The position numbers and the translations under genes were made by a program. From IMG/VR virus record IMGVR_UViG_3300045988_163888, positions 1 to 62,808 of that record: a stretch of DNA of 62,808 nucleotides. One strand, written 5' to 3'. The notes under the pieces were generated by a model that did no database searches, was not told the DNA's origin, and saw nothing but the letters and a program-made list of their open reading frames with translations. Below are positions 1 to 62,808 of the stretch, one piece after another. How positions within the stretch are numbered: the stretch's first letter is position 1; each line of letters begins with the position of its first letter. This stretch comes from a virus.

Positions 1-337
1 ATTTTTTTTTTGCCTCCTCACGTTCTGCCTTGACCTTCGCGGAATACTCATGGTTAAATTCCCACACCGCCTGAGAGATTTCAAGGGCGGTTTCCGGCGC
101 ATTGTCAAGCAGGAATTTCGCCTGAATTTCGGACATGTCAGCGCCATAGACAAGAGCCAGCGTTTCCAACTGCTCGCCCGCGCCCGCGAACTCAATGTTG
201 AACTCATGCAGAGCCACTCGACCACGCCCCTTGAAAGGATGGATTGTGAGCTTCTGAACCTTTTCACCGACTTTGACGCTGATTTCCTTCGTGGGAACTT
301 CCAGTGCCTTTACAGTAGACAAATCAATAGCCATATG
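1..337 (-). CDS. tail assembly chaperone G (5' portion; ORF continues across the circular junction, stop at 62696..62698)
   Basis: ATG at 337-335 preceded by GGAGG RBS; lies between major tail protein and tape measure genes; reading frame runs into an A10 slippery run that is shared with a -1 frame extension. Confidence 0.7.
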
Positions 338-382
338 TTTGTGCCTCCTTCGGTTTGTTTATGTTATGGCGTATTTTTGCGA

Positions 383-1270
383 TTATTCTGTTTCCTGAGT
401 CTTTGTGACTTGGTCACAAGACTTGACGATAAAGCCAATCGTGTGTTCCATCCCTCCGTTAGGAGCGGAAGACGCGTTGCCGACTTCACCAAAACCAATC
501 TTGAAGGAAATTGAGCGCGCCGGAGACGCAGTTTTATGCGTGTAAGTGAGCGTTCCCTGTCGCCCGTCGCGGTTGTACTGGAGATATTTTGCGTGATTCT
601 CCTCGATGTAAGGAACCGTGACTTGAACATCTGTATAATTGCCGCCGATTCCGCTTTCCTTGTAAAGCTTTCTGTCGCTTCGGAGCGTCCATGATTCGGG
701 GTCTTCCATGCCCGGAAACGCAAGGTTCGTCCACTCGAGTTGAGTATCTGTGACAGCCGTTTGAGCGGTCTCAGAACCAGCCTCAAGAGAGAACGACACT
801 TTCCAGTCAAGAGCGCGAGTCTCTTTGATCGAATTTGCGTCAAAAGTCGCATCTCCCGCGCTGTCGGTGGAAACATCCTTGACAATGAAATTCACAGTGA
901 ATTCAAACGCGCTGTTCGGGTTGTTTGAGTTGAAACCTATTGCGCCAACGCCGACTTTGTAGGAAGAAGACTTTTCAGTGTATTTTGAACTGAAAGTCAG
1001 GATACCTTCCTTGCCGTCGAGATTGTAGCCGAGAAATTTTTTGTAGAGCGCAAGGTCAAAAGGACAAGTCAGCGTAACGTTGTTCATTTCGCCGCCCATG
1101 CCTGTTTCTTTGATTCTCTTCTGGTCCGTAAGCATGCTCCACGATTCAGGGGATCCCGCGCCCGGGAGTTCCTCATTCGTCCACTCAAGCGCAATTGCAT
1201 CGTCTCCGGTTGCCTTAAAAACCGCCTTGATATCAAGCGCTCTTGATTCGATTCCATCAGCTTTAGACAT
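383..1270 (-). CDS. major tail (tube) protein with internal tandem domain duplication
   Basis: ATG at 1270 with AGGAG RBS; position upstream of G/GT; two homologous halves (EWTNEELPG...GILTFSSKYTEK / EWTNLAFPG...GTLTYTHKTASP). Confidence 0.55.
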   Translation of the reverse strand: MSKADGIESRALDIKAVFKATGDDAIALEWTNEELPGAGSPESWSMLTDQKRIKETGMGGEMNNVTLTCPFDLALYKKFLGYNLDGKEGILTFSSKYTEKSSSYKVGVGAIGFNSNNPNSAFEFTVNFIVKDVSTDSAGDATFDANSIKETRALDWKVSFSLEAGSETAQTAVTDTQLEWTNLAFPGMEDPESWTLRSDRKLYKESGIGGNYTDVQVTVPYIEENHAKYLQYNRDGRQGTLTYTHKTASPARSISFKIGFGEVGNASSAPNGGMEHTIGFIVKSCDQVTKTQETE

Positions 1271-1342
1271 CTTTTTTTCTCCTGTCTTTGTGCTTGTTTT
1301 TATGTTCAAAAACCTTGTTTTCCCCTAAAAATCGAGGGGAGC

Positions 1343-1391
1343 GACTGAAGCAAGTACAGCCCCAACCGTGGGAACTGCTCCCCTCTAAGAA
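1343..1391 (-). terminator. strong hairpin (GAGGGGAGC...GCTCCCCTC) followed by U5 on minus strand, between late motif and major tail protein gene
   Basis: 9-bp perfect inverted repeat with structured loop; minus-strand RNA would read hairpin then GAUUUUUAGG. Confidence 0.4.
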
Positions 1392-1414
1392 AATCAAGTC
1401 ATATAAGCAAACCT

Positions 1415-1423
1415 TGTCAACCT
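1415..1423 (-). promoter_or_regulatory. conserved late element copy 1
   Basis: AAGCAAACCTTGTCAACC, 145 nt upstream of major tail protein ATG. Confidence 0.45.
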
Positions 1424-1860
1424 TGCGCTAAATTTGGGCGGTTTATCACGCGCAAATAGAGCAAGACAGACTGGACATACCATGTATCTTCCGAGCGCGT
1501 ATTTACGCCCGTTTTGTACACCATAATGTCAAGTTCCGGGTGGTTTGCAACGGTGATAATTGCTCCCTCTGTAAGTAGGTTGAACTCATTTTCAATTGCC
1601 AGTGCCGCCCGTCCGCAACGCAATGTTCCTGTATCCGCTTTTGCGTAAATATCATACTCAACAAGTGCAGTTGCCATGCGCGTGCTTGCCGTCGAGTAAA
1701 TTTCCTCATCGCCGCCAATCCACGTTTCACGGACCCACAAATTTTTACCCGACGGGTCAAATTTCACGTTTTCAAACTGGAAATCGCTCTCATCAAAAAT
1801 GTTATTCTTGATGATTCGCGCCCGCATTGCGTTTCTGATGATTTCGTCGTCAATTGCCAT
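1417..1860 (-). CDS. neck/tail-terminator-like structural protein (hypothetical)
   Basis: ORF in head-tail joining block immediately upstream of major tail protein. Confidence 0.4.
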   Translation of the reverse strand: MAIDDEIIRNAMRARIIKNNIFDESDFQFENVKFDPSGKNLWVRETWIGGDEEIYSTASTRMATALVEYDIYAKADTGTLRCGRAALAIENEFNLLTEGAIITVANHPELDIMVYKTGVNTRSEDTWYVQSVLLYLRVINRPNLAQG

Positions 1861-1861
1861 T

Positions 1862-2284
1862 TTATGGATTCTCCCTGATTGCTTGTTCCGCGTATTTGTT
1901 TACGTCGTTTTCCACGCCAGCAACAGTCATTTCCACAAACCGCGCGGGCGCTTGTTTACTCCAGCCCTCGTTCAATTTTTTGATGTAAGGCGTTGAGTTG
2001 GCGATATAGAGCGTATCACCAGCATTAACCCTGATAAAGGCTTGATTTGCACGCCCATAATCAATCACAAGGCTGTTATGCAAGTCGTACTTGTAGTCAA
2101 TCGCCCCAATCGAGCACCACCAGTTCCAGCGCGCATTACCTGTATCAACGGGCGTTTTAATCGTAATCCGCCGGAACGCTTCAACCATTGCAATTTTGGC
2201 AAAATCCGTAATGCGATTTTTAACTCTCTTCTCAAACCGCTTTATCCCGTCAGGGTCTGTCATGTCAAATTGCATACTTATCAC
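1862..2284 (-). CDS. HK97 gp10-like tail completion/neck protein
   Basis: position in neck block; TGNARWNW-type motif resembling gp10-family. Confidence 0.4.
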   Translation of the reverse strand: MISMQFDMTDPDGIKRFEKRVKNRITDFAKIAMVEAFRRITIKTPVDTGNARWNWWCSIGAIDYKYDLHNSLVIDYGRANQAFIRVNAGDTLYIANSTPYIKKLNEGWSKQAPARFVEMTVAGVENDVNKYAEQAIRENP

Positions 2285-2745
2285 CCACGCAACGTAAAGT
2301 AGTAATCAGCTGGAGCGTTGCCCATCCACGTATCGCCACGCACCGCCGCGATGTGGTAAGTCTTGCCGCCGAATTCGAGCGTGTCCGTCGTTGTAGCAAT
2401 CCCTCCCGACGTCGCGTTGTAAGGGCGCATTTCCTCCAGCGTTTTTGTCTTGCCGTTGTTGATGATTACAGGGTCGCCAACTTGCGCCGCTCTGGAGTTG
2501 ATAACCTCTGTATAAGGCACGCGCATAATTTGGTCATCAGAAAGGTAATTTTTGCCGTCAACAAGCCGCTGATTGACCTGTTCGGGCGGGTAACATTGGA
2601 TTTCCCGCGCAATCGTCGTTGTTGCGTCTTCGCCCGTTTCCCAGTTGTAAGTTTTAAAGTTGTACTTCAAAATTGCGGTATTCCGAAAAACTTTAGCCTT
2701 GACAAGTTTCCCGCTGATTTTTTGAAATGGTGTGAGTTTTGCCAT
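2281..2745 (-). CDS. head-tail joining (head closure-like) protein, hypothetical
   Basis: ORF with 4-nt overlap coupling to neighbours in neck block. Confidence 0.35.
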   Translation of the reverse strand: MAKLTPFQKISGKLVKAKVFRNTAILKYNFKTYNWETGEDATTTIAREIQCYPPEQVNQRLVDGKNYLSDDQIMRVPYTEVINSRAAQVGDPVIINNGKTKTLEEMRPYNATSGGIATTTDTLEFGGKTYHIAAVRGDTWMGNAPADYYFTLRG

Positions 2746-2906
2746 GTTTCAACGCTCCCTTGTTATCTCTTTACACATAAGGCAAGATTGTCAATCCCGA
2801 ACCCCAAAAGCCATAAAAAAGCCCCTGTTTTGTCATAAAGAACTGGTACAGGGGCGAAACCATAAGGGCGAGGAGGTAGCGCCCATTATTCCCGCAAAAA
2901 TCGGAT

Positions 2907-3380
2907 TTATCGTACAGTTCTGCCCTGTACAATACCTCCGTTATCGTCCGCGCTTGCGCCCGGCAGGATTTCCCCGCCCATCGAGCGGATCAAGTTGCGA
3001 ACGGAAATGGTTAAAATATCCCCCTGAAAATCTTTGCTGAAAACAACGCCGTTAGCGGACTGGATACCCATTGTAAGCAGGCTGTTGGGCTCAATGATTG
3101 ATTCGTCAAGCGACAAAAGGTAGATTGCCTCTTTTGCTGTTGCCTCTTTGAGCAGGTCTGGAATATCAAGCGTTCCGGCGGGGTCGTATGCAAACGCCTC
3201 CCCGCTGTCATCGTAAAACAGCGTAAACCGCTGAATAAGGTTAGTCGCTGTACACAATGCCGCGAGTTTCTGCTTGTCCGACGCGTCATCCCAGTTTGTA
3301 GCCCACAAAAAGGACGCAAAAAATGCGTCTGCCCAGTCTTTCGAGCAGTAGGATTTGAGTTCAGGGAGTGTTTCTGCCAT
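2907..3380 (-). CDS. head-tail connector (gp6-like) protein, putative
   Basis: position after capsid genes; size and acidic character typical of head-tail adaptors. Confidence 0.4.
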   Translation of the reverse strand: MAETLPELKSYCSKDWADAFFASFLWATNWDDASDKQKLAALCTATNLIQRFTLFYDDSGEAFAYDPAGTLDIPDLLKEATAKEAIYLLSLDESIIEPNSLLTMGIQSANGVVFSKDFQGDILTISVRNLIRSMGGEILPGASADDNGGIVQGRTVR

Positions 3381-3385
3381 GTTTT

Positions 3386-3753
3386 TTATACCCCTCTGAT
3401 TGCCTTTTCGAGGTTGTCAAAATCGCGCTTGCCGAACTCCTCAATATACCGCGCTTTCGCCTGTTCCATTTTGAGTGTCTGGCAGTCGATCCCCTTGTCC
3501 GCAAGACGCTTTTTGACGGCAATCAGCAAGCGATTCCGGAGTTTTTTTTCGTCGACTGCCGACGGTGCGTTTTCCGCAGGCGGAACCGGAGCAGGAACGG
3601 GTTCTGTCTTTTCTGTTTCTTTCACGTCTCCAGCCGCTTCACGCGCTTTTATAGGCGCGCCCACATCGCAATTAGGGTCATTGCACTTATGCGCCGAAAA
3701 CGCCGCAGAAGAGTAAAAAAAGCGGTCGCAATTCTGACAGAGCTTGAAATACA
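3386..3753 (-). CDS. hypothetical Cys-containing protein (start at MYFKLCQN)
   Basis: AGGAGG RBS 8 nt upstream of ATG at 3753; the longer ORF start at 3823 lacks an RBS. Confidence 0.45.
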
Positions 3754-3828
3754 TGTTTTTGTTGCCTCCTAAAAATCGTTTTGTAAAGAGATTTGCGGGC
3801 TTTGATGTTATCGCCGCCCGCATTCGGC

Positions 3829-4257
3829 TTATCGGGCGATATACCCGATTTTCGCAGTCACCTTGACGGCAGAAAGATTGCTGTCGGTGGTGATTTTGAG
3901 TTTGCCGTATTTCGGCGCGTCCGGTTCGGGGATAAACTGCACGAGCGGCTGTTTTTCGTCAGCCGTGATTGCGGTCCCGGTGGTTTCCGCTCCCGTAATC
4001 GTAACCGTCTTGTAGACAGTATACGTGCCGTCTTCCTTGTCGCTTCCGAGAAGTTCGACTTTGACGGTCTTCGTTGCCGCCACGGTTGCGCCCGTGATTG
4101 CAAAGAGCATGATTTTCAATGCTCCCTGCGTGCAAGCCATGTCAAACGCCTCAGATTCGATTGCTCCGGAGTTTCCGAGCGCCTTATCGCGGAAGGGCGC
4201 GTCATGGAAGAAAAACGGACCTTCTTTGATGTTTTCGAGAGTTCCAATGTCGTTCAT
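3829..4257 (-). CDS. capsid-associated (decoration-like) protein, hypothetical
   Basis: Thr/Gly-rich beta-type sequence located directly downstream of capsid gene. Confidence 0.35.
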   Translation of the reverse strand: MNDIGTLENIKEGPFFFHDAPFRDKALGNSGAIESEAFDMACTQGALKIMLFAITGATVAATKTVKVELLGSDKEDGTYTVYKTVTITGAETTGTAITADEKQPLVQFIPEPDAPKYGKLKITTDSNLSAVKVTAKIGYIAR

Positions 4258-4280
4258 TTTTACCTAGCCTTTCTCTTGCG

Positions 4281-5231
4281 TCAAGCCGCAAGGGTAGAAG
4301 TGAGAATTCCAGCCTCAGTTCCGGCGAGAATGTTGTAGTCTCCCACGACCGGAATACCTTTGATTCGGACGTTGCCTTCCGTGTCAACCGTAACAAGCGA
4401 GCTGAAGGAGTTGTCGCCCGCCGCGCGGCTGTACTTGGAAGCGAGGATATCTGCCAGTTCCGGAGATGCGTAAATACGGGCATTCGTGCCGTTTCCACGC
4501 ACACCATTGGCGATTCCGATGAGGTCCGCATAGCTCGGCAGATTGTCTTCCGTGATGTTGACAAAACCCATGATGTACTTGGGGTTTTCGAGCTGGAGAC
4601 CAATCATGGAGGTAACGTCAATTGCCCATCCAGTTTCACCGCCGGAAAGCGTGCCGAGATTGCCTCCCCAGAGGTTGTCCGTGGTGAAAAACGAGCCTTC
4701 AGCGCTTCCGTTCGTGCGGTTGTCGTTGTACAGGCCGCAGTTTTCGCCAGCGGACCAGCGGACCGCAACCATAGAGTAGTACTTTTTCTCGCTGGTGTCA
4801 GTGACTGACGCGGTGCAGGACTTGACGCGCTTCATTTCCATCGCACGCTTGAGCATGACATCATAATAGATTGCCTTGTCAAGGGACGCGCCCGCAAGCT
4901 TGAGGATAGCCGGAAGACGGCGACGGAGATACTCTTCTTTCCCGCGCATTGCCTCCGCTTTATCCTTGCCGATTTCGAGCTTGCCGCCAATCTTGAACAG
5001 CGGAGTTTCTCCGAGTTCGGTGAGCGCGGTAACGAGCGGAAGCGGCGCGTCAAGGTCAACCAGAGTGGGACCCGTAACGTCCTTCACACGTTCGAACACG
5101 TTCTTGATTCCATGAGTTGCCGCCTGAAAGGGGATCTCCTTCACAATGACAGCATCCTCAACGAGGTAGTCGATAAGCTGGCTCTGCTTCGGAGCCAGTG
5201 CGACTGCGACTTCATACATGTTGTTTTTCAT
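4281..5231 (-). CDS. major capsid protein (putative)
   Basis: 316 aa ORF following scaffold gene in canonical portal / head-morphogenesis / scaffold / capsid order. Confidence 0.55.
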   Translation of the reverse strand: MKNNMYEVAVALAPKQSQLIDYLVEDAVIVKEIPFQAATHGIKNVFERVKDVTGPTLVDLDAPLPLVTALTELGETPLFKIGGKLEIGKDKAEAMRGKEEYLRRRLPAILKLAGASLDKAIYYDVMLKRAMEMKRVKSCTASVTDTSEKKYYSMVAVRWSAGENCGLYNDNRTNGSAEGSFFTTDNLWGGNLGTLSGGETGWAIDVTSMIGLQLENPKYIMGFVNITEDNLPSYADLIGIANGVRGNGTNARIYASPELADILASKYSRAAGDNSFSSLVTVDTEGNVRIKGIPVVGDYNILAGTEAGILTSTLAA

Positions 5232-5284
5232 GCTTTACAGCCTTTCTTTTGTTATGTATGTTTTCTTGTTTTTTTGTGTTTGTT

Positions 5285-5995
5285 TTAGCCCTTCAGCGAG
5301 CTCGCGATATCCAGAAAAATGTCTCCCGTGGAACCCGCTTTTTCAGCGCCGCAAGGTCCATTTCCCGGTTTGGAGCCGCCCGGGGTTGAGGCAACGTAGC
5401 AGTTAAAAAGGTCTGCTTTTGCCGGAATCCAGTCTTTGACCGCTTTACCCTTGAAAGGTGCAAGGTCTCCGACCTCATCGATCGCAAACATATCTTCGTA
5501 ATCCTCAAGCATGGAGTAGATTTTGGACTTGTCGTATTTCGCATCAAGTGCTTCAACGATTTCTTTCAGCTTGCCGTGCACTTTTGTTCTTTTGTCGACG
5601 GCTTCCAGTTCGTCAAGGCGTTTCTGACGCGCTTCAAACTGCGTCTTGTAGCTGTCGCGCTCTTTCTCCGTCGCACGGAGCCGCTTTTTGTAATCAAGCA
5701 GTTCTTCGTTCGACTTGCCGCCGCTTGACTTGAGGTTCTCAAGTTCATCAAACCGCTCCCGGATGCTCTCCGAATCGCCGAATTCGTCCACAAATGCGCG
5801 GATTTTCTCTTTTGCCGCTTTGTGGTCATTCCGCTCTTTTTCAAGCGCGTTTTGCAGTTTCTTCACATCCTCATCTGTTTTGCCGGAGGGCATCCCTTCG
5901 ACATCCAAATAAAACGCGCCATCGCGCTCTGTGTAAAGCTTCTTGAGTTCCTCTGCCACATCGTTCAGATTTTCGACCTTAAATTTCAATCCCAT
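5285..5995 (-). CDS. scaffolding protein (putative)
   Basis: highly charged coiled-coil-like sequence (KKLQNALEKERNDHKAAKEK...) between head morphogenesis and capsid genes; ATG 5995 with AGGAG RBS. Confidence 0.5.
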   Translation of the reverse strand: MGLKFKVENLNDVAEELKKLYTERDGAFYLDVEGMPSGKTDEDVKKLQNALEKERNDHKAAKEKIRAFVDEFGDSESIRERFDELENLKSSGGKSNEELLDYKKRLRATEKERDSYKTQFEARQKRLDELEAVDKRTKVHGKLKEIVEALDAKYDKSKIYSMLEDYEDMFAIDEVGDLAPFKGKAVKDWIPAKADLFNCYVASTPGGSKPGNGPCGAEKAGSTGDIFLDIASSLKG

Positions 5996-6064
5996 GATTG
6001 ACACACTCCTGTTTTGTTTTCGGTCGCAAACCTCATGTTTGCAACTTTCTAAACCTAGAGAAAG

Positions 6065-6073
6065 TTGTCAACC
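6065..6073 (-). promoter_or_regulatory. conserved late element copy 2, followed by 9-bp 5'-UTR hairpin GUUGCAAAC-AUGAG-GUUUGCGAC
   Basis: GAGAAAGTTGTCAACC, 70 nt upstream of scaffold ATG 5995. Confidence 0.5.
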
Positions 6074-6087
6074 TAACACCATTTTCA

Positions 6088-7272
6088 TCACATCAACCCA
6101 GCCTTTTTGAAAGCGTCAATATCGCGCTTTTTGAGTTCAGCAAGCGTAAAAAGGCGGTCCGTTGCAGGGTCCATCATGTCGTTCAGGGACAACAAACCTT
6201 TTTGATACAGCTTGTAGCGAGTAGGCTTTAGCCAGTCCCGCTTAAACTGCTCGCTTTGAGACTCAAAATATTCCGCAAAAGTCATAGATCCGGAGACTTG
6301 CCGGAACGCGGGTTTACCCGTGCGCTCCTCATATGCATGAATTGCCTGATGATAATAGCGTTTTTTCGAGCTTTCGGCTAAATCATTCCATTGCTTGTCC
6401 GGATATTTTGCCTCATACGCACGCTTAGCCTCTGCCATAAAATCCGCATTTGCGGCGGGTCTAGTAACCTCTGACATATCAGAGAGCACAGTAACAGGGA
6501 TATAACAGCAGCGACAACGCGGATGTACCGGAAGAGCTGGTATATCTTTTGCGTCAACCGCAAAGCGTAACCCCCCGATTTGGGCGCACGTGGGGCATGT
6601 CCTACCATCAAGCGTGTTAAGTATCTCAATGCCCTTAACAACATCGTCGTTTTGTGCAAAAGTGGCAAGCCGCGCGTCGTTTGATATGCCATTTGCACAC
6701 GTCAAACCGACCGTTTTTGCTGTATAATTTGACACATCAAAGACGTGCTGGACCGCTTTTTTCAGGCTTTGAGGAGTGGACCCGGAAAGGATGTTTTTTG
6801 CTACTGTCGTGTAGATTTTGTCCGCATCCTTAACCGACATCGAGTTAAACATCTCCGCAAGCGTAAGCCCGTTGAAACGCCCATATTTGACGATGTTTTC
6901 AATTGCCCGCTTCCCAACTTGAGCAACCGCTGTTCCGGTCATCGCCCGGACAAGGCTTGCCGCATGCTTAGCTTCATTTTCAGCCAATCCAGCCGCCTGT
7001 GCGCTGATAGTGTCGTATCCTTGCGAATACGCTTGATTCAACAGGGATTCGATTTTTGCTTTGATGATTTTTAGGCGCTTGTTAGTGCCGGAATCAAGCC
7101 CAGCGCTCCCGAAACTCTTTTGCGCGGAAAGTATGTAGTCCATAAGTTCGGATTGCACATCGTTCAATCTTTCCAGCAAATCGCCCGACCAGTTCACACC
7201 GATACGCTGCAAATTGGCAAGGTGACTGTTAATGAGTTCCGAAAGTTCCTCAAGCGTTCTTCTCGTTGCCAT
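6088..7272 (-). CDS. head morphogenesis protein, SPP1 gp7 / Mu F-like
   Basis: DGRTCPTCAQIGG ... HPRCRCC signature of gp7/F-like minor head proteins. Confidence 0.8.
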   Translation of the reverse strand: MATRRTLEELSELINSHLANLQRIGVNWSGDLLERLNDVQSELMDYILSAQKSFGSAGLDSGTNKRLKIIKAKIESLLNQAYSQGYDTISAQAAGLAENEAKHAASLVRAMTGTAVAQVGKRAIENIVKYGRFNGLTLAEMFNSMSVKDADKIYTTVAKNILSGSTPQSLKKAVQHVFDVSNYTAKTVGLTCANGISNDARLATFAQNDDVVKGIEILNTLDGRTCPTCAQIGGLRFAVDAKDIPALPVHPRCRCCYIPVTVLSDMSEVTRPAANADFMAEAKRAYEAKYPDKQWNDLAESSKKRYYHQAIHAYEERTGKPAFRQVSGSMTFAEYFESQSEQFKRDWLKPTRYKLYQKGLLSLNDMMDPATDRLFTLAELKKRDIDAFKKAGLM

Positions 7273-8791
7273 TGTTTACGCTCTCTTTAGATTGTTCGTT
7301 GCCGCCGTTTCCAGCAGTTGCAAACGGATTCCCCGTTGCCGTGTTGCCTGTCATCATCTGCGACATCGCGCCCGCCATACTGCGCTCCGTATCGGCGTCT
7401 TTCTGGTCCAAAAACTCATCAAACGTAATTTTCGGGTTGCCGTAACCGTTATCTGTCCACGCCTTGCGCTTTTCCTCTTGCGTGAGCGATTCCGAGCTTT
7501 CAATGGCAACAAGCTCTTGTACAGTCAAATTCGCTTCCGCAAAGTCTTTGGACGGCGTGTAACGCGTCTCAAGTATCTCATCATCGGACAAGCCAAGCCA
7601 ACGCGCCGCATAGCGCAGCTGATCTGTAATTGCATCTCCCGCTGTCGAGTTGATAATCTGCAAGGGGGACGTGTTGGAATCAACGCGCAATTGTAAGGCA
7701 ACTCCGGACTCATTTGCCTGTGCGTCGCCGATACTCAACGCGTCATCTGTGCAGAGCTTTTTCAGCGTCTCAACCTCGCCGGAAATAGTCTGCAAGGAGC
7801 TTGCCGCCATCTCAAGATAGCCCGCATTAGCTCCTTCAGGCAAGCCCATAACAGCGCCGGATCCGACCTTTAGCGAACTCAAGGTCTTATTGATCTCATC
7901 GACCTTGCCCTTAAGCCCGGCGACAACAAGGGGCGTTTGTCCAGTCATAAACATGACTTGCCGGAAATCCGCGTAAAGCTGATAGAGCGAGATTTCCGCG
8001 TCTGCCACGTTCAAAATCGGCGGTTCCTGAAAGTCCTTTCCGGACAGGCTGGACGCTCCACACCACGTAAAAGGCACTCTGTCGAGAGGCTTTCCAAAGC
8101 AATCAGGGTAAACCACGTTGCCGGAGGGTTCGTCAATGTTAAATTTTGACCACTCTTCAGGCGAGATTGCCGCCTGATAGTAGTAGCCGCGCCCGTCGAT
8201 TCCAAGCACGCGCATTCGATACTTGTACTCATCCTGTTTGGTTACAGGGTTGTAGTCATATCCCGATTCATCGAGGAGCACAAACTTGATTTCACTCTTG
8301 CCGTCGACTGTCACAAAATCCGTGCGCAAAAATGCGTTTGCATCGTATGTCTGGATTACAAAGGGACGCTCGTTATCGCCCGTAGATTCCAGCAACAGGC
8401 AAATCAGCCCGCGCGATAACTGCGCGGTATTGATACGTCGCTGTAGTGCTTTCAGCCCGTCCCCAAACTGCGTTGCCGTATCGCGCATAAACTCGAGCTT
8501 GTCGGAGCCTAAAGCAATATCAGGCTCCCCCATGTCAAGCATTCCGACATAGCGATTCAGCGCCTTGCGAGTGTAGTTAAAAAACAGCGCGCGGTTGAGA
8601 TATGCCGCGTAATCCGCTGTGTGCTCTTTCTGCCACTTGTCGCGCGGGAGGTATTTATCTGCCTCACCTTTGACAATCAATTGCCCACCCAAGCAGTCAG
8701 CAACACGCCGACGACGTACCACAAAATCATCATAATCGCTAAACGCAAATTCGGAAAGTTTAGGCTCTTCGTCACGTCTTATACCTGCCAT
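7250..8791 (-). CDS. portal protein (putative)
   Basis: 513 aa ORF directly downstream of TerL and overlapping head morphogenesis gene. Confidence 0.6.
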   Translation of the reverse strand: MAGIRRDEEPKLSEFAFSDYDDFVVRRRRVADCLGGQLIVKGEADKYLPRDKWQKEHTADYAAYLNRALFFNYTRKALNRYVGMLDMGEPDIALGSDKLEFMRDTATQFGDGLKALQRRINTAQLSRGLICLLLESTGDNERPFVIQTYDANAFLRTDFVTVDGKSEIKFVLLDESGYDYNPVTKQDEYKYRMRVLGIDGRGYYYQAAISPEEWSKFNIDEPSGNVVYPDCFGKPLDRVPFTWCGASSLSGKDFQEPPILNVADAEISLYQLYADFRQVMFMTGQTPLVVAGLKGKVDEINKTLSSLKVGSGAVMGLPEGANAGYLEMAASSLQTISGEVETLKKLCTDDALSIGDAQANESGVALQLRVDSNTSPLQIINSTAGDAITDQLRYAARWLGLSDDEILETRYTPSKDFAEANLTVQELVAIESSESLTQEEKRKAWTDNGYGNPKITFDEFLDQKDADTERSMAGAMSQMMTGNTATGNPFATAGNGGNEQSKESVNNGNEKNA

Positions 8792-8845
8792 TTTTGGCTC
8801 CTTGTTTCAATGTTTTTTGCCATTTTGCCCACACTTAAGCTATCC

Positions 8846-8854
8846 TTGTCAACC
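8846..8854 (-). promoter_or_regulatory. conserved late element copy 3
   Basis: TATCCTTGTCAACC, 55 nt upstream of portal ATG 8791. Confidence 0.5.
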
Positions 8855-8855
8855 A

Positions 8856-11420
8856 TCAGCCAACGTTGCCAGCTGAGGCAACCACGATTTTTCGGGACGC
8901 GTATTCGCCAAGCAAGAAATAGCCCGTCAAGTCGTAAATATGGTCTTCCTGCGTGGTATCCACATCGTCAGGGTCTCTTTGTGATCGCTGTAAAACAGGG
9001 ACCGTGCGTATAAAATTCCGGCAATGGTCAAACACAAACAAGCCCGCGTCCGCATCGCGCTCGATTGCGCCTGTAAGACGCTCCCTAAGTAGCGTCAACA
9101 TCTGATGCCGAGTTCCCGGCGCTTTGTTGCAAGGTGCAAAAAACACGCCGTATTCCTCAAACTGCTTCGCAACAGTCACTTGCGCCGCTGATGTTGAGGC
9201 AAAAATTGCAGAATCGGCAATACTTTCATCAACGCGATAACCGAGCATAGCCTCCGTTTCCTTGATACGCTCTGCACGGTCTCTTATGCTTGACTTGTCG
9301 CCCTCGTTCGCCTTGCCTGTGGAACCGTAAAGCTCTTGTATTAAAAAAGCGTCACCTGCGATTGTTGGACGTTTTTCACCGTCCGCTGTTATGTAGTCAG
9401 TGCCATCAGATACAGCAAACCAGCCGACCGCCCATGGATGTGAGTTGCCATCGTCGTAACTCTTGACAATGTACCACGATTCCGGAATCTTGAAGCGCGG
9501 CATAACGTGAATTTGTTCGTTCCATAGGTCATCAACCGCCCCGCCCGCCGTGATGTTCCAGTCGCCTTCCAACATTGCTTTAATCAGCCAATCTTGCCCC
9601 AGTCCACGCAGGCGGTTCGCGTACTCTTCCTGATTCAGCGACGGATTATCTGACAGCTTCGCAGGCACAAATTGACGGAGCATGCCGCCTTCCGAGGCAG
9701 ATGTTTTCCATATCGTTTCGGCTGGTTTAGGGTCAATAAACATCGATTTTACCCAGTTATGCCCCGGTCCGCCGGGGTTAGACCCGCACAAAATCTTAGG
9801 GAAAGTTAAGTTCGGAATTAACTTCCTGATAGCCGGGTCAATTGCAACTTGCTTTGACACTCGACAGCGACCGCGCAAAAACCGGTATTGATACTCTGTA
9901 AAGTGCGTCAATTCGTCAATCAACAGCACGCCGATTTCCGCGCCCTGATACTTCATGACATCTTTTTCGTACTGGCAATGGCACAAATGTATAGTGCTCC
10001 CAGATTCAACAAAACGGATTTTTGGCGGGTTTGTTGTAATGCGCACGCTCTTATGTTCCACCGCTTCAGCAAGCAACGCCGGAAAGCCTGTTTCCCCCTC
10101 AAAATGATTTTTCAAAAGGTCATCACTCAACCGCCGGAAAAGGTACACTTGCAAGCCCCGGACGTTGTCGCAGAGCATAATGGCAAAAATTCGCATTAAA
10201 AACGAGTTATGCGTGGGTATACAGCTTTTCCCGGCAAGATAACAGCTGGACGCGGAATCAACTTGGATGCACTTGACAGGCACACTCTTACAACGCTCCG
10301 CAGATACAATCATCCGCCGCCGTGAGTATGCATTCCGTGCCGTTTTTATGCGTTTTTTGTATCTGTCCAATTGAGTTATATCAGCTTGCCACGGGATAAA
10401 GCGCACGCGGTATTTTATGCCGCAATCTTTGCCATTTAGACGCGCTATACCATACGTAAGAGTTGCCTTAATTCCAAGCGAGTTAAGCAAAAAGCATACC
10501 GATACCGCAATGTCTTTGTTTATACTGGTGTACTCACAATGCCCATTCTCGCCAACTGTACCGTCCGAATCCATAAAACCGCGCAAAAGCTCCATACGGT
10601 TTTCAATCGTGGTAAAAAGATACCGTTCCGGCACATGCTTATTGTGTATCAGATTCAGGCGTTTAAGGAGCGGAGTTAAACCGATTATCCCCCACTTATA
10701 TTTCGCTGTCCGTTTGGTAACTTCAAATCCGCAAGCGCGGATGTAAGGGATAACATCGTCATCGCCCGTGGAAAAGCCGCAACCGTCGGAGTTACCATCA
10801 CCAAGCCACAACCCTAGTACATAAGGAGGGATTATCAGTTCCTCCCGCGATTCCGGCATTTCTACTGCCCTGCAAACCGCTACAGAGTGATTCAGCCGTC
10901 CACCCACTCGCAAAGTTGCCGCAATGGTTTCCGTCGTTACGACAGATTCAAACTTGCGGCCTTTGTTACAATACACGCGTTTTGAGTTTGCAACCGCCAA
11001 ATCCGGACGTTTGCCCATGCCACGCAAGGGACGTTTTGCGCGCCGATTTGCGCGATATTCTGGCGTGCTTTTGCGTTCCGCTTCTCTTTGTGCGTCTGTC
11101 TTTGTCACCCACTGATGCAAATCGTCAGCGATGATTTTAGAGCCGTCATCAAAAACGACTTTCCGGCATGGTCTATCCGTCAAAATTGGCGTTTCTGCTA
11201 TGACGTTGCAAGGCTTTCCGTTTTCGTCAAAAACAACATCCCCAACATGTACATCAGCCATTCGCTTAAAGCCGCAAGTGGTCAAAATTGGCGTTTCAAC
11301 CCATAGGGCTTTCCCACCCCCCGCAGCCCCGCCGTACAAAATCTCTGTCGCGTCCGTTTTCAGCACGCAACCTTGCCGCGGATGCAACGCCGGAAGCCCG
11401 ATTTCGTTCACTGCCATCAT
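8856..11420 (-). CDS. terL: terminase large subunit precursor containing an intein with LAGLIDADG homing endonuclease
   Basis: Walker A split as GGAAGGGK / SFLMRI, Walker B LLIDELTHF, C-terminal nuclease-like domain; 371-aa insertion with intein blocks and LGLWLGDGNSDG / LLRGFMDSDG motifs. Confidence 0.85.
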   Translation of the reverse strand: MMAVNEIGLPALHPRQGCVLKTDATEILYGGAAGGGKALWVETPILTTCGFKRMADVHVGDVVFDENGKPCNVIAETPILTDRPCRKVVFDDGSKIIADDLHQWVTKTDAQREAERKSTPEYRANRRAKRPLRGMGKRPDLAVANSKRVYCNKGRKFESVVTTETIAATLRVGGRLNHSVAVCRAVEMPESREELIIPPYVLGLWLGDGNSDGCGFSTGDDDVIPYIRACGFEVTKRTAKYKWGIIGLTPLLKRLNLIHNKHVPERYLFTTIENRMELLRGFMDSDGTVGENGHCEYTSINKDIAVSVCFLLNSLGIKATLTYGIARLNGKDCGIKYRVRFIPWQADITQLDRYKKRIKTARNAYSRRRMIVSAERCKSVPVKCIQVDSASSCYLAGKSCIPTHNSFLMRIFAIMLCDNVRGLQVYLFRRLSDDLLKNHFEGETGFPALLAEAVEHKSVRITTNPPKIRFVESGSTIHLCHCQYEKDVMKYQGAEIGVLLIDELTHFTEYQYRFLRGRCRVSKQVAIDPAIRKLIPNLTFPKILCGSNPGGPGHNWVKSMFIDPKPAETIWKTSASEGGMLRQFVPAKLSDNPSLNQEEYANRLRGLGQDWLIKAMLEGDWNITAGGAVDDLWNEQIHVMPRFKIPESWYIVKSYDDGNSHPWAVGWFAVSDGTDYITADGEKRPTIAGDAFLIQELYGSTGKANEGDKSSIRDRAERIKETEAMLGYRVDESIADSAIFASTSAAQVTVAKQFEEYGVFFAPCNKAPGTRHQMLTLLRERLTGAIERDADAGLFVFDHCRNFIRTVPVLQRSQRDPDDVDTTQEDHIYDLTGYFLLGEYASRKIVVASAGNVG
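10197..11309 (-). other. intein (Ala1, Trp-B12 / Cys-F4 / Thr-G5 = class 3-like) with double LAGLIDADG endonuclease, inserted in TerL P-loop
   Basis: N-terminus ALWVETPILTT-GFKRMADVHVGDVV aligns to block A with Ala in place of Cys1; block B GSKIIADDLHQW; C-terminus SCIPTHN followed by Ser +1. Confidence 0.7.
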
Positions 11421-11483
11421 ATAGCGACTACCTCCCTAGAAAAAGCAATAAGCGTCGTTTTTCAGGCGCTGTATGATGTGTGA

Positions 11484-11903
11484 TTAGTTGTTCTCGATTT
11501 TGAGTGTAAAGCGGTCAACGACAGTTTGCACCGCGCCGGAAAGTTCGGTTTCCGAACGTTCGCTGTATCCGCGTTTCTTGCCAATTGTCTTGAGGAGGAA
11601 AAACACCGCGTCTTTGTCGCCTGCGTTAACCATGTTCAGCAGTTTGCTTTCCGCAAGGTCGATGATAACTTCACGTTGCTCCATAAAGGCACTTTTCGCT
11701 TCGGGGACAAGCTCAAAATACTTTTCAACCGTACGGCGATTAAGCCCCGCCAGCCGTGCGCAGACAGACATAATCCCGTTGCTTTTTTCAGCCGCCGTAA
11801 TCAGTTTTTCGGCGCTGATTTTCATCCTCGTTTTCGCGCGCGTCTCGCCATTTTTTGCATTGTTTGCGCCGCGTCCGGTTGTTTTTGTGCTTTTGTTGCT
11901 CAT
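11484..11903 (-). CDS. terminase small subunit (putative, HTH-containing)
   Basis: 140 aa basic N-terminus plus HTH-like segment immediately upstream of TerL; ATG 11903 with GAGGG RBS. Confidence 0.5.
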   Translation of the reverse strand: MSNKSTKTTGRGANNAKNGETRAKTRMKISAEKLITAAEKSNGIMSVCARLAGLNRRTVEKYFELVPEAKSAFMEQREVIIDLAESKLLNMVNAGDKDAVFFLLKTIGKKRGYSERSETELSGAVQTVVDRFTLKIENN

Positions 11904-12115
11904 CTTGTCCCTCACTTTCAACCCATGTTTTAAGGAGCTTTTTTGTTTGGTATTTTTGTGCTTATTTTCTGATTCCTTGCATTTTGTACCAAAGAGACAT
12001 AGCCCATGCAAACGCCTCCCGAATCAGACTTTTTTACCTCTCTTCCGCGCCTCATGCGTGGGATGTATATGGAGAGATAGCGCTAAAAATACCGCGTGTT
12101 ACAATAGAGGGATTC

Positions 12116-12124
12116 TTGTCAACC
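12116..12124 (-). promoter_or_regulatory. conserved late element copy 4 (TTGTCAACC on plus = GGTTGACAA on coding strand), upstream of terS
   Basis: one of 9 near-identical 13-mers in intergenic DNA of the late region. Confidence 0.5.
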
Positions 12125-12293
12125 TTGAGGGATTTTTTCTCGCGTGTACGCTACGTGCGTGTGGATTTTAATTAAAATATATACAATATAGATTCATGCC
12201 ATATTTTATTCTTTTTCCCTTAATCCCCCCATAGCCCCCCCTTTCCCCGTGGTTATTTCCATTTTGGAAAAACCAGTCGGTTTTCTGTTTTTT

Positions 12294-12314
12294 TACGACT
12301 GGTTACGACTGGTC
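12294..12314. repeat. direct repeat TACGACTGGT x2, with inverted copy AAAACCAGTCGGTTTT at 12270..12285
   Basis: seen directly in sequence; lies in 550-bp noncoding region upstream of terS. Confidence 0.6.
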
Positions 12315-12386
12315 AAAACAGGCACAAAAAAGCCGGACTGCCTAGACGATTTCCCGTCCGTGGCATCCGGCATTTTCAAGCGATTT

Positions 12387-12482
12387 CAATGTCCGCTTTA
12401 TGTCCGCTTTTTTCAGGCTTTTTATTCTCGTTTGAACTCAAAAACCTAAAAAAACAATGTCCGCTTTATGTCCGCTTTTTTT
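12387..12482. repeat. iteron-like repeats: CAATGTCCGCTTTATGTCCGCTTTTTT twice (12387..12413 and 12456..12482), each an internal tandem of ATGTCCGCTTT
   Basis: seen directly in sequence; four copies of an 11-mer in 100 bp, next to AT-rich stretch 12170..12230. Confidence 0.6.
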
Positions 12483-12562
12483 AATTTTTCTTTCTTACAA
12501 AATCGCACCACTTTGAGCCTAAAGATACAGCTTCAAGCGCGATTTTCTTTCTTAATCCTTTC

Positions 12563-12997
12563 TTACACATCCTCCCCGCTTTCGCGCTCTTCAACAATAG
12601 GCAAGACTAGAAGGTTTTCCACTGTTGGTTCGTAATCCCACGCGATAGTTATAGTTTCCTCGAACTGTTTTACATCCGCTCCGACTTTTACGCGGATTTG
12701 GCGCTTAAAACGCTGTTTCCATCGCTGGTCAGTATCAAACCAAGGTTTTTCATCAATCACTGTATAAACATCGTTGGAAGCCTTAAATGTTTCCCCTGTC
12801 TTTGCTCCAATGGGGAAATGTCGCAGGATAGCCCGCGCGACCCGGACGCGAACGGCTTTTTGCGCGTTGCGTTTTTTTGCCTCTATAAGGCGATTTGACG
12901 GGTTTAGCCTTGCTACTTCATGCGCCCTTGCAAGGTTGCGTGCTTGGGCTTCAAGGCGGGCTGGTGTCGCTTTTCTTTCGTACTGTCCAGTTGGCAT
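12563..12997 (-). CDS. hypothetical protein (start at MPTGQYERK)
   Basis: ATG 12997 with GAAAGGA RBS; the N-terminal extension reported in the ORF track lacks an RBS and is hydrophobic junk. Confidence 0.4.
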   Translation of the reverse strand: MPTGQYERKATPARLEAQARNLARAHEVARLNPSNRLIEAKKRNAQKAVRVRVARAILRHFPIGAKTGETFKASNDVYTVIDEKPWFDTDQRWKQRFKRQIRVKVGADVKQFEETITIAWDYEPTVENLLVLPIVEERESGEDV

Positions 12998-13137
12998 ATT
13001 CTTTTCCTTTCTGTGTTTTGTTGTATATATAATATAATATATACCATAAAGCGCAGAAGTCAAGGAGCACCGGAAACTTTTAAAAAGCCGTTTTACGCTC
13101 AAAAATAATTTTTTTTCAATTTTTTTTGTTTTTTCAT

Positions 13138-13165
13138 TTGCAATTTTCTTTTTTGCGTATATATT
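13138..13165 (+). promoter_or_regulatory. sigma-70-like promoter TTGCAA-N16-TATATT for plus-strand island
   Basis: hexamers with 16-bp spacer in AT-rich divergent region, 55 bp upstream of ATG 13221. Confidence 0.45.
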
Positions 13166-13220
13166 AACAACATAGACAGAAAACAACAAACAAATGCCGC
13201 AAGGCAAAAGGAGAAAAAAA

Positions 13221-13391
13221 ATGAACGTCACACTCAAATACGGAGAAATCACCCTCGGAACCATCAACACAAACCGCGGAATGAACGTTATGGAGGCGCT
13301 CGACATCCTCGGAATTAACATGGACGATTACGCCGCCGCAGAAGGCTGGGACGGCTGGGATTTCGGCGAACTCGAAATGGTGTACGAGTGA
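13221..13391 (+). CDS. hypothetical small protein
   Basis: AAAGGAG RBS; first gene of four-gene plus-strand island. Confidence 0.45.
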   Translation: MNVTLKYGEITLGTINTNRGMNVMEALDILGINMDDYAAAEGWDGWDFGELEMVYE

Positions 13392-13406
13392 GAAGGAGAA
13401 GAAAAA

Positions 13407-13673
13407 ATGGATAAGGTAATTTTTGCAGGATTTACAAGCCCCGCCATTGTAGTGGACAGAGCTGCAATAGCGGCTAAAAGAGCAAAAGACCCGCATTTCC
13501 AGAAGATGGAAAAAGCGGAGCATATCATAGAGGATATCGAGGGGAAAATTAAAAAATATGCTTGGGGGTGGGACAAAAAAGCCGGAAGATACAGAGATTA
13601 CAGCAAGAAAGAATATATTGCAACCAAAAAAAAGACAATCAAGGCACTTGCAACGCCGGGAAAAGCGTGGTAA
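13407..13673 (+). CDS. hypothetical protein
   Basis: GAAGGAGAAGAAAAAATG RBS. Confidence 0.45.
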   Translation: MDKVIFAGFTSPAIVVDRAAIAAKRAKDPHFQKMEKAEHIIEDIEGKIKKYAWGWDKKAGRYRDYSKKEYIATKKKTIKALATPGKAW

Positions 13674-13710
13674 ATTGCCTTGATAAAAACGAAAACGAAA
13701 GGTATGAATT

Positions 13711-14055
13711 ATGAGAAGCACCCGCAGATTTGAAACCCGCGAACAGAGCGTATATTGCGGCTTTGAGGGCAAATTTGTGCTCAACCGCACCGCTCGGAAT
13801 CGGATGAAACAGGCACGCCGCGCCGCCTTGAAATGTGGCTGGACGCAGTGCCACTGGAACAACAACCATTTCTATTTTTACAACGAGGCTGGGCAGAAAC
13901 GGGAAATCTGCCTGTACTACAACACTGCCACGGGCAAGCCGATGATTAGTTTTCTGCTCGATGAGGGGCTTTGGGCAGCGCCTGAGTGTCATATTACAGC
14001 GTGGCAACTGGAGCACGCCGTCAAGACGCGCCCTGTCGCGGAAACGGAGGTGTAA
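13711..14055 (+). CDS. hypothetical protein
   Basis: RBS GAAAGG; tandem with neighbouring plus genes. Confidence 0.4.
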   Translation: MRSTRRFETREQSVYCGFEGKFVLNRTARNRMKQARRAALKCGWTQCHWNNNHFYFYNEAGQKREICLYYNTATGKPMISFLLDEGLWAAPECHITAWQLEHAVKTRPVAETEV

Positions 14056-14419
14056 AATGCGCTGCTTAATCATCCGCGACCCGTGGGCGACCGCCGTTGT
14101 AGAGGGTAAAAAGCCCGTTGAGTTCCGCAAAACTGCCACGCGTATACGCGAGCGCGTGGGAATCATCGCGGCGAAAACAGGGACGGTTATAGGCGAGGTC
14201 GACTTAGTCGACTGTATCGACCGTTCGGATTACGATTTAGATTACTGCTTTGGCTGGGTATGCTTGCGCCCTCTAAAATACAAGCAACCTAAGCCCTACA
14301 AGCACCCGAACGGTGCTCAACAGTGGGTAAATGTACCAATAGAGCCGGAACAACCTTACAGCGCGCAAATCAGCGCAAAAGAGGCAAAAAGAGCTGAGAC
14401 ATACGACGATATAGATTGA
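14056..14419 (+). CDS. ASCH-domain-like protein (start at MRCLIIRDPWA)
   Basis: GGAGGTG RBS before ATG 14056; RDPWATAVVEGKKPVEFR beta-barrel-like ASCH pattern. Confidence 0.45.
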
Positions 14420-14484
14420 CGCATAATCCAAACAAAAAAAGCGCCCGCCGGAACTGTTTTTAGTATCCGACGGGCATTTTTATA

Positions 14485-15231
14485 TCATGGCAAATCTTCT
14501 TCCGGCTCAAATTCGCCAATTTTCAAAAAGGCGTTAACAGTTTCACCGTCAACATGGCGTTGCAACACATCAAAACCAAAAAAATCACAAAAAGCATCTG
14601 ATTCCGCCTGAGAGTTAAAAACAATCACCTTAAAAAAATCCGGTGAATTCTTGCCATTCGCTTTATCTTTTTCAACTTTTCGCTTCTCTTTTATCTTCTT
14701 GATTTCCTCAATATCAGCTTTGACTTGCTCATCTTCTTCATCAAATTTTGTGCCTAAAATAGCATCAGCAACGGGACTGTCAAAATTTGCCGCAATATCA
14801 AAAGCATTAAAGCCGACTTCTGCAAAATTGATTCCGTCTTTGAGTAACAAATCGCCAATTTTAGTTAAATCGTAACTTCCTGCCAAATTTTGATTGTTCA
14901 GGATAATATTCAGCTCGCGTTCCTCTTTTTCGTCTACGTCAACCGCGCTAACTGTGATTAAATAGTCGTTTTCGTGTGTTTCCGGATTGTATCTTTCCGC
15001 TTTGTCTAGGTTTCGTAAACGCTGATGCCCACCAACTAAAATTCCCGTCCGTTTATTCCACACCAGAGGCTCTACAAGCCCTTTTTTCTTGAGGATTTTC
15101 CGGAGCGTTTTATCACTCTGTTCGTCCATAAAACGCGGGTTATATGGCGCTTCTTTAATCTGACTTCGTCGTATGTCCATAACCTCAAAACGCTGGTATT
15201 TACAACGCTGGATTTCCTGTTCATTCGCCAT
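14485..15231 (-). CDS. ParB-like N-terminal (nuclease/sulfiredoxin-type) domain protein
   Basis: GGHQRL motif region (VGGHQRLRNL); ATG 15231 with AGGAA RBS overlapping stop of upstream gene. Confidence 0.65.
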   Translation of the reverse strand: MANEQEIQRCKYQRFEVMDIRRSQIKEAPYNPRFMDEQSDKTLRKILKKKGLVEPLVWNKRTGILVGGHQRLRNLDKAERYNPETHENDYLITVSAVDVDEKEERELNIILNNQNLAGSYDLTKIGDLLLKDGINFAEVGFNAFDIAANFDSPVADAILGTKFDEEDEQVKADIEEIKKIKEKRKVEKDKANGKNSPDFFKVIVFNSQAESDAFCDFFGFDVLQRHVDGETVNAFLKIGEFEPEEDLP

Positions 15232-15968
15232 TTTCAATTCCTCCCTGTTGATTATTGTATTCATCCTCAAGTTCCCGTTCGTATTCAGCTTCAGCCATTT
15301 TGCGTGCATTTTCAAACATTTTCCGATGTTCATGCGCCTCAATGTATGGGAAAACCTCTTTAACTCGCGCGTAATCTTCCGGAAAATGTGCTTTCAAAAC
15401 GTCCAAGTTTTCCGGTCGAAGGTCGCCAATACTGCGCTTGCAGTAGCGATATTCCGGAGAAAGCTGTATTTTATGCATTTCAAGATACGATTTCACTTTT
15501 TTCGGGTTCCATTCTGCAAGAGGATATATTTTTTTGCGTATTGTATCAACGCCACCAATTCCCTTTAGCATAGCGTTTCTAGATATGGATTCACAAATCA
15601 TTTCACCAGTAGCAATCCACTCACAGCCAAAAGTCAGCTTCAAATAATCAACAAGATCCTTTGGAGTTATAGCTGGACAATCATTGGTAAAACGGTTTGT
15701 ATCTCTAAACATCCCCCCTAAATACACCAAACCAAGCATAAAATGAGGAACTCTCAATATTTCAATATTGTACCGTTTTTCTAGATAGTGTATATACGTT
15801 TCCTGAAAATTCAATCCTTTAACGACATACATAAAATACGGGTAAACATGTCTAAAGTTTTTACAACACAAATCAAGTGTAGCAATACTATCTTTGCCAA
15901 GCGACACGCCAACAATAACACTTTGCGTCAAGGTGCTTGCGTACCTAACAGCGTCCATTAAAGCCATA
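15221..15968 (-). CDS. phosphoadenosine phosphosulfate reductase-family (DndC-like) protein
   Basis: SLGKDS P-loop (PP-loop ATP pyrophosphatase) motif; TAGGAGG RBS before ATG 15968. Confidence 0.7.
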
Positions 15969-16040
15969 ACAAAACCTCCTAAAAATAGTAAAGCATACCC
16001 ACAAAACAATAGGTATGCTTCACCAACCACGCAAAAACAA

Positions 16041-16361
16041 TCAGCCACCAGCCAGTCCGAGACCGTTCCGAAGCCGTCTGTATGCTTGCTTTCTTGTCGT
16101 TCCGCGTCCTTCGTAATTCTCACCGTCAATAACAACTGCGGCGGTAAATTTTTCTTTTCCGCTCCATTTTGTTCTGACGTATGAGATGTCATTCCGCAGG
16201 ATACGCCTTGGATTACCGTCCCGATCCACAATAACACCGCGTTCATACTTAAAAGAACGGTATCGGCTCTTTTTGGGCACTGTCTCACCGCGAAAAGACG
16301 ATGTTCTACCAAGACCGCTTGGCGGTACACCTCTGGTATTGCTGTTAGTTCTCCTTGCCAT
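16041..16361 (-). CDS. hypothetical basic protein, first gene downstream of late element copy 5
   Basis: AGGAG RBS; Arg-rich 106 aa. Confidence 0.45.
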   Translation of the reverse strand: MARRTNSNTRGVPPSGLGRTSSFRGETVPKKSRYRSFKYERGVIVDRDGNPRRILRNDISYVRTKWSGKEKFTAAVVIDGENYEGRGTTRKQAYRRLRNGLGLAGG

Positions 16362-16432
16362 TACTAGCTCCTATATTGTTATCCCCACGCTCCCCATGAG
16401 TGCGGTTCTACTATAGGGAAACTTGTCAACCG

Positions 16433-16441
16433 CTAGCTATC
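16433..16441 (-). promoter_or_regulatory. conserved late element copy 5 (CTATAGGGAAACTTGTCAACC)
   Basis: immediately downstream of sigma-like regulator gene stop, 72 nt upstream of ATG 16361. Confidence 0.5.
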
Positions 16442-16490
16442 AGCGGCTGTATTCCTGCTTTCACACCCGATTTTTTTTGATTTTTTTATT

Positions 16491-17162
16491 TCATGGAAGA
16501 GTCGGCGATAACCCTTTTAACGTTTTTGAACTCATTTTTCGATACCCCCCCTTAGTTTTCATAGAGTGGAGAAGCCGAATAACTCTAGGTTGTGATATTT
16601 TCATTTTTTCTGCAATCTCTCTTGTCGACAATCCCTTTAATTTCAGCTTGTACACCGCAAATTCACGCGGCGTGAGCTTGAGCAATTTCGAATCTGACGC
16701 TTTTTTCTGCCCAACGCCCAGCTCACGCGCTATATTTTTGTGCTCTGCCTGCTTTGAGCGTCCGGACAAACGCGCAATGTCTGTAATGCTTTTTGCGCCT
16801 GAGAGCTTGAGGGCAAGAGCAATAGCCGCCTCCCTGTTTTCGCTTCCGAACTGGAGCGCCCAAATGATACAGGCGAGGTTGATTTCCGACGGCTCTATTA
16901 CACGCCCGTCGGGGAGCTTAAACGTGCGCTTTTCGGAGGAGATTACAGTCACTTTCCGCGCGTCATCAAATTCGCGATACCCGGCAAATTCGTTGTCTTT
17001 TTTTTCCTGCTCCATTGAGTTTTTCTTCGAAAAATAGCAACTTCGTTTGAATTCGCAAGCGGGGCATTTTTGCGATTGTTCATACTTTCCCCAGCAGTCG
17101 GGGCTGTGGTTTTCATTGGAGACACTGGACAAATCGTTTTTTTTGCACTTTTTTTGCATTTT
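16491..17162 (-). CDS. sigma-70 region-4-like HTH regulator with N-terminal Cys cluster (putative late-gene activator / sigma factor)
   Basis: C-terminal LTPREFAVYKLKLKGLSTREIAEKMKISQPRVIRLL is a sigma-70 region 4 / LuxR-type HTH; CWGKYEQSQKCPACEFKRSC zinc-finger-like N-terminus; GAGGAG RBS before ATG 17162. Confidence 0.6.
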   Translation of the reverse strand, partial: KMQKKCKKNDLSSVSNENHSPDCWGKYEQSQKCPACEFKRSCYFSKKNSMEQEKKDNEFAGYREFDDARKVTVISSEKRTFKLPDGRVIEPSEINLACIIWALQFGSENREAAIALALKLSGAKSITDIARLSGRSKQAEHKNIARELGVGQKKASDSKLLKLTPREFAVYKLKLKGLSTREIAEKMKISQPRVIRLLHSMKTKGGYRKMSSKTLKGLSPTLP

Positions 17163-17284
17163 GTTTCTCCTCAGCGTTTGATTTTTCAAAGACACTTGAT
17201 ATGGTACGCTTTGGAGATTATGCAAAGCCGTTTGGTTTGTTGTTCGGTTCTGTTCGGTTTCCTTTCTTTTTCTTCTCTCCCGCA

Positions 17285-17325
17285 GGGGTTATTCCTTTAC
17301 CCTGCGGGAGCCTCTTTTTTAAATC
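17285..17325 (+). terminator. hairpin CCCGCAGGG-N11-CCCTGCGGG followed by T6 (plus-strand orientation)
   Basis: 9-bp stem then AGCCTCTTTTTT; located between SSB and the regulator gene; would stop antisense (plus) transcripts. Confidence 0.35.
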
Positions 17326-17339
17326 CTCACATTTTTGAG

Positions 17340-17948
17340 TTAAAACGGGATATCATCGTTCATCTCCGTTTGCATCTGAGCCGGAGCGGCGGCTTGAGGT
17401 TCGTCTTCGGGGCTGTAACGGTGCTCGCCGTTATTTGCGTTTTGCGGCGCGTTATACGCGTTATTTGGCGCTTGCCTGTAGGATTGACGCGGTCTGTTGC
17501 CTTCGTCGCTTCTAGGGGCGTTTCCTGCATTGTTTTGCGTATTGTAATCGCCGCCGTTGCCGTGATAATTCCCAGGCTGATTTCCATATTCTCCCCGATT
17601 CCCGCCGCCGTTGCGGTTGTCGCTGTTGTTCTTGCTTTCCGCAAAAGCGACCGTTTCTGCGGTAACTTTGAGTGCAGAACGGTTTTGTCCCTGCTTGTCG
17701 GTCCATTTTTCAAGCGTTAAACGCCCTTCAATCAGGATCGGCGACCCTTTATCAAAATACCGTTCGCAAAATTCCGCAGTTTTCCCCCACGCGTTTACGT
17801 CGATGTAGGTAACCTCTTGCTTATCATCCTTGCCAAGTCTCCGATTTACAGCCACGCTCATATTGACAATAGCCGTTCCGCTTACGGTGTGGCGCATTTC
17901 GGGCTTACGGGTCAAGCGTCCAACCAAAATAACCTTGTTGTAATCCAT
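17340..17948 (-). CDS. ssb: single-stranded DNA-binding protein
   Basis: OB-fold SSB N-terminus, Gly/Asn/Gln-rich linker, C-terminal acidic tail ending DDIPF. Confidence 0.85.
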   Translation of the reverse strand: MDYNKVILVGRLTRKPEMRHTVSGTAIVNMSVAVNRRLGKDDKQEVTYIDVNAWGKTAEFCERYFDKGSPILIEGRLTLEKWTDKQGQNRSALKVTAETVAFAESKNNSDNRNGGGNRGEYGNQPGNYHGNGGDYNTQNNAGNAPRSDEGNRPRQSYRQAPNNAYNAPQNANNGEHRYSPEDEPQAAAPAQMQTEMNDDIPF

Positions 17949-17995
17949 GCTTTTCAAAGCCTCCGTATTTTCTGTCTTTGTTTCAGTTCGTTTTT

Positions 17996-18430
17996 TTAGT
18001 TTTTGCCCGTGGACCCATAACCGCCCGCGCCGCGTTCCGATTCAGAGAGCTCATCTGCCTCTACATATTCGACGCGCGGGACTGGTTTTATGATAAGTTG
18101 CGCGAATCTGTCTCCGGTATCATAGGGGAGTTTGGTTCCGCTATGGTAAAAAATGGCGCAAATTTCGCCACGATATCCGGAATCAATCGTCCCAACACCA
18201 TTGGATAATATTGCTTCAGATTTGTGAATACTGGAACGTGCTCTAAGCTGCCCTTCGTACCCTTCGGGGATCTCAACAGCAATACCGGAATGCGCCTTAA
18301 CTCTGCAACTGTCAAGGCGTTCAACATAAACGGCTGTGAGGTCAAATCCGGCATCGCCGGGTCTGCCTTGCTTCGGGGCTTCAGCCTCCGGTGTGAGTTT
18401 CTTAAACTTGATTTTCATGCTTGTCATGGT
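17996..18430 (-). CDS. dut: dUTP diphosphatase
   Basis: all five dUTPase motifs present (GDAGFDL, RSS, GTIDSGYRGEI, GDRFAQLII, RGAGGYGSTG). Confidence 0.9.
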   Translation of the reverse strand, partial: TMTSMKIKFKKLTPEAEAPKQGRPGDAGFDLTAVYVERLDSCRVKAHSGIAVEIPEGYEGQLRARSSIHKSEAILSNGVGTIDSGYRGEICAIFYHSGTKLPYDTGDRFAQLIIKPVPRVEYVEADELSESERGAGGYGSTGKN

Positions 18431-18462
18431 AATATAACCTTTCTTTGCTTTTTTGCTAATAT

Positions 18463-19077
18463 TCAAGCGATTTTTGCGGACTTTTCTTCAAGGATACAGG
18501 CGATTACGCGCTCTCCTTGATTGCGGATTGTCTTTGCCCGCCGGATTATGCGTTTTGCGACGTTCCCATTTTCGGAAACGATTGTCAAAACCTTGCCTTT
18601 TCGGGCGTTAAAGGGTTTGTATTCAAGAGGCAAAAGGACGATCCGACGGTTTTTAAGCTGTATCTTTTTGTACAGCGAGTGGGGTACGTGAAACACGCCG
18701 TCCGCGATTTCCTTCGCCTTGCGCTCCGCTTCCTCTTTTTCGCGCTTCTTTGCTTCGCGCTTCGCCTTGCGTTCGGCTTTTTTGCGTTCCTGCTCTTCGT
18801 CAAGAGCTTTCCCCATGTACTTTTCCGTGGTTCCGACAGGGTCTTTCAGATACTCTTCCTTGACGATTTTCCGGATTGGCGCGGCGATTCGGGACAAGTC
18901 AAACGCGCCGGGTTCAAACATTTTGTCCTCCCGCCCCTGAACGACGACGTACATTCCGGCGATGAACGCGCATTGCGGGCAAACCTTGAACGGCTTTTCT
19001 TTGGTTGCGATATTGGTAACAGCTCTTGCATCAACCATGCTATTACAGCCGATGCAACGGACTTTTTCAGGGGTCAT
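18463..19077 (-). CDS. hypothetical protein with N-terminal zinc ribbon and Lys/Glu-rich central region
   Basis: CIGC...CPQC; AAGGAGG RBS; ATG overlaps stop of upstream frame (ATGA). Confidence 0.5.
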   Translation of the reverse strand: MTPEKVRCIGCNSMVDARAVTNIATKEKPFKVCPQCAFIAGMYVVVQGREDKMFEPGAFDLSRIAAPIRKIVKEEYLKDPVGTTEKYMGKALDEEQERKKAERKAKREAKKREKEEAERKAKEIADGVFHVPHSLYKKIQLKNRRIVLLPLEYKPFNARKGKVLTIVSENGNVAKRIIRRAKTIRNQGERVIACILEEKSAKIA

Positions 19078-19103
19078 TTTCCTTCCTCCTTTTCGTGGAA
19101 ACA

Positions 19104-19507
19104 CATGTCCTTAAAATTTCGATATTTGGTTTTTTCGGCATTATCCAGATACAGTGTAAGGGCTTCCGATACTATATGCTCAATCTCCCTTATCTCTTCC
19201 GATTGCGGAGCATGTACGCATACCCGCAAAATGTCGTTCAGGGCTCTGTGAAAAAATTCCTCAAACTCGCTCGTTTTTGGCTCCTCTTTTTTCCGAAAAT
19301 AATCTGTTGTATTTCATCAAAAGTTGGAAGTTCCGGATCAATGCGGAACTTTTTGCCTTCGATTTCTATTTCATGTAAGCAGTCTTCAACGGTCTGTTTT
19401 ACAAGTCTTTCCCGTTTAGCTTTGGCGACAGCCTTGTCGATTTCATCCCGAGTTGGAAGCCCCGGTTTGCGGGGCTCGTTGCGTTCACGTTTTTCCTGTT
19501 CAGTCAT
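19104..19507 (-). CDS. hypothetical protein encoded in two frames joined at an A_AAA_AAG slippery heptamer (-1 frameshift or homopolymer indel)
   Basis: frame X 19238..19507 (89 aa) and frame Y 19104..~19300 (no start codon; ends with TGA overlapping next ATG) overlap at GGA AAA AAG (19285..19292, minus). Confidence 0.5.
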
Positions 19508-19937
19508 TTTTTACCTTTTCATGTTCCAGTTTCAACCATTTGACGGTGTGTTTGAGACAACGCTTGCTTGCATCGATACGATTGTAAATACCTCCCTCTT
19601 CTGCGTATCCTTCAAATACTTTTCCGTCTGGAGCAACGCAAAAGCGATCACAAATGTCAAAATCAACTAGTCTTTTTGCCAGCTCCTGCGGATGTTTGCA
19701 AAGCCAGTCTAGGTTTGTAACCGGACGTTCAATCAGGGAGTTTTTCCAGTCCGTCGCGTCGAACTCTCCACAATACCGATCATAGGCGTACATCCAGCGC
19801 CCACGGACAGCGTCATAGTCGGGCTCTTGGTCGTAATAGTACGCAGTTCCGTCCCTGTTTACTGCCGCGTAACGTGCCCATTTCGGGCACGATTTACGCT
19901 TGAAAGCGGCGGTTGTAAGTTTCTTCCGTTCGTTCAT
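19500..19937 (-). CDS. hypothetical protein
   Basis: 145 aa ORF translationally coupled to neighbours. Confidence 0.45.
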   Translation of the reverse strand: MNERKKLTTAAFKRKSCPKWARYAAVNRDGTAYYYDQEPDYDAVRGRWMYAYDRYCGEFDATDWKNSLIERPVTNLDWLCKHPQELAKRLVDFDICDRFCVAPDGKVFEGYAEEGGIYNRIDASKRCLKHTVKWLKLEHEKVKND

Positions 19938-20260
19938 TTCCCTGCCTCCTTTGCCGGTTCCATGTTCAGAAATTCACGAATGGAATCGGGGGTAATACGA
20001 ACTAATCTATGCCCCAGTTTTACGGTGTGAAGTTGTCCGGTTTTTATATATTTGTACAAGGTAATGCGATGTACCTGCAACAGGGCGCATGTCTCCTTTA
20101 TCGTCAGCGGACGTTCAATGCTCAAGTTTTGCTCCGGTTCGTCAATTTCATATTTTTTCAGTGCTGCGACAAGTCTTGCTTTAGTGAGTTTCGGTACTGC
20201 CGACCTAAGTAACGCAACAGCGCCTTCCAATACCGTGGGGTTAATTTCAAGGACTTTCAT
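19934..20260 (-). CDS. HTH DNA-binding protein (MerR/excisionase-like)
   Basis: LTIKETCALLQVHRITLYKYIKTGQL helix-turn-helix. Confidence 0.5.
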   Translation of the reverse strand: MKVLEINPTVLEGAVALLRSAVPKLTKARLVAALKKYEIDEPEQNLSIERPLTIKETCALLQVHRITLYKYIKTGQLHTVKLGHRLVRITPDSIREFLNMEPAKEAGK

Positions 20261-20275
20261 TTTGTTTCTCCTGTG

Positions 20276-21064
20276 TTAGTTTTTCTTTTCGAAGTGTTCA
20301 AACTCCGGCACTTTGATTTTGTCTTTCGGAAAATCTTCAAGCTCAACGAGCTTTTGCATGATGTAGCGCATCTGCGGGTGCGCTCCGGGCGCGAGACGGA
20401 GCTTGAGCATATCTTCCCATTGCTTGTACATCCCGGTGACATACAGCACGGTCGCGGTTGAAAGGGGCAAAACGGCGCGGGCTTCCTGCGGACGCGCTCC
20501 CTTGCGAATCATCAGGCGATATGCGGCTTCCGCTGAGACGCACTCCATATACCACGCGTCGCTCAAAACACCGAATTCATCCCATGCGAACGGAACGGGC
20601 TTGATAAAGTCGATACAGTCGGACATGTTGCAATACCGCGTCGAGCGCTCCATAAAGGACATCTGCCTGTGGCGTATCAGCTCGCGTGCCACGCCGATAT
20701 CAACCGTAAACTTGACGGTCATATAGTCGTCGGCTTCCGGCAATTCTTTCAAGTCTTCGAGTTTTCCTTCCAATGTAAGATAATCTCTAACATTGACTGT
20801 GAGGCGTTTTTCCAAATCCCCGGTTGTTCCAAGTCGATCCCAAATACCGTAAGATTTAACCCAAAGACTCAGAATGTCCCAGTCCGCCGCCACTCTCACA
20901 TGCTCGAACGGCGTTTCATGGCGATTTTTCCAAAGGTTTTCGACAAAGCCGGGCTTGCTTCCTACTTTGTCTTGCGTTCCCGTGCAAACGCGGGCGATTG
21001 TCTCAATTTTTCGGAAGTGGTCGTATTCGGTGTAGATTTCTACGGACGGTTCAATGATTCTCAT
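20276..21064 (-). CDS. thyX: flavin-dependent thymidylate synthase ThyX
   Basis: ThyX signature RHRQMSFMERS (RHR-X7-S). Confidence 0.85.
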   Translation of the reverse strand: MRIIEPSVEIYTEYDHFRKIETIARVCTGTQDKVGSKPGFVENLWKNRHETPFEHVRVAADWDILSLWVKSYGIWDRLGTTGDLEKRLTVNVRDYLTLEGKLEDLKELPEADDYMTVKFTVDIGVARELIRHRQMSFMERSTRYCNMSDCIDFIKPVPFAWDEFGVLSDAWYMECVSAEAAYRLMIRKGARPQEARAVLPLSTATVLYVTGMYKQWEDMLKLRLAPGAHPQMRYIMQKLVELEDFPKDKIKVPEFEHFEKKN

Positions 21065-21492
21065 TTTGAGAGCTCCTTTCTGAATGCGTTTTCGAGTATG
21101 TTGATTGCGTCAATTGCGGAGAATTTGTCCATAGTCAAAATCTCCTGCAAAACGTTGTATTTTATGCGTTCTATTGAGGATTTTTCATCCGGAATACCCA
21201 ATACTCTAAACATTGCGATAGCGGGCAAGTTCATTTCCGGGTCAAGCACGCGGGCCATATAAAACTTCGCTTTTTCGCAATCTTCGATTGCTTTTTCCGG
21301 TTCTCCCTTAAGTCCAGCCCTCCAAACGTACTTAAATGCATTGCCCCTGCAAAAGTCGAGATAGCGCGCAATGTCAAGACACTCTATCTGTCTTGCCTCA
21401 AAGATTGGCGCGTAATGCGCCGGATGGTTTACTGCGTCAGCCATAATTTTCTCCTTATTTTGTGACTGTGGTTTTAAAATTTTTGAGTTCAT
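21061..21492 (-). CDS. DUF3310-like phage protein
   Basis: NHPAHY ... FKYVWRAG pattern typical of DUF3310. Confidence 0.5.
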   Translation of the reverse strand: MNSKILKPQSQNKEKIMADAVNHPAHYAPIFEARQIECLDIARYLDFCRGNAFKYVWRAGLKGEPEKAIEDCEKAKFYMARVLDPEMNLPAIAMFRVLGIPDEKSSIERIKYNVLQEILTMDKFSAIDAINILENAFRKELSK

Positions 21493-21865
21493 CCTTCAAG
21501 GCGCGGTCGATTGCCTCAACCCACGCCCTATAGCTTTTCGCGGTCTCATCATCGGCGCTTGCCATGCCGATAATAAGTCCCTCCCTAAACATCGTCAGCA
21601 AGTCGCGATATCTGGAAAGCGTGGCGTTACAAGTTTTCAGCATTTTGAGCGCCCTTTTTGTTTGGTCAACCGACTTGCCCCACATGTCAAAAGTCCAGTT
21701 CATGCGCATGTCGACCAGCCGCAAATACGCGATAATCGCCAACCCAAAGACTGTTACGATGATTCCGACTGGGTCCGCTCTTGCAATTGAGATTGCCACA
21801 AGAGCCGCCTGAATCGCAAGACAAATATCTGTTATGGGGCTTTTAAAAAAGGTTTTCAGGTTCAT
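21455..21865 (-). CDS. membrane protein (start at MNLKTFFKS)
   Basis: two hydrophobic helices; ATGA overlap with upstream stop at 21862. Confidence 0.4.
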   Translation of the reverse strand: MNLKTFFKSPITDICLAIQAALVAISIARADPVGIIVTVFGLAIIAYLRLVDMRMNWTFDMWGKSVDQTKRALKMLKTCNATLSRYRDLLTMFREGLIIGMASADDETAKSYRAWVEAIDRALKDELKNFKTTVTK

Positions 21866-22575
21866 TTTCCCTCTTCCTCCTCGGTTTTGATTTCGTCCGC
21901 ATCTTCCGCCAGCCAGTCTTTCCAGCATTCGCAGCAACGATTATCGACACAGTGGTCCACCATGCACGCGCCAACGTCGCAAAGCCACCCCATCAGTTCC
22001 TCGTCACTCATTGCTCGAATCCATTCAGCGTTCGTCATTTTCCATTTCCTTGTTTTTTCGTCCGCATCTTCCCCCAGCCAGTCTTTCCAGCATGTGCGGC
22101 AGTCCTCGTAATCATCACAGCGCCAATGGTCGTAGTCCATGCACGCGCAGGTCAGACCATCCAGCCACTTCAGCATTCGCAGCCACTCCAGCAGCTCCTC
22201 GTCCGTCATCTGTCTAACTTTATCCGCATTTGTCATTTTCCATCCTCCTTTTTCTTCAAGTTTCGGTATCATCAGCCCGCCCGCGTTATGGTCGTCGATG
22301 TAGACATCCGCGTAAACCTTTCGCGGGTTGTTTCCCCACTGCTCGACGCGTTCGGGCAGATTGTCGTTTATCGCCGCCGGAAAGCACTTCCGGAGCACTA
22401 AAAAAGTGAGTGCCTCCCTTAGACTTTTTCCCTCGCGCATGGTGAGGAGAATCCACTTATCGCCGCGCTTCTGGATAGCGCGGATGAACTCAATTGTAGC
22501 CGGAATCGGCTTGCCGATTGCTGGGTATTCCTCGGTTACAATTGTACCGTCAAAGTCAATCGCGTAAATCGTCAT
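21862..22575 (-). CDS. HAD-superfamily phosphatase-like N-domain fused to a tandemly duplicated Cys/Trp-rich module
   Basis: DFDGTI (motif I) and YIDD; two ~60-aa repeats KMTNA..DEEL..W..C.C.D..W....C..CWKDWL.EDADE; also a ~180-bp tandem repeat at nucleotide level. Confidence 0.55.
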   Translation of the reverse strand: MTIYAIDFDGTIVTEEYPAIGKPIPATIEFIRAIQKRGDKWILLTMREGKSLREALTFLVLRKCFPAAINDNLPERVEQWGNNPRKVYADVYIDDHNAGGLMIPKLEEKGGWKMTNADKVRQMTDEELLEWLRMLKWLDGLTCACMDYDHWRCDDYEDCRTCWKDWLGEDADEKTRKWKMTNAEWIRAMSDEELMGWLCDVGACMVDHCVDNRCCECWKDWLAEDADEIKTEEEEGK

Positions 22576-22883
22576 TTCTCACCTCTGACATGTTTTAGCA
22601 GGATATCTATCAACAACGCAACACCCTGCCTAGCAACGTAGGGATATTCTTTTTCTCTCAAAATCCCTGCAACATCCTTGAGGACCTGATACATCGTCGG
22701 TGCGGCGGCAATCAGCGCGGCGTTCTCCTTGTAAGGGAGACTTCCTCCACTTGCATTCCATACGTGGCAAATGTCCCTTCCTCCTGTTGTTGTTACAGCC
22801 AATCCGGTTAAGCAGTCTTCATAAAAATTCTCCAACTCTTCAGATACTTTCCACGGTCCCGGTGTAAAATTCTCTTTGTCCAT
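22572..22883 (-). CDS. hypothetical protein
   Basis: 103 aa ORF. Confidence 0.4.
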   Translation of the reverse strand: MDKENFTPGPWKVSEELENFYEDCLTGLAVTTTGGRDICHVWNASGGSLPYKENAALIAAAPTMYQVLKDVAGILREKEYPYVARQGVALLIDILLKHVRGEK

Positions 22884-23020
22884 TTTATCTTTCCTCTGTG
22901 TTATGATTTTGCGCCGTGCGTGTTAGATTTTTGAGCACGGCGCGTGTTATGCGTGTTACGATTTTGCTGGTTTGTACGACAGGTGTTATGCGCTGTGTTA
23001 CAAAACCTCATCAAGCTGAT

Positions 23021-23437
23021 TTATTCGTTTTCTTTCCGCTGTAGGCGGACTTTTTCGATTTTCTTGTCGAGTTTATTAAGATCCTTGCGAAGCTTGTTGA
23101 TGTGTTCTTTCACGATTTCCACTCCTTTTATTGGTGCCGTCGTTATATCCCTTAGATCGTAATACTTGTTATACAGAGCATTCAGCTTCAGGGCAATTTT
23201 CCCCCGCTCGGCTTTCAGCTCCTCAAGAGGCTTGTAAACGGGTCTTCGGCTGGAAACATGTACACATCTGCCGCAATACTGACATTGGAACGTCCTTATG
23301 TTGTAATTGTCCCTAAGCTCGTCATCTTCAAGAGGGCAATTGACAGCGATCTCGCGAATGTTATTTCCTCCGCAAAAAACGCACGTCCTTTCAAGCTCTT
23401 CTTCAAATGTTCCCATTTTGGTTCCTTTCTCCTTCAA
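23021..23437 (-). CDS. hypothetical Cys4 zinc-ribbon protein with coiled-coil C-terminus
   Basis: CVFCGG...CPLEDD / CQYCGRC. Confidence 0.4.
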   Translation of the reverse strand: MKEKGTKMGTFEEELERTCVFCGGNNIREIAVNCPLEDDELRDNYNIRTFQCQYCGRCVHVSSRRPVYKPLEELKAERGKIALKLNALYNKYYDLRDITTAPIKGVEIVKEHINKLRKDLNKLDKKIEKVRLQRKENE

Positions 23438-23624
23438 GTTTGTTCAGTTCTTTTGTCAGGGCGGCTATTTCCTCTCTTGCCGCCTCTATGTCATCTTCCA
23501 CATCTTCGCCGTCATCTCTGTCAATCAACAGGATTTCTAGGCAATCGTTCAAGCGCTCCAAATTGCGCCGAATGCGGCAATAGCGCCTCGCCCACTCATC
23601 CCAACTTTCTTCCATCTTAATCAC
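23403..23624 (-). CDS. hypothetical acidic protein
   Basis: 73 aa ORF overlapping neighbours by short coupling overlaps. Confidence 0.35.
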   Translation of the reverse strand: MIKMEESWDEWARRYCRIRRNLERLNDCLEILLIDRDDGEDVEDDIEAAREEIAALTKELNKLEGERNQNGNI

Positions 23625-23823
23625 CCTCCTTCTTTTCTTGCTTTTCGTGGAAAACCAACATGCTTCCGCAGTATCCGCATTCTAATTCGTGACGTATCCA
23701 TTCTCCGACCTTGCGCTTTTCGTGGAAAACCAGTTTGCTTCCGCAGTTTTCGCAAGGCTCCTTAGCAAGGTCTTTGTGCTTAATCACGATTGTCGCACCG
23801 CAAGTCGATTTCATCTTCGTCAT
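23617..23823 (-). CDS. tandem zinc-ribbon protein
   Basis: duplicated module CENCGSKLVFHEKRK / CGYCGSMLVFHEKQEKK. Confidence 0.45.
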   Translation of the reverse strand: MTKMKSTCGATIVIKHKDLAKEPCENCGSKLVFHEKRKVGEWIRHELECGYCGSMLVFHEKQEKKEGD

Positions 23824-24211
23824 CCTCCTTATGTTTCTCTTCCCATTCCTCTGCTTTCAGGCGGCGAAAAACACACAGCAGGTCGTCAGCATTGCGTTTG
23901 ATATCGCAGAGAATCGTTTTGAAAGTCTCAAGATCGTCGATTGTTGTTTGTCCGGTAATCCCTTTGTACGCGTAATTTCCAGCACATTGTGCACCAAGTA
24001 TAACTCTTGACGCAGTTGATATGATTTCCTGCCAGCAAATATCAACTTTAGATTGCGTATTGGTGTCCACCGCTTCCGGCCACGCATTTCCGCAATAGCC
24101 GCATTGATAAACAAGGTAATCTCCACCCTTGAGAAGCGTTCCTTCTTTTGGAACAGTGTAGTGCCCACAATGCGGGCATCGGCGCATTACTGCTTTGTCT
24201 TTAATATTCAT
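23780..24211 (-). CDS. hypothetical Cys-rich protein (start at MNIKDK)
   Basis: GGAGGG RBS before ATG 24211; CPHCGH...CGYCGN. Confidence 0.45.
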   Translation of the reverse strand: MNIKDKAVMRRCPHCGHYTVPKEGTLLKGGDYLVYQCGYCGNAWPEAVDTNTQSKVDICWQEIISTASRVILGAQCAGNYAYKGITGQTTIDDLETFKTILCDIKRNADDLLCVFRRLKAEEWEEKHKEDDEDEIDLRCDNRD

Positions 24212-24510
24212 CGTTCTTTCCCTCCCTCGAAATTTCGCCAAAACTCCATGTCCGCGGGTGATTCAAACCACTTTTTCCAGCAAGCCGCGCAATCATACGC
24301 TTCTCCGCAACTTCTAATCGGCGGGCAGTCCCATTTCGCGCAAAAATAAGCCAGTGCGAAATTGTCCAGCGCTTTCAACCGTTCTCCATTCGTGCCAAAC
24401 GCTTTCGGGCATTCCCCGTCCACGCGCCGGAAGCCGCCGAAACGGTCGCAAACAACGTACTTGCAATCGCCCGGAAACTTCCGAGCAAAGTTACATTCAA
24501 GACAGTTCAT
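24208..24510 (-). CDS. hypothetical Cys-rich protein
   Basis: 12 Cys in 100 aa. Confidence 0.45.
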   Translation of the reverse strand: MNCLECNFARKFPGDCKYVVCDRFGGFRRVDGECPKAFGTNGERLKALDNFALAYFCAKWDCPPIRSCGEAYDCAACWKKWFESPADMEFWRNFEGGKER

Positions 24511-25754
24511 TTCAGTTTCCTTTCGGTTAATTCAATGCGCATTCCAATCCAGCGCATTACGTTGACGCACATTGAGTTTCCGCACGCCTTGTATCGGTGT
24601 GAATCGGGACATTCTTCTTCCGGCTTGCCTCTCCACGGAATACGCGTCCAGTTGTCCGGGAAGCCCATCAGCCGCTCACATTCGACGGGAAGCAGGATGC
24701 GGACGGATGTGGCATAGACTAAAGGAAGATTGTTTCCTCCGGTCCCGGCGTTTGCGGAGATAACCGGGGCACAATCGACTCTCTTAACTCGGCTGTCCTT
24801 CGCATGATTTTCATAGCATACCGCCTGTTCTCCGTCCGAATTCGCCATCAAAGCAATCGGAGCCTCATGGTTACATGTTATCGCCGAGGGACAACCTGAA
24901 GAGATTTCCGCATTGCTCTGTCCGGACGCCATGACCAACGTCGGCCCGTTCACGTTTTTGCGCCGTGTGTCCACCGTCGCGGACACACGTCCGGTAATAG
25001 CCCCGTTATATCCATCGCATCCAAGCACATTCAGAAGCTCGCTGTCTTCGCCTGTTCCTGCAATGCTTCTGCCAGCTCTTTCGGCAAAGCGTTTCCTTTT
25101 CGTTCTGCGCGGCGGAGTATTCCGGAACACGCTTTCCGGCTCAAATAATACTCCTGCGGGACATCGGAAATCGGAACCAAAATGTCCGACAACGAACACA
25201 CGTCGTCGTCTTTGCGGAATGGCACGAGGGAATCCGTCCACTCTGACGTACTGAGCGTCCAGCACTCTCCATGCGCAAGAATACCCGATTTCATCAATTT
25301 TTCGCAGGAACGCCCGGAAGTCATCCCCTCGATTTGCACTGAAAACACCGGGGACGTTTTCCCACACGAACCATCTGGGACGCATAGTCTCAAGAAGTTC
25401 GCAATAGGCGAGGCAGAGGGCGCTTCGCGGGTCATTAAGTCCATCCCGCTTTCCCGCGACGCTAAATCCCTGGCACGGGGTCCCTCCGACGAGGAGATCA
25501 ACTCCTCCGGGAACAACGACATCTGCTCCAGATTCATTTTTGAACCGCTGAAGTTTTCCTGTCTCATTTTCGATTGTCTCCACTTTGATTTTTGTCATAT
25601 CTCCCAAGTTCGGAACTTCGGGAAAACGATGTTTCAGGACTGCGCACGGGAACGGTTCAATTTCGGAAAACCAAGCTGCTTTCCATCCGAGCGGCATCCA
25701 CGCAAGGCTTGCCGCCTCAACGCCGCTGCATACTGATGCGTAAATCATGTTCAT
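24507..25754 (-). CDS. DNA (cytosine-5)-methyltransferase
   Basis: motif IV GGTPCQGFS, motif VI VWENVPG, motif I-like YASVCSGVEAAS. Confidence 0.85.
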   Translation of the reverse strand: MNMIYASVCSGVEAASLAWMPLGWKAAWFSEIEPFPCAVLKHRFPEVPNLGDMTKIKVETIENETGKLQRFKNESGADVVVPGGVDLLVGGTPCQGFSVAGKRDGLNDPRSALCLAYCELLETMRPRWFVWENVPGVFSANRGDDFRAFLRKIDEIGYSCAWRVLDAQYVRVDGFPRAIPQRRRRVFVVGHFGSDFRCPAGVLFEPESVFRNTPPRRTKRKRFAERAGRSIAGTGEDSELLNVLGCDGYNGAITGRVSATVDTRRKNVNGPTLVMASGQSNAEISSGCPSAITCNHEAPIALMANSDGEQAVCYENHAKDSRVKRVDCAPVISANAGTGGNNLPLVYATSVRILLPVECERLMGFPDNWTRIPWRGKPEEECPDSHRYKACGNSMCVNVMRWIGMRIELTERKLK

Positions 25755-25757
25755 TCC

Positions 25758-26573
25758 TCACCATTTATAGTCAGTTTCTGCGGGCTGGACTTTTGCGTTT
25801 TTCGTCCAAACCACGCCCATCGTAAAGGCTAGGTTTTCCACCAAATCGCGCTCTTGCTCAGGCGTTGCACGATAGTCAATGCCCGCAACCGGGAAAAGGA
25901 TGTGGTTGTAAAACCACGCGAACGGGTCGCCGCCCGGCTTGATGTTTACCTCAAACAAAATCTTCCGGACTTTGTCTTTGTGCTCCTCGCTAAAACGGAG
26001 CTGGCTCACGCGCTCCGGATAGTTCTTTTCAGCCATTTTCATCACCGTCGCTAGAATGTCGTTGCTTGCTTTTTTGTACCCATCAACAGCGCGATTAGGC
26101 TTCCCATTTACGCATTTTTTCATACAATCCACAGAGCAAAAACGGCGATAATAATGCGACTTCGGAATCTCAAACGCCTTGCCGCAACACTCGCAGTATC
26201 TCGTAATCTTAATACCGCTTTCCGAGCGTTTTTCCGTGCACTCAAAACACGTCTTGCGCGCATATTTGCTTTCAAACTCCGCACCGCACTTTTTGCAAAT
26301 GCAATGCTTCATCTCCTTGTTTACTACGTATTTTTGGCGGTATTTCTCCTTCCAAGCCGCACTTGAGCATCTTTGCGAGCAGTAGATTTTCCGGCTCTTG
26401 TAGGAGGGCGCCTCAAACTCTTTCCCGCAATGGACGCAAGCTTTGGTAACCGTCTTTTTCGGTTGCCCGTACGGGTCTTTTCTGCAAGTTGGACACTTCG
26501 TTTCTTTCCGTGAGTAAAACGTCTTGCCGCACTTGGTACACACCCGCAACGTTGCCTCTTTTGCCGCGCTCAT
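25758..26573 (-). CDS. protein with four tandem FCS-type (MYM-like) zinc fingers plus C-terminal domain
   Basis: four repeats C..CGK.F.......(Y/F)CS..C (e.g. RRFCSVDCMKK, IYCSQRCS); AAGGAGG RBS before ATG 26573. Confidence 0.5.
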   Translation of the reverse strand: MSAAKEATLRVCTKCGKTFYSRKETKCPTCRKDPYGQPKKTVTKACVHCGKEFEAPSYKSRKIYCSQRCSSAAWKEKYRQKYVVNKEMKHCICKKCGAEFESKYARKTCFECTEKRSESGIKITRYCECCGKAFEIPKSHYYRRFCSVDCMKKCVNGKPNRAVDGYKKASNDILATVMKMAEKNYPERVSQLRFSEEHKDKVRKILFEVNIKPGGDPFAWFYNHILFPVAGIDYRATPEQERDLVENLAFTMGVVWTKNAKVQPAETDYKW

Positions 26574-26764
26574 TTCTTGCCTGCCTCCTTTCTGCGCTTT
26601 TCTTCCAGTTTTCGTTCTCGCGTTGCCCCTGCGGAGCACTTAGGCGAGCAAAAACGCCGTTTCTGGTATATGGAGTAAGATTCCCCGTTCACGGGTATCC
26701 GATTCCCGCAAAATTCACAGAAACGCGCCTCTACGGGCTTTTTCGGTTTGATACATGTCTTCAT
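26570..26764 (-). CDS. single FCS-type zinc-finger protein
   Basis: CEFCGNRIPV...RRFCSPKCS, same module as downstream gene. Confidence 0.45.
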   Translation of the reverse strand: MKTCIKPKKPVEARFCEFCGNRIPVNGESYSIYQKRRFCSPKCSAGATRERKLEEKRRKEAGKK

Positions 26765-26788
26765 CCGTCTTTTCCTTTTTTGTTTGTT

Positions 26789-27556
26789 CTAGGGGCTTTT
26801 CAGCCCCTTTATTGGGGTCGTTGTTATCTTGACCATTGTTCCATCTCGTATCATCCTGTCAAATCGCGATATTACCGCCTCTGCGATATCGCGGTTTTCG
26901 TACACCTGCAAAACCTCGCGTAATGGCTTGTTTGATGTCATCCAGAGGCGTTTCCCCGATTCGTACACGCCGTTAATCAGCTCATACGTCAGATCCTCCA
27001 TTACCGGAGTAGGTCGTCTCTTGCCAAAATCGTCGATTGCCAGTATGTCAGTACCAAGCAAATCAGCCTTAAAGTCATTGGCTTTAGTCATGCCTTCCGC
27101 TGCTTTTGCCACGTACAGCTCGCACAGCCTTGCCCAGTTATAAAACTGCGTTCTCAAGCCCTTATCAGCGATAATCCAGCGTGTAAGGCAGTAGGCAAGC
27201 GCGCGGCTTTTTCCGGTATCGTAAGGTCCAATGATAAACATCGACTTGTTCCAGTCTTGCTTCATCGCCGAAAAAAGCGCTGTATTGCCCCTAGATTTGT
27301 CGTAATCAAGAAACCCCACTGGAATACCCGCCTCAACACTTAACGTGCGATAACGGGCTTCCTTTTCGCGTTTCTCGGCTTCCTGCTTAAGACGCTCCCC
27401 ACACTGGTCGCAAAGAGTAGGGCGCGGAATGATATCAGCCGCAAAGTCCGGAACGTCCATCGCGGAATGGAACGTCTTACCGCACTCCTTGCAGGTGTAG
27501 TCGTATTTGACGTGAACGAGCGGTCCGTCAAATGTCGTATTTGTCCAGAGCGACAT
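26789..27556 (-). CDS. DnaC/IstB-like AAA+ helicase loader with N-terminal zinc ribbon
   Basis: Walker A GPYDTGKS, Walker B ILAIDDFG, sensor MTSNKP; GGGGGAG RBS before ATG 27556. Confidence 0.75.
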   Translation of the reverse strand: MSLWTNTTFDGPLVHVKYDYTCKECGKTFHSAMDVPDFAADIIPRPTLCDQCGERLKQEAEKREKEARYRTLSVEAGIPVGFLDYDKSRGNTALFSAMKQDWNKSMFIIGPYDTGKSRALAYCLTRWIIADKGLRTQFYNWARLCELYVAKAAEGMTKANDFKADLLGTDILAIDDFGKRRPTPVMEDLTYELINGVYESGKRLWMTSNKPLREVLQVYENRDIAEAVISRFDRMIRDGTMVKITTTPIKGLKSP

Positions 27557-28289
27557 TTCTAGGTCTCCCCCCATAAGTTGGAAGCGCCTTGTTGCGTGCC
27601 CGGTCGAGTTCAACATCAAAATTGTTCAGAAACGTTATAACGTCCCGTCTCCGGTATTGGTATCCGGAGTTATAGAGCGTCTCAACCTCTGTAAGCTCAT
27701 CAAGCACGCCTTCGCGCTTCGCAACGGTTTTCAGTTGCTTAGTCTCCTTATCACTCCACGCCGTCGATTCCCGACGGTTGAAGAGTACGTTAATCCGATG
27801 CTTCACCTCCTCGACAATCGCCGCGTCAGCGGCATTCCCCCTTGGGGGGGATATAAGGGGGGAAGAATCATTTCTTATATCTTTTCTTATTATTATATTT
27901 TTATTTCCCTGCAATTTTTCAGCAACCAGTTCTTCAGTTTTTTCAGTCAGTGTTCTGCAATTTTTTGAGAACTTGTTCTGCAATACTTCTTCGCAGATTC
28001 TGAAAAACCTTTTTGCCGGAAGTCCCATTACTTTTGTTTCGATTATTCCAGCCGCCTGTAGCTTTGAAACTGCCTGTCGTTGCTGGTAATCGGAAAGTCC
28101 GGTATCCTCCTTTATCCTGTCCACTGTCGCGTAAAAAAAGCCATCTTGCAAGTCTTCCTTGAAATATTCAAGCTGACTTGCGAGCGCCCCTAAAACGACT
28201 GCGCATTCAAGTCCGAATTCTCGGATTAGCGTCTTGTTCACCACAATAAAATTGTTTGAAGCGATAAGTCCAATTATGCTCATTTGCAA
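27528..28289 (-). CDS. replication initiator / DnaD-like replisome organizer (putative)
   Basis: N-terminal winged-helix-like domain, located directly upstream of DnaC-like loader. Confidence 0.5.
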   Translation of the reverse strand: MQMSIIGLIASNNFIVVNKTLIREFGLECAVVLGALASQLEYFKEDLQDGFFYATVDRIKEDTGLSDYQQRQAVSKLQAAGIIETKVMGLPAKRFFRICEEVLQNKFSKNCRTLTEKTEELVAEKLQGNKNIIIRKDIRNDSSPLISPPRGNAADAAIVEEVKHRINVLFNRRESTAWSDKETKQLKTVAKREGVLDELTEVETLYNSGYQYRRRDVITFLNNFDVELDRARNKALPTYGGRPRNVALDKYDI

Positions 28290-28639
28290 GCCTCCTTTAA
28301 GCTGTCAAGGTTGTTTATCGTGCAACAAAAAGGGCTAAACGTTGCACTATCCGGTTGTAGTTTTTCCCTTTTGTAAATGTTTCGATAGACGTTGGGCAAG
28401 CCATAGTGATATCTCTCTTCTTTTTCGATTAGTCCTAGCTCAACAAGTCCAGTCAGAGCATCTATCAAGCATCGACGCGAGCAATTCAAGATTGCGCATA
28501 AATGTACAAGCCCTGTATCAAAAGTTTTCCCTTTTTGATAAAGAGCATAAATCACAGCATACGCGCAAAGTTGAATACCGCTAAGATGCAAATCGTCAAT
28601 CATCCAGCGATACACGAAAAAGCCTTCTATTTTGTCCAT
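28280..28639 (-). CDS. winged-HTH protein (replication-associated, putative)
   Basis: MarR/DnaD-N-like helix pattern; coupled to initiator gene. Confidence 0.4.
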   Translation of the reverse strand: MDKIEGFFVYRWMIDDLHLSGIQLCAYAVIYALYQKGKTFDTGLVHLCAILNCSRRCLIDALTGLVELGLIEKEERYHYGLPNVYRNIYKREKLQPDSATFSPFCCTINNLDSLKEACK

Positions 28640-28675
28640 TTTCCATCCTCTGTTGTTTGTTTTCGGTTGTTTTTC

Positions 28676-29029
28676 TCATGCCATTACATACTTCCGCTTT
28701 GTGTAATGGCTCATTAGCTCATCAACATCCTTTTCCGCGCGTTTCAAAGCCGCTTCAAGAGCTTTCAGGCGCGGGTCCGGTATCTGCCAGTGGCAAGCGA
28801 GTATCTTGCGCATAAGCGCATCATCAACCGCCGCGAATCGGTGATTGACTGATACTCTGCTTTTTGGTATTTTTGTCAAGTTTTCTGCGTTTTTGCTCGT
28901 AAATGCCAAACAGCTGGTAAACTCGCCGGAAAGATATCTTTCTACCGCCCGTGCCAGCTCTTGTGTTGCAGGGGTTTTAAGTCCCCGCAACTTCTCGGCT
29001 TGCGATTCGTACAAGTAGTAGCTCGCCAT
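28676..29029 (-). CDS. hypothetical protein
   Basis: 117 aa ORF. Confidence 0.4.
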   Translation of the reverse strand: MASYYLYESQAEKLRGLKTPATQELARAVERYLSGEFTSCLAFTSKNAENLTKIPKSRVSVNHRFAAVDDALMRKILACHWQIPDPRLKALEAALKRAEKDVDELMSHYTKRKYVMA

Positions 29030-29032
29030 CTT

Positions 29033-30151
29033 TCACGCCTCCGCTAAGACTTGCCGGGGCGCTTTCTGCTGTATCAACTCGCCCATAGCTTCCGCAAACA
29101 GCTTCTCGCCGTCCTTGAGACTTGCACATATGCCGTTTTCTTTCATTTTCGCGGCGTATGCTTTACGCAAGGCGGGTTCCGCTACTTTACAGTAGGTCAA
29201 AAATTCTTCAGCCTTAAACACGCTGGAAAGGGTATTAAACGCCGCGTTGATATCGGGGATTTCCTTGCCGCCGGAAGTCGTCTTTAGAACGTAATTTCCG
29301 CATGCTCCTTTTTCCGCGCACCGCGCCTTGATTTCCTCTGTCACACGGTCGGCAAATTTGGCAACAACCTTAAACTTGCCCGCCAGCTCGCACAAAAAAG
29401 CGTCCGGGACTTCTGCAAGCGTCGGGAGCGCGTCAAGCTTCTGCGATACAACCATCACTTTTGACGCAAACTGTGCGTATGCAGGGCATGTTCCGTAATA
29501 AGCCGCCTTGCAATATCGGCATTGCTTTTCCCCTGCCACAGCGGGCGCGGAATCGCGCTTGCACTCAGCAATCACGCCCATAACGTAATCCCTGATACCC
29601 TCCATGCCCTCAAAAGTGTAGTTGCTGTGCTGATGGATAACCGGGTTGTAAAAGTGTACGTCAGCGACCTTGCGGTCAAACTCTTGCATAGCCGCCAGCG
29701 CATAAGCCGCGCCCTGCGGGTTGTTCGCCGCCTCCGTAACTTCCCGATGCCCAAATTTCCAGTCAATCACAATCACCTTTTCAGGCGTGACAATCACCAC
29801 ATCTGTGGTTCCGTTGTAAACTTCTAAGCCACAAAACTTGTAGCTTAATTTGCGCTCAGAAAAAATCTGAAAGTCATTGCCGGAAATTCCCGAAAGTCTC
29901 ACTACTTCCGCGAACTTGTCAAACGCCGCCATAACGTCCGAATCGTCAACCGACGGAAGCGGCTTGCCCTCAACGAACGCAGTAATCAGCTCTGATGTAG
30001 CCGCATGTTTGAGTGTCCCCTCTTTCGAGTTTTCGGTATCAAAGGAGGGCAAGCCCTCCTCTAACTTGTAGCTTGCCGGGCAAGCCTCGCGCCGTTCGAG
30101 CGTGGACGGTGAAAAAACATGATGCTTCGTTTCTGTCGTTTCCATTGTCAT
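29033..30151 (-). CDS. PD-(D/E)XK-family recombination exonuclease with Cas4-like Cys cluster
   Basis: D..E.K core (VIVIDWKFG) and C-terminal CRYCKAAYYGTCPAY; coupled 4-nt overlap with RecT gene. Confidence 0.6.
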   Translation of the reverse strand: MTMETTETKHHVFSPSTLERREACPASYKLEEGLPSFDTENSKEGTLKHAATSELITAFVEGKPLPSVDDSDVMAAFDKFAEVVRLSGISGNDFQIFSERKLSYKFCGLEVYNGTTDVVIVTPEKVIVIDWKFGHREVTEAANNPQGAAYALAAMQEFDRKVADVHFYNPVIHQHSNYTFEGMEGIRDYVMGVIAECKRDSAPAVAGEKQCRYCKAAYYGTCPAYAQFASKVMVVSQKLDALPTLAEVPDAFLCELAGKFKVVAKFADRVTEEIKARCAEKGACGNYVLKTTSGGKEIPDINAAFNTLSSVFKAEEFLTYCKVAEPALRKAYAAKMKENGICASLKDGEKLFAEAMGELIQQKAPRQVLAEA

Positions 30152-31068
30152 TTTCCTCCTAAAATCGCTTCGGTGATTGCGTCAAGATTCGGTTCAACCA
30201 TCGAAAAAGAGAAGAACTCGCCGTTCTTTTCAACGAACGCTTTCACCTCTTCAGCCGAAACCGGAATTCCTTTTCTGTCAATCACTTCAGCCAGCTTTTC
30301 AAGGTCACTTTTTTCGGGCTGTTTCGGCGCTTCTTCAGCTGGTTTAGCGTCTCCGTTTTCGGGTTCAGGTTCCACCGCCTTGACTGCCTCCTTTTTTCGT
30401 TTTTCGAATTTTGAGGTAACAGGCACGGATTCAGCGGAAACAGGCGTAACGTCGATAATTTCATCCTGCGTCTGAATGCCCATCGTGAGTTCCGGAACGT
30501 ACGTTCTCGCGAAAAATGTCGCCGCGCGGTATCTGAGCATAAGTTCCGGCATTGTCTTCCACTTTGAGCCCGTTTTGCCGTACCAGCCTTCCGCTTTTGC
30601 CATGCCGATGGTGACTTCAGGACTTTCCAGTTTTTCGCCGTCGCGGTCAATCGCCCACGCGATACAGCCGTAAGTATCCGTTCCCTTTTCGCCAGTCATG
30701 CGATACCGGAGAGGCGTAAACTTCCGACTTGCGTTGATACACGCAATCAAAAATGTGCTTGACCACGCGGGCTTGCCATGCACAATGTACAGATTCTGCA
30801 TCACCATCATCGGAGACGCTCCTATTCTTTGCGCTGTTTCGAGCGCAATTAGGCAATTCGCCGGGCGTTTCTGGAAAGTGACAGGGACAAGGTCGCTTTC
30901 CGAAAGCGGTCGGATCATTCTTTGTGCCGCTTCAAACGCCTGAATGTTCATAAAAATCTCGCCCGGCTGGAACGTAACCGGAGAAAGCTTCGCCTCCGGA
31001 GCCGCCGGATTGCTGTTCAGAAGTCCGTTGTTTGTGTTCGTTTGCTGGTTGTTCGTAACTGTGTTCAT
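30148..31068 (-). CDS. recT: RecT-family single-strand annealing protein
   Basis: RecT core (MQNLYIVHGKPAWSS, TIGMAKAEGWYGK, ELMLRYRAATFFARTYVPEL). Confidence 0.85.
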   Translation of the reverse strand: MNTVTNNQQTNTNNGLLNSNPAAPEAKLSPVTFQPGEIFMNIQAFEAAQRMIRPLSESDLVPVTFQKRPANCLIALETAQRIGASPMMVMQNLYIVHGKPAWSSTFLIACINASRKFTPLRYRMTGEKGTDTYGCIAWAIDRDGEKLESPEVTIGMAKAEGWYGKTGSKWKTMPELMLRYRAATFFARTYVPELTMGIQTQDEIIDVTPVSAESVPVTSKFEKRKKEAVKAVEPEPENGDAKPAEEAPKQPEKSDLEKLAEVIDRKGIPVSAEEVKAFVEKNGEFFSFSMVEPNLDAITEAILGGK

Positions 31069-31071
31069 AAG

Positions 31072-31332
31072 TCATGCTCCTTTCTCGTTTTTGAGCGTGT
31101 TTTCGTCTTCTTCCAGCTCTTCTTTTTCGAGCCGTTCGTTCTCTTCTTTTTCCGCGCATTCCGGGCATAATCCGTCAAGGTTAATGTCGCTTACAGCGCA
31201 CACGTCGCCGCAACCATCGCACCTTGCAAGTTCACCGGAACCGCCGCAGTCCTCACAGATGTATGTGAGACTGCAACCCTGTTCTAGGTAGTGATAGCCG
31301 CGCCCGCGGCAATAGGGACATTGGTATATCAT
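31072..31332 (-). CDS. Cys-rich zinc-binding protein
   Basis: CPYC...C...CEDCGGSG...CDGCGD...CPEC. Confidence 0.45.
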   Translation of the reverse strand: MIYQCPYCRGRGYHYLEQGCSLTYICEDCGGSGELARCDGCGDVCAVSDINLDGLCPECAEKEENERLEKEELEEDENTLKNEKGA

Positions 31333-31583
31333 TTTGCCTGTTCCTCCTTGTTATCTTCCTTTGAGGCTTTTTCTGCCTCTGCTTTTTCTTTTGCTTTTCG
31401 CGCGTCCATATAATCAGCAATCCCGATTTTGGAGGCGCAAGCCCGGCAAATATGGTGATTATACATATGCAAGTTATTTTCAGAAATGAATACCCCGCAA
31501 CTACAATCAAGCGCGTACATCGCAGGCTTTCTGCAAATATCGCAAACGACTTTAACCATCTTTTCATTCCTCCCTGTTTTCAT
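31329..31583 (-). CDS. Cys-rich zinc-binding protein
   Basis: CDICRK...CSC...HHICRAC. Confidence 0.45.
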   Translation of the reverse strand: MKTGRNEKMVKVVCDICRKPAMYALDCSCGVFISENNLHMYNHHICRACASKIGIADYMDARKAKEKAEAEKASKEDNKEEQAK

Positions 31584-31836
31584 TTTCTCGTTTCACCTGC
31601 AAGGCAAACTGTTCCAGCTCAACAATCAGCTTGTCTTTGTCAAGTGCTCTGATGCCTTTCATTGCTTCGTGCACCGCGCCCATTGGCGTTCTTCCATGCC
31701 CATGCAGATAGCCCATTGGCGTATGTACCGCGCACTGATAAGGGTAATTCTTGCACTTTCCAAAATAGTTGATTTTCATGCCGGAACTGCTTTCAAACAG
31801 TGTGTAAACAACAGGGTGCTTTTCTCTTCTCATCAT
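31564..31836 (-). CDS. hypothetical protein
   Basis: 90 aa ORF. Confidence 0.4.
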   Translation of the reverse strand: MMRREKHPVVYTLFESSSGMKINYFGKCKNYPYQCAVHTPMGYLHGHGRTPMGAVHEAMKGIRALDKDKLIVELEQFALQVKRENENREE

Positions 31837-32007
31837 GCTTCAAACTCTTTCTTCTTGATGTTGTAAGCTGGATTTTGTTCATACTTTTTTGACCGCGCGG
31901 AGCAATCATCAGTAGCTTCTCTTCTGCGTCTTGACGCGTCGCAAATGACGCCATTCCAGCGCTTGCAGGATAAGCATATGCCGCGCCAGCTTATATGCTC
32001 GGTTTCC

Positions 32008-32148
32008 GTGTTACTCATTGCACACCGCCGCGATCTCGGCAAGCCGCTTTTCGGACTGTACAGTCATCTGTACAAGTCCAATCATGTAGCCCATAGCCGC
32101 GCCGAAAACCAGCGCGGCGGCGATAAGCTTGAAGTTGATTTTGTTCAT
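32008..32148 (-). CDS. small hydrophobic single-TM peptide (46 aa, MNKINFKLIAAALVFGAAMGYMIGLVQMTV...)
   Basis: not in ORF track (<60 aa); GAAAGGAAACAGAGAT RBS-like sequence before ATG 32148. Confidence 0.35.
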
Positions 32149-32188
32149 ATTCTCTGTTTCCTTTCAGTTTTTCAGATTTTCCCCTGTC

Positions 32189-33001
32189 TTACATCAGGGG
32201 AAGTGTGTTCGCTTCTTTTGCAAAGAGGTTTACAAAGTAGATTTGCCCTTTGCCCGTGATTTTCGGCGTTCGGGTGATAACACTCACACCCTCGCTGTTA
32301 ATTCGCGTGCCCTCCTTGACTTCAAACCATCCGGCGTTTACACTTCGTTGCGTCGGGAGATTCTTCTGACTGCCCTTGCTGTGGAGATAGCCTTTATCTC
32401 GCAGGTAATCAAAAAAGCGGTTCTGCCCGATTTCCACGCCCGTGGACTGCTTGATAAGTTTTGCCATCTCGCCGACAAGGATCGACGTTTTGGCGACCGC
32501 GATGCTTTCGGCAAAAACGACTTTCGGCTTGTCCATTTCAATCTGTTTGCTCGCTTCAGCGATTTTCTTGTCCTTTTCCTCAAGCTGGAGTTTCTGGCGG
32601 TTGATTGTTTCGTCGGCCAGCTTGATTGCCCGCGCCATAATCATTTCCGGCGTTTCGTCCGCTTTTACCGCGATGTAGCCGCCGGATTTGCGGATGGAGG
32701 GGAGAACCTCTTCAAAAACCCACTTTTCAAACTGGACCGCCGCCGGAAGTTTCGATTTGCAAATCAGGCGCATAACGTCAGATTCAGAGATAACTCTGAC
32801 ATCCTGAGTTCTTCCGAGGCTGTCGACGATGGGGTTGTATTTTGCAACCCCACGGCAATGAAGCCTCATTGCGTTTACAGGCTCCTTATAGCCAAGGAGT
32901 TTGCAGACATCTTTTGCCACAAACCACGGGTTGTTGTTTTCGTCGGTGTTCACGCGGACTTCCGCGCCTTCAAATTTGAAGTTCATAACTTCTGCACTCA
33001 T
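32189..33001 (-). CDS. ant: antirepressor, Bro-N N-terminal domain plus KilA-C-like C-terminal domain
   Basis: FVAKDVCKLLGY Bro-N signature; C-terminal phage antirepressor KilAC-like region. Confidence 0.75.
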   Translation of the reverse strand: MSAEVMNFKFEGAEVRVNTDENNNPWFVAKDVCKLLGYKEPVNAMRLHCRGVAKYNPIVDSLGRTQDVRVISESDVMRLICKSKLPAAVQFEKWVFEEVLPSIRKSGGYIAVKADETPEMIMARAIKLADETINRQKLQLEEKDKKIAEASKQIEMDKPKVVFAESIAVAKTSILVGEMAKLIKQSTGVEIGQNRFFDYLRDKGYLHSKGSQKNLPTQRSVNAGWFEVKEGTRINSEGVSVITRTPKITGKGQIYFVNLFAKEANTLPLM

Positions 33002-33025
33002 TTTTGAGCCTTTCTTTTTGTTTAT

Positions 33026-33060
33026 GGACGCGGAACCATTCCGCGTCCGTTGTTTTTTGT
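33026..33060 (+). terminator. rho-independent terminator on plus strand (GGACGCGGAA-cca-TTCCGCGTCC then GTTGTTTTTTGTG), just beyond the ant start codon
   Basis: 10-bp perfect stem followed by U-run; would terminate an RNA antisense to the ant 5' end. Confidence 0.5.
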
Positions 33061-33203
33061 GTGGAATCGCCGTTTTTTGCTAAAACGGCTTGTAGCTCGA
33101 ACTGCGTCAATCTGCCGATTCGAGTAAGGGAGATTCGAGTTCAAATGGAGTTGTTTAGATAAGCGTACATTGTCAGTCCCCTTGTTATAGACCTTTTTGT
33201 TGT

Positions 33204-33230
33204 TACGCTCAATTTGTGCCTTTCTAAGGG
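33204..33230. promoter_or_regulatory. palindrome TTTGTGCC-N8-GGCACAAA followed by A7 (operator-like); GGCACAAAAAAGC recurs at 12323..12335
   Basis: seen directly in sequence. Confidence 0.35.
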
Positions 33231-33483
33231 CACAAAAAAAGCGGGTTTGGTCGGAAGTTAGAAACATGTAACAAGCCATGCCGCACGGATTACGCCAATG
33301 CGCTTCCTCAAACCCGCAAAAATACAAATGCGGTGAGATAAAATTTTTCGGGAATCGTTTGTCGAGTTGACGGAACGACTTCCGCTTGTTACGTGGGTTT
33401 CTACGCCCGACGCATTTACAATACAGCCGCCGGGCAACTTTTGCAAGCGCGATTTCAAAAAATCTCGCATTTTTTTTGTTCAG

Positions 33484-33843
33484 TCAGTCTTCCAGCCAGC
33501 CTTCCGGCACCATGCGCCAAGGATCGCTAAGGGGCTTTAAGTTGGCCGCTAGGGCTGCTTTATCAGCAGCATCCTTAGCGACCTCTTCCGGTGTCTCATA
33601 CCGGAACTTAAGGAAAGAGACTGTTTTAATCGTATCCTCCCCCTCTTGGCGCGTCCCAATTACAGGAACACGCCACTGAAAAACGTGCGTTTCGTGAAGC
33701 CGACGGGGTTTTCTGAAGTTACTGAGAAACTTATGGAATTCCTCAGCGGTAAGACGATCTTCGCTTCGAAAGCCAAAGTAGGAGTTGTGGCTATGTTCAT
33801 AGTCAAATACGATTCTTCCCTTTTTCTCAGTATCCATTTTCAT
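33484..33843 (-). CDS. hypothetical protein (start MKMDTEKK)
   Basis: AAAGGAG RBS; the longer ORF in the track overlaps the upstream gene. Confidence 0.45.
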   Translation of the reverse strand: MKMDTEKKGRIVFDYEHSHNSYFGFRSEDRLTAEEFHKFLSNFRKPRRLHETHVFQWRVPVIGTRQEGEDTIKTVSFLKFRYETPEEVAKDAADKAALAANLKPLSDPWRMVPEGWLED

Positions 33844-33853
33844 CTCCTTTTTT

Positions 33854-34162
33854 TTACCGGACAAAGCCCGGTACGGAAACAATCTGCCCTTTCTCGTTCC
33901 GCACGGCTTCCGGATGCCCGGTCGCCGGAGCGACCAAGTCCGCACGTTTTGAGGCGGCGAGAACAAGCGCGGAAACGATGTAGAGTATGTTTTCGGCGGG
34001 TTCCGGCAGGTTCTGGACTTCGCCGAAAACGACCTTTGCCACGCCATCTTCGTCAAACGCGGTAAAGGAGCTTGTCACACGTGCGATTGTGCCGCTTGCC
34101 GGGAATTCAACGCCGGAATTGAGCTTGACAGCGTGCGGGGTGAGGTTTATAAAAGTCTTCAT
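33854..34162 (-). CDS. hypothetical protein
   Basis: 102 aa ORF. Confidence 0.4.
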   Translation of the reverse strand: MKTFINLTPHAVKLNSGVEFPASGTIARVTSSFTAFDEDGVAKVVFGEVQNLPEPAENILYIVSALVLAASKRADLVAPATGHPEAVRNEKGQIVSVPGFVR

Positions 34163-34462
34163 AGCAGGTTTCCTTTCTTTAGGGTTTGTTTTTTGGTATT
34201 TTTGCTATGTTTTTATATTAAGCGCATTTTGTGCCAATTTTCCGCGTTCCAGCCGTAAACCGGAGCGGGGAAAACTGGTACAAAATCAAATTTTTCTGCG
34301 TAAAGACCTTAAAAATCGCAGTTGCATTTCGACCGGGGGTTAGTGCCGGGTCAGGTCAAGCAATCTTCATGACTGCCACGCGCTTCTCGCGCCTTTTTCC
34401 TCTTACAAGGAGCACCCCTTCTTTTTCAGGTGTAAGGGATAACACCTGTCTTTTGAGCTTGA

Positions 34463-34726
34463 TTATGCCTTTGGTAAGGCAATCTCAAGCCCCGCCGCTT
34501 GCGCGGCTCTGTAGGCTTGTAGCTTAGCCACAAACCCACGTCGCACGCCCTCAGGATAGCACGTGCCAAACAGCCGCATCGTCGCGGCTATCATGTGCTC
34601 GCCCTGCGCTATGCAACGCAGAGCCATCGCCTCACCCCAAGAGTAGTCAAACTCTTCGAGGGATTGAAAAACGGGCAGTTCTGCTTCAGTTTTCTTGCCC
34701 ATAATACGCTTCTTTCCGTACGCCAT
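34463..34726 (-). CDS. hypothetical protein
   Basis: 87 aa ORF. Confidence 0.4.
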   Translation of the reverse strand: MAYGKKRIMGKKTEAELPVFQSLEEFDYSWGEAMALRCIAQGEHMIAATMRLFGTCYPEGVRRGFVAKLQAYRAAQAAGLEIALPKA

Positions 34727-34899
34727 TCAGCGTACTTTTCTCTAAAATTTTTTCGTATTCCTCTTGCACGAGGATACGAATAAGATGAGCGTTGCTCGGA
34801 AACTTCCGAACACGTCTAATCAGGTTAAATTGAGCCTGCTCTTCTTCGCTGGCTCTCAACCCGATGACGGGACAAGATTTTAAAATTTTATGATTTCTC
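34686..34899 (-). CDS. ribbon-helix-helix (MobC/Arc-like) DNA-binding protein, Cro-analog candidate
   Basis: first minus-strand gene leaving the switch region; GLRASEEEQAQFNLIRRVRKFPSNAHLIRILV resembles RHH. Confidence 0.45.
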
Positions 34900-34935
34900 A
34901 TTGAACACCACCTTTTTCGGTTTACGCTATACAAT

Positions 34936-35004
34936 GTACACCATAAACCGTAAATTTCAAGCCGCAAAATAAAAAATATTTGATTTTTTTTGCTTTATGG
35001 TGTA
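34936..35004. promoter_or_regulatory. lysogeny-switch operator region: inverted 11-mers TACACCATAAA (34937..34947) and TTTATGGTGTA (34994..35004), with divergent promoters
   Basis: perfect inverted repeats 46 bp apart between divergently transcribed RHH and XRE genes; TTGATT-N18-TATTTT on plus overlaps right half-site. Confidence 0.5.
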
Positions 35005-35039
35005 TTTTACCTCAAGAAAGGAAACGAAAGGAGGCTCCT

Positions 35040-35432
35040 ATGTTGGCAGAAGAAGCACTGAACACACTCAAAAAAGAGTATTTCACCGAGGACCAAACGC
35101 AAAAGCAGATTGCCCAGAGGCGCAACATCGACCAACAGACAATCAGCAAAATTTTGAACGGAACCTGCCAAATTGGCAACATGGAAGTTTCGACTTTCCA
35201 AAAAATGTTCCCGCATTCGACAATCAACGAAGGCGGGAAAATAACAACAGGAGATTCAAGCCTTGTAATAGGACACAATAATTCAGGGAGCGCAAATTAC
35301 AACATGTCCGGAGACACACAAAAAAAAGACTTGCTCCTAGACATGCTGGAAGAAACGCTCAACGATAATTCGTTGAGCGCAGAAGACAAGGTTAAACTTT
35401 GTCAAGTTACGCTAAAACGTAGAAAAAGCTAA
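35040..35432 (+). CDS. XRE-family HTH repressor-like protein
   Basis: AAAGGAGG RBS; QKQIAQRRNIDQQTISKILNG HTH; divergent from early operon, adjacent to integrase. Confidence 0.6.
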   Translation: MLAEEALNTLKKEYFTEDQTQKQIAQRRNIDQQTISKILNGTCQIGNMEVSTFQKMFPHSTINEGGKITTGDSSLVIGHNNSGSANYNMSGDTQKKDLLLDMLEETLNDNSLSAEDKVKLCQVTLKRRKS

Positions 35433-35458
35433 CAACGTTTACCAAAGGGGGGAAAACA

Positions 35459-35707
35459 ATGGGTATAAACATAAAGCGCGACAATCGGGGGACTGTCACG
35501 CTGAATGAAGCTCTGGACGGAGGTTGCATTGATAACCGCACTATTATCAATCTGCCTCCTTACGTGGTGTGGGCTGCGGCTGGAATTGCGCTGGCATTTT
35601 GTGCTACTGCAATAGGTTGTCGCCTCATCCCGCAAGAGGTACACCACACATTCGACCAAAGCGCAAATGTGCATATTTCTAGCACGGGGAACGGAGGGTT
35701 GAAGTAA
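35459..35707 (+). CDS. small membrane protein
   Basis: one TM helix (VVWAAAGIALAFCATAIGC). Confidence 0.4.
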   Translation: MGINIKRDNRGTVTLNEALDGGCIDNRTIINLPPYVVWAAAGIALAFCATAIGCRLIPQEVHHTFDQSANVHISSTGNGGLK

Positions 35708-36810
35708 TGGCTTTACGCTGTATAAAAGGTTGCTATTACGCCTATTTTAGGGACGTTGACGGGCGGCTCAAGACCCGTACGCTCAAAACCAAAGACCCGG
35801 TAGACGCTATCAGACTGCACGCAGAATACATGTCTTTTGTGCTCAAACGCAAGCAAACGCATGTTATAGTCAAGGACTTCCCCGAGTTCTTCCCGCAGGC
35901 TCATTTAGCTGTAACACCGCTTCCAAAAACCGTTCTTCCCCTCCCTAAGGAGGGGGAACATAGCCGAAACGGTTTGCCGCTCGCAAGCATGATTGATGAA
36001 CTGGAAAAAATTCAGCCATTGCCTGTCACAAGCCGCCGAATCATAGCCAGATTTTTAAAAAGTATGACTGTTAAATACATGGATATGGTAACTCCGGAAA
36101 TGGCACAAAATTACCTAGAACAAAATTTCTCCCACGGGAGAAACTACAAGTCCTACAATAACAATAAGGGCGTGTTAAACAAGGCTTTCCGGCTATTGCT
36201 TGTCAAAGCAAAATTGACGCGCTCTCCGTTCGAGAGTATCGTATCACGCAAGATAAAAAATGTGCTTTCGCATCGTCCGATTACAGCAACAGAGTTCAAG
36301 CGCATTTACCGTGCCGCCAACCTTCCGACGCGCGTCGCCGCCGCTTTAGGCTTTTTCGCCGGAATGGACATATCAACAGCCTTTTCCATACCTTGTAACG
36401 CAATTTACCTTAAAGAGCGCCTGATACGCTGGAAACGCCCTAAATCTGGGCAATGGTTTACATGTGGTATACAGCCGGAATTACTTCAAATCCTTACAGA
36501 GCTTAACTTCCCCGCAGATTCCGAAAAACCGCTCCTAAGCCACTTAAACTCAAAAACAGCCCATTCCGCTGGAGTGGACTACAAAAAGCTTTTCGAAAAA
36601 CTAAAAATTAAAGACACAGAGGAGGGCAAAGCAAGTTTCCATAGCTTCCGCGCATCGTTCTTCACGCGATGCGACGCGGGCAATCTGCACAGACGTACAA
36701 CATCTCTTGCCGGAGGACACAAGAGCGATGCGATGAACGACCTGTACAGCCATGACGTTTCAGCCGCCCACGAGGTCGAAAAATTGCCGAAAATCGGGCT
36801 TTTTTCGTGA
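35707..36810 (+). CDS. int: tyrosine-type site-specific integrase
   Basis: catalytic motifs HSFRASF (HxxR) and LAGGHKSD...NDLYSH (H...Y); GGAGGG RBS. Confidence 0.85.
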   Translation: MALRCIKGCYYAYFRDVDGRLKTRTLKTKDPVDAIRLHAEYMSFVLKRKQTHVIVKDFPEFFPQAHLAVTPLPKTVLPLPKEGEHSRNGLPLASMIDELEKIQPLPVTSRRIIARFLKSMTVKYMDMVTPEMAQNYLEQNFSHGRNYKSYNNNKGVLNKAFRLLLVKAKLTRSPFESIVSRKIKNVLSHRPITATEFKRIYRAANLPTRVAAALGFFAGMDISTAFSIPCNAIYLKERLIRWKRPKSGQWFTCGIQPELLQILTELNFPADSEKPLLSHLNSKTAHSAGVDYKKLFEKLKIKDTEEGKASFHSFRASFFTRCDAGNLHRRTTSLAGGHKSDAMNDLYSHDVSAAHEVEKLPKIGLFS

Positions 36811-36820
36811 CTTGCGGCTG

Positions 36821-36984
36821 TATGTAACTGAGTATGTAAAAATCAATTTTGTAGCGGTTTTAAAAGGTTCGACTCCCTTCACCCGCTCCATTAATTCCAC
36901 TATTTTGAACTCAAACTTGCAAATGAAGCACTTTTTTAAACTGCCTCTCGAGCGTGCTTTTGTATGTAACTTTGTATGTAACTT
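36821..36984. repeat. arm-type repeats TGTATGTAAC (36821, 36962, 36974) and GTATGTAAA (36833) flanking attP core
   Basis: seen directly; flank tRNA-like core immediately downstream of int. Confidence 0.55.
36863..36890 (+). other. attP core: 3' end of a tRNA gene (T-loop GGTTCGACTCC, acceptor CACCCGC, discriminator, CCA)
   Basis: AAGGTTCGACTCCCTTCACCCGCTCCA matches tRNA T-arm plus acceptor 3' strand. Confidence 0.55.
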
Positions 36985-36990
36985 TTCAAG

Positions 36991-37022
36991 CAAAAAACCG
37001 CTTCCCTCCACTAAAGAGGGAA
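36991..37022 (-). terminator. terminator for minus-strand accessory operon (TTCCCTC-N7-GAGGGAA then GCGGUUUUUU on minus RNA)
   Basis: 7-bp stem plus U6 downstream of stop at 37067. Confidence 0.45.
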
Positions 37023-37066
37023 AACGGAAAAATTTTTCAATTTTTTTTGAACAGAGGGGAAATCTT

Positions 37067-37864
37067 TTACTTAAAACGCCCCATCGAATCGCGCGAACGT
37101 CCACGCCGTCCGAACTCATCAATCTCAATACGGGGAAGTTCGCTTCTGCGCCCATCCCGTTCGCCATTGCGAAAGCGTTCACGCTCTTCATAGTCGTAAC
37201 GCCGCGACGGAGAAGAAGAGTAGGAGCGATACGCTCGATTCCGCGATTCATCCCCGCTTTCGCCAAACATGCGCGCATACGTTGAAATCGCGTCAACTTT
37301 CGCCTGATATTCGACCTCTTCAGGGATGTTGTCTGTCAGTCCTTTCATCGCCATTTCGAGCTCGGTAAACTCCTTCACAGCTCCGTAATCCTCGCATTGC
37401 GCGAGTTTCTTGATAAGTGACGCCGCCTCGGTTACAATCAGGCACTTGATTTCATCGTCTGAAAGCTCATGTCCGACTTTTTTGCCGATTTGCTCTTTTG
37501 CCTCACAGATACGCTCATCACCAGCATAACGCGTATAGCGCCGCATTCCAACGCCCGCGCGGTACATATGCGCGCCGTCATAGTACGTGCCGTCTTCGTC
37601 ATAACCGTCGTATCCATACCGCCCGGAATCGTGCCGGAATCGCGAATCTGTGTAATGTGCGCCGGAGTAGCGACTGGATTCGCCGCGCTCCCCGCGTCGC
37701 ATTACTTCATCCGCCATATTCTGCACGATGTAAGAGAGCATTACCCATGACATCTTGTCGGGACTTTCGCTCTTTTTCAGCTCTTCAATAAATGCTTCTT
37801 TATCGTACCGCTCCGGATAGTTTTCACGCTCTCCGGATTTCATCATTTCCGCTTGCTTATCCAT
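37067..37864 (-). CDS. hypothetical low-complexity protein (Arg/Tyr/Asp/Gly-rich termini)
   Basis: RYGYDGYDEDGTYYDGAHMYR and RRYDYEERERFRNGERDGRR segments. Confidence 0.45.
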   Translation of the reverse strand: MDKQAEMMKSGERENYPERYDKEAFIEELKKSESPDKMSWVMLSYIVQNMADEVMRRGERGESSRYSGAHYTDSRFRHDSGRYGYDGYDEDGTYYDGAHMYRAGVGMRRYTRYAGDERICEAKEQIGKKVGHELSDDEIKCLIVTEAASLIKKLAQCEDYGAVKEFTELEMAMKGLTDNIPEEVEYQAKVDAISTYARMFGESGDESRNRAYRSYSSSPSRRYDYEERERFRNGERDGRRSELPRIEIDEFGRRGRSRDSMGRFK

Positions 37865-37917
37865 GATAGATAGCCTTTCTTTTTTGCTTGTTTTGAGTTC
37901 AAAAAGCGGCGTTCAAA

Positions 37918-38235
37918 TCATCGCCCGCCGCCCATAAACATGTTCATCGGGTTAAAGCCGCCCATGCCTCCCATTGGCATTCCGCCGCCCATAAACCGCT
38001 GGAACATCTGTTGCATAAGCCCCTGTGGGTTCTGCCGTGCCTGTTGCATCATGCCTACAAAGTTAGGGTCCCGCATCTGATTATCGAGACTCAAAATGTA
38101 GTTTGCAACCTTTTGGTCTATCCTACTTCCGTTTTTTGCCTCAGGTTCGACGATTTCCATCTTGTAAGACGTGCCATCATCGCCCCCGATAATCTTAATC
38201 GTGGTAAAGCCCTTCTGATTAGCGTTTTCTGCCAT
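37918..38235 (-). CDS. hypothetical protein with GroEL-like Gly-Gly-Met C-terminal tail
   Basis: GGAGG RBS before ATG 38235; ends FMGGGMPMGGMGGFNPMNMFMGGGR. Confidence 0.45.
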   Translation of the reverse strand: MAENANQKGFTTIKIIGGDDGTSYKMEIVEPEAKNGSRIDQKVANYILSLDNQMRDPNFVGMMQQARQNPQGLMQQMFQRFMGGGMPMGGMGGFNPMNMFMGGGR

Positions 38236-38236
38236 T

Positions 38237-38881
38237 TTATTTTCCTCCATTTGAGTTAAAGTTCAAGCCATTCATGCCATTCCCGTTGCCGCCTCCCCTG
38301 CTCAGCATTGGCGGCAATGTATTCGCCGGAGCAAAGCTGGGAGTTTGTATAAAAGGCAGGGGCGGCGCAGGCATTATCGTCGACGTTTGAAACATAGGCG
38401 GTGTGTAGTAAGGTTGCTGGAAAACAGGCTGGAAATAGGGTTGTACGGGCTGTTGATACGCGTTTCCCGCGTTCCCCTGATTCTGCTGTTGTACCGCCTG
38501 CGCTTGCGCGTTATTCACCGCTTGCGCCTGCTGGTTTTTCATAAGCTCCTTGAGTTCGCCTAGACCCGTTTTCAACTCGTTAACTTCGCCAGAAAGCCGC
38601 TTTACAGGGTCTTCAGGCTCCGTTTCTGCGCCCGCATCCGGATACTTTTTGCGTATCTCTGCAATCTCATCCTGCAACGCTTGGAAATGTCGCTGATACG
38701 CCTCGTTTTCAAGTTTAACACGCTCGGAATTGACGCTTTCAGCTGTTGCCGCAGGAACCGGAGTTTCAACCGGATTTTCCGGAATCGGAGCAGGAGTTTC
38801 AACTGCCTGTTCATCCGTCTTTGGCATATCTTCCGGAACCGTCGGTTCCTCAACTTCAACAACTTTCGTTTCTTCGCTCAT
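38237..38881 (-). CDS. hypothetical Pro/Gln-rich low-complexity protein
   Basis: acidic Pro-rich N-terminus, coiled-coil middle, QQPVQPYFQPVFQQPYYTPPMFQ tail. Confidence 0.45.
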   Translation of the reverse strand: MSEETKVVEVEEPTVPEDMPKTDEQAVETPAPIPENPVETPVPAATAESVNSERVKLENEAYQRHFQALQDEIAEIRKKYPDAGAETEPEDPVKRLSGEVNELKTGLGELKELMKNQQAQAVNNAQAQAVQQQNQGNAGNAYQQPVQPYFQPVFQQPYYTPPMFQTSTIMPAPPLPFIQTPSFAPANTLPPMLSRGGGNGNGMNGLNFNSNGGK

Positions 38882-39111
38882 TTTTGGACTTCCCCACGTT
38901 TATTTTTCCTGTTTTCTGCACTATATCCCCGCCCTCCGATTTCTCAAAAAATCGAGTTTTCAAAGTCCGCATACGTTCCCCGATTTTCCAATATTTCAAC
39001 TTTCCAAAATCAGTTTTTATATTTCTCCCTGTAATCGTCGCGGAGCTCCGGAATCCGCGTCTTTTACACTCACTTTTCAACAAAAAACTCTAAAAGACAC
39101 GAGGTAAAATC

Positions 39112-39918
39112 ATGGAAGCAGTTCCGATTTACAACGTCAATCCCGCCGGAAATTCTGGTTTCAACGGATGGGAAGCAATGGCACTTTTGAACAACAACAA
39201 AAACAACGGCGGTTGGGGCGATTGCGGCGGCTTCGGCGGCGGCTGGTGGGCTTGGATTATCCTGCTCTTCTTCGCCTTTGGCGGATGGGGCGGCGGCTTC
39301 GGCGGCTTCGGAAATCGAGCTGGAAACGGTTGCGGCGGTTGCACGTCCGGAATTGGTGCGCTCGGCGCCGACCTTGCAATCACTGACGCAACCAACATCG
39401 CCGAACTCAAAGCGGGTGCAAATTACACATCCCAGACTGTCAACGGCATCAGAAACACGCTCAGCGACCTTCGCTCCAATCTTTTTCAGTCCTTCGCTGA
39501 CACCAACGCGGCAATCACCAACGCCGCGTACCAGAATCAGATCGGACAGCGCGAAATCAGCAACGCAGTTACGAATTCCGCGTATCAGAATCAGCTTGGA
39601 CAGCGCGATATTCAGGCGGCTATTGCCTCCTGTTGCTGTAACACTCAGCAGAGCATTCAGTCTCTTAACGCCAACATTTCCCAGCAGTTTGGACAGCTCA
39701 ACTACAACAACGCCATGCAAAATTGCGAGCTCAAAACCGCGATTGCGGCAGAAGGCGCGGCAACACGTGCCCTCATTCAGGCGCAGTATACAGCTGATGT
39801 TGAGCGCAAACTCGCAGAGGCAAAACAGCAGTTGTTTGTCCTTGAGCGCTTCGGGCAGTACGCCGCCGGAAGCGGATGTGCCGCCGCGGGTCTCAACGGT
39901 AGCAACCCTGCTTGCTGA
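39112..39918 (+). CDS. Gly/Cys/Asn/Gln-rich membrane protein
   Basis: GGWGDCGGFGGGWWAWIILLFFAFGGWGGGFGGFG glycine-zipper TM segment, then AYQNQ(I/L)GQR(E/D)I repeats and several Cys pairs. Confidence 0.5.
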   Translation: MEAVPIYNVNPAGNSGFNGWEAMALLNNNKNNGGWGDCGGFGGGWWAWIILLFFAFGGWGGGFGGFGNRAGNGCGGCTSGIGALGADLAITDATNIAELKAGANYTSQTVNGIRNTLSDLRSNLFQSFADTNAAITNAAYQNQIGQREISNAVTNSAYQNQLGQRDIQAAIASCCCNTQQSIQSLNANISQQFGQLNYNNAMQNCELKTAIAAEGAATRALIQAQYTADVERKLAEAKQQLFVLERFGQYAAGSGCAAAGLNGSNPAC

Positions 39919-39996
39919 CAAACCCGTAAAAACATCCCGTTTCAGCCTCAAAACTGGAACGGGACAACCTAAAAAAACATTTAAGGAGATTTAAAA

Positions 39997-40335
39997 ATGG
40001 CTTGCAGATATGGTTATTTTTGCAGATATGCGCTCGGTGCTCCCGTGGTCGGGACTACCAACGTCATATACTCGCTTCGTTCCACACTTTGCCGTCTCAG
40101 ACAGCAGGATATTTTCATGCTGACAGTCCCGGCAACAACAACTTCCACTCTTTCCCCCGCCGTTCAGCTCTGTAACGGCACGGTGCTCCCCATTGTCTTT
40201 TCAGGATCAAGTGCGGCGGCTGAAGCAAGTGGACTTGTCGGCGAGCGTGTGTATCTAGCCACAATCATTTGCGTCGCGGGTGTTGCAACTCTCAACATCC
40301 TCAACGCCGCAAATCCGGCTACTACTACCACGTAA
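39997..40335 (+). CDS. hypothetical Thr/Ala-rich protein
   Basis: AAGGAGA RBS; 112 aa. Confidence 0.45.
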   Translation: MACRYGYFCRYALGAPVVGTTNVIYSLRSTLCRLRQQDIFMLTVPATTTSTLSPAVQLCNGTVLPIVFSGSSAAAEASGLVGERVYLATIICVAGVATLNILNAANPATTTT

Positions 40336-40429
40336 CCGAAAAATTACACCGGTTTATCCTCCCTTCCTGTTTCCCCGCCCTCAAAAGCGGGGTTTTTAGT
40401 ATCATCCACCAGCCGGAAAGGTCTATAAA

Positions 40430-40885
40430 ATGGCACATCACGATACAGGCGATAACAAGATTTTTGCTTGCTCCCTATACTTTGATACTCTTGCGCGTGA
40501 GTTAGCTGTACCAGTCACCATAGCACGCTCTAGGCAAGGCATGGAGACAGGCGCGGACGCGGTAAGGAGCTGTAAGGCTATCTTTGACACAGGCGCGACA
40601 TCGTCTATGATATCAAGCGACATAGCGCGCGCCTTGCACTTGCAAAGCATCGACACTGCCCTTGTCACTGGTGTGCATGGTACAGAGCGCGTATCTATAT
40701 ATACTATAGATGTACGCTTTAAGGGAGGCTTTACACTCTCTACTCTGCAAGTAGCAGAGGCTGGAGCTGATGCAGGCTTTGACCTGCTGATAGGTATGGA
40801 CGTGATAGCGCGTGGCGCGATGCTTCTGTCATCGCATGACAGGCGCACGCTCTTTGCCTTTTTTTACCCGCAAAATCGTCAATAA
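40430..40885 (+). CDS. retropepsin-like (clan AA) aspartic protease, single domain
   Basis: AIFDTGATSSMIS catalytic motif and FDLLIGMDVIARGAMLL flap/dimer motif (Asp_protease_2 / gag-asp_protease pattern). Confidence 0.7.
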   Translation: MAHHDTGDNKIFACSLYFDTLARELAVPVTIARSRQGMETGADAVRSCKAIFDTGATSSMISSDIARALHLQSIDTALVTGVHGTERVSIYTIDVRFKGGFTLSTLQVAEAGADAGFDLLIGMDVIARGAMLLSSHDRRTLFAFFYPQNRQ

Positions 40886-40960
40886 TCAATAATTGCTATC
40901 AGAAAATCAAGAAAAATTGAGTTCAAAACAAGAAAAATGCAAAAATTTTTATATTTTCGC

Positions 40961-40988
40961 TTGTAAAGTATCAGATATGGTATATATT
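40961..40988 (+). promoter_or_regulatory. promoter TTGTAA-N16-TATATT driving the 41.2-43.0 kb cassette, followed by ~180-nt structured leader
   Basis: same architecture as 13138..13165; leader hairpins GGGCGG-N8-CCGCCC (41061..41080) and GCCCGC-CGGA-GCGGGC (41146..41161). Confidence 0.45.
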
Positions 40989-41176
40989 AAGCACTGTAAC
41001 AGGGAGAGCAACCCTGAGACAAAAAAAGCTCTTTGAAAATTAAGAAAGCGACCCGGGCGGAACCACCCCCGCCCAAAAGCAAACGCGGTTTTAGGTCTTT
41101 ACGCAGAACAACCAACCAAACGACAAAAAAAAGAAAAAAATTACCGCCCGCCGGAGCGGGCAAGAGGGAGAAGAAA

Positions 41177-41377
41177 ATGAAATTTACGGAAGAACGCCTG
41201 TTTGAGATCGCCGAAGAGGAATACGCCACCGCCGGGCTGGATGCCCACAATGAGGGCACAGCCCAGTGGGCGTACGCAAGCGCCGCGCAGGAGTACGCGG
41301 ACGAAGAAGAGGTCCGCGCGGAGTTGCGCGGATTTATTGAGCAGGAAAAGGATTTCGCCCGCGAAATGGGCGAGTGA
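41177..41377 (+). CDS. small acidic protein (66 aa), anti-defense candidate
   Basis: GAGGGAGAAGAAAATG RBS; very acidic (about 25 percent Asp/Glu); first gene after strong promoter, followed by HTH gene. Confidence 0.45.
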   Translation: MKFTEERLFEIAEEEYATAGLDAHNEGTAQWAYASAAQEYADEEEVRAELRGFIEQEKDFAREMGE

Positions 41378-41397
41378 AAAAGAAGGAGAAGACAAGA

Positions 41398-41972
41398 TGA
41401 ACGTCGAAAAGATGATGAGTGAAAAACGCGAAATCATAAGATACCCCTTCAGTCGCGCATACATGCGCGGGATAAGAAAAGGGCTTCGTATGAATTTGAC
41501 GGAGCTGAGCATGGTCATCGAAGAACGCCTGCCCCGGTTTCGCGGATGCAGTTTGTCGGACTTTACGCCGCTCGCAGAGCGGCGCAAGCGCGGCAAGATC
41601 TTTTTTTTCGAAGGGCTTTGCACCGCGCACCGCGCACGCACAAAAAAGGCGGGACCGCGCAAGCGCGTCGTGAGGCACCGCCAGTCGCCAAGGCCCAAGG
41701 TCAAAATCACCCCAGCCCCGCTTGTCCCGGGGGTTGATTACGATGAGAACGCAAAAAGCGTTTCCATCGTGACCAAAGACATGGGGCTCTGCTGGTGTGG
41801 ACCTTGCAGATGCCGCGTCTTTGAGGATGGTACCATACAGTATCATGGTACTACAGAGTGGCAGAGCTCTGACCGCCAGCGCCCGGATTTTGAGGAGAAA
41901 CGCCCTTATCACTCTACGATAAGGGAAGAGGACTACAAAAAAGCCCTTGAACGCCTCAAAAAATCTGAATAA
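41398..41972 (+). CDS. HTH (XRE-like) protein with Cys-rich C-terminal domain, Aca-like candidate
   Basis: AAGGAGAAGACAAGATG RBS; MNLTELSMVIEE...SLSDFTPLAERRKRG HTH-like; CWCGPCRCR. Confidence 0.5.
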
Positions 41973-42417
41973 CCACACCGCCCCGCTTCCGGCGGGGCAA
42001 AAAGGAGAAGAAAAATGGCTAAAAAGACTTGGACTATCACTTACATTGATACCTTCACTTAAAATCGAGGCTGAAAGCCTCGTAAAAGCCCTTGAGAAGG
42101 TGAAACATAAGCTATCCTATGCGAATTTGAAAGGAGTAAGCTTGAACTACGCAGACTTGAGCTGTGCCGACTTAAGAGGTGCAGATTTGAGATACGCGAA
42201 TTTGAGATACGCGAATTTGAGCTACGCGAATTTGAGATACGCGAATTTGAGCTACGCGAATTTGAGCGACGCGAATTTGAGCTACGCGAATTTGAGCTAC
42301 GCGAATTTGAAGGGCGCAGACTTGAACCATGCGGACTTTGAGGGAGCTGGTTTAAGGGGAGCTGAGTTGAAGGGAGCTGACTTGAAAGGGGCAAAGGGAC
42401 TGTCGAGACTAGGCTGA
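41947..42417 (+). CDS. pentapeptide-repeat protein
   Basis: consecutive A(N/D)L(S/R/K)(Y/G) pentapeptides (YANLRYANLSYANLRYANLSYANLSDANLSYANLSYANLKGADL); start codon uncertain (TTG 41947 or TTG 42046). Confidence 0.8.
   Translation: MNASKNLNNHTAPLPAGQKGEEKWLKRLGLSLTLIPSLKIEAESLVKALEKVKHKLSYANLKGVSLNYADLSCADLRGADLRYANLRYANLSYANLRYANLSYANLSDANLSYANLSYANLKGADLNHADFEGAGLRGAELKGADLKGAKGLSRLG
42190..42310 (+). repeat. seven to eight near-perfect tandem copies of 15-bp unit TACGCGAATTTGAG(A/C) inside the pentapeptide-repeat gene
   Basis: seen directly in sequence. Confidence 0.85.
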
Positions 42418-42468
42418 CACTTAACAACAAATCCGGGCGAAAAGCCCGGCGTAAAGAAGGAGAAGAAC

Positions 42469-42753
42469 ATGTGGTACAAACTTGAACAAATCAATTACCC
42501 CAAAACGCGCGCCGACATCATCTCTAGGGCGCGCGAAAACGGTTTTTCGGTCGCAGATAACGACCCTATCTGCGTGTACATAGATTACAGAACGGGCATG
42601 CCGGCCGATCTCATTTTCATAAAAACCGCAAAAGAAGTCATTGAAATGAATGACGATTTTGTACTAAACGGCGATTTGAGCGACTGGCCCGACGAACTAG
42701 AAATCAAAGATTTGACGATGTGGGGGAACCCTCACACAAAAACAAAATATTGA
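42469..42753 (+). CDS. hypothetical protein
   Basis: GAAGGAGAAGAACATG RBS. Confidence 0.45.
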   Translation: MWYKLEQINYPKTRADIISRARENGFSVADNDPICVYIDYRTGMPADLIFIKTAKEVIEMNDDFVLNGDLSDWPDELEIKDLTMWGNPHTKTKY

Positions 42754-42763
42754 GGAGGACAAA

Positions 42764-43057
42764 ATGTATATCTACTGCAACGGAATCAAAACCAACGTGG
42801 AAGGCGACCTCTTCCACGCAAAGGAGGTAGCAGACGCTAACGCCTGCTACAGTCAGTCAGACATATACATCATCGACGATGATGATATGTCGAACTCAAT
42901 CGTGCGCCGCTGGCGCGGTTGCATGGATGGCGTGGAAGAGTGTGAAAACGCTATCCAAATCGGCAATTCCGGATTTTATGAGGGCTGGACTGATTGTACG
43001 CCGCGCGAAGCGGCATCAGTCGCAGAAAGTCCGGTTTTCGAAGAATACAACGAGTAA
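42764..43057 (+). CDS. hypothetical acidic protein
   Basis: GAGGAGGACAAAATG RBS. Confidence 0.45.
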   Translation: MYIYCNGIKTNVEGDLFHAKEVADANACYSQSDIYIIDDDDMSNSIVRRWRGCMDGVEECENAIQIGNSGFYEGWTDCTPREAASVAESPVFEEYNE

Positions 43058-43123
43058 AATCAAAAAAAACACCGCGCCTTTCACAAAAACGGGAGGCTCG
43101 GTTTAAAACTGGAGAAAAAAGCA

Positions 43124-43572
43124 TGAAAGGACAGAAGCTGTACAAAATCGCGTTTACGGAAGATAGCCCCGCGTTCGCCGAGACGGCATATGTGCATCTC
43201 TACAACCTTGCCGGGATGCACGTAATCGGGAACCTGCAGTTTTTCTACTACCGTCAACAGCTCCTTGAAAAGCTATCCTTTGAGGATATCTTCGAGGCAT
43301 CGGGATTAACCTCAGAGGCTTTTTGCAAGGCGCTTGGAGTAAAATACTCAACCTTTACAGCCTACAAAAACGGTCGGCTGATTATCCCGCAGGCACGCAA
43401 GGAGCTTGCGCTGAACATAGCGGAATCCGCCATTGCCGTCCAGCGGAATGGCTTTTTCGTGGAATCGCCGCAGGAAAAAGCTGCAAAAGAAGCCGCAAAA
43501 AAAGAGCTGATAAAAAAAATTGAAAAAAGCTCCGCCGAAGACTTGAAAAAGCTGGAAGCGGTGTTAAATTAA
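43124..43572 (+). CDS. XRE-like HTH protein
   Basis: ASGLTSEAFCKALGVKYSTFTAYKNGRLI HTH. Confidence 0.45.
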
Positions 43573-43682
43573 AGAACAACAAAAATTCTCTTTTTGTTGT
43601 TGCCGAAAGGCTATTGCGACTTTTAGCTTGGAAGAGCGAAAAAGGCAGACAGCCGCCCCCTAAAAAGGGCGGCTTTTCTGTT

Positions 43683-44117
43683 TTAACGCGTCCCTGCGAC
43701 CGCGCGTCCATACTCATGCAACGCCCTGTCAAGCACTCGCAAAAGGTGACAATCAGGCGCGCACTTGGTACAGTCGCCGTGGCAAGCAAAATTTTTGACC
43801 AGCTTTTTAGCTTGGCAATCAGGGCAAATCCCAGACCGCAGAGCGCACTTGTCACACCGCCGCCGACAATGATAGCAAGCAATCTTCCCGCGTTCTGATT
43901 CCCGCTCTTTCCGTTCTCTTTTGAGTGTAAATTTCAGCTTTTCGATGTGCCGCAAAGTGTACAAAAACCGCACGCCGCTTTTCTGCTTTTCGACCGCGTC
44001 CGGAGTGCCTAAGCGCCGCCGCGTGTAGCTGATGCTCTTCAAGCCGAGTAAATCTGCCGCGTTCCGGACGCTGTAAAATTCCCCGTTTTCGGACGTCCCA
44101 ACCATTGTTTCAGCCAT
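43683..44117 (-). CDS. HTH plus Cys-rich zinc-finger regulator
   Basis: N-terminal HTH (YSVRNAADLLGLKSISYTRRRLG) and C-terminal CYHCRRRCDKC...CPDC...CHGDCTKCAPDCH. Confidence 0.45.
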   Translation of the reverse strand: MAETMVGTSENGEFYSVRNAADLLGLKSISYTRRRLGTPDAVEKQKSGVRFLYTLRHIEKLKFTLKRERKERESERGKIACYHCRRRCDKCALRSGICPDCQAKKLVKNFACHGDCTKCAPDCHLLRVLDRALHEYGRAVAGTR

Positions 44118-44146
44118 AAAAAATCCCCTCCCCGTTTTTGATGTTT

Positions 44147-44500
44147 TTATCGTATAACCTTAGTCAATACAACGCCGCCTACGACCTCTGGAACCGAGTT
44201 CAATTTTGCCCGTTCCTGTCGCATGCGCAACACCTTTTCCCGACGTTCCGTAAGCTCCGGAAGCGGGTCGCCGAGCGGTTCCGTCGGGTTTACGCGATTG
44301 ATTTCTCCGATAAAGCGCATGTAGACTTCATGGAGTTCCGGAATTGAGTGTTTCATCCCGAGTTTCGCGGTGTTCCAGTATGAAAACGCCGGAACTTTCA
44401 GATCCCCGTCTCCCCGAACTTCCAGCTTAAAATCTTCCCCCGGTATCGCGTCCGGAAAAAGCATTGTGACCATTTTTGCTACGTCGTTCAGCGTTGCCAT
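44147..44500 (-). CDS. hypothetical protein
   Basis: 117 aa ORF at end of tail/lysis block. Confidence 0.4.
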   Translation of the reverse strand: MATLNDVAKMVTMLFPDAIPGEDFKLEVRGDGDLKVPAFSYWNTAKLGMKHSIPELHEVYMRFIGEINRVNPTEPLGDPLPELTERREKVLRMRQERAKLNSVPEVVGGVVLTKVIR

Positions 44501-44620
44501 TTTGCAATCCTCCCTATTCTTTTTTTATTTTTGAAGTGACTGCAATAAAGATAAAGGCGCACCCTGAAAAGTTGAAACTTCAAACTTTCAGAATGCGCCT
44601 AAACGCTGATTTTGAGTTTA

Positions 44621-44667
44621 AAAACATGCAACAGTAATGTAACAGTAATGTAACAGTAATGTAACAG
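44621..44667. repeat. tandem repeat (AGTAATGTAAC)x3 plus partial copy, preceded by imperfect palindrome CTGAAAAGTTGAAACTTCAAACTTTCAG
   Basis: seen directly in sequence in 170-bp intergenic region. Confidence 0.7.
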
Positions 44668-45144
44668 TTACTCTTTATGCCTTGAGATATAGACGCGTGC
44701 GGAAGTGTAATCGCGTTTCGCCTGTTCGCAATCGCGGATAAGCTCTTCCACGCGCTTTTCAAGGTGTTGCAGTTTGATACTGGATTCCGTCTGGACTTTG
44801 GTAATGCCCGTGGCGATTTCGACCTTGAGAGCGTCAATCTTGCTGTTGATGTACCAAAGAGAGCCAGCCACTACAAGAGCGCCAACCACAAAGCACGTGA
44901 GGCACGTTTTACCGCGCTCCGCGTTCGCGTTGTTCCGCTCATCAAGGCGACCGATTTTTTCTTCATTCCCAGCGTGACATCCCCCGACCGCTTCACTCAT
45001 CTTGATTCCCCCCTTGTTGTTTGTATCATTCCCGTGTTCAGGCGTTTTGTTTTCGCCCGTAATGGTTTGTTTGGCGCGTTCAAAGAGCTTGGACGCTCCC
45101 GCGCACGGGAATGGACACGCAGAGCAGTTCCCTGAACACGCCAT
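44668..45144 (-). CDS. membrane protein (likely starts at MSEAVGG, 45000; upstream Cys-rich extension uncertain)
   Basis: GGGGGG RBS before ATG 45000; TM helix LTCFVVGALVVAGSLWYI then coiled coil. Confidence 0.4.
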   Translation of the reverse strand: MACSGNCSACPFPCAGASKLFERAKQTITGENKTPEHGNDTNNKGGIKMSEAVGGCHAGNEEKIGRLDERNNANAERGKTCLTCFVVGALVVAGSLWYINSKIDALKVEIATGITKVQTESSIKLQHLEKRVEELIRDCEQAKRDYTSARVYISRHKE

Positions 45145-45147
45145 TTA

Positions 45148-45579
45148 TTACTTATTCCCCTGTTCGGATGGTTTTTCTGCACTGTTCGCCGAATTTTCTT
45201 GAGTTTTTACGCCAGTGGGGCCGACTTCAACCCCTCCCGCAAAAAACGTCTTGATTACCGCGTCCGCGCCCGTGAAATTCGCTTTATCCTTAATGTTGAC
45301 AATCGCGATTTTGCCGTTTGCGAACTTGGTAATAACACCCGGCGTGCAATTCTCTCCGGCTGTTGCGCTTGCTTCAAATCCAGCGTAAAAACCGTTGACA
45401 AGCATCAACTGGGATTTGGCGTTCGTGCCATCCATCACCCGCGAAAAATTGGTTGCTTCTTCAACCTTGATAACTTTGCCGTTTTCGTCGTAATGCGTTA
45501 CCGTTGAATAGCATCCAGTCGCAAAAGCAACCAATCCAACAGCCGCAACAGCGGCGGCAATAATTCCACTCTTCTTCAT
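45148..45579 (-). CDS. lipoprotein
   Basis: signal peptide with lipobox LVAFATGC. Confidence 0.6.
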   Translation of the reverse strand: MKKSGIIAAAVAAVGLVAFATGCYSTVTHYDENGKVIKVEEATNFSRVMDGTNAKSQLMLVNGFYAGFEASATAGENCTPGVITKFANGKIAIVNIKDKANFTGADAVIKTFFAGGVEVGPTGVKTQENSANSAEKPSEQGNK

Positions 45580-45585
45580 GTTTTC

Positions 45586-45840
45586 TCAGTCTCCCGCTTT
45601 TTTGTATTTTGCTTCAAACTGTTCCGCCGGAACAACAAAAAAGTCATCGCCATCTTTGACGATATACTCTCCGTCACTTGCCAATGTAAGCCCTTCCGGA
45701 GTAACAACACGCAAGGCAAGTTGAGAGGGGAAATACTGCCCGTGTTTCCCCACAAATTCGAGCACCTTGTCCGCGTTTTTGCGTGTTACTTGGATTGCCT
45801 CAACAGGCGTTTTTCTCAGGTACAGAGCCATGTCGTTCAC
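45586..45840 (-). CDS. hypothetical protein
   Basis: 84 aa ORF. Confidence 0.4.
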   Translation of the reverse strand: MNDMALYLRKTPVEAIQVTRKNADKVLEFVGKHGQYFPSQLALRVVTPEGLTLASDGEYIVKDGDDFFVVPAEQFEAKYKKAGD

Positions 45841-46178
45841 TTGCCCTGTTCCGGCGTGGATTTCGTATCTGCTCCCGCATTCACGTCGGAATCAGTCTTG
45901 CCGCCGTTCATAACCTCTTTGACCTTGTCGATTCCGAGAGGGATTGCCGCCTTGATTTTCTCCGCATTTGCCGCGCCGAGCTTGCCTTCCGCAACGAGCT
46001 TGTCGATGTACTCAAGGGCTTTATCCTGTCCCTTTGTCTCCAAAAACTCGATGATTGCCGCGTGCGCTTTGTCGCGGATTTCCGCTTTTTTGTCCGCGTT
46101 AAAGAGCTCGCAACCTGTCAGGATCATAGCGCAAAACGCGCCTGCAATTGCCATTTTCGTGACGTTTTTCATTTTCAT
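45837..46178 (-). CDS. lipoprotein
   Basis: signal peptide with lipobox AMILTGC. Confidence 0.6.
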   Translation of the reverse strand: MKMKNVTKMAIAGAFCAMILTGCELFNADKKAEIRDKAHAAIIEFLETKGQDKALEYIDKLVAEGKLGAANAEKIKAAIPLGIDKVKEVMNGGKTDSDVNAGADTKSTPEQGK

Positions 46179-46238
46179 TTTTTAGGGTCTCCCTAGCTTT
46201 GGTTTTTTTGTTTTATTATACCGACTTTTGCCGATTTC

Positions 46239-46526
46239 TCAAGAATGATGGATGTTGCGTACATTCGGCACGAAACCAGTCAGATTTTCAAGGTGTGCAA
46301 TACGCGTATCGTTCTTTCTGATATCTTTCCAAACGTTCCGGATTTCCTCCGTAATCGTCCGGATTTCCTCGCAATGCGTGTCCATTGCCCGGTTACAGTC
46401 TTCTTTCTGCACAAACTTCTGCAAGTCTCGCCTGATGCCCGATATCGTGCCAGCCATCCAAGCCAAAATCGCAGTCATCACGCTCAGCGTAATGCCGAGC
46501 AGCGCGATTGCCCACTCCTGCGTCAT
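46239..46526 (-). CDS. small membrane protein (holin-like candidate)
   Basis: N-terminal TM helix AIALLGITLSVMTAILAWMAG then charged C-terminus. Confidence 0.35.
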   Translation of the reverse strand: MTQEWAIALLGITLSVMTAILAWMAGTISGIRRDLQKFVQKEDCNRAMDTHCEEIRTITEEIRNVWKDIRKNDTRIAHLENLTGFVPNVRNIHHS

Positions 46527-46549
46527 AATAACCCCTCTGTCTCTCTTTT

Positions 46550-47059
46550 TTATTTTTTATGCCCTGTTTTGCGCCGTCCCGAATTGACATTGCGCCTTAC
46601 ACCAGTAGCAAAACTTGTCAACCTCTCGCGCTCTTTTGAGCTCAAAAAACGGTAAAGGTACTCTCTGATAATCGCCTTGCGATTCTCCCGCCATGCCACG
46701 CTGCCGAAAAGCCGAACGCCCCAGTAGACGCGCTGAGAGCGCATCCAGCTTAGCCCGTCCGCGCGGATGATTGCATAAAGCATTTTATCCGCGTCTTTCC
46801 GTGTCCAGCCGTCCGGTTGCTCCCTGTAGATATAATCGTGCGCAATCGCGCCGCAAAGCGTCCTAGGGTCGATACGAGGCGATACAATCGCCCATAAAAA
46901 CGCCGGGACACTCATGCCGTCGCTCAAAAAACCTTTAGGCACGGTAAATTTTTCCCCCTTAAAATTGAACGGAAGCGGCTTCAGCAGCCGGAAAATATCC
47001 CCGTGCGCCGTCCGTTCTATAACCTCAATTTTCGGATTATGGTGACAATGTTCACTCAT
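46550..47059 (-). CDS. DUF1353-like phage protein
   Basis: FTVPKGFLSDGMSVPAFLWAIV matches DUF1353 core pattern. Confidence 0.5.
   Translation of the reverse strand: MSEHCHHNPKIEVIERTAHGDIFRLLKPLPFNFKGEKFTVPKGFLSDGMSVPAFLWAIVSPRIDPRTLCGAIAHDYIYREQPDGWTRKDADKMLYAIIRADGLSWMRSQRVYWGVRLFGSVAWRENRKAIIREYLYRFLSSKERERLTSFATGVRRNVNSGRRKTGHKK
46615..46623 (-). promoter_or_regulatory. conserved late element copy 6 (inside 3' end of DUF1353 ORF)
   Basis: AGTAGCAAAACTTGTCAACC; 92 nt upstream of ATG 46526. Confidence 0.45.
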
Positions 47060-47082
47060 CGCGCTATTCTCCTTCCCCGTTT

Positions 47083-47475
47083 TTAGCGGTTTTTAAGCCG
47101 CTCTTCCGCGTCTTTTCGCCATTGCTCTATCTGATACACCCCCGCCCACTCAACCGCTTTCAGCTCTTCTTCTTTCGCGCGTTTTTCCAGCAAAGGACGC
47201 GCCAAGCCGAGCGCAAGCAAGTAAACAGGCAACGTCAACTTTCGCCTCTGATAGGCGTGATAAAGCTCGTGGATGTACGAGCCAAAGAGCACCGCGACAT
47301 TGTCATCCGGCGCGAGCTCTATTGCGTCCGAAACCGCCCGATATGCCGCTTGTTTCTTCCCCTCTTTGCCTGTAATCTTGATGATAGGGATGTATTCCCA
47401 CGCCAGCTTAAAAAGCCAGTCAGTATGCTTCTCGTACTCTGCCGCCAACTTCAAAACGGGTCTGTAAAAGTTCAT
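47083..47475 (-). CDS. small HExxH-motif protein (putative zinc metallopeptidase)
   Basis: IHELYHAYQ. Confidence 0.35.
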   Translation of the reverse strand: MNFYRPVLKLAAEYEKHTDWLFKLAWEYIPIIKITGKEGKKQAAYRAVSDAIELAPDDNVAVLFGSYIHELYHAYQRRKLTLPVYLLALGLARPLLEKRAKEEELKAVEWAGVYQIEQWRKDAEERLKNR

Positions 47476-47478
47476 GGT

Positions 47479-49044
47479 TTATGCCTCCGGTGTGAACTCG
47501 TTCGCAAGGGCGGTGATTTCCGATGCCGATATCGCCCGGTTGTAAATTCGGCACGCGGCAATATAAGCGTTGCAAGAGCCTTCGGAAAATGTATTAGCAA
47601 TCCAGCCGCCAATGGTCCCATTGTTGTTTGTCGAGCTTAAATAAAGCGTCATTGTGAATGTCTTTACAAGCTTCCCGTTTGCGTAAATGTTGCACGTCCC
47701 ATTATTGTAAGTCATGGTACAACAAACCCAGCCAGAAAGCGTGAACGTCGTGTCTTCTCGTCCGTTCGCCCGTTCAACCGCCAGTTTTCCGTCATGGTCT
47801 TGCAAAACACACGCCTTATACGGCGAATCATATCCCCACCCGAAAAACGACCGATAGCCGCTCCCCGAAACTTTGTAATACCACGCTGAAATAGTGAACG
47901 TTGTAGCAGGGAACCCGGTAGTTGGAAAATCAATCCTAGTAGCCTCCATTTTTGCACATGGGACGCCTTTATAGGTTGTATAAACTGGAGTTCCATTCGC
48001 CACGGTCAACGCCTGCCCGGTATCTGCCGAGCTTGCCTCCTCCTCAAGCGGCGCGTAAAATACAAGCCCGTCATCCGGAATTGCTGATTGCTCTTTCACC
48101 GCGATAAACAGGTTACCTACTCCCGCCGCCGTGCTCCGCACAATAATCCCCTTCTGCCCGGCTTGAGGCGTTCCGTAAGCTGTTTGAAGAGGGATAAACA
48201 GCGATTTTGTGGGGTTATGCTCTACGGTCATGCTCTGCCCCGTCGGTATCATAATTCCCTTGCGCCCCACGGACGGGACTTTATTAAACACGAATTCCCG
48301 CGCCAGCGCCTGTATTTCCGCGTCGGTAAGCGCCCGGTTGAAAATGCGAATTTGCGAATAGTTCGCGTTTCCTCTAATAGCATAAGTGGCTCGCGCCAGC
48401 GAGTTGATGCAAAAATTAAGCCCGCTCTGGAAACTGTATGACCGCTCCGCCGAATACGCCGCGTATTCCGTATCTCCGTCCATAACGGTCTTATATTTCT
48501 TGCTTGTCGCGTCATAGCAAAAATAGCCGTGATGCCAGTCAGTTCCAATCTCGGAATACAGGATTCCCGCGCGTCTTGCATCACTGCTGGAGCTCCCGCA
48601 TGCCGTCTCAATATGGTCCGATTCCACACTTGCCCAGATTTCATCACCTCCACTCAGGCTGTAATTGCCGCGCCCTGCTGTAATATACGCGCTTGAGTTA
48701 CTGTTGAGCCGCTTAAACCAAAAAGACATAGCCATAGATACATCCCCGGAAAACCCGTCAAGCGTGCCGCTCAGATACGAACCGGACGTTATTTCAAGGC
48801 ACGGTATGCCGTCGACCGTCTTTGCGGTCACCGTCCCGGTTTTCGTCAACGACTGCCCTGTCTGCGCCGTGGTATAGTCCGAGCTGTCGCAGGGGAGATA
48901 GAAAACCATGCCGCTTGTCGGTATTTGCTCCGCTGGCGTTGGCGCTCCTGCCTCATAATTTTCGACAGGCAAAAACACGCCACCGCACATGATGCCTTTT
49001 GTCCCTGCCGTCGGATCCTGCTTTCTGATGTACAGATAACTCAT
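47479..49044 (-). CDS. tandem LamG/concanavalin-like lectin domain protein (tail-associated)
   Basis: two ~230-aa repeats each ending (Q/A)IRI(F/Y)NRA(L/I)..(A/S)EI.ALA.EF. Confidence 0.55.
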   Translation of the reverse strand: MSYLYIRKQDPTAGTKGIMCGGVFLPVENYEAGAPTPAEQIPTSGMVFYLPCDSSDYTTAQTGQSLTKTGTVTAKTVDGIPCLEITSGSYLSGTLDGFSGDVSMAMSFWFKRLNSNSSAYITAGRGNYSLSGGDEIWASVESDHIETACGSSSSDARRAGILYSEIGTDWHHGYFCYDATSKKYKTVMDGDTEYAAYSAERSYSFQSGLNFCINSLARATYAIRGNANYSQIRIFNRALTDAEIQALAREFVFNKVPSVGRKGIMIPTGQSMTVEHNPTKSLFIPLQTAYGTPQAGQKGIIVRSTAAGVGNLFIAVKEQSAIPDDGLVFYAPLEEEASSADTGQALTVANGTPVYTTYKGVPCAKMEATRIDFPTTGFPATTFTISAWYYKVSGSGYRSFFGWGYDSPYKACVLQDHDGKLAVERANGREDTTFTLSGWVCCTMTYNNGTCNIYANGKLVKTFTMTLYLSSTNNNGTIGGWIANTFSEGSCNAYIAACRIYNRAISASEITALANEFTPEA

Positions 49045-49048
49045 ACCG

Positions 49049-49381
49049 TCACGCCTCCGGTTTTGTAAAGTCGTATGTCACCGCGCCGGGAAGACTTAAA
49101 GTCCCATCCGATTTCAGCGCTTGCGCCGTCCCCGTAAAACTTGAAGCGTCCGTAACAGACGCAAGCACGCCCCACGTGATCGCCATTTCCTGCTCAGGCG
49201 CACTTCCTCCACCGGAACCGCTTGCCGAAACCGTGCCGAATTCCCCGTTTTCATCTTTATACCGCAAGACTTTGTCCCCGCTTGCCGTGCCGTCCGAGTA
49301 ACCCTGAAAAATAACCCGAGTTCCAGCCGGAGGAGTTTGTGTCATTTCCGCGTCAGTGTAAAACTTTTCCGTAAAAGGCAT
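49049..49381 (-). CDS. hypothetical tail protein
   Basis: 110 aa ORF. Confidence 0.4.
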   Translation of the reverse strand: MPFTEKFYTDAEMTQTPPAGTRVIFQGYSDGTASGDKVLRYKDENGEFGTVSASGSGGGSAPEQEMAITWGVLASVTDASSFTGTAQALKSDGTLSLPGAVTYDFTKPEA

Positions 49382-49386
49382 GATGA

Positions 49387-50091
49387 TTATTCCTCCCCGT
49401 TTTCTGCTGTGGTTGTAGTTGTTGCTTCAGTTGTTTCAGTCGTTGTTTCAGTCGCCGCCGGAGCCGGAATATCCACAAAAAGTTCATCCCAATTCCGGTT
49501 ATTCTGAAGCAAGTTTAAGCTGATGATTGCAAACTTGCTTGTATACGAGGCAATGTCAGCCGCGCTCATGCCGTTCTCAATGGCAAAAGCGACCATCTGC
49601 TCCGCGTTAAAACCGCCCGATACGGGCAAATCTGCACGCGTTTTTCCTACTTTCGAGCACACTTCATCAACCGCCGCCCAGAATGTCGCTTTAATCACCT
49701 TGAACCGTTGCGCAAGTTCATTCACCGCCCCTGCCGCCTTTGGAAACGCGCTTCTGACCGCTTGCCTATGCGCCTCCCACACAAAATCGTCACGAAGTTC
49801 CGCTTGCATTTCCTGCGTGCCGTAAAAAAACTTTCGGATTGCCGCGTAATTCACAAATGCGAACTCATCTTCATTTGTCAAATCCTGCCCGGTAAAGGGT
49901 ATAGGAACGTCGAAATAGCGATACGTGACAGTTATACCGTATTCGTCGTTTTCGTTCGTTATAGCCCTTACAAACGCCGGAAAATAGACCGTCATGCCCT
50001 CGCGTCGAATTTCCGGAGCGGTAAAAGATTCCGTCTCCCGGAAAAATTCCGCGTGAAAACCCGCCGGAAGCGTCTCGATAGTCTCAATCAT
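49387..50091 (-). CDS. hypothetical tail protein
   Basis: 234 aa ORF with Thr/Glu-rich C-terminus. Confidence 0.4.
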   Translation of the reverse strand: MIETIETLPAGFHAEFFRETESFTAPEIRREGMTVYFPAFVRAITNENDEYGITVTYRYFDVPIPFTGQDLTNEDEFAFVNYAAIRKFFYGTQEMQAELRDDFVWEAHRQAVRSAFPKAAGAVNELAQRFKVIKATFWAAVDEVCSKVGKTRADLPVSGGFNAEQMVAFAIENGMSAADIASYTSKFAIISLNLLQNNRNWDELFVDIPAPAATETTTETTEATTTTTAENGEE

Positions 50092-50125
50092 GCTTCATAA
50101 CTCCTATTTTTTTGCCCTGTTGTTT

Positions 50126-53100
50126 TCAGCACGCCAGCCGCCCGCCCGCGTATTTCAACGCCACCGAACGCTCGCCTAGCAGATAAACGCACCCCATCCC
50201 CGCCGCTCCTCCGGCGGACTGCTGACCACCACGGTAAATCACCCTTGCGCCCGTTTCTCCGTCGTTGTAAACACGGTCGCAAAGGTATGTTGTACTCGCC
50301 CCGCCGATAGTCAGAGGGAGAAAGGTTTTCTTGTCAAAAGTCTTGATAAAACCTCCCGAGTTAGGGAATACCTGATAAACCCAGTTAAGCGCGTTGCCCG
50401 TGTAGCCGGAGGGCGGGAAAACACCCGAAGTTTCGCCGACGGAGAGATTAGCGTTGAACTCGTTATACTTGCTTGTAGACTGTGTAAACCAATAGCCGGA
50501 CGGATGCTTCTGGAAACCATCCTCAAAATACGCCAGCGCCCCGAACGGGTCCTCGATCCCGCGCCAGCTCCATTGCACAATCTTCTTCTCCGGCGTCAGC
50601 CCGGAAAGCCACGCGGTAATGTCCGCGTCCGCGCCCGAAACGTCCGCGACGCAGCTTCCCGTCGCATTGCCGTACCATCTCGTACGCCCAGTTTCGCGGA
50701 GCGCCGAATAGTCGAAAGCCGTGCAATTGGTGAACCCCGGCGACAGCGTCTGCGTGTCCAGACTTCCAGCGTCGATCGCCATCATCAGCACCGCCCACTG
50801 ACCGAACAGGCAGTTCACGTTCGTCCCGCCGTTGTTCGCCGCGTGACCCGCGCGGTACTGCGCAAGCGTCGCCCCCGAGTGAGGCTTGTACATCGGCAGC
50901 GACCGGAACCGCATTCCATTGGAATACGCCGCCGCTTCCGTCAGCCCCGCCGTCGAAACCGGAGTCCCCGCGGCATTGCAGAGCACGCTCCGGAACGCCC
51001 CCACATACTGAACACGCGCCGTCGACCCGTCCGGTGAAACATAAAAGAACGGGTGAATCGAGGAACCGGGGAACGGCTTGTCAGATACAAGGTATCTGTA
51101 GTGCACATGTGCGCTTGCGTCTGTGTAAGTATCAACGCGCCAATGCGTAATAGGTATCTCAACCATAACATCGCCGTCCGCGCCTGTAAGCGTCGCGTCC
51201 GTGCCATCCTCTTTCAAGTTTGAGTTAGAGGGATGCAAGTAATAGGCAATTGTCCGCGTCGCAAGGTTGCTCATCACGCAACGTCTCAAGTTATGCGCTG
51301 GCATTTGCGAAAAGGAGGAGACCTCTGTATAAATCGAGCCATTGACCGCCTGTATCCTCTTGCAAGCAGTCGCCGCAGTCGCAATTGACGTGTCATAGTC
51401 AATGCCATACTGCCAAGTATCCCCGCTACTGCCAGCCGACGCGCCCGCCGCGAAATTGACTTGCCATGTGCCTGTGATCGCCTTGCCGATAGCCGCGATG
51501 TTGGATGCCATGTCAATGGCAACAGAGCCGCCGTCAGACGCGATTGTAGCCGTGCCAAACTGCAAGGGGTATGTCACGCCCGTATTGTCGCTGATTGATA
51601 CAGGTATGCCCGTTTCCGCGATTGTAAGTGTCCCCGCCGTAACATCGGACGATGTAAACGAGTGCCGGAACGCCTTGCCGCGCAAATCCTCTAAAAACGC
51701 CTGTTCGGACTTGCCGGAGTTGCCGTCTTGCGCTTTCCAGACATCATACGCCGATTCTCCCTGCGCTCCCTTGAGATTGACCGTTGCCGGGTTAGGTCTT
51801 CCCCCGTCATTCGTCCATGACAAGTCGCCTGATGCCGAAACAGCCGGAGTGAAAGTCGTACCGTTCGCTCCGTCTTCCCCGTCCGTGCCATTCGTGCCGT
51901 TGATTCCGTCTTTCGAGCCCAGATACCAGAACTCATTCTGCTCCGTCGGAAGCGTCGGAAGCGCATTTCCGGTGTTATTGTCAACCTTGCTAACCCACTG
52001 ACCGCCATTGCCACGGACCATGTCAAATTTAGCGTAAGTCTTTGTAGCGTCGTACACTCCCTTTGGATTGACGCCGCTTCCCGCCTCACCTTTGATACTC
52101 ACTGCCGCCGGGTTAGGTTTGCCGCCGTCATTGGTCCACGATAGAACGCCATCTGCACTCACGGCGGGTGTGAAAGTCACTCCGTTTGTACCGTTCGTGC
52201 CGTTCGTACCATTTGTACCATCCTTGCCCTTAGGGATGCCAAAAGCAAATGCAAAGACTTTAGCCGTATTCGCGCCCGATGCCGTGATTGATACCGTCGG
52301 AGCCTTGCCATAATCGAGTGCCGTCGCTGTAGCTGTCGGTGTGCCGAAACCAGCCGCCGCTCCGGTTGCTCCAGTATTTCCTTTAGGTCCAGTTCCTCCA
52401 GCCGCCGCGATTTTGACGAATTTTGCCGAGGCGTTAGCCGGAGTTTCACCTTTGGATGTTGCCGTAATCACTTGATACGTTTCAACGGGCGTTCCGAATG
52501 TCACAATACTCCCTTTTTCATATCCAGCCGCGCTTGTATCGAGTGCCGCCGCCTCATCCATAAAACCAGTCTCACCGCGCGGAATCTTGAACGTAAACGC
52601 AAACACTTTCGCGTTGTTTTCCCCGCTCGCCGCAATCGCAACTTCCGCGTTGCTCCCCGCGTCAAGCGTCTGTACCGTCGCAGTCGGAGTTCCAAACCCT
52701 GCTGCCGTTCCCTGCGCCCCAGCCGGAATCGTAAACGCAAAATTAAACACTTTTGCGCTATTTTCCCCGCTTGCCGTCACTTCAACCGAAGGATTCCCCC
52801 CAGCCGCTCCCGCCGTCGCTGTCGCCGTCGGAGTTCCGAATCCCGCCGCCGCGCCTGTATCGCCTTTCGCGCCCTTCGGAATCGTGAATTTCAGTTCAGC
52901 TTCAGAACTGCTTCCGGTGTTTTCAACGCTCGCTTCCGTCCCCGCCTCGCCTGTGACAGCAGTCACGCTTTTAATCTGTCCTGCCGCACCACGGTATCGC
53001 TTTTTCGCCGCTCCCCATTCGCCGCCAAGCGTCTTCGGGCGCTCATGGTAATACTCATCGTCTTCCGTCGCTTCCGCGTGCCAGCCGGATGTACCATTTA

Positions 53101-53950
53101 CAGAGTATTCAACCTCTGTAGTATCGCGCAAAAGTGACAGCACCCACAATTGACTTGCTATCCCCTGCGCGTTAACGTTAGGCACGCTTGCAGAGGGATT
53201 TTTAAACAGCAGAGGTTTTTTGATGTACATTTCCTGCTGGACGCGCTTGACCACCTCGCCGGAAATGGCTATCGCGTGCTCAAAACGCACGTCCATTTCT
53301 TCAGTAGTCTCAAAGTCGAAAAAGGACATTACCTTGTCACTCATCATCCAAAAATGAACGGTAAAAACACCCTCATCCTTGCGCGTATCGTCGACCCAGT
53401 TCAGCGCGTTGCTCTCTTCGTTGTACACGCCCTCCGCTTTGACCATCAGAGCTTCCGGAACGCCGACTGTATCACCCGCCGCGAATGCGTAAGTTGCCGC
53501 CGTTGCTGTAATCGTAAAGGTGTAAGTTCCGGTTCCTTTCGTGCGTGCAGTATACGCAAAAGTCTGCTCTTCTCCCGCGCCGTTTCGGAGGAGTAGGAAG
53601 CCCGTTTTCGGGACAAGCATTTCTTCAGCCGCAAGCGTTGCCGTGATACTCGTTACGCTGTCGCCCTTTGCAATCGCGCCCGAACCCGCAAGTTTCGCCT
53701 CAAACTGGTGTATAACGTTATTGTCAATGCCAAACAGGGACGCAACCGCGCTTCCCGCAAATCCTGTGTATTTATCCCACGTATCAGGCGTTCCAGCCGC
53801 TCCCCCGTTCGTCACGTAGTGCAATTCGTAGGTTTCGTGCGAATCAAGGTAACTTACAAGGCGATTGCTGTTCACAAACTGCCCGCCGCTCTCGCTGTAG
53901 CAATCCCCCGTGTTAACATCAACGTATATCAACGTAACCGACATTTTCAA
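50126..53950 (-). CDS. tail fibre / receptor-binding protein with collagen-like triplets and three internal ~45-aa repeats
   Basis: GTNGTNGTNGTNG and DGINGTNGTDGEDGANGT Gly-X-Y runs; repeats AAGFGTPTATA...SGEN.AKVFAF.F.IP; 1274 aa. Confidence 0.6.
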   Translation of the reverse strand: MKMSVTLIYVDVNTGDCYSESGGQFVNSNRLVSYLDSHETYELHYVTNGGAAGTPDTWDKYTGFAGSAVASLFGIDNNVIHQFEAKLAGSGAIAKGDSVTSITATLAAEEMLVPKTGFLLLRNGAGEEQTFAYTARTKGTGTYTFTITATAATYAFAAGDTVGVPEALMVKAEGVYNEESNALNWVDDTRKDEGVFTVHFWMMSDKVMSFFDFETTEEMDVRFEHAIAISGEVVKRVQQEMYIKKPLLFKNPSASVPNVNAQGIASQLWVLSLLRDTTEVEYSVNGTSGWHAEATEDDEYYHERPKTLGGEWGAAKKRYRGAAGQIKSVTAVTGEAGTEASVENTGSSSEAELKFTIPKGAKGDTGAAAGFGTPTATATAGAAGGNPSVEVTASGENSAKVFNFAFTIPAGAQGTAAGFGTPTATVQTLDAGSNAEVAIAASGENNAKVFAFTFKIPRGETGFMDEAAALDTSAAGYEKGSIVTFGTPVETYQVITATSKGETPANASAKFVKIAAAGGTGPKGNTGATGAAAGFGTPTATATALDYGKAPTVSITASGANTAKVFAFAFGIPKGKDGTNGTNGTNGTNGVTFTPAVSADGVLSWTNDGGKPNPAAVSIKGEAGSGVNPKGVYDATKTYAKFDMVRGNGGQWVSKVDNNTGNALPTLPTEQNEFWYLGSKDGINGTNGTDGEDGANGTTFTPAVSASGDLSWTNDGGRPNPATVNLKGAQGESAYDVWKAQDGNSGKSEQAFLEDLRGKAFRHSFTSSDVTAGTLTIAETGIPVSISDNTGVTYPLQFGTATIASDGGSVAIDMASNIAAIGKAITGTWQVNFAAGASAGSSGDTWQYGIDYDTSIATAATACKRIQAVNGSIYTEVSSFSQMPAHNLRRCVMSNLATRTIAYYLHPSNSNLKEDGTDATLTGADGDVMVEIPITHWRVDTYTDASAHVHYRYLVSDKPFPGSSIHPFFYVSPDGSTARVQYVGAFRSVLCNAAGTPVSTAGLTEAAAYSNGMRFRSLPMYKPHSGATLAQYRAGHAANNGGTNVNCLFGQWAVLMMAIDAGSLDTQTLSPGFTNCTAFDYSALRETGRTRWYGNATGSCVADVSGADADITAWLSGLTPEKKIVQWSWRGIEDPFGALAYFEDGFQKHPSGYWFTQSTSKYNEFNANLSVGETSGVFPPSGYTGNALNWVYQVFPNSGGFIKTFDKKTFLPLTIGGASTTYLCDRVYNDGETGARVIYRGGQQSAGGAAGMGCVYLLGERSVALKYAGGRLAC

Positions 53951-54008
53951 GCCCTTTCCGGATATTGGTGGTTTTATGATTGACTAGTCGCTTCAAAACA
54001 GGGGAAAC

Positions 54009-54017
54009 TTGTCAACC
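54009..54017 (-). promoter_or_regulatory. conserved late element copy 7
   Basis: GGGGAAACTTGTCAACC, 59 nt upstream of ATG 53950. Confidence 0.5.
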
Positions 54018-54028
54018 AGCGAAGGCGG

Positions 54029-55150
54029 TTACTGGTTTTCTTGTTGAGTTATCGCCGGGTAACACTTTGGGAATTTTTTATGCAATCTTTTAACCATGTA
54101 CGAAGCCCATTCCTCCCGTTCTTCTTCCGGTACATAATCGTAAGAAAAATGTCCTTCAGGAGGGAGAACAAAAAGTCGACAATCTTCAACCATCCATCCG
54201 GCGGAAGTGTGCTGATTTGTGATATTTTTAAATGCTTCCGGATTTTTGCATATATAAAACTGGTCTGTTCCGATGAGTGGTGAATGATATTCCCCCTGAA
54301 CCGGACCGGAATCAAAGAATACATTCCATTTATTCGCAAAATCTGCGACACCAAGCCCGTCGAACTCGAAAGAATTTCTTGTAAAACCTATCAAGATAAG
54401 ACGATATGGAGCCTCGAATTCCGGTTTATAATTTATCTTAAGCTGGACATTATCTGTTCGAGTTGCCCTAATATCCTTGTAATTACCGTCCCACGTAATA
54501 GTCTGCCAGTTGCCGAAATTGACGTCATAATTATTGTAAAATTCTCCATAGTCTCCAGTTGGGGTTACGCCATTGTGATTAGTATAAACTTTACTGACGG
54601 TATCGCAAGACGCCCTCCCCGGCGTCATTATACCGTTGTAAAGAGCGTAAAGGTCGCAAAGTTCGTGGAATATCACTCCTGACGGTGTGGGATAACCCAA
54701 CAAATGATATAATCTATCTGTATTTATCGTGTCCCAAGACCACGGTGTTACATTTATATGTGGCAAAGATTTATACTCTGCACCATGTACCCCAATGTAA
54801 CGTTTTGTCTTTTCCAATTCACTGTAATCCGGAACAAACGGTGTTGCATACACTTGATTAACTGGATAGTCTTTTGCCATATTAAATAGCAAAAAATCCC
54901 TTCTTAACATTTCGTCTATAATATGGTTATGGTCAGCAATAAGCCAACCTTTTTTTATTTTTAATAAATCCTTAAGTTTCTTATACTTATAGGCTTCTTC
55001 CTGTGCAGATGTAAATTGTTTTCCTGGCCACAAGAATATGTAGTGGTCTTCTCTCATCTTGTCAATAAAATCAAGCCACTCTAACCAACTGTGCGAAGCA
55101 AGATAACGGTTAAAGCGAGTCAGCTTAAACTCTTTTTCAGTTTCGCTCAT
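54029..55150 (-). CDS. hypothetical tail protein, AT-rich (about 40 percent GC)
   Basis: 373 aa ORF with distinctly lower GC than flanking genes. Confidence 0.45.
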   Translation of the reverse strand: MSETEKEFKLTRFNRYLASHSWLEWLDFIDKMREDHYIFLWPGKQFTSAQEEAYKYKKLKDLLKIKKGWLIADHNHIIDEMLRRDFLLFNMAKDYPVNQVYATPFVPDYSELEKTKRYIGVHGAEYKSLPHINVTPWSWDTINTDRLYHLLGYPTPSGVIFHELCDLYALYNGIMTPGRASCDTVSKVYTNHNGVTPTGDYGEFYNNYDVNFGNWQTITWDGNYKDIRATRTDNVQLKINYKPEFEAPYRLILIGFTRNSFEFDGLGVADFANKWNVFFDSGPVQGEYHSPLIGTDQFYICKNPEAFKNITNQHTSAGWMVEDCRLFVLPPEGHFSYDYVPEEEREEWASYMVKRLHKKFPKCYPAITQQENQ

Positions 55151-56592
55151 TTAGAATTATCCTCTTCTTTATCTGTGACATCATACAGTCTATCAGTAAT
55201 AACAAGCGGTCCGTAATAGTGAGCTTGATGAGCCTTCCCATTGTTTACATATCCAATAAGCCACCAATAAGGGAACTCTTCGTTTTTTGCATCTTCTTCT
55301 GTTTGTTTTGTGGGTTCATCAGTATCTTTTAGATAATATTCGCTATTTATGTTGCTTTGCCCTATTCCAACCCTCAACCAAATGTATTTATTTTTGGATG
55401 ATTCATTTATTTTAGCTTTGTATGTCGACGGTTTTCTAACAAGCACTCCTCCCCACAAAACCCGCCCAGCATATTTTGCATTATCATACAAACCGTTCGT
55501 AACCACAATGTTTGTTGCCGTAACTTTGCCTTCCTCGTCTCTTTCTGTCGATTCAACCCGAAGCGCGAACTCTCCATCATAAGGCGGTTTTTCTCCTACA
55601 ATATATATATCACCGCTTACAAGCTGATATAAAACAGGGCTTTCATTATCGTCACCGTTGAACCAAGAGTAACTATTGAACATTCCTACAATGCCAAAAA
55701 AATAGCAATTTTCATCAAGTAGCTTTCTTGTTAAGTCGTCATATGTAGAAAAACGAATAAAAGTTCCTACATTTGAAGTCTTATCAATAGAAAGGACTAT
55801 ATATTTTTGAGCACCACTTAAAAAAATTCTCCCGCCATACGATCCTAACGGCTCGTTGTTAACATAAACTTTACCTGGTTTTATATCTATAATAATATCC
55901 CCTTCGCCTCTTTCTATTGTCATACGCCCGAGTTTATCGTTTATTTTAAACCGATCTTCGTAGCCTGTTCCTAACGTCTCAATTCTTGCAGAAAAAGGTC
56001 CAGAATAATAATTATAAACGACTTCTTTTGCGGAACTCAAAAATTGATTAATTCTGGAAACAAAGTTAGTGTTTCCAGATTCATCAACAGTCAAATCCCC
56101 CTTAATCTCTGCGACATGTATAAAAAAGTCTTCATATTGATCCTTTGGGACGCTTCCAATGGTAAATTCTGAAGTCAAAATACAATAATACACAGGAAGC
56201 CCAATTCGAATTTTAGAGACATCAATCCTTAATCTATCTATCAACTTGTTTCCGTTGTAGTTATAATAGGCAAAAAATTCTTTTCTCCGCTTCGTATACG
56301 ATGTATCCGCATAAAAAATTCCTACAACTCCCTTATACATATCACCTTCCAGCACAGATTCCCGCCCCTGCCAAGTGATATCAAGATACCAGTTATTTTT
56401 ATCTTCTTCTGTTGCCTCGGCGTTCTGGAAACGTGTTACAGAGCATTGCCACATACCACCTTCAGCCGCTTGCCTCCTCGTGCTCACATTTTGCACCTTA
56501 TTTCCCGTGGGAACGTGGGAACGGCGCGGAACGGCGGTTAAAATTCTGTCACGCTCCGGCGTGCGCTTGTATACTTGTACGCTGTCAGCCAT
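55147..56592 (-). CDS. hypothetical tail protein, AT-rich
   Basis: 481 aa ORF, low GC. Confidence 0.45.
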   Translation of the reverse strand: MADSVQVYKRTPERDRILTAVPRRSHVPTGNKVQNVSTRRQAAEGGMWQCSVTRFQNAEATEEDKNNWYLDITWQGRESVLEGDMYKGVVGIFYADTSYTKRRKEFFAYYNYNGNKLIDRLRIDVSKIRIGLPVYYCILTSEFTIGSVPKDQYEDFFIHVAEIKGDLTVDESGNTNFVSRINQFLSSAKEVVYNYYSGPFSARIETLGTGYEDRFKINDKLGRMTIERGEGDIIIDIKPGKVYVNNEPLGSYGGRIFLSGAQKYIVLSIDKTSNVGTFIRFSTYDDLTRKLLDENCYFFGIVGMFNSYSWFNGDDNESPVLYQLVSGDIYIVGEKPPYDGEFALRVESTERDEEGKVTATNIVVTNGLYDNAKYAGRVLWGGVLVRKPSTYKAKINESSKNKYIWLRVGIGQSNINSEYYLKDTDEPTKQTEEDAKNEEFPYWWLIGYVNNGKAHQAHYYGPLVITDRLYDVTDKEEDNSK

Positions 56593-56610
56593 GATGATTT
56601 CCTCGCTTTC

Positions 56611-57672
56611 TCACTTTTTCGGGAACGACAATGCCGACCAGTCTTTAGATTCAAAATCCTTGTAGCATAGCCAGTTATGGATAACTTTTCCGTTCGCATC
56701 CGGAAGTTCCGGCGTGCCGTCCATTTTCAGCCAAACGGGCTCCGATACCTCTTCAACGCCGTTCTGATTGGAGGCGACCTTAAAACATTCTTCATACGAG
56801 CCAAAAAAGGGATCTGAATTCGTCTTTTTGCACTGGTGTATACGTACAGTCTGCTTTTTACTGCCAGAGCCTACAACCATACGCGTTGACCGATTACCTA
56901 CAACCGTTGCAAAACCGCTAAGTTGCCCCCTCCCGAGCTCCACCCACGAACCGCCGGAATACTTGTAAAACTTTTCGTATTTATCGTAGTTTACGTCGAC
57001 CCACGGAACGCCCTCAAGCTCAATTGAGACGTTGTAGTAGTTCCACTTTTCCTTGCCTTTATCGTCCGTGGTCTTTACGTTCGTTCCAGAAAGGTCCCGA
57101 ATTCGCCACATACCCGCGCGGAGCTTGAATTTCTCCCCGAACCGCATTTCCTTTTCGTTGACCGTTCCGCTGTACTTCTCAATCCAGCCCGCGTCAAACT
57201 TCTGCACAGCATAGGTTGCACGCAAGATAACATGCCTTTCGTCATGCACCACCTCGATTCCCGTTCCGGACGTGGATTCAACAGGCGCTCCCGTGACATC
57301 ACGCAACATAGGCTTTGCAATGACTTCGACCGACGTAGACAGGGACGAGAAACCGAGTTCCCACGGCTTCTTTTCCCCGTTTGTATCACTAATACTATCA
57401 TCGCAAGAGTATTTGACTGTAACAACGGCGTTCTTTCCATCAGCCTCTTTCCGGACAGACTTTTCGCCTGTAGCCTTAAAAAGCGAGTTATTAGGATGTG
57501 CCGCGCCCTTTACAGGGATTTGAGGAGCAGACGCGTTCTTGTACAGGCGTTCCAGCTTGCCATAGTCCGCGCCTGTAAGCTCAAACACAAGCTCGCGCGT
57601 CAAAGTCGTAGTCCCGTTCGTGTCCGTGCTCCATGTGTCGCCGTCAACTGCGTACTTGTAGGTGATAGCCAT
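56611..57672 (-). CDS. distal tail protein (Dit-like, putative)
   Basis: first structural ORF after tape measure block. Confidence 0.4.
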   Translation of the reverse strand: MAITYKYAVDGDTWSTDTNGTTTLTRELVFELTGADYGKLERLYKNASAPQIPVKGAAHPNNSLFKATGEKSVRKEADGKNAVVTVKYSCDDSISDTNGEKKPWELGFSSLSTSVEVIAKPMLRDVTGAPVESTSGTGIEVVHDERHVILRATYAVQKFDAGWIEKYSGTVNEKEMRFGEKFKLRAGMWRIRDLSGTNVKTTDDKGKEKWNYYNVSIELEGVPWVDVNYDKYEKFYKYSGGSWVELGRGQLSGFATVVGNRSTRMVVGSGSKKQTVRIHQCKKTNSDPFFGSYEECFKVASNQNGVEEVSEPVWLKMDGTPELPDANGKVIHNWLCYKDFESKDWSALSFPKK

Positions 57673-57680
57673 GGTACCGA

Positions 57681-58154
57681 TTAATCCCCTGTATAGCCGT
57701 TTTCTTTCGCGATTTTAAGCAACTCGTCATACACGCTGATGCGGTATGCAACCTCTTCCATGCCGAGCACAGAAATTAGCGTTTCCACATATTCTTTTGC
57801 GATTTCCTCGCGTTGCATGTACTTTTCATACTCAAGCAAAATTCGCCGGATTTTTTTGCCGCGTTCGTTGCGTTCCAGCGACGCAAAATGCTTGGCAACG
57901 TCAAGAGTGATGTAATACTCTGTAGGAGCAAATCGACCGCGATTTTCAACGTTTACGAGCTTTTCTGAGGTGTAATCTCTCTCTGCTTCAAAGTAAGAGA
58001 TTCTGTCTTTAATCCAGTTCGCAAATTCCTGCTTGCTCCCCAGCGCTTTCCAAAGTTCGCGGGCGTTCAAAGATGCCTGTTCTTCCCCGTCAAAAATTCG
58101 CCCCTCAATCGCAAGGCAAGCCATTTCTTTTTTCGCGTCTTTCTCCATGTGCAA
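57681..58154 (-). CDS. AntA/AntB-type antirepressor-like domain protein
   Basis: NARELWKALGSKQEFANWIKDRI...FEAERDY matches AntA pattern (sarELhefLgv..fs.WIk.RI). Confidence 0.5.
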   Translation of the reverse strand: MHMEKDAKKEMACLAIEGRIFDGEEQASLNARELWKALGSKQEFANWIKDRISYFEAERDYTSEKLVNVENRGRFAPTEYYITLDVAKHFASLERNERGKKIRRILLEYEKYMQREEIAKEYVETLISVLGMEEVAYRISVYDELLKIAKENGYTGD

Positions 58155-58195
58155 TCCTCCTTAAAGTCGAAGTCGTTGTTACACTATAGCAAAAC

Positions 58196-58204
58196 TTGTC
58201 AACC
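58196..58204 (-). promoter_or_regulatory. conserved late element copy 8
   Basis: CACTATAGCAAAACTTGTCAACC, 44 nt upstream of ATG 58154. Confidence 0.5.
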
Positions 58205-58281
58205 TACTGGCAAAAACAGTTTTCTGATTTTTGGTACAAAATGCGCGGAATTTTAAAACCGCGCATTCGTGCCAAAAAATG

Positions 58282-61200
58282 TCAAAAAAGCGCAACCGTT
58301 TGTCCCGTACTAGCCTCCGGCGTTTTCGCTATCTTGTCCGTAATTACAGTTAGGTATTTTTCGATTTTCGGAAGCGAATCAATCAGCTTCTTGTTTGCGT
58401 TCTGCTCGAGCATCTGAACAGTTTTATTCCCGCCGCTTTCCGAGCTTTTCCGCTGTTCGCTGTACGAGATTACTGCTTCATTTTGCGCGTTTTTTGCCAC
58501 CTCCACAGCTTTTGCAAAAGCTTCAACAGCGGCGTTGCTTGCAATCTGTTTAGCTTCTTTCGTGCGCTCCGCTTCAGGGTCAACCATAACAGCTTCAAGT
58601 GCTTTGTCAAAGTAAGGCGTTAATTTTTGCTCTTCAGGGGTGTAAGACTTTGTATAGTCCACTTCCTCAACTCTTTTTTGCGTAGGAGTAACATGCGCTT
58701 TAATCTGCTCTTTGATAGCCTCTTTCACCGTCTGCTTTGCGGTATTTGTCTGCAATTTGTCATAATCCCCGTTTTTTACGTCTGTGGACCAGAGCGGAGT
58801 AGTCAAAAACTCCTTTACCATTGGCAAATACTCGTTAATCGTCTTGTACGACTTGTTGCGTTCTTGCCTATTGTCGCCGTCTTTGTCGTAAACCTTGTTT
58901 TGCTCCCTGTATGCCTCCATTGTGCCATAATGCAACGCCGCCGAACTTGTAACCGACCAGCCGGAACGCCGATTGCCGCTCATCATTTCATCAATTTCTT
59001 GCGCCCCCTGTTTATATTTTTCTGCCGCCGTGTTAAATGCCTGAATATCAGATTCTCCAATAGCCGCCTCCATTTCAGACTTATAAACTGCTTGCCGCTG
59101 CTTCATCAAGTCGATTTGCTCTTTGAGGCTTTTTGCGTTATGCATGTTCATATCAAACTGCATTTCAGAATACAGCTTCAAGTCATTTCGCCGTTCTTTG
59201 CTGATAACTTTTTCCTGCCGCTGGAGGTCGATAAGCTTGCTTTCTTCTTTCAGACGTTTTGCCTCCCAGCTTTCCGTCTGTCCCGGCTCAAGCGCAACAC
59301 CAGCAATCGCGTTTTGACGATATTCCGTAATCTTGCTCTTTTGTGTGCTAATCCGGTCTTGGATTGCCGCCATCTTGTCAGCAGATGATTCAAGGCTGTC
59401 GAACTTGTACATCTCCTGCTTCAGCTTCAACTGCTCTTTCAGCCGCATTTCCTGCTTGGCAAATTCAATCGTTTTTTGAGCGGCATTTTCACCTTCGCTA
59501 TCATCAAGTGCTTTGAGCTGTTCTCTGATTGCTTTAATACGCGCAATATTCGCATCTTGCTTCGATGATATAGCTTCAAGTTCCCGAGCTTTCTCTTTGA
59601 GCAATTCAGTTCGTTCCTCAAGCTCTTTGAGAGGTCTAAAATTCCACATATTGCCCAAATTCGCCACACTCTCCTTAAAATCAAGCCACAGGCTGCGCGT
59701 GAGACTTACATCCTTTTCCTTTATTTTTTTGTCCATTTTGTTGGAAAGCCCTTTAGCAACCGCCTGTTCTGACTTCAATTGCGCTTCAAGGTTTGCTTTT
59801 ACCGCCTGTTTTCGCTTTTCATTCAGCCTGTTTTGCGCATCTGCCGCAAGCGTAAGCTTCCCCGTGTTTTCGTCGTATACCGCACCAAGGTCAATGTTTG
59901 CTTTTTTTAGGCTTTCAATAATCTCAATTGCCGCTTTTCGCCCGCGATTAGTCAATTGCTCTTCTTTGCTTAGAGCGGAAAGGACTTCGAGATTCTTCTG
60001 ATACGTTGCAAAGGTTGATTTCATCGTGCGCTCTCTCTCGCGCAATGTTTCAAGTTGCCGCATATCCGCATCGATATTTTTTTGTGCCGTCTCTACAGCC
60101 CTAGCTCCCGATATGTCAAACTCATCATAAATCGCTTTTACCGCCTCAAATCCAATCAAGCCAAGCCCGACCGGACCGAGAAAATCAAGTCCCATCCCGA
60201 TTCCTCGCCCGATTTTCCCGATTCCGGTTTTAAATCCATTTGTTGCCCTTTGTGCAAGCGTGAGTTTAACCGCCGTATTCTGTGCTGACACTCCGACTTT
60301 GTCAATCGCCGCGCCTCCAGCTTTTGCCGCAAAAGTTGCGTTCTGTAAAGCGAGTTTTTGCTTTTCAACAGCTCTTCCAGCCGCCGCAAGCGCATCATCA
60401 GCCTTATTCAGAGCATCCGTAGCCTTGTTGACATATGGCGTAAAACCTTTGTAATGCTCTTTTAACTCCTTGATTTTAGTCAGTTGTTCCCCGTATCGGA
60501 GCGGGTCTTCCGCTCTGTCAATCCCGCCAAGTGCCGCCCGAGCCGCGTTGAGATTCGCCAATGCTGTATCCTGAGCTCGATACCATCCACGCGCCTCGCG
60601 CCTTGCTCCTTCGTAATGGACTTTAGCGGCACTAAGCTTGTCTTCCTTGTCTTTAAGGATTAGCTCTTCTTTTTTTACTGCATTCTGTAACTGGAGAGCT
60701 TTTGTCTCAGCTTTCACCGCCGCCGTTTCGCCAGCCCTCGCCCGCACAGATTCAGTCTTTTTCCCCACACCGTCAGCCGTGAGTTTGTTGTTCAACGCTT
60801 GCGCAATGTTCAACGCCCCAGCCGCCGTTCTCCATGCTCCCATACCAGCAACAATCGCGCCCGTTTTTACGATAAATTCTTGCGTAGTCGGGTTGAGTTC
60901 GTTGAATGTTTTCGCCAGATCCCGAACGACATTAACGCCCGTTTTTACATCATCGGCAAAATATTTCCCGACGTTCTCGCGCAAAGCCTGGATTTCACTT
61001 CCGGCGCGTTTCATCGCATTTGCCATCGTATCCATTGTCGCCGCGCCTGAAGCGTTCGCCGCCTGTTTTTCGATGATTTGAATCGTAGCTATAGCCTTAG
61101 CCATGCTTTCAGTATAGCCATGCGAATTCATCAAGCTTTTAGTCAAACTCTGAAAATCTTTCGAGTTTTGGCGTATAACGATACCGAGCATTTTCGCCCG

Positions 61201-61686
61201 TTCCGTCTCTCCGAACATCGCCTGAGTTAACGCCATAGTCGCCCCTTCAGCTCCTCCGGCGTAACCGCGATATGCCGCCAAGTCCGCGCCGATACGCGCC
61301 AAAGACGTGGAGAGCTTCAGCGCTTCCGACTGTGTAAAGCCGAATCCAGTCAATAGATTTCCAGTCATTCCAAGCATTTTTTGTGCTTGTCCAGTCGTAA
61401 GATGCATCTCAGAGCGGAATTGCTCAAGTGCTTTTTTTGCGGTTATTGCATTATCGCGATATACCGCCGCGAATACGCGCGAACTGTTTTCAAGGGCTGT
61501 ATAAGACGCAATGGAGGACTTCACAAAACGAGCAACAGCCGCAGTCGAAAACGCTCCGGCAATGGTTTTCTTGAACCTTTCCGCTGTCTTTCTTCCGCGC
61601 TCCATTTCTCCGGAAAACTTTTTCACACCGGAAATAGCGTCGTTCGTTTTACACTCAATCGCAAGCGTAGTGATGTCAGTAGGCAT
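58282..61686 (-). CDS. tail tape measure protein
   Basis: 1134 aa, long alpha-helical/coiled-coil, directly downstream of G/GT. Confidence 0.8.
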   Translation of the reverse strand: MPTDITTLAIECKTNDAISGVKKFSGEMERGRKTAERFKKTIAGAFSTAAVARFVKSSIASYTALENSSRVFAAVYRDNAITAKKALEQFRSEMHLTTGQAQKMLGMTGNLLTGFGFTQSEALKLSTSLARIGADLAAYRGYAGGAEGATMALTQAMFGETERAKMLGIVIRQNSKDFQSLTKSLMNSHGYTESMAKAIATIQIIEKQAANASGAATMDTMANAMKRAGSEIQALRENVGKYFADDVKTGVNVVRDLAKTFNELNPTTQEFIVKTGAIVAGMGAWRTAAGALNIAQALNNKLTADGVGKKTESVRARAGETAAVKAETKALQLQNAVKKEELILKDKEDKLSAAKVHYEGARREARGWYRAQDTALANLNAARAALGGIDRAEDPLRYGEQLTKIKELKEHYKGFTPYVNKATDALNKADDALAAAGRAVEKQKLALQNATFAAKAGGAAIDKVGVSAQNTAVKLTLAQRATNGFKTGIGKIGRGIGMGLDFLGPVGLGLIGFEAVKAIYDEFDISGARAVETAQKNIDADMRQLETLRERERTMKSTFATYQKNLEVLSALSKEEQLTNRGRKAAIEIIESLKKANIDLGAVYDENTGKLTLAADAQNRLNEKRKQAVKANLEAQLKSEQAVAKGLSNKMDKKIKEKDVSLTRSLWLDFKESVANLGNMWNFRPLKELEERTELLKEKARELEAISSKQDANIARIKAIREQLKALDDSEGENAAQKTIEFAKQEMRLKEQLKLKQEMYKFDSLESSADKMAAIQDRISTQKSKITEYRQNAIAGVALEPGQTESWEAKRLKEESKLIDLQRQEKVISKERRNDLKLYSEMQFDMNMHNAKSLKEQIDLMKQRQAVYKSEMEAAIGESDIQAFNTAAEKYKQGAQEIDEMMSGNRRSGWSVTSSAALHYGTMEAYREQNKVYDKDGDNRQERNKSYKTINEYLPMVKEFLTTPLWSTDVKNGDYDKLQTNTAKQTVKEAIKEQIKAHVTPTQKRVEEVDYTKSYTPEEQKLTPYFDKALEAVMVDPEAERTKEAKQIASNAAVEAFAKAVEVAKNAQNEAVISYSEQRKSSESGGNKTVQMLEQNANKKLIDSLPKIEKYLTVITDKIAKTPEASTGQTVALF

Positions 61687-61720
61687 TTCAAATCTCCTCA
61701 GTTATTTTTAAAAGGGCAAA

Positions 61721-61729
61721 TTGTCAACT
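61721..61729 (-). promoter_or_regulatory. conserved late element copy 9 (TTGTCAACT variant)
   Basis: GGGCAAATTGTCAACTT, 35 nt upstream of ATG 61686. Confidence 0.45.
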
Positions 61730-61757
61730 TGCAAATATTCTCTGAACGTGCTATTTT
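61729..61757 (+). promoter_or_regulatory. promoter TTGCAA-N17-TATTTT for plus-strand moron
   Basis: hexamers 33 nt upstream of ATG 61790, overlapping late element copy 9. Confidence 0.4.
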
Positions 61758-61789
61758 AAAATAACCAACCAATAAAAAGGATAGAGAAA

Positions 61790-62197
61790 ATGATTAAAAT
61801 TTCATGCCCTCATTGTGGGCAAGGATATGACTGCGACGATGAATTCAACGGGGAAACAATCACTTGCCAAAAATGCTCAAAGAAATTCGAGATTTCAAAT
61901 AAAAAGCCCGTTCACACTCCGGAATCGAAAGAACAGCAAAAAAATATTGAACATCAGCCGCAACAAGCCATACAAGAACAAAATTTTTCAACAAAATGTC
62001 CGTTCTGTCTTTCGGAAATACCGTTCGGCGCGAAAAGATGCCGTCATTGTGGCACATGGATAAGCGGAATGGCATTAACCGATAGGATATTTTCAATTAT
62101 CATAAAAATACTATTTGCGTCATTTATAATAGCTATTATTGCCTTTTTTGCATCTGCAATTACAGTAGCAGTGATTCAAGCTATTTTTGATAAATAA
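61790..62197 (+). CDS. double zinc-ribbon, C-terminally membrane-anchored protein (moron between G/GT and tape measure)
   Basis: CPHCGQ...CQKCSK and CPFCLS...CRHCGTW then TM helix IIIKILFASFIIAIIAFFASAITVAVI; opposite strand to all flanking tail genes. Confidence 0.55.
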   Translation: MIKISCPHCGQGYDCDDEFNGETITCQKCSKKFEISNKKPVHTPESKEQQKNIEHQPQQAIQEQNFSTKCPFCLSEIPFGAKRCRHCGTWISGMALTDRIFSIIIKILFASFIIAIIAFFASAITVAVIQAIFDK

Positions 62198-62273
62198 AAA
62201 AGCGAGGAGCGCAACGAGGGGGAGCGCTCCCCGCTACTCTTCTTCATAAGGGGGAGAAGAGCATTGTAATATA
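62198..62273. terminator. bidirectional terminator between convergent moron and GT genes
   Basis: palindrome GGGGAGCGCTCCCC and CTCTTCT-N11-AGAAGAG; minus-strand RNA has GAGCGC/GCGCTC stem followed by CUCGCUUUUUUAUUU. Confidence 0.5.
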
Positions 62274-62808
62274 TCACAAGTCTTCTTCGATTTCAACCCA
62301 CTCCTCGAGCTGCTTTACTGTCTTTTTGCCTGTCAGAACAGCTTCAACGCGCTCCTTCCGTTCCGCGTCGGAATATTCGTCCGCACGTTTTTTCCGGTGT
62401 GTCTTGATAAATTTCCTGCGCTCCGCAATCACGGAAGGCAAGTTGCGCTCATCAAACATCTTGTTAGTGTATTCCGCACGTGACAGGTTATCAATGTCAA
62501 TAAGCATGGTGCGCAAATCCAGCCCTAACATGTACATGTCGCTGTAAAGAGTGCCGACCTGCTTCAGCAGGCAGTCTTTCTCCTTGATTTCCAGCTCTTT
62601 TTCACAAAAAGACGCCGCCCTCAGCCAGATAACATCACGGACCGAGAGCGGCTTTTTAAGGATACTCAAATCCTTGTATTCAGAGGCGAGTAAAATCAGT
62701 TCGGCGTATTCGTCTCCGTCACCGCCGTTCCGGATTTTTTTTTTGCCTCCTCACGTTCTGCCTTGACCTTCGCGGAATACTCATGGTTAAATTCCCACAC
62801 CGCCTGAG
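62274..62808 (-). CDS. tail assembly chaperone GT: 3' end of G plus -1 frame C-terminal extension (window 62734..62808 duplicates 1..75)
   Basis: -1 frame opens exactly at the A10 run (TGA immediately upstream in that frame), has no independent start codon, and ends at 62274 just upstream of the tape measure gene; classic G/GT architecture. Confidence 0.7.
62734..62808. repeat. 75-bp terminal redundancy of the window (identical to 1..75), i.e. circular closure point
   Basis: exact sequence identity of both window ends. Confidence 0.95.

Follow-up and report, generated by a model that had tools for sequence, protein, structure and literature searches.

An insertion in the terminase gene of a gut phage

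The window analyzed here, the whole 62,808-nucleotide stretch of IMG/VR record IMGVR_UViG_3300045988_163888, comes from a tailed phage of about 62.7 kb that was assembled from a gut metagenome. The contig is circular, represents the complete phage genome, and has its morphogenesis module intact. It contains a gene for the large terminase TerL, an essential phage protein, in which an intein separates a short N-extein from a long C-extein (Table 1). In translation order, open reading frame 8856..11420 reads ...EILYGGAAGGGK / ALWVETPILTTCGFKRMADVHVGDVV ... GSKIIADDLHQW ... LGLWLGDGNSDG ... LLRGFMDSDG ... VPVKCIQVDSASSCYLAGKSCIPTHN / SFLMRIF..., with slashes here and below at the splice junctions. 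The assignment to TerL is based on the Walker A sequence GGAAGGGKS and the Walker B sequence VLLIDELTH, on a C-terminal nuclease domain, on tblastn matches of the C-extein to annotated phage TerL proteins (42 to 45% identity, E values down to 5e-103), and on the neighboring portal gene, which together with MuF-like and scaffold genes lies directly downstream. Pfam Terminase_6N scored 21.5 bits on the spliced protein, just below its cut-off of 22. The exteins have evolved under very strong purifying selection (omega of 0.011 to 0.021), and the exact precursor protein is on an ENA metagenome contig, with two contigs recorded for this precursor in all.

Table 1. Coordinates of the TerL precursor gene and of the parts of its intein in the window
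Feature	Coordinates	Strand	Basis
TerL precursor ORF, 854 aa plus stop (N-extein, intein, C-extein)	8856..11420	-	ORF listing, translation
N-extein, residues 1-37, ending in Walker A GGAAGGGK (11310..11333)	11310..11420	-	Invariant in intein-free homologues
Class 3 intein, 368 aa, Ala1 to Asn368	10206..11309	-	phmmer, AlphaFold, Foldseek
Block A, ALWVETPILTTCG; position 1 is Ala (codon GCC), without an N-terminal nucleophile	11271..11309	-	
Cys48, equivalent to Msm DnaBi1 Cys48	11166..11168	-	Gap-free alignment to 6bs8
Block B, GSKIIADDLHQW; Asp62 (B7), His65 (B10), Trp67 (B12)	11109..11144	-	
Lineage-specific basic linker, intein residues 71-122, low model confidence	10944..11099	-	
DNA-recognition and LAGLIDADG homing endonuclease region, intein residues 123-330	10320..10943	-	
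LAGLIDADG motif 1, LGLWLGDGNSDG (Asp171)	10782..10817	-	Alignment to PI-SceI
Lys224	10638..10640	-	Aligns with PI-SceI Lys301
LAGLIDADG motif 2, LLRGFMDSDG (Asp249)	10560..10589	-	Alignment to PI-SceI
Block F, VPVKCIQVDSASSCYLA; Cys347 (F4, 10269..10271), predicted initiating nucleophile	10233..10283	-	
Block G, GKSCIPTHN; Thr366 (G5), His367, Asn368	10206..10232	-	
Ser+1 codon, completing Walker A as GK/S	10203..10205	-	
C-extein with nuclease domain, first residue Ser+1	8859..10205	-	Homology to phage TerL
Walker B VLLIDELTH, within C-extein	9903..9929	-	

The AlphaFold model of the intein has a pLDDT of 93.1 and a pTM of 0.89. Model confidence is low in the linker, where 10-residue blocks over residues 91 to 120 have mean pLDDT values of 56 to 66; this segment is strongly basic (17 Lys or Arg in the 52-residue stretch from 70 to 121), and its alignment columns are mostly filled by this intein alone among 64 homologues. 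The intein has 14 cysteines, and three extra ones near blocks F and G (Cys340, Cys356, and Cys363) occupy positions at which relatives hold aliphatic residues (family consensus Val, Leu, and Leu); these could alter the behavior of the intein. We also looked at base composition as a sign of recent import and set it aside, since the differences are too small to interpret (GC content is 48.4% in the intein, 50.1% in the C-extein, and 48.5% in the window overall; GC3 is 47.6% against 53.8%). When the window was searched by tblastn with 96 intein queries, the best E value for a second intein of the same family outside the TerL locus was 0.017, and no tRNA genes were found.

The insertion site and a natural empty allele

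The 368-residue insertion lies in frame between Lys37 and the Ser of the Walker A sequence GGAAGGGK/S, in agreement with an earlier note on this DNA that had placed an intein in the TerL Walker A loop. The interval given there, 10197..11309, is correct at the start of the intein and runs 9 nucleotides too far at its end, which yields 371 residues that include the SFL of the C-extein; in addition, the residue written there as a dash in ILTT-GF is Cys12. Removal of residues 38 to 405 leaves a 486-residue protein that aligns without gaps at the junction to the intein-free TerL proteins of Pseudomonas phage Almagne and Salmonella phage vB_SE1_KM, and E-I-L-Y-G-G-A-A-G-G-G-K-S is invariant across the spliced product and both of these proteins. 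Relatives of this GGAAGGGKS TerL family are found in Pseudomonas, Acinetobacter, and Salmonella phages.

A near-identical phage contig in IMG/VR (L008) carries a natural intein-less allele of 486 residues that is 99% identical to the spliced product. Its site reads GGAAGGGKSFLM (also given as GGAAGGGKSFLMRIF), equal to the predicted spliced product, and the proposal that excision restores the P-loop is thus borne out both by intein-free homologues and by this empty allele. At the level of DNA, the empty site reads ...GGCGGAGCGGCGGGCGGAGGGAAG/AGTTTTTTAATGCGC..., and the window with the intein deleted reads ...GGCGGGGCTGCGGGGGGTGGGAAA/TCGTTTTTAATGCGA...; around the junction, 9 of 42 nucleotides differ in L008 (P = 0.013), an excess of local differences that is suggestive only. 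The Ser+1 codon is TCG in the window and in a second, diverged intein-bearing allele (L007), and it is AGT in L008. Across 128 related TerL loci, AGC and TCN codons both occur at occupied and at empty sites, so this codon was rejected as a marker of occupancy; an intein is present at 5 of these 128 sites. Together, the window allele, L007, and L008, all from gut-type metagenomes, form a clean natural test set that gives the exact homing site and a measurable selection signal on both domains, as well as a substrate directly usable in assays of splicing and cleavage.

Assignment to the class 3 inteins

When compared with PDB sequences by phmmer, the intein matched the class 3 inteins MchDnaB1 of Mycobacterium chimaera (6rix; E = 2.7e-23) and Msm DnaBi1 of M. 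smegmatis (6bs8; E = 2.4e-21), its closest solved relatives, with 6riy also matched, and its N- and C-terminal splicing halves both align to 6rix and 6bs8. Residues His65, Trp67, Cys347, and Thr366 fall on His65, the block B Trp, Cys124, and Thr143 of MchDnaB1; His65 and Trp67 are aligned to the HQW of 6rix and 6bs8, and Cys347, in VPVKCIQVD, occupies the same alignment position as the catalytic Cys124 of MchDnaB1 and as the block F Cys of 6bs8. In Foldseek comparisons, the HINT part gave TM scores of 0.86 to 0.89 to these two class 3 DnaB inteins, normalized to the target for 6bs8.

Class 3 inteins are defined by a non-nucleophilic residue 1, Trp at B12 (W67), Cys at F4, Thr at G5, and Ser or Thr at +1 (PMC2807308). 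The insertion has Ala1 rather than Cys, Ser, or Thr, a Trp at B12 two residues past the block B His, a Cys at F4, the sequence Thr366-His367-Asn368, and a Ser+1 that doubles as the Walker A Ser, and it is a precise in-frame insertion whose intein-free alleles equal the spliced product. The Trp-Cys-Thr (WCT) signature and its individual residues, as read in the earlier note, therefore hold in every named sequence feature, including the lack of Thr at B7, where the intein has Asp62; an Asp there also counts among the class 3 traits, as part of the DxxH motif of Msm DnaBi1 (PMC6195587). With neither Cys nor Ser at position 1, the intein falls outside class 1, and with a complete WCT triplet and Ser at +1 it falls outside class 2 (KlbA type).

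The search for relatives found 108 homologues, and 65 sequences (64 homologues) were aligned. Every one of these 65 has Trp B12, Cys F4, Thr G5, His B10, and the terminal Asn. Of 100 homologues, 91 start with Ala or Gly and a single one with Ser. Among 64 homologues, 61 are followed at +1 by Thr (37) or Ser (24) and the other 3 by Cys, and 59 are preceded by Lys at -1. We rejected the idea that a sequencing error masks a canonical Cys1, a correction that the earlier note had named as fatal to its reading: Ala1 is genuine rather than a sequencing slip because its codon, GCC, is two substitutions from any Cys codon, L007 also encodes Ala (GCG), and Ala or Gly is what the family carries here.

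The homing endonuclease domain and selection on the intein

The double LAGLIDADG endonuclease described earlier was recovered by Pfam (31.3 bits for LAGLIDADG_3, threshold 22.5, and 22.1 bits for Hom_end, threshold 21.1), by alignment to PI-SceI, and by fold, with Foldseek matches to PI-SceI and I-DmoI. Both motifs close on a catalytic acidic residue: LGLWLGDG (Asp171) and FMDSDG (Asp249) are aligned to PI-SceI D218 and D326, and Lys224 is aligned to K301. These three catalytic equivalents are nearly invariant within the family, with Lys224 and Asp249 found in 65 of 65 aligned sequences. Between the window and L007, the whole intein has an omega of 0.098; its splicing parts have 0.08, its endonuclease part 0.072, and its linker 0.31. 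Because omega is low in both functional parts, the splicing and endonuclease activities both appear to be under selection. For the same pair, dS is 0.35 in the intein and 0.67 in the host gene. Spread by homing fits this lower intein dS and the 5/128 site occupancy, though the lower dS could partly reflect other codon constraints instead of recent transfer. Conserved residues and purifying selection thus point to a functional endonuclease.

Proposed route of splicing and homing

On these grounds, we consider it very likely that a class 3 (Trp-Cys-Thr) intein, full-length and with a two-motif LAGLIDADG endonuclease, is situated in the TerL P-loop and can both splice and home. The element is intact, and it is probably active. 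For the class 3 chemistry, including what Cys347 does and in which order the branched intermediates form, we rely on inteins that are only 30 to 45% identical in the splicing domain, and we infer the following sequence of events from them. Translation would yield the 854-residue precursor, which should be unable to package DNA because its ATP-binding loop is split. An N-S acyl shift at position 1 is impossible because this residue is Ala, and the Lys37-Ala1 peptide bond would instead be attacked by the thiol of Cys347, positioned with His65 and Thr366 in the manner of the Cys-His-Thr triad of MchDnaB1 and supported by Trp67 and Asp62. This attack would form a thioester-linked block F branched intermediate, as in the Cys F4-initiated splicing of other class 3 inteins (PMC2807308, PMC5222942, PMC7664689), after which the N-extein would move to the Ser+1 hydroxyl to give a block G branched intermediate. 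Cyclization of Asn368, assisted by His367, would release the intein, and an O-N shift would leave the native GGAAGGGKSFLM P-loop and an active TerL. When phages co-infect a cell, the freed intein may then cut intein-less TerL alleles at a specific site and be copied into the cut allele by recombinational repair.

Alternative readings of the insertion

Two alternatives concern splicing itself, and we rejected both in view of the complete WCT triplet, the Ser+1, the open frame, and purifying selection. Class 2 chemistry in place of the class 3 route has in its favor that Ala1 is common to class 2 inteins, but these lack the WCT triplet and use Cys+1 directly on the N-terminal junction (PMC2807308), whereas here the triplet is complete and +1 is Ser. 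Moreover, Ser+1 is unable to initiate the reaction in the class 3 inteins tested, in which mutation of Cys F4 abolishes all reactions (PMC5222942), and the closest sequence relatives are class 3 inteins rather than KlbA, so that we regard this chemistry as exceedingly improbable. A degenerate, non-splicing insertion would mean an inactivated TerL in a defective phage, or else an assembly artifact. The metagenomic origin of the sequence leaves some room for this, and at least one class 3-like intein pseudogene is known (Arth_1007, PMC3196547). However, the frame is uninterrupted with every catalytic residue present, the same precursor is recorded on two contigs, a 97% identical allele on an independent IMG/VR contig differs mostly by synonymous changes, and the exteins show the low omega given above; we therefore consider degeneration very unlikely.

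It is less far-fetched, though still unlikely, that the intein splices while its endonuclease is inactive, with the element maintained by vertical inheritance only, its precise loss being difficult. Phage inteins often carry decaying endonucleases (bioRxiv 10.1101/2025.01.02.630785), and the 9 nucleotide differences around the empty site of L008 may mean that the local population is already resistant. Against this reading, the equivalents of the catalytic Asp, Asp, and Lys are intact, omega is as low in the endonuclease region as in the splicing domain, and an intein dS below that of the exteins suggests relatively recent movement. An intein that both splices and homes remains our preferred interpretation.

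Cys48 and possible redox control

In Msm DnaBi1, Cys48 and the catalytic Cys of block F can join reversibly in a disulfide; Cys48 is irreplaceable there, and it was called non-conserved (PMC6195587). In our data, this position is Cys in 88 of 104 homologues and in 53 of 65 aligned sequences (about 82 to 85%), with relatives drawn from phage terminases, Cas4-like nucleases, and helicases. This conservation makes Cys48 a possible fourth signature residue. A bolder and improbable extension would make a redox toggle between Cys48 and Cys(F4) an ancestral trait shared generally by this phage-borne class 3 lineage; in the unusually Cys-rich intein of the window, TerL maturation, and through it DNA packaging, would then be under the control of the redox state of an anaerobic gut host.

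Comparison with known inteins

Like PI-SceI (the Sce VMA1 intein), the TerL intein has a two-domain architecture (TM score of 0.71 over the whole protein in Foldseek) with alignable LAGLIDADG motifs and retained equivalents of D218, K301, and D326; PI-SceI differs in that it belongs to class 1 and has Cys at both position 1 and +1, and identity is only about 17%. The resemblance to Msm DnaBi1 and M. chimaera DnaB1 (6bs8, 6rix, and 6riy) is closer in the splicing domain. These inteins share Ala1-Leu2, the block A pattern, Cys48, a DxxH-x-W block B with identical numbering (Asp62, His65, and Trp67), a block F of the form VPV(R/K)C(V/I)(E/Q)VD, and a block G ending in PTHN, and the N-terminal 73 to 80 residues align without gaps on a common splicing fold (TM scores of 0.86 to 0.89). 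In contrast, they are mini-inteins of about 139 to 145 residues that lack an endonuclease and reside in a bacterial replicative helicase, whereas the TerL intein has 368 residues, a LAGLIDADG endonuclease, a basic linker, and a phage terminase as its host protein, and identity is moderate. The mycobacteriophage Bethlehem DnaB intein, the class 3 prototype (Tori et al. 2010, PMC2807308), has Pro1, Ser at B7, and another host protein, compared with Ala1 and Asp at B7 here, a comparison made by description.

The same study described P-loop ATPase hosts and a phage origin for class 3 inteins and had already placed WCT inteins in TerL P-loops (PMC2807308). Among cultured phages, TerL class 3 inteins lie at or adjoining the Walker A Lys in Escherichia phage kvi (SRQLGK/ALDVNTP...PTHN/T), Vibrio phage 489E54-1 (SRKYGK/ALSLDT.../T), Stenotrophomonas phage SOVA965 (GNGK/PISLETP.../S), and Clavibacter phage CMP1, and the TerL intein of Mycobacterium phage NihilNomen (cluster J) lies one residue further along, with its junctions read directly. 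Splicing was shown for the TerL1-b (BAKA gp6), TerL1-c, and TerL1-e inteins, and endonuclease activity was shown for TerL1-b and TerL1-c (Kelley et al. 2016, PMC5050341). Like the intein in the window, those of the cultured phages follow the GK/S or GK/T logic of the site, have the WCT triplet, lack a nucleophile at residue 1, and carry a full-length LAGLIDADG endonuclease, and they are of similar size. The TerL families differ (T4-type RQxGK against the GGAAGGGK family in the window), and identity is just 30 to 36%. The rarity implied by the earlier note finds no support, given the founding paper and the many cultured phages with such inteins: this TerL class 3 intein is an ordinary further example of a type known since 2010 and is not novel. 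As an intein it adds little, since class 3, its association with phages, and its preference for TerL and helicase P-loops are all established. Among the cultured-phage records in the searched collection, none covers at least 80% of the precursor and none pairs a GGAAGGGKS-family TerL with an intein, and the window thus extends the class 3 lineage to a TerL family that is intein-less among those cultured phages.

Identification of an intein in the Walker A motif of TerL

In the translated TerL precursor ORF, the N terminus reads MMAVNEIGLPALHPRQGCVLKTDATEILYGGAAGGGK, followed by ALWVETPILTTCGFKRMADVHVGDVV onward, and 368 residues further on we found VPVKCIQVDSASSCYLAGKSCIPTHN, after which the C-extein continues as SFLMRIFAIM.... 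The earlier note had placed this insertion at 10197 to 11309; its start agrees with the translation, but its end is 9 nt off, as that 371-residue span takes in SFL of the C-extein (the true end is 10206). The dash in the string ILTT-GF quoted there corresponds to Cys12, and all other strings that it quoted were found in the translated ORF. Residues 406 to 838 of the precursor have 42 to 45% identity to annotated large terminases from Pseudomonas, Erwinia, Salmonella, Acinetobacter, and Klebsiella phages (E values down to 5e-103), with matches starting at residue 406, the Ser directly after ...THN. When residues 1 to 37 and 406 to 854 are joined, the predicted spliced TerL is 486 aa long. Its alignment to the intein-free TerL proteins of Pseudomonas phage Almagne and Salmonella phage vB_SE1_KM is ungapped at the junction, and EILYGGAAGGGKS-LMRI is invariant across this alignment. 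Thus, the intein lies between the Walker A Lys and Ser (GxxxxGK/S, with the slash marking the insertion point).

Coordinates of the intein, its parts, and other features of the window
Feature	Position	Strand	Remarks
TerL precursor ORF, 854 aa	8856..11420	minus	ORF translation
Intein, 368 residues	10206..11309	minus	translation
Basic linker, intein residues 71-122	10944..11099		between block B and DNA-recognition region
Cys48	11166..11168		aligns exactly with Msm DnaBi1 Cys48
Terminal direct repeat, 75 nt	1..75 and 62734..62808
PAPS-reductase-domain protein	15221..16330	minus
ThyX thymidylate synthase	20276..21064	minus	intein-free
C-5 cytosine methylase	24507..25754	minus	intein-free
Cas4-like PD-(D/E)XK nuclease (DUF2800)	29033..30151	minus	intein-free
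Tyrosine-integrase-like weak match	35707..36810	plus	22.8 bits, below Pfam cut-off of 27.1; opposite to most genes

Assignment to class 3

When the intein was compared with all PDB sequences by phmmer, the top three matches were class 3 inteins, namely, MchDnaB1 (6rix, 2.7e-23, and 6riy, 1.3e-22) and Msm DnaBi1 (6bs8, 2.4e-21). The first 73 to 80 N-terminal residues align ungapped to the class 3 DnaB inteins, so residue numbers can be transferred directly. The DxxH motif and WCT Trp of Msm DnaBi1 are represented by Asp62-x-x-His65-x-Trp67, and Cys347 and Thr366 align with Cys124 and Thr143 of MchDnaB1, in which the equivalents of Cys347, His65, and Thr366 have been described as a Cys-His-Thr triad (PMC7664689). 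By definition, class 3 inteins lack a nucleophile at residue 1 and have Trp at B12, Cys at F4, and Thr at G5, with Ser or Thr at +1 (PMC2807308; PMC5222942), and we found every one of these features in the intein sequence.

An intein-only search of a 5.8-billion-protein collection recovered 108 proteins with identities of up to 45%. Pairwise maps and a 65-sequence MAFFT alignment show little or no variation at His B10, Trp B12, Cys F4, Thr G5, and the terminal Asn. Of 100 homologues, 91 have Ala or Gly at residue 1, and a single one has Ser; among 64 homologues, the +1 residue is Thr in 37, Ser in 24, and Cys in 3, and Lys occupies the -1 position in 59. The lack of Thr at B7, which the earlier note had seen, is typical of the family (Asp in 54 of the 65 aligned sequences). 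Sequence, fold, family, and population evidence support the class 3 interpretation made in that note.

The homologues occupy two types of host: P-loop ATPases split after GK (TerL types RQxGK and GGAAGGGK and AAA_24/AAA_25 proteins) and Cas4/RecB-like nucleases split after DYK, the same host range that is reported for actinobacteriophage class 3 inteins (bioRxiv 10.1101/2025.01.02.630785). In three metagenomic homologues (P0002, P0006, and P0022), the host is a TerL of the GGAAGGGK type, as in the window. The closest inteins (45% identity) sit in non-TerL exteins, with an AAA_25 ATPase domain after ...THN/S in P0003 and a different C-extein without a Pfam match in P0001. These hosts are consistent with class 3 inteins hopping among P-loop sites of unrelated ATPases.

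By homology to the published class 3 pathway, Cys347 would attack the Lys37-Ala1 peptide bond to form a thioester branch at block F, the N-extein would pass to Ser+1, cyclization of Asn368 would free the intein, and an O-N shift would rebuild the TerL P-loop. Because 368 residues interrupt this P-loop, the precursor should lack ATPase activity, and packaging would require splicing, as argued for other P-loop inteins (PMC5050341; PMC6195587).

Predicted fold, endonuclease, and cysteines

An AlphaFold2 model of the intein, built from the 65-sequence alignment, has a mean pLDDT of 93.1 and a pTM of 0.89, with low confidence mainly at residues 91 to 120 and pLDDT below 50 only at residues 111 to 115. 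In Foldseek searches of the PDB, the whole model matched PI-SceI (E = 7e-18, TM 0.71), the splicing domain matched class 3 DnaB inteins (target-normalized TM 0.86 to 0.89), and the central domain matched I-DmoI. Both Pfam LAGLIDADG_3 and Hom_end exceed their curated cut-offs on the isolated intein. Asp171 (LGLWLGDG), Lys224 (NKHVP), and Asp249 (FMDSDG) align with Asp218, Lys301, and Asp326 of PI-SceI, the active-site residues of that enzyme; both Lys224 and Asp249 occur in all 65 aligned sequences, and Asp171 occurs in 60 of them. The basic linker has low pLDDT and contains 17 Lys/Arg per 52 residues (counted over residues 70 to 121). Most of its alignment columns are filled by P0002 only, and similar basic stretches were seen by eye in P0022, P0001, and P0003. 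This linker may be an extra DNA-binding arm.

In Msm DnaBi1, Cys48 pairs with the catalytic Cys of block F in a regulatory disulfide, tolerates no substitution, and was called non-conserved (PMC6195587). We found Cys at this position in 88 of 104 relatives and 53 of 65 aligned sequences, a set biased to relatives of a Cys48-bearing query, which points to conservation far wider than that description implies. Cys makes up 14 of the 368 intein residues (3.8%), essentially the family maximum, compared to a family median of 2.3% and 1.6% in the C-extein. Cys340 (Val/Ile in relatives), Cys356 (Leu/Thr), and Cys363 (Leu/Met) flank blocks F and G.

Genome context

TerL is neighbored by genes for a portal protein, a Mu F-like head morphogenesis protein, and a scaffold protein, and tape-measure and tail proteins are encoded at the opposite end of the window. 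Its terminal direct repeat identifies the window as a circular assembly and thus as a complete phage genome of ~62.7 kb. The exact precursor protein is present in ENA assembly ERZ1749166 (NODE_111_length_62788), the source record of the window. In other phages, the Cas4-like nuclease, ThyX, and C-5 cytosine methylase are all well-known hosts of inteins; a second intein of this family was not found in the window, nor were tRNA genes. The integrase-like match is weak, and a temperate lifestyle is possible; the protein with a PAPS-reductase domain could have a role in DNA or nucleotide modification.

Natural alleles and selection

We used the precursor to scan IMG/VR and one genome per GTDB species and found three informative relatives. 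L007 is intein-bearing (97% protein identity, with Ser in place of Cys12). L008 (1620..3077), a natural empty site, encodes a 486-aa TerL with 99% identity to the predicted spliced product and reads GGAAGGGKSFLMRIF at the insertion point. L009 (the contig of L087) is a 64-kb contig in a Lachnospiraceae MAG bin, a weak hint of a Lachnospiraceae host, and has an intein-free TerL (86% identity). Four more distant TerL proteins (L010 to L013, 35 to 40% identity) carry class 3 inteins of 328 to 373 aa at the same YGGA[AV]GGGK/ site. Of the 128 related TerL sites recovered, 5 contain an intein and 123 do not.

Nei-Gojobori estimates between the window and L007 gave an omega of 0.098 for the whole intein, 0.08 and 0.084 for the N- and C-terminal splicing parts, and 0.072 for the endonuclease region, showing purifying selection on both intein activities. 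Constraint is relaxed in the basic linker (0.31), and extein values are 0.011 to 0.021 for all three allele pairs. In the same comparison, dS is 0.35 for the intein, about half of that for the extein (0.67). By extein sequence, the empty L008 is at least as close to the window as the intein-bearing L007. These sequence distances suggest that transfer of the intein among TerL alleles that had already diverged, or recombination, fits better than strict co-descent. The L008 and window TerL are 99% identical in protein and only 90.8% in DNA, and around the junction 9 of 42 nt differ, versus 9.2% overall (p = 0.013). A co-conversion tract or a site that resists cleavage could account for this local excess. 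Ser+1 is encoded by AGT in L008 and by TCG in the window and L007; across the 128 related loci, Ser codon choice did not track occupancy.

Comparison with known inteins

Class 3 inteins in TerL P-loops were already described by Tori et al. (2010, PMC2807308). In actinobacteriophages, class 3 inteins of TerL and Cas4 have been catalogued by the hundreds (Kelley et al. 2016, PMC5050341; 2025 preprint, bioRxiv 10.1101/2025.01.02.630785), with splicing and endonuclease activity demonstrated for some (PMC5050341). A tblastn search with the intein matched 733 cultured-phage records, 487 of them over at least 80% of the query. In five of these records, we read the junctions directly: SRQLGK/ALDVNTP...VKCIQVD...PTHN/T in Escherichia phage kvi, SRKYGK/ALSLDT.../T in Vibrio phage 489E54-1, GNGK/PISLETP.../S in Stenotrophomonas phage SOVA965, GVGK/DLDVNTP.../T in Clavibacter phage CMP1, and GKG/DLGHNT.../S in Mycobacterium phage NihilNomen. 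Thus, the window intein is correctly identified and of a kind already known. Only mildly new are its TerL family, which has no intein-bearing member among the cultured phages searched, its lineage-specific basic linker, and the apparently wide conservation of Cys48.

Follow-up and report, generated by a model that had tools for sequence, protein, structure and literature searches.

The locus described here raises the question of whether a small phage gene, interrupted at a run of six adenines beside an open -1 frame, is decoded by programmed frameshifting as in dnaX or has been divided in some other way. A first-pass annotation of the same DNA had proposed either a programmed -1 shift giving short and long isoforms or a homopolymer sequencing error. 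We approached the question through the layout of the gene, its relatives in metagenomic phage contigs, and the signals expected around a recoding site. The window referred to throughout is the whole stretch of DNA analyzed, 62,808 nt in length.

The divided gene and its surroundings

The features of the locus are listed in their order along the minus strand, on which all of them lie.

19238..19507, minus: zero-frame ORF of 89 aa, from ATG 19507 to TGA 19240..19238, as given by sequence and translation
19286..19292, minus: A_AAA_AAG heptamer (A6 tract), with the zero-frame codons GGA AAA AAG at 19294..19286
19281..19286, minus: GAGGAG, Glu-Glu in the fused frame, located 6 nt 5' of the internal ATG in relatives
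19272..19274, minus: ACG codon (Thr), where most relatives and every other split allele have an internal ATG
19238..19240, minus: zero-frame TGA stop, overlapped by a -1-frame CTG (CTGA)
19227..19229, minus: TTG, the first canonical -1-frame start, 8 nt past the zero-frame stop, which would give a 51-aa C-fragment
19074..19286, minus: -1-frame C-terminal domain of 70 codons plus TGA, open from GAG 19286 to TGA 19076..19074
18463..19077, minus: downstream 204-aa gene with a Cys-rich N-terminus (CxxC...CxxC), the ATG of which (19077..19075) overlaps the TGA of the C-half (ATGA)

Translation placed the zero-frame stop where the first-pass annotation had it, at 19238, while the heptamer, reported there as 19285..19292, in fact occupies 19292..19286. 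Between the start ATG at 19507 and the stop of the preceding 145-aa gene there is an overlap of 8 nt, and the 89-aa product, ending by translation in ...IIFGKKRSQKRASLRNFFTEP (also ...QQIIFGKKRSQKRASLRNFFTEP), consists of an N-terminal domain (74 aa common to the orthologues) followed by a 15-aa out-of-frame tail, RSQKRASLRNFFTEP. The heptamer has the X_XXY_YYZ form of a slippery site for dnaX-type -1 frameshifting and stands in the correct zero-frame phase. Judging by its sequence and position, GAGGAG can in relatives serve as the ribosome binding site for the 66-aa C-domain gene that is called there on its own.

The -1 frame, with the peptide EEPKTSEFEE...HEKEEGK, is closed by two stops 8 codons 5' of the heptamer and then stays open for 70 codons rather than for the 62 first counted, although the peptide reported with that count was itself correct. 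No ATG, GTG or TTG was found in it before the TTG at 19229, so that its lack of a start codon of its own had been rightly noted, as had the overlap of its TGA with the ATG of the next gene. This frame was 85-97% identical to the C-terminal half of continuous orthologues of 104-144 aa, and pN/pS in this half was 0.12-0.30 in all comparisons with relatives, including split-versus-split pairs (0.12-0.24, although the splits may postdate that divergence). Because of this identity and these ratios, the -1 frame is, as judged by sequence comparison, coding sequence and no chance ORF, and it genuinely continues the gene as the first-pass annotation had stated. As in gene fission, the neighbouring ORFs correspond by homology to successive stretches of one fused orthologue, and the conserved extension in the -1 frame is also a property of dnaX-type sites.

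The split gene belongs to a tightly packed minus-strand operon in the order DUF3310, ThyX, HTH_17, 145-aa ORF, split gene, 204-aa Cys-rich ORF, dUTPase and SSB, and is thereby set in a thyX/dUTPase/SSB module. The genome is that of a 62.8-kb tailed phage with 48.5% GC, encoding a portal, a Mu-F-like protein and a C5-methylase, and no tRNA genes were found in it. For the protein of the split gene, Pfam and PHROGs gave no significant family and a PDB profile search returned nothing below E = 0.07. AlphaFold2, run on a 14-sequence alignment, produced a poor, all-helical model (mean pLDDT 60.8, pTM 0.27) with the lowest confidence at residues 72-75, between helical segments; as far as this model goes, it is consistent with a flexible linker at those residues. 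Searching with the C-half alone retrieved members of the same family only, with no stand-alone C-genes in other contexts. Megablast and blastn gave no match for 18400..20300 among INPHARED phages, exact DNA-pattern scans with the conserved flanks found nothing in IMG/VR or GTDB genomes, a profile scan of GTDB genomes detected no prophage copy, and scans of IMG/VR and JGI metagenomes added only three loci.

Several further observations were made on this genome and its relatives. The portal was only ~31% identical to those of 9g/JenP-like coliphages (Nonagvirus and relatives). A PAPS-reductase-domain protein, a C5 cytosine methyltransferase and a weak integrase-family match were seen at 15221..16330 (minus), 24507..25754 (minus) and 35707..36810 (plus); the modification genes and the integrase match give hints of a DNA-modification module and possibly of a temperate lifestyle. 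An 854-aa ORF at 8856..11420 (minus), just upstream of the portal gene, contains a LAGLIDADG/homing-endonuclease domain at residues ~263-331 (Pfam E = 8.6e-7), which probably marks an intein, or an inserted endonuclease, within the large terminase gene or a structural gene next to it; Pfam found no terminase domain in this ORF. A segment of ~70 nt occurs twice with ~81% identity, at 21862..21936 and 22035..22101, in adjacent small genes upstream of the DUF3310/thyX block, and was noticed when the loci L001 and L003 gave secondary BLAST matches to the window. The relatives are mosaic just downstream of the split gene, some phages having an extra ORF of 69-78 aa or one of 296 aa before the 204-aa gene (L008:3432-3668, L019:2431-2640, L012:3433-4323), and the upstream neighbour also varies, being 127, 135, 145 or 148 aa long or absent.

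Continuous and broken alleles in the family

The family was collected by searching with the conceptual fused product, and it is small, comprising metagenomic phage contigs only. Its continuous members measure 144 aa (P0001, P0028 and P0030), 116 aa (P0002, P0023, P0024 and P0031) or 104-119 aa (P0003-6), with a more distant continuous group (P0009/10/15-17) at 117-119 aa, and the N-part of the 89-aa product is homologous to P0001, P0028 and others. At the linker, the window and its continuous relatives read as follows.

L031 (P0028, 144 aa), the closest full-length allele: TTCGGAAAAAAAGAGGAGCCAAAAATGAGCGAGTTTGAGGAATTTTTTCAC, A7, continuous
Window allele: TTCGGAAAAAAGAGGAGCCAAAAACGAGCGAGTTTGAGGAATTTTTTCAC, A6, split
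L006/7: A7, continuous
L008-11: GGAATAAAAGAG (AATAAAA), continuous
L016-18: linkers of GVK (9-nt) repeats, continuous

The window differs here from L031 by one A fewer and by the change of ATG to ACG, and in L031 and L006 the A7 tract is read through as GGAAAAAAAGAG. In the comparison of orthologues that had been suggested at the outset, the nearest relatives had a fused single ORF and the slippery site was not conserved; it also bore out the earlier statement that a single-base difference in the A-run splits the gene. Deletion of one A from an in-frame A_AAA_AAA_G necessarily yields A_AAA_AAG in phase; being an automatic product of such a deletion, the heptamer therefore provides no independent evidence of a recoding signal.

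The window is one of several alleles in which the two halves are separated, the others being these.

A6 with ATG (L019-27): the zero frame ends ...CAA AAA TGA, with an ATGA overlap with the 66-aa C-gene and GAGGAG 6 nt 5'
+1 insertion, GGAAATAAAAGAGGAT (L012): C-half in the +1 frame, SD-ATG kept
GAG to TAG at codon 75 (L028-30): stop 9 nt 5' of the same internal ATG
GAG to TAG at codon 83 (L013, L032/33): stop 3' of the internal ATG
N-only with the C-half deleted: L014/15 (read from DNA) and P0011-14 and P0021 (protein sequences)

All of the disruptions were located within codons 73-83, an 11-codon linker, and none was seen inside either domain among the alleles compared. L019-30 and L012 carry GAGGAG/GGAG-N6-ATG at the place where the window carries GAGGAG-N6-ACG. 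By rough contig counts, split alleles outnumber intact ones in the FGKK/FGIK subgroup (~27 versus ~17) and amount to ~40% of all contigs seen. The C-part of the window is 6 nt from that of the intact L017, 9 nt from the A7 allele L006 and 24-27 nt from those of the other A6 alleles; by flanking-sequence distance, 1 nt separates L019 from a TAG75 allele and 8 nt separate L026 from the +1 allele. The three A6 backgrounds are thus not mutually nearest relatives, A6 being polyphyletic by that measure, and on this sequence evidence A6 would either have arisen more than once or have spread by recombination. Loss of the T from AATAAAA likewise yields A6. Taken as a whole, the pattern suggests that separation of the halves is tolerated and perhaps favoured.

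The following was also seen in individual members of the family. In L016 and L018 (~1590-1620) and in L017 the linker contains a 9-nt tandem repeat, GG(G/T)GTAAAA (GVK), in two or three copies, and its length varies accordingly. The N-domain (window 19507..19290, minus) has an internal repeat, with EPRKPGLPTRDEIDKAV at residues 11-27 and IDPELPTFDEIQQII at residues 56-70 (alignment A1); the shorter members P0005/6 and P0002-4 look like deletions between such repeated N-domain segments, and in the 104-107 aa forms MTEQEKRERNEPR is joined directly to I-E-x-GLPTWDEIQQII. An in-frame TAG follows ...PKMSEF (TTTTAGGAG versus TTTGAGGAG) in L013 (3244-3249), L032 and L033, at a site corresponding to ~19262 of the window; it occurs in three N-part backgrounds (P0007, P0022 and P0029), and past this stop the C-half continues fully intact and without a change of frame in all three loci. 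Among the A6/ACG contigs, L003 (3015-3086) and L004 (1586-1657), which come from different assemblies, leave the window sequence inside the C-half, after GATAATGCCGAAAAAA (~19130, minus), and both continue with the same 72 nt, AGTAAGCGGAACGCAGTTGG...GTGCAAATTGGTTATTTCGCCAATTTGCAC, closing the contig with a perfect palindromic hairpin of 11 bp. The window, all other loci and IMG/VR lacked this tail, for which no placement was found, and it may be either a real further truncation (a recombination or insertion junction) or an assembly artefact.

The window allele and the fate of its C-terminal half

We consider it probable that the window carries a genuine and heritable A7 to A6 deletion in the linker of a small two-domain phage gene, giving an N-domain protein. 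According to this scheme one A would have been lost from the linker A7, whereupon normal translation would yield the 89-aa product, an intact N-domain with a junk tail of 15 residues, and the heptamer would be a by-product of the deletion rather than an evolved signal. The C-domain sequence would remain intact in the -1 frame, with both the frame connection and the internal SD-ATG (ATG to ACG) lost, while in other split alleles the SD-ATG would let the C-half be translated as a separate, translationally coupled cistron of 66 aa. Slippage may still yield a little of the full 144-aa protein (~0.3% up to a few percent, supposing that translation in the host resembles that in E. coli), and reinitiation at TTG 19229 might yield the 51-aa C-fragment. 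The N-only relatives, the window-specific substitution Y135C and the break-off of L003 and L004 all point to the N-domain as the product that matters; we infer that the N-domain protein is the functional product in the window lineage and that the C-half is dispensable, silent, leaky or decaying. Some points count against a plain indel, namely that the C-half of the window has kept an unbroken reading frame that closes in the ATGA overlap, and that A_AAA_AAG stands in exactly the right phase and is the most shift-prone motif known in E. coli.

Among the split alleles, only the window allele has ACG (19274..19272) in place of the internal ATG. As a consequence the zero frame is 15 codons longer and lacks the ATGA stop of L019-27, and the C-half is left without a canonical start. 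Compared with the intact L017, the C-half of the window shows six nucleotide differences, four of them synonymous and two non-synonymous, and this near-identity fits continued use and a very recent split equally well. The residue altered by Y135C is invariant in all other family members having the C-domain.

The alternative that the gene is functional in its split form, with the C-half made by termination-reinitiation at TTG 19229/CTGA or by initiation at ACG 19274 behind GAGGAG, can draw on the remaining alleles. The A6/ATG (L019-27), +1 (L012) and TAG75 (L028-30) alleles have an SD and ATG after the break and a called 66-aa gene, and L019-27, with ATGA and GAGGAG 6 nt 5', are textbook cases of fission or fusion with translationally coupled halves. 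In the TAG83 alleles, for which separate C-genes of 55-56 aa were called, the C-half must likewise restart at a downstream TTG; TTG 19229 lies ahead of the conserved C-domain core (RVCVHAPQSEEIREIEH...), and the operon is tightly coupled through overlapping stops and starts. The window differs from the coupled cases, however, in having ACG, which leaves its C-half no independent cistron, and the RBS and start that a downstream half possesses after fission are lacking, TTG 19229 having no SD before it. Both ACG and CTG are very poor bacterial start codons, Y135C changes an otherwise invariant residue, and in L003 and L004 the C-half may be truncated further. We find a working split gene unlikely as an explanation for the window.

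A bolder proposal, which we hold to be unlikely, is that the linker is a selected breakage point, at which A-tract indels (A7 or AATAAAA to A6, or a +1 insertion) and nonsense mutations repeatedly turn the fused protein into separate N and C polypeptides or into N alone and the pre-positioned SD-ATG makes this possible, with unstimulated slippage in the window allele setting a very low dose of full-length product, as a 'savior' indel with compensatory frameshifting would. The driver of such breakage could be a host defence or regulatory target that discriminates fused from split forms.

Recoding, switching, error and the meaning of the split allele

The site does have properties that invite a reading as a programmed -1 frameshift of the dnaX or phage G/GT type, in which the 89-aa and 144-aa isoforms would be made in a set ratio. 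The phase of the heptamer is correct, the -1 frame is a conserved domain under purifying selection with a genuine gene end, the C-half has no start here, which leaves slippage as the sole route to a complete C-domain, and A6 is present in three backgrounds. The flanking signals did not agree with it. In the 20 nt 5' of the heptamer, ACAACAGATTATTTTCGG, no SD-like stimulator in the form of a GGAGG- or AGGA-like element was found, and the only GAGGAG near the heptamer is directly 3' of the site. Structure downstream of the heptamer was no better than in shuffled controls, whether over 50 nt (MFE -5.8 kcal/mol, z +0.79) or over 86 nt (MFE -20.3, z -0.72), and the sole stable hairpin begins ~56 nt 3' of the heptamer, past the zero-frame stop. 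Without stimulators, the best V_VVA_AAG heptamers shift at ~0.3% in E. coli, a level that rises to no more than ~3.7% when the 3' context is optimal (PMC4066793), and the values may differ in the host of this phage; the shiftiness of AAG requires a single tRNA-Lys(UUU) in the host, as is true of about half of bacteria (PMC5009743).

Taken by itself the heptamer is nothing unusual, as AAAAAAG was found 68 times in the window against 42 expected, and A_AAA_AAG in phase in ~8 copies in a crude ORF set, i.e. in ~7 other ORFs. A hungry-codon pause at the AGG after the heptamer was considered and ruled out, AGG making up 124 of the 1159 Arg codons (11%). Transcriptional slippage on the 6-nt A run is unlikely, slippage in Thermus dnaX using a longer run (PMC5009743).

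The alleles speak against programming as well, in that the closest orthologues have a single uninterrupted ORF whose tract is either non-slippery or in frame, the heptamer is unavoidable once A7 loses an A, the other A6 alleles have the ATGA overlap and SD and need no frameshift, and the linker is also broken by nonsense mutations and a +1 insertion, neither of which a -1 shift could repair. Of the properties of a dnaX-type site, two were thus found here (the phase of the heptamer and the conserved extension) and three were not (the 5' stimulator, the 3' stimulator and conservation in orthologues). With continuous relatives, no stimulators found and a heptamer explicable as a by-product of deletion, a programmed -1 frameshift as in dnaX, the first of the two original proposals, is quite improbable.

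The E. coli dnaX gene (tau/gamma) has the same heptamer in the same codon phase, and a tandem slip of lysyl-tRNA would be the mechanism here too; dnaX has, however, an upstream SD-like stimulator and a downstream stem-loop, neither of which was found at the window site, its shift leads to a shorter product whereas a shift in the window would lead to a longer one, and its site is conserved among the relatives using it, whereas the closest relatives of the window are continuous ORFs. In the G/GT tail assembly chaperones of tailed phages (lambda G_GGA_AAG) a -1 slip extends a short product to a fusion, as it would in the window. The position of that frameshift is conserved across very diverse phages, between the major tail and tape-measure genes (PMC5009743), whereas the window gene is in a nucleotide-metabolism/replication module and the need for a shift is an allele-specific polymorphism. 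For any residual full-length synthesis the closest mechanistic analogy is neither dnaX nor G/GT but the class of 'savior' or problem indels with low-level compensatory frameshifting, such as that at the herpesvirus thymidine kinase G-run (Atkins et al. 2016, PMC5009743). There, as here, a homopolymer indel breaks the frame and a shift-prone run can restore a little full product; the difference lies in the relatives without the C-half, which suggest that the C-half is dispensable, and in the window gene having no known selective agent.

An adaptive hypermutable switch, with A6/A7 toggling between fused and split or off states and selection repeatedly favouring the split (for example through a host defence sensing one form), would resemble homopolymer phase variation at contingency loci, where run length decides the frame and both states circulate. 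At least four different disruptive mutations confined to the 11-codon linker, with none elsewhere in the gene, agree with such a switch, as do the A6 alleles not being mutually nearest relatives and the split alleles being about as common as intact ones. The tract, on the other hand, is short for high-rate phase variation (6-7 nt), its states (A6, A7 and AATAAAA) were compared between lineages only, and one A6 event could have spread via recombination, so that we judge a switch to be quite unlikely.

The A6 tract itself was reproducible, and the indel allele is real and in circulation. The identical 89-aa product was present on seven contigs (ERZ1749166, ERZ1749022, ERZ1749157, SRR1761705 and ERZ28622033; at least three libraries), four of which were 100% identical to the window, and L003, differing from the window by five SNPs and one indel in 3 kb, shares the A6. 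Cluster look-up and contig retrieval gave 11 further A6 contigs (nine of the L019-25 type and two of the L026/27 type; P0019 and P0020 types) from other studies, assembled with SPAdes, MEGAHIT or Logan, which brings the A6 contigs to 18, spread over three sequence backgrounds and more than one study and assembler, these counts being non-independent inasmuch as several window-type assemblies may share one cohort or be re-assemblies of the same runs. A homopolymer sequencing or assembly error concealing a true A7 genome with a single 144-aa ORF, the second of the original proposals, is therefore very improbable in view of this recurrence across studies, of the A6 in the slightly diverged strain L003 and of A7 having been assembled without trouble in L006, L007 and L031, even though a one-base difference in a homopolymer of 6-7 nt is the form such errors classically take, the names of some contigs point to low coverage (1.5-4.8x) and several of the window type may come from one cohort.

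An appropriate annotation would be that of a two-domain ORFan present here in a frameshifted or split allele, and neither that of a dnaX-like recoding site nor that of an error to be 'corrected'. Caution is called for when an in-phase A_AAA_AAG is encountered beside an open -1 frame, since an indel in an A7 run can trivially leave such a footprint. In this small family from uncultured gut phages, ~40% of the observed contigs are broken within 11 codons by at least four different mutations, and the internal SD-ATG is usually ready for the second half, making the family a clean natural example of fusion and fission in a phage accessory gene. The general significance is modest, and only the concentration of breaks in the linker is perhaps worth more work; if this clustering reflects selection, such as escape from a host system sensing the fused protein, the gene merits functional study.

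Follow-up and report, generated by a model that had tools for sequence, protein, structure and literature searches.

A hypervariable array of small accessory genes in a temperate-type human gut phage, with a possible role against host defence

Phage genomes carry morons and mosaic hotspots that are shaped by Hendrix-type modular exchange at gene boundaries, a moron being a single promoter-gene-terminator unit. The AcrIIA1-type loci of Listeria prophages encode a bifunctional protein of 149 aa, which bears an HTH and serves both as an anti-CRISPR (Acr) protein and as a regulator. In acr-aca operons, anti-CRISPR genes are followed by the gene for an HTH repressor, Aca (PMC9410906, PMC8633003), and an inverted repeat within the core promoter is a hallmark of Aca-controlled promoters (PMC9410906). 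In conjugative elements and in the leading regions of plasmids, ArdC clusters consist of numerous small ORFs arrayed on the same strand (PMC7213743, PMC11541004). Anti-restriction activity of ArdC was shown experimentally (PMC7213743), and anti-defence genes cluster in ArdC-type arrays (PMC11541004). Among pentapeptide-repeat proteins (PRPs), Qnr and MfpA are DNA mimics (PMC8145042, PMC10886550), which dimerise through C-terminal helices into a rod of a length comparable to the gyrase DNA segment (PMC10886550).

We analysed a stretch of 62,808 nt (the window; IMG/VR record IMGVR_UViG_3300045988_163888). Its source is a complete, temperate-type phage of about 62.7 kb from human gut metagenomes, and the host appears to be Firmicutes-like, judged by the Shine-Dalgarno (SD) sites. 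The locus at 41.0-43.1 kb is a hypervariable accessory-gene array and a hotspot of cassette swapping (Table 1). The array is bounded by an aspartic-protease gene at the 5' flank, conserved at 83-96% identity in all six relatives, and by a conserved XRE-type HTH gene (HTH149) with a terminator at the 3' end. An integrase-like gene lies at 35707-36810, and the repeat motifs directly 3' of it are possibly attP sites. A placement of the cassette in the accessory region next to attP, on the strand opposite to the structural genes, had been proposed and holds loosely: the array is about 4 kb away from the integrase and the possible attP, and its strand is opposite to that of the head and tail genes. 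A megablast search with the 39-45 kb region found no match among 50,697 cultured phage records, the HTH149 family and the portal were not found in 185,579 species genomes, and IMG/VR contributed two relatives only.

Table 1. Positions of array features and their flanks in the window.
Feature	Position	Strand	Remarks
Retropepsin-like aspartic protease gene, 151 aa	40430..40885	+	conserved 5' flank; Pfam Asp_protease_2 1.9e-10, gag-asp_proteas 1.3e-9
Two direct repeats AAA(T/A)CAAGAAAAAT	40904..40938	+	21 bp apart, upstream of -35; repeat search
Sigma-70-type promoter-like site TTGTAA-N16-TATATT	40961..40988	+	9/12 consensus matches; hexamers and spacing kept in six relatives
Leader hairpin/inverted repeat CAGGG-N7-CCCTG	41000..41016	+	directly downstream of -10 hexamer; conserved
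Optional 131-nt leader segment	41028..41158	+	two GC-rich hairpins; in 3/6 relatives only, alignment gap in L015, L017, L003
g66, 66-aa acidic protein	41177..41377	+	pI 4.2; strong SD; D+E 19/66 (29%)
g191, basic 191-aa ORFan	41397..41972	+	pI 10.0; two modules; dN/dS 0.11
GC-rich stem-loop 5' of PRP ribosome-binding site	41978..42000	+	junction where relative L001 diverges (breakpoint 42004)
PRP gene stub	42015..42062	+	ATG, strong SD, 15 codons, TAA at 42060-42062; 5-bp deletion between 42051 and 42052
PRP gene body, about 19 repeats	42052..42417	+	out of frame with start codon; Pfam Pentapeptide, repeat register
15-bp tandem DNA repeat, 8.4 copies	42185..42310	+	95% identical; encodes (A)NL(S/R)Y units; tandem array in PRP gene
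g94, 94-aa acidic cassette protein	42469..42753	+	pI 4.6; GC hairpin 5' at 42433-42449
g97, 97-aa acidic protein	42764..43057	+	pI 4.07; in 4/6 relatives, truncated in one, absent in one
HTH149, XRE-type HTH protein	43123..43572	+	candidate regulator; last array gene before terminator; in 6/6 relatives
Intrinsic-terminator-like hairpin with T-run	43651..43674	+	ends + strand array where minus-strand late genes meet it

Six cassette orders were found between the same flanks: 66-191-PRP-94-97; 66-191-102-98; 143-121-98; 97-102-145-153-99; 66-143-96; and 66-131 with a truncated 97. Downstream of one conserved promoter stand two to five small genes that can replace one another, always with HTH149 and the terminator at the end. 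The cassettes are each preceded by a GC-rich stem-loop and a strong SD, AAGGAGAAGAA. The upstream stem-loops of cassette genes had a mean of -13.2 kcal/mol versus -6.6 kcal/mol for 28 neighbouring genes (p = 0.0036). Breakpoints fall at the intergenic hairpin/SD junctions (42004, 42752, 41390 and 42761), scars of the g66 3' end are left in L011 and L017, and a homologue of g94 (79% identity) occurs within the different cassette order of L017. To judge by these comparisons, cassettes are exchanged between related phages at the hairpin/SD junctions. With its own promoter and terminator and a variable content between conserved flanks, the locus has the make-up of a moron or accessory hotspot. Like phage morons, it combines an autonomous promoter and terminator, in or by the late region, with exchange at short conserved intergenic junctions; unlike them, it strings several genes together, closes with a dedicated HTH gene and has a hairpin-SD unit before each cassette.

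The cassette products are mostly small and acidic (pI 4.2 for g66, 4.6 for g94, 4.1 for g97, 4.1 for g131 of L003 and 4.35 for g145 of L015), and two, g191 and g121 of L011, are basic. The description of the first gene as coding for a 66-aa, about 25 percent acidic protein at 41177..41377 was accurate. Either g66 or a g66-type N-domain takes the first array position in 5 of the 6 relatives, L015 being without g66. Purifying selection was detected on g66 (dN/dS 0.06-0.21), and values for g66, g191 and HTH149 together ranged from 0.05 to 0.22. No match to g66, g94 or g97 was found in Pfam, PHROG or NCBIfam, nor was g66 matched in the PDB or, by tblastn, in phages and plasmids, and the g66-family profile matched no solved structure. 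At E<=1e-3, 28 cluster representatives were collected among 1.84 billion proteins, with W31, A32 and E49 invariant; by these matches, g66 is the founder of a small uncharacterised family. Locus searches with the family profile gave no confirmed match, the family alignments being very divergent.

Two distant family members, independent of each other and both on short metagenomic contigs, associate g66 with ArdC: P0140 starts 3 bp downstream of an ArdcN+MPTase-PolyVal gene, and P0147 shares a same-strand array with another such gene. The array thus resembles the ArdC clusters in its same-strand succession of many small ORFs and in the company that g66 relatives keep, directly downstream of, or arrayed with, ArdcN+MPTase-PolyVal genes. 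It differs in that the phage array has no ArdC gene, and the association comes from distant g66 relatives on short contigs of unknown element type. Because the products are mostly small acidic ORFans and the g66 family accompanies ArdC genes elsewhere, we infer an anti-defence role. A row of small exchangeable genes behind a promoter, closed by a regulator gene, is also an arrangement typical of counter-defence islands in phages. We give an even chance to the reading that the locus is an island expressed early, for host interference or anti-defence, and regulated by the downstream HTH protein. The cassette products would be synthesised soon after entry and interfere with the host, most plausibly by inhibiting its defence, and the terminal HTH149 would feed back on the array promoter, as Aca proteins do. 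Profile searches for Acr, Aca and anti-restriction families had been suggested in the earlier note. In Pfam, PHROGs, NCBIfam and the PDB, no homology to a known anti-defence protein (Acr, Aca, Ard, Ocr or others) was found for window proteins or for the cassette proteins of relatives, and no cassette protein from the window or the relatives matched PADLOC, which models defence proteins.

The promoter-like site upstream of g66 was previously described as near-consensus. Its position is right, but the grade is too high, because 9 of 12 consensus positions match. The same scan found 8 promoter-like sites in 5.3 kb versus 4.0 +/- 2.0 in shuffles, so that the match alone is not significant. The site is located in a 291-nt gap 3' of the upstream gene, and in an alignment all six relatives retain the two hexamers at a distance of 16 nt, with a varying spacer sequence that is the least conserved part of the promoter region. 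Position and conservation support the call of a putative promoter. Around it, AT-rich imperfect palindromes and direct repeats were seen upstream of -35, and a hairpin with 5-bp arms downstream of -10. The two copies of CAAGAAAAAT are the only ones in the genome, and both are kept in all six relatives; they are possibly a regulator site or an UP-like A-tract. Within the core -35/-10 promoter, no conserved inverted repeat was found in the six relatives. As a side observation, TGTAACAG by the promoter recurs in a tandem repeat at 44.6 kb, with an unconvincing count.

The leader was likewise expected to be structured, and the region 40995-41179 does fold (-46.7 kcal/mol, z = -3.06; 3 of 200 shuffles did equally well). 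However, 131 nt of it are missing from three of the six relatives, and the first hairpin is the sole part common to them. In this hairpin, L017 shows one compensatory change from A-U to G-C, and one pair is broken in L003. Read on the minus strand, the hairpins at 41052-41077 and 41144-41163 resemble terminators. An Rfam scan of the whole window identified no RNA family, so that the structured leader is not a known riboswitch or sRNA; tRNA genes were not found either.

The anatomy of the locus also suggests an island of lysogenic conversion, with expression of its genes from the prophage; the lysogen would gain through superinfection exclusion, defence encoded by the prophage or effects on host physiology, and not through counter-defence during infection. 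The array has the tail genes on one side and the integrase/attP module on the other, lies on the opposite strand and has its own promoter and terminator, which is classic moron anatomy, and the neighbouring aspartic protease matches the PADLOC candidate defence model PDC-M08B at 1e-5. Furthermore, no operator of at least 10 nt common to the putative CI/Cro-like switch region and the array promoter was found, and the array therefore need not be repressed in the lysogen. However, the products are very small acidic ORFans, unlike the enzymes or membrane proteins that are typical of exclusion or defence genes, the cassette proteins themselves lack PADLOC matches, and the g66 family associates with anti-restriction genes of the ArdC type. 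We consider a benefit to the lysogen possible, though somewhat unlikely.

Under the preferred anti-defence reading, the question of the regulator arises. An HTH protein at 41398..41972, directly after the small acidic protein, had been put forward for this role. A gene is indeed present, but it starts at 41397, position 41398 being out of frame, and an HTH was not detected in its product, g191. Pfam, NCBIfam and PHROGs showed none, phmmer and profile searches of the PDB gave noise only, and hhalign assigned a probability of 0.5% to a match with the HTH149 family. The AlphaFold model (pLDDT 33) was uninformative. The two modules of g191 each stand alone elsewhere, the N-module as L015:4002-4295 and the C-module as P0002, and only 2 related clusters were found among 5.8 billion. 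The protein is basic and of unknown fold, and is probably not the regulator. Since an HTH is not demonstrable in g191, the architecture of a small acidic protein followed by an HTH protein does not fit the first two genes.

The candidate regulator is HTH149 instead. Its XRE-like HTH was recognised from sub-threshold Pfam matches, an AF2 model and fold searches; it is central (about residues 53-82) and accompanied by an extra helical region. In Pfam and NCBIfam, only generic sub-threshold HTH matches were obtained, and a profile from 9 homologues, run against all PDB sequences including the Aca1, Aca2, Aca7 and Aca10 chains, gave noise only. HTH149 is not the main repressor of the phage, because a CI-like HTH (35040-35432) sits beside the integrase gene, within a CI/Cro-like switch that spans 34.7-35.4 kb. 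As in acr-aca operons, a promoter, a changing set of small genes and a conserved HTH gene at the end form one transcription unit in a phage accessory region, and HTH149 has the generic XRE fold that is common to Aca1, Aca2, Aca7 and Aca10. Unlike in those operons, the HTH gene lies four genes further downstream than the second gene that had been taken for it, the array has neither sequence kinship to any Aca or Acr nor an inverted repeat in the core promoter, and nothing was found that would connect it with CRISPR. A true acr-aca operon, in which at least one of g66, g94 and g97 inhibits a CRISPR-Cas effector and HTH149 represses the promoter as a new Aca family, is improbable in our view. The comparison with AcrIIA1-type loci (PMC9410906) yields a similarly mixed picture. 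Common features are the Firmicutes-like host suggested by the SD sites, an accessory locus near the lysis/integration end, and an HTH protein of about the same length (149 aa) that combines the HTH domain with a further helical region. The HTH of HTH149, however, is central and not N-terminal, and the PDB search returned no match to AcrIIA1 chains.

Some g66 relatives suggest a regulatory function of another kind. One family member, P0137, is fused to HTH_31, and a weak HTH lies two genes downstream of P0152 in L026. Together with the first place of g66 or its N-domain in most relatives, this would fit an auxiliary regulatory module, in which HTH149 is a second transcription factor for the lysis-lysogeny decision, g66 its acidic partner (antirepressor or co-factor), and the other cassettes are passengers. 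On the other hand, L015 lacks g66 and yet keeps HTH149, the phage has its separate CI/Cro-like switch, and the fusion is known from a single contig of 1.4 kb. Such a module therefore seems highly improbable.

The third gene of the array was reported as coding for a pentapeptide-repeat protein at 41947..42417. The domain is genuine (PF00805, E = 2.2e-31; about 19 repeats in register, roughly 5 coils), and it thus surpasses the minimum of 8 contiguous A(D/N)LXX repeats by which we defined PRPs. The gene model, in contrast, had to be revised, since the gene starts with the ATG at 42015 and is frameshifted in the window. This ATG carries the same SD as the neighbouring genes. Other starts were rejected: TTG 41947 has no SD and overlaps g191, and TTG 42046 and GTG 42100 also have no SD, while the family alignment fixes ATG 42015. 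Two contigs of the same phage from another sample, L007 and L008, contain an intact allele with 5 extra bases (ATACC) between 42051 and 42052. These bases join the ATG to the repeat frame, and the resulting N-terminus matches a module present in P0013, P0020, P0022, P0044 and P0077, which identifies the allele in the window as frameshifted. The module comprises about 35 aa (KTWTITY..TPSLKVEAES.VKAVEKVKDKL); it is in frame with the repeats in L007 and L008 and split in the window. A sequencing error is less likely as the source, since three assemblies carry the frameshift. Coverage was low, however: the window contig had 4.8x and the one with the intact allele 1.3x. The PRP gene in the window was not called by a public gene caller. 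The 15-bp tandem array, inside which contigs L007 and L008 break, is a recent slippage expansion.

Members of the PRP subfamily were found in other phage contigs, among small ORFs, and the PRP gene is, by this distribution, one mobile cassette of a subfamily that occurs in unrelated phages. PRP-like ORFs were present in 495 of 50,697 cultured phage records (about 1%), with no functional annotation among the matches listed. A genuine PRP domain, the spread of the subfamily between unrelated phages, the frequency of PRP-like ORFs in cultured phages and the precedent of Qnr and MfpA are all consistent with a PRP as the functional core of the locus, acting as a DNA mimic against gyrase or a DNA-binding defence enzyme. 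We nevertheless regard this idea as hardly probable; the earlier note, too, had pointed to PRPs such as Qnr and MfpA as DNA mimics. Inactivated by the 5-bp deletion, the PRP cannot be a working part of the array here, unless a truncated product is re-initiated, and the five relatives that have a different cassette order lack the gene. The intact protein would be basic (135 aa, pI 9.25, net charge +5; repeat domain net +2), and the subfamily, with pI values of 4.9-9.3, has no conserved negative charge. A check on charge only thus comes close to refuting a DNA-like surface. The scores of 38.9 bits for NCBIfam penta_rpt_Qnr and 31.8 for MfpA are far under the cutoffs of 240 and 360, and the nearest sequences in the PDB belong to consensus-designed and cyanobacterial PRPs and not to Qnr or MfpA. 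The window PRP, with about 19 repeats and roughly 5 coils, has the PF00805 architecture in common with Qnr, MfpA, AlbG and McbG. It differs from them by being basic and not acidic, by its length (theirs is about 180-220 aa) and by its distinctive N-terminal module; the last repeat is directly followed by the C-terminus KGAKGLSRLG, which, judged from sequence only, leaves no C-terminal dimerisation helix.

The broader proposal of an accessory cassette behind its own promoter, possibly with an anti-defence role, is retained, with the swap hotspot, the terminal HTH149 and the ArdC and HTH neighbours of g66 relatives in its favour, whereas the specific arguments from an HTH in g191 and from PRP mimicry are abandoned. 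In a more far-reaching version, the locus would be a kind of anti-defence island not described before, from gut phages of the Firmicutes type. Here g66 would represent a new class of small acidic inhibitors shared with ArdC elements, and HTH149 would found a new Aca-like family of regulators. The phage-specific PRP subfamily, with its N-terminal cap module ahead of the repeats, would supply an inhibitor of variable length: its 15-bp array would expand and contract by slippage, and a frameshift would turn off its expression in a fraction of the population. The hairpin-SD units would be the junctions for cassette movement between phages. Taken as a whole, we think this version quite unlikely.

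The main outcome of the analysis is the correction of the gene models and the removal of the DNA-mimic argument; the biology is what we infer from the locus. Through the g66 family, phage arrays are connected with mobile elements that bear ArdC, and the PRP subfamily adds to a large number of uncharacterised PRPs from phages. Should the array prove to be an anti-defence island, g66, g94, g97 and the alternative cassettes of the relatives would be inhibitor candidates from an uncultivated human-gut phage lineage, and the HTH149 marker together with the aspartic-protease flank could be used to find further ones through guilt by association.

Homologues of a downstream XRE-type HTH protein (HTH149, 149 aa) led to five further phages of the lineage. 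In all of these related phages, the region is flanked upstream by a retropepsin-like aspartic protease gene and downstream by the HTH149 gene followed by a terminator, and between the flanks each phage differs in gene content. With cassette genes named by product length in residues (PRP, pentapeptide-repeat protein), the order is 66-191-PRP-94-97 in the window and 66-191-102-98, 143-121-98, 97-102-145-153-99, 66-143-96 and 66-131-(truncated 97) in the relatives. Among the six orders, the PRP cassette was found in the window's lineage only. The breakpoints of swapping are intergenic junctions that combine a GC-rich stem-loop with a conserved SD, and stem-loops upstream of cassette genes have lower energies than those of neighbouring genes (-13.2 versus -6.6 kcal/mol, p = 0.0036). 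Remnants of g66-type 3' ends (...EEKEFAAERGE stop, hairpin, SD) lie downstream of g143 in two relatives' contigs (L011, about 5150-5206; L017, about 5660-5700) and are scars left where a cassette inserted into g66 or beside it.

GC-rich stem-loops precede nearly every cassette gene in the window and in the equivalent stretches of contigs L003, L011, L013, L015 and L017. They lie 10-20 nt ahead of a strong SD and often have a GNRA-like loop; several resemble minus-strand terminators. The cassette products are mostly small and acidic, and searches of Pfam, PHROG, NCBIfam and PADLOC gave no assignment for any of them. Convergent with the array is a 144-aa protein with several CxxC motifs, which every relative keeps and for which the searches gave no family.

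The first gene of the cassette, g66, indeed encodes a small acidic protein, with 29% acidic residues, and is under purifying selection. An exhaustive HMMER search yielded 28 cluster representatives, some of them the N-terminal domain of longer proteins; W31, A32 and E49 are invariant in the family. Genomic context was inspected for five members, on short contigs. One starts 3 bp past an ArdC-type gene (ArdcN + MPTase-PolyVal), another lies in a same-strand array with a second ArdC gene, another has a weak HTH two genes downstream, and another has a fused HTH_31 domain. ArdC has been shown to counteract restriction (PMC7213743), and arrays of this kind are where anti-defence genes cluster (PMC11541004). 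By guilt by association, this ArdC/HTH link is the sole pointer to a function for any array gene.

The second gene, g191, is present, starting one base earlier than described, but its designation as an HTH protein did not hold: no HTH was detected by Pfam, PHROGs, NCBIfam, a PDB profile or hhalign against the HTH149 family. The product is basic and an ORFan, 5.8 billion proteins having yielded only two related clusters; both its modules occur singly elsewhere, and its AlphaFold model, with a pLDDT of 33, is uninformative. Like g66, g191 and HTH149 are under purifying selection. That HTH149 and g66 form an auxiliary regulatory pair we consider very improbable.

The repeat domain of the third gene is genuine (Pfam), but the gene model in the earlier note was wrong. 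Its TTG start lacks a ribosome-binding site and overlaps g191. The ATG at 42015 has a ribosome-binding site of the same type and strength as those of neighbouring genes, and in the window its frame ends after 15 codons, at 42062. In a sample from another person, two short contigs of this phage (L007, L008) carry five additional bases (ATACC) that bring this ATG into the repeat frame. The N-terminus that results, MAKKTWTITYIDNTPSLKIEAESLVKALEKVKHKL, matches a conserved module of several PRPs of other metagenomic contigs, and the window allele is therefore frameshifted. The public record's gene caller passed over this gene. Within it, a 15-bp unit is present in 8.4 copies, whose 95% DNA identity points to recent slippage expansion.

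Judged by charge only, the proposal that the PRP mimics DNA is weakened on the earlier note's own criterion: the intact protein would have a pI of 9.25 and a net charge of +5, and negative charge is not conserved because the subfamily pI spans 4.9 to 9.3. The protein scores 39 bits against the Qnr model (cutoff 240) and 32 against MfpA (cutoff 360), and the PDB sequences it matches best belong to consensus-designed and cyanobacterial PRPs. The short, 135-aa product terminates directly after the final repeat and has none of the C-terminal helices through which Qnr and MfpA are described to dimerise (PMC10886550). By profile it is a member of Pfam PF00805 outside the Qnr and MfpA families, and a DNA-mimic function centred on it is the least probable explanation of the locus. 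PRPs are common in phages, as 495 of 50,697 cultured phage records have PRP-like ORFs. Subfamily genes also lie amid small ORFs in one contig of 35 kb that has a terminase gene and in two phage-like contigs of jumbo size (about 180 kb). The latter carry a Macro-domain gene with a radical-SAM gene after it (L020, 8001-8871; L022, 1-181), as well as NrdD and TnpB (IS605 OrfB) genes; the PRP-subfamily gene overlaps the Macro-domain gene start in L020 and lies ~8 kb from the pair in L022.

The exact overlap of the window ends and the assembly of the same 62,788-bp contig twice from human-gut metagenome SAMN03283278 show that the window was assembled as a circle and is probably the complete genome of a phage, about 62.7 kb long. 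The C5 methylase offers potential self-protection against restriction, and the LAGLIDADG_3 and Hom_end domains of the 854-aa ORF suggest that a large structural or packaging gene has acquired an intein or homing endonuclease. The GTATGTAAC copies are candidate attP arm-type binding sites, and the inverted-repeat arms are candidate operators of a genetic switch. That the array is instead a moron island expressed in the lysogen is possible, if rather unlikely. Megablast of 39-45 kb against 50,697 records found no cultured phage similar at the DNA level, and HTH149-family and portal searches of 185,579 species genomes found no host genome carrying the phage. From the strong ribosome-binding sites, which are of AAGGAG type, the host may be Firmicutes-like.

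Features of the phage genome and of the array region
Feature	Position	Strand	Remark
Window ends	1-75, 62734-62808		exact 75-bp overlap
Head (portal, Mu-F-like) and tail genes		-
RecT, PD-(D/E)XK recombination genes		-
Bro/ANT antirepressor		-
854-aa ORF	8856-11420	-	beside portal gene
C5 cytosine DNA methyltransferase	24507-25754	-	Pfam 1.2e-43
Perfect 11-bp inverted repeat	34937-35005		TACACCATAAA / TTTATGGTGTA, flanking divergent gap between Cro-like (-) and CI-like XRE genes
CI-like XRE gene	35040-35432		beside integrase-like gene
Integrase-like gene	35707-36810		below Pfam threshold
GTATGTAAC, four copies	36820-36985		immediately 3' of integrase-like gene
Aspartic protease	40430-40885		DTGA motif; PADLOC candidate defence model PDC-M08B, 1e-5
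Best sigma-70 match of region	40584-40611		TTGACA-16-TATGAT, 11/12
TGTAACAG, single copy	40995		directly past array promoter's -10
Cassette stem-loops	41000-43120
Leader, bulk	41028-41158
g66	41177-41377
g191, start	41397
HTH149	43123-43572
144-aa CxxC protein	43683-44117	-
11-bp tandem repeat ATGTAACAGTA, x3.9	44626-44668		between two minus-strand tail-region genes

The array's promoter-like site lies where the earlier note placed it, but it matches the consensus at only 9 of 12 positions, and about four sites with this score are expected by chance in the 5.3-kb region. The site is credible because its hexamers and 16-nt spacing are constant across the six related phages, while the spacer sequence varies. 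The leader is more stable than shuffles (z = -3.06), but its bulk is absent from three relatives; hairpin 1, with one compensatory change, is the sole shared part. The region's best sigma-70 match lies within the aspartic protease CDS, 350 nt upstream of the promoter-like site. The tandem repeat, whose core is TGTAACAG, is possibly a site for a regulator or an iteron-like element.

These observations show a polycistronic cassette-swapping array of hairpin+SD units that is headed by a conserved promoter-like site, ends in an XRE HTH gene and a terminator, and contains a disrupted PRP gene. Host RNA polymerase would transcribe the array early after entry, the small acidic products would bind host proteins and neutralise them, with defence systems as the most plausible targets, and HTH149 would feed back on the promoter region, where CAAGAAAAAT direct repeats and a CAGGG-N7-CCCTG element are candidate sites; the hairpins may stabilise cistrons or act as exchange junctions. 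We regard this early-transcribed island with HTH149 feedback as about equally likely to be right or wrong. In layout the array is like acr-aca or anti-defence islands, as had been proposed, but none of its proteins could be related to a known Aca or Acr, and its core promoter contains no conserved inverted repeat of the kind that defines Aca-regulated promoters (PMC9410906); a true acr-aca operon is improbable. The locus is a phage accessory-gene hotspot, a known kind of region; its protein families are uncharacterised, and its PRP gene, with the gene model now corrected, is broken. The result is unsurprising, and the value of the locus is as a source of candidates.
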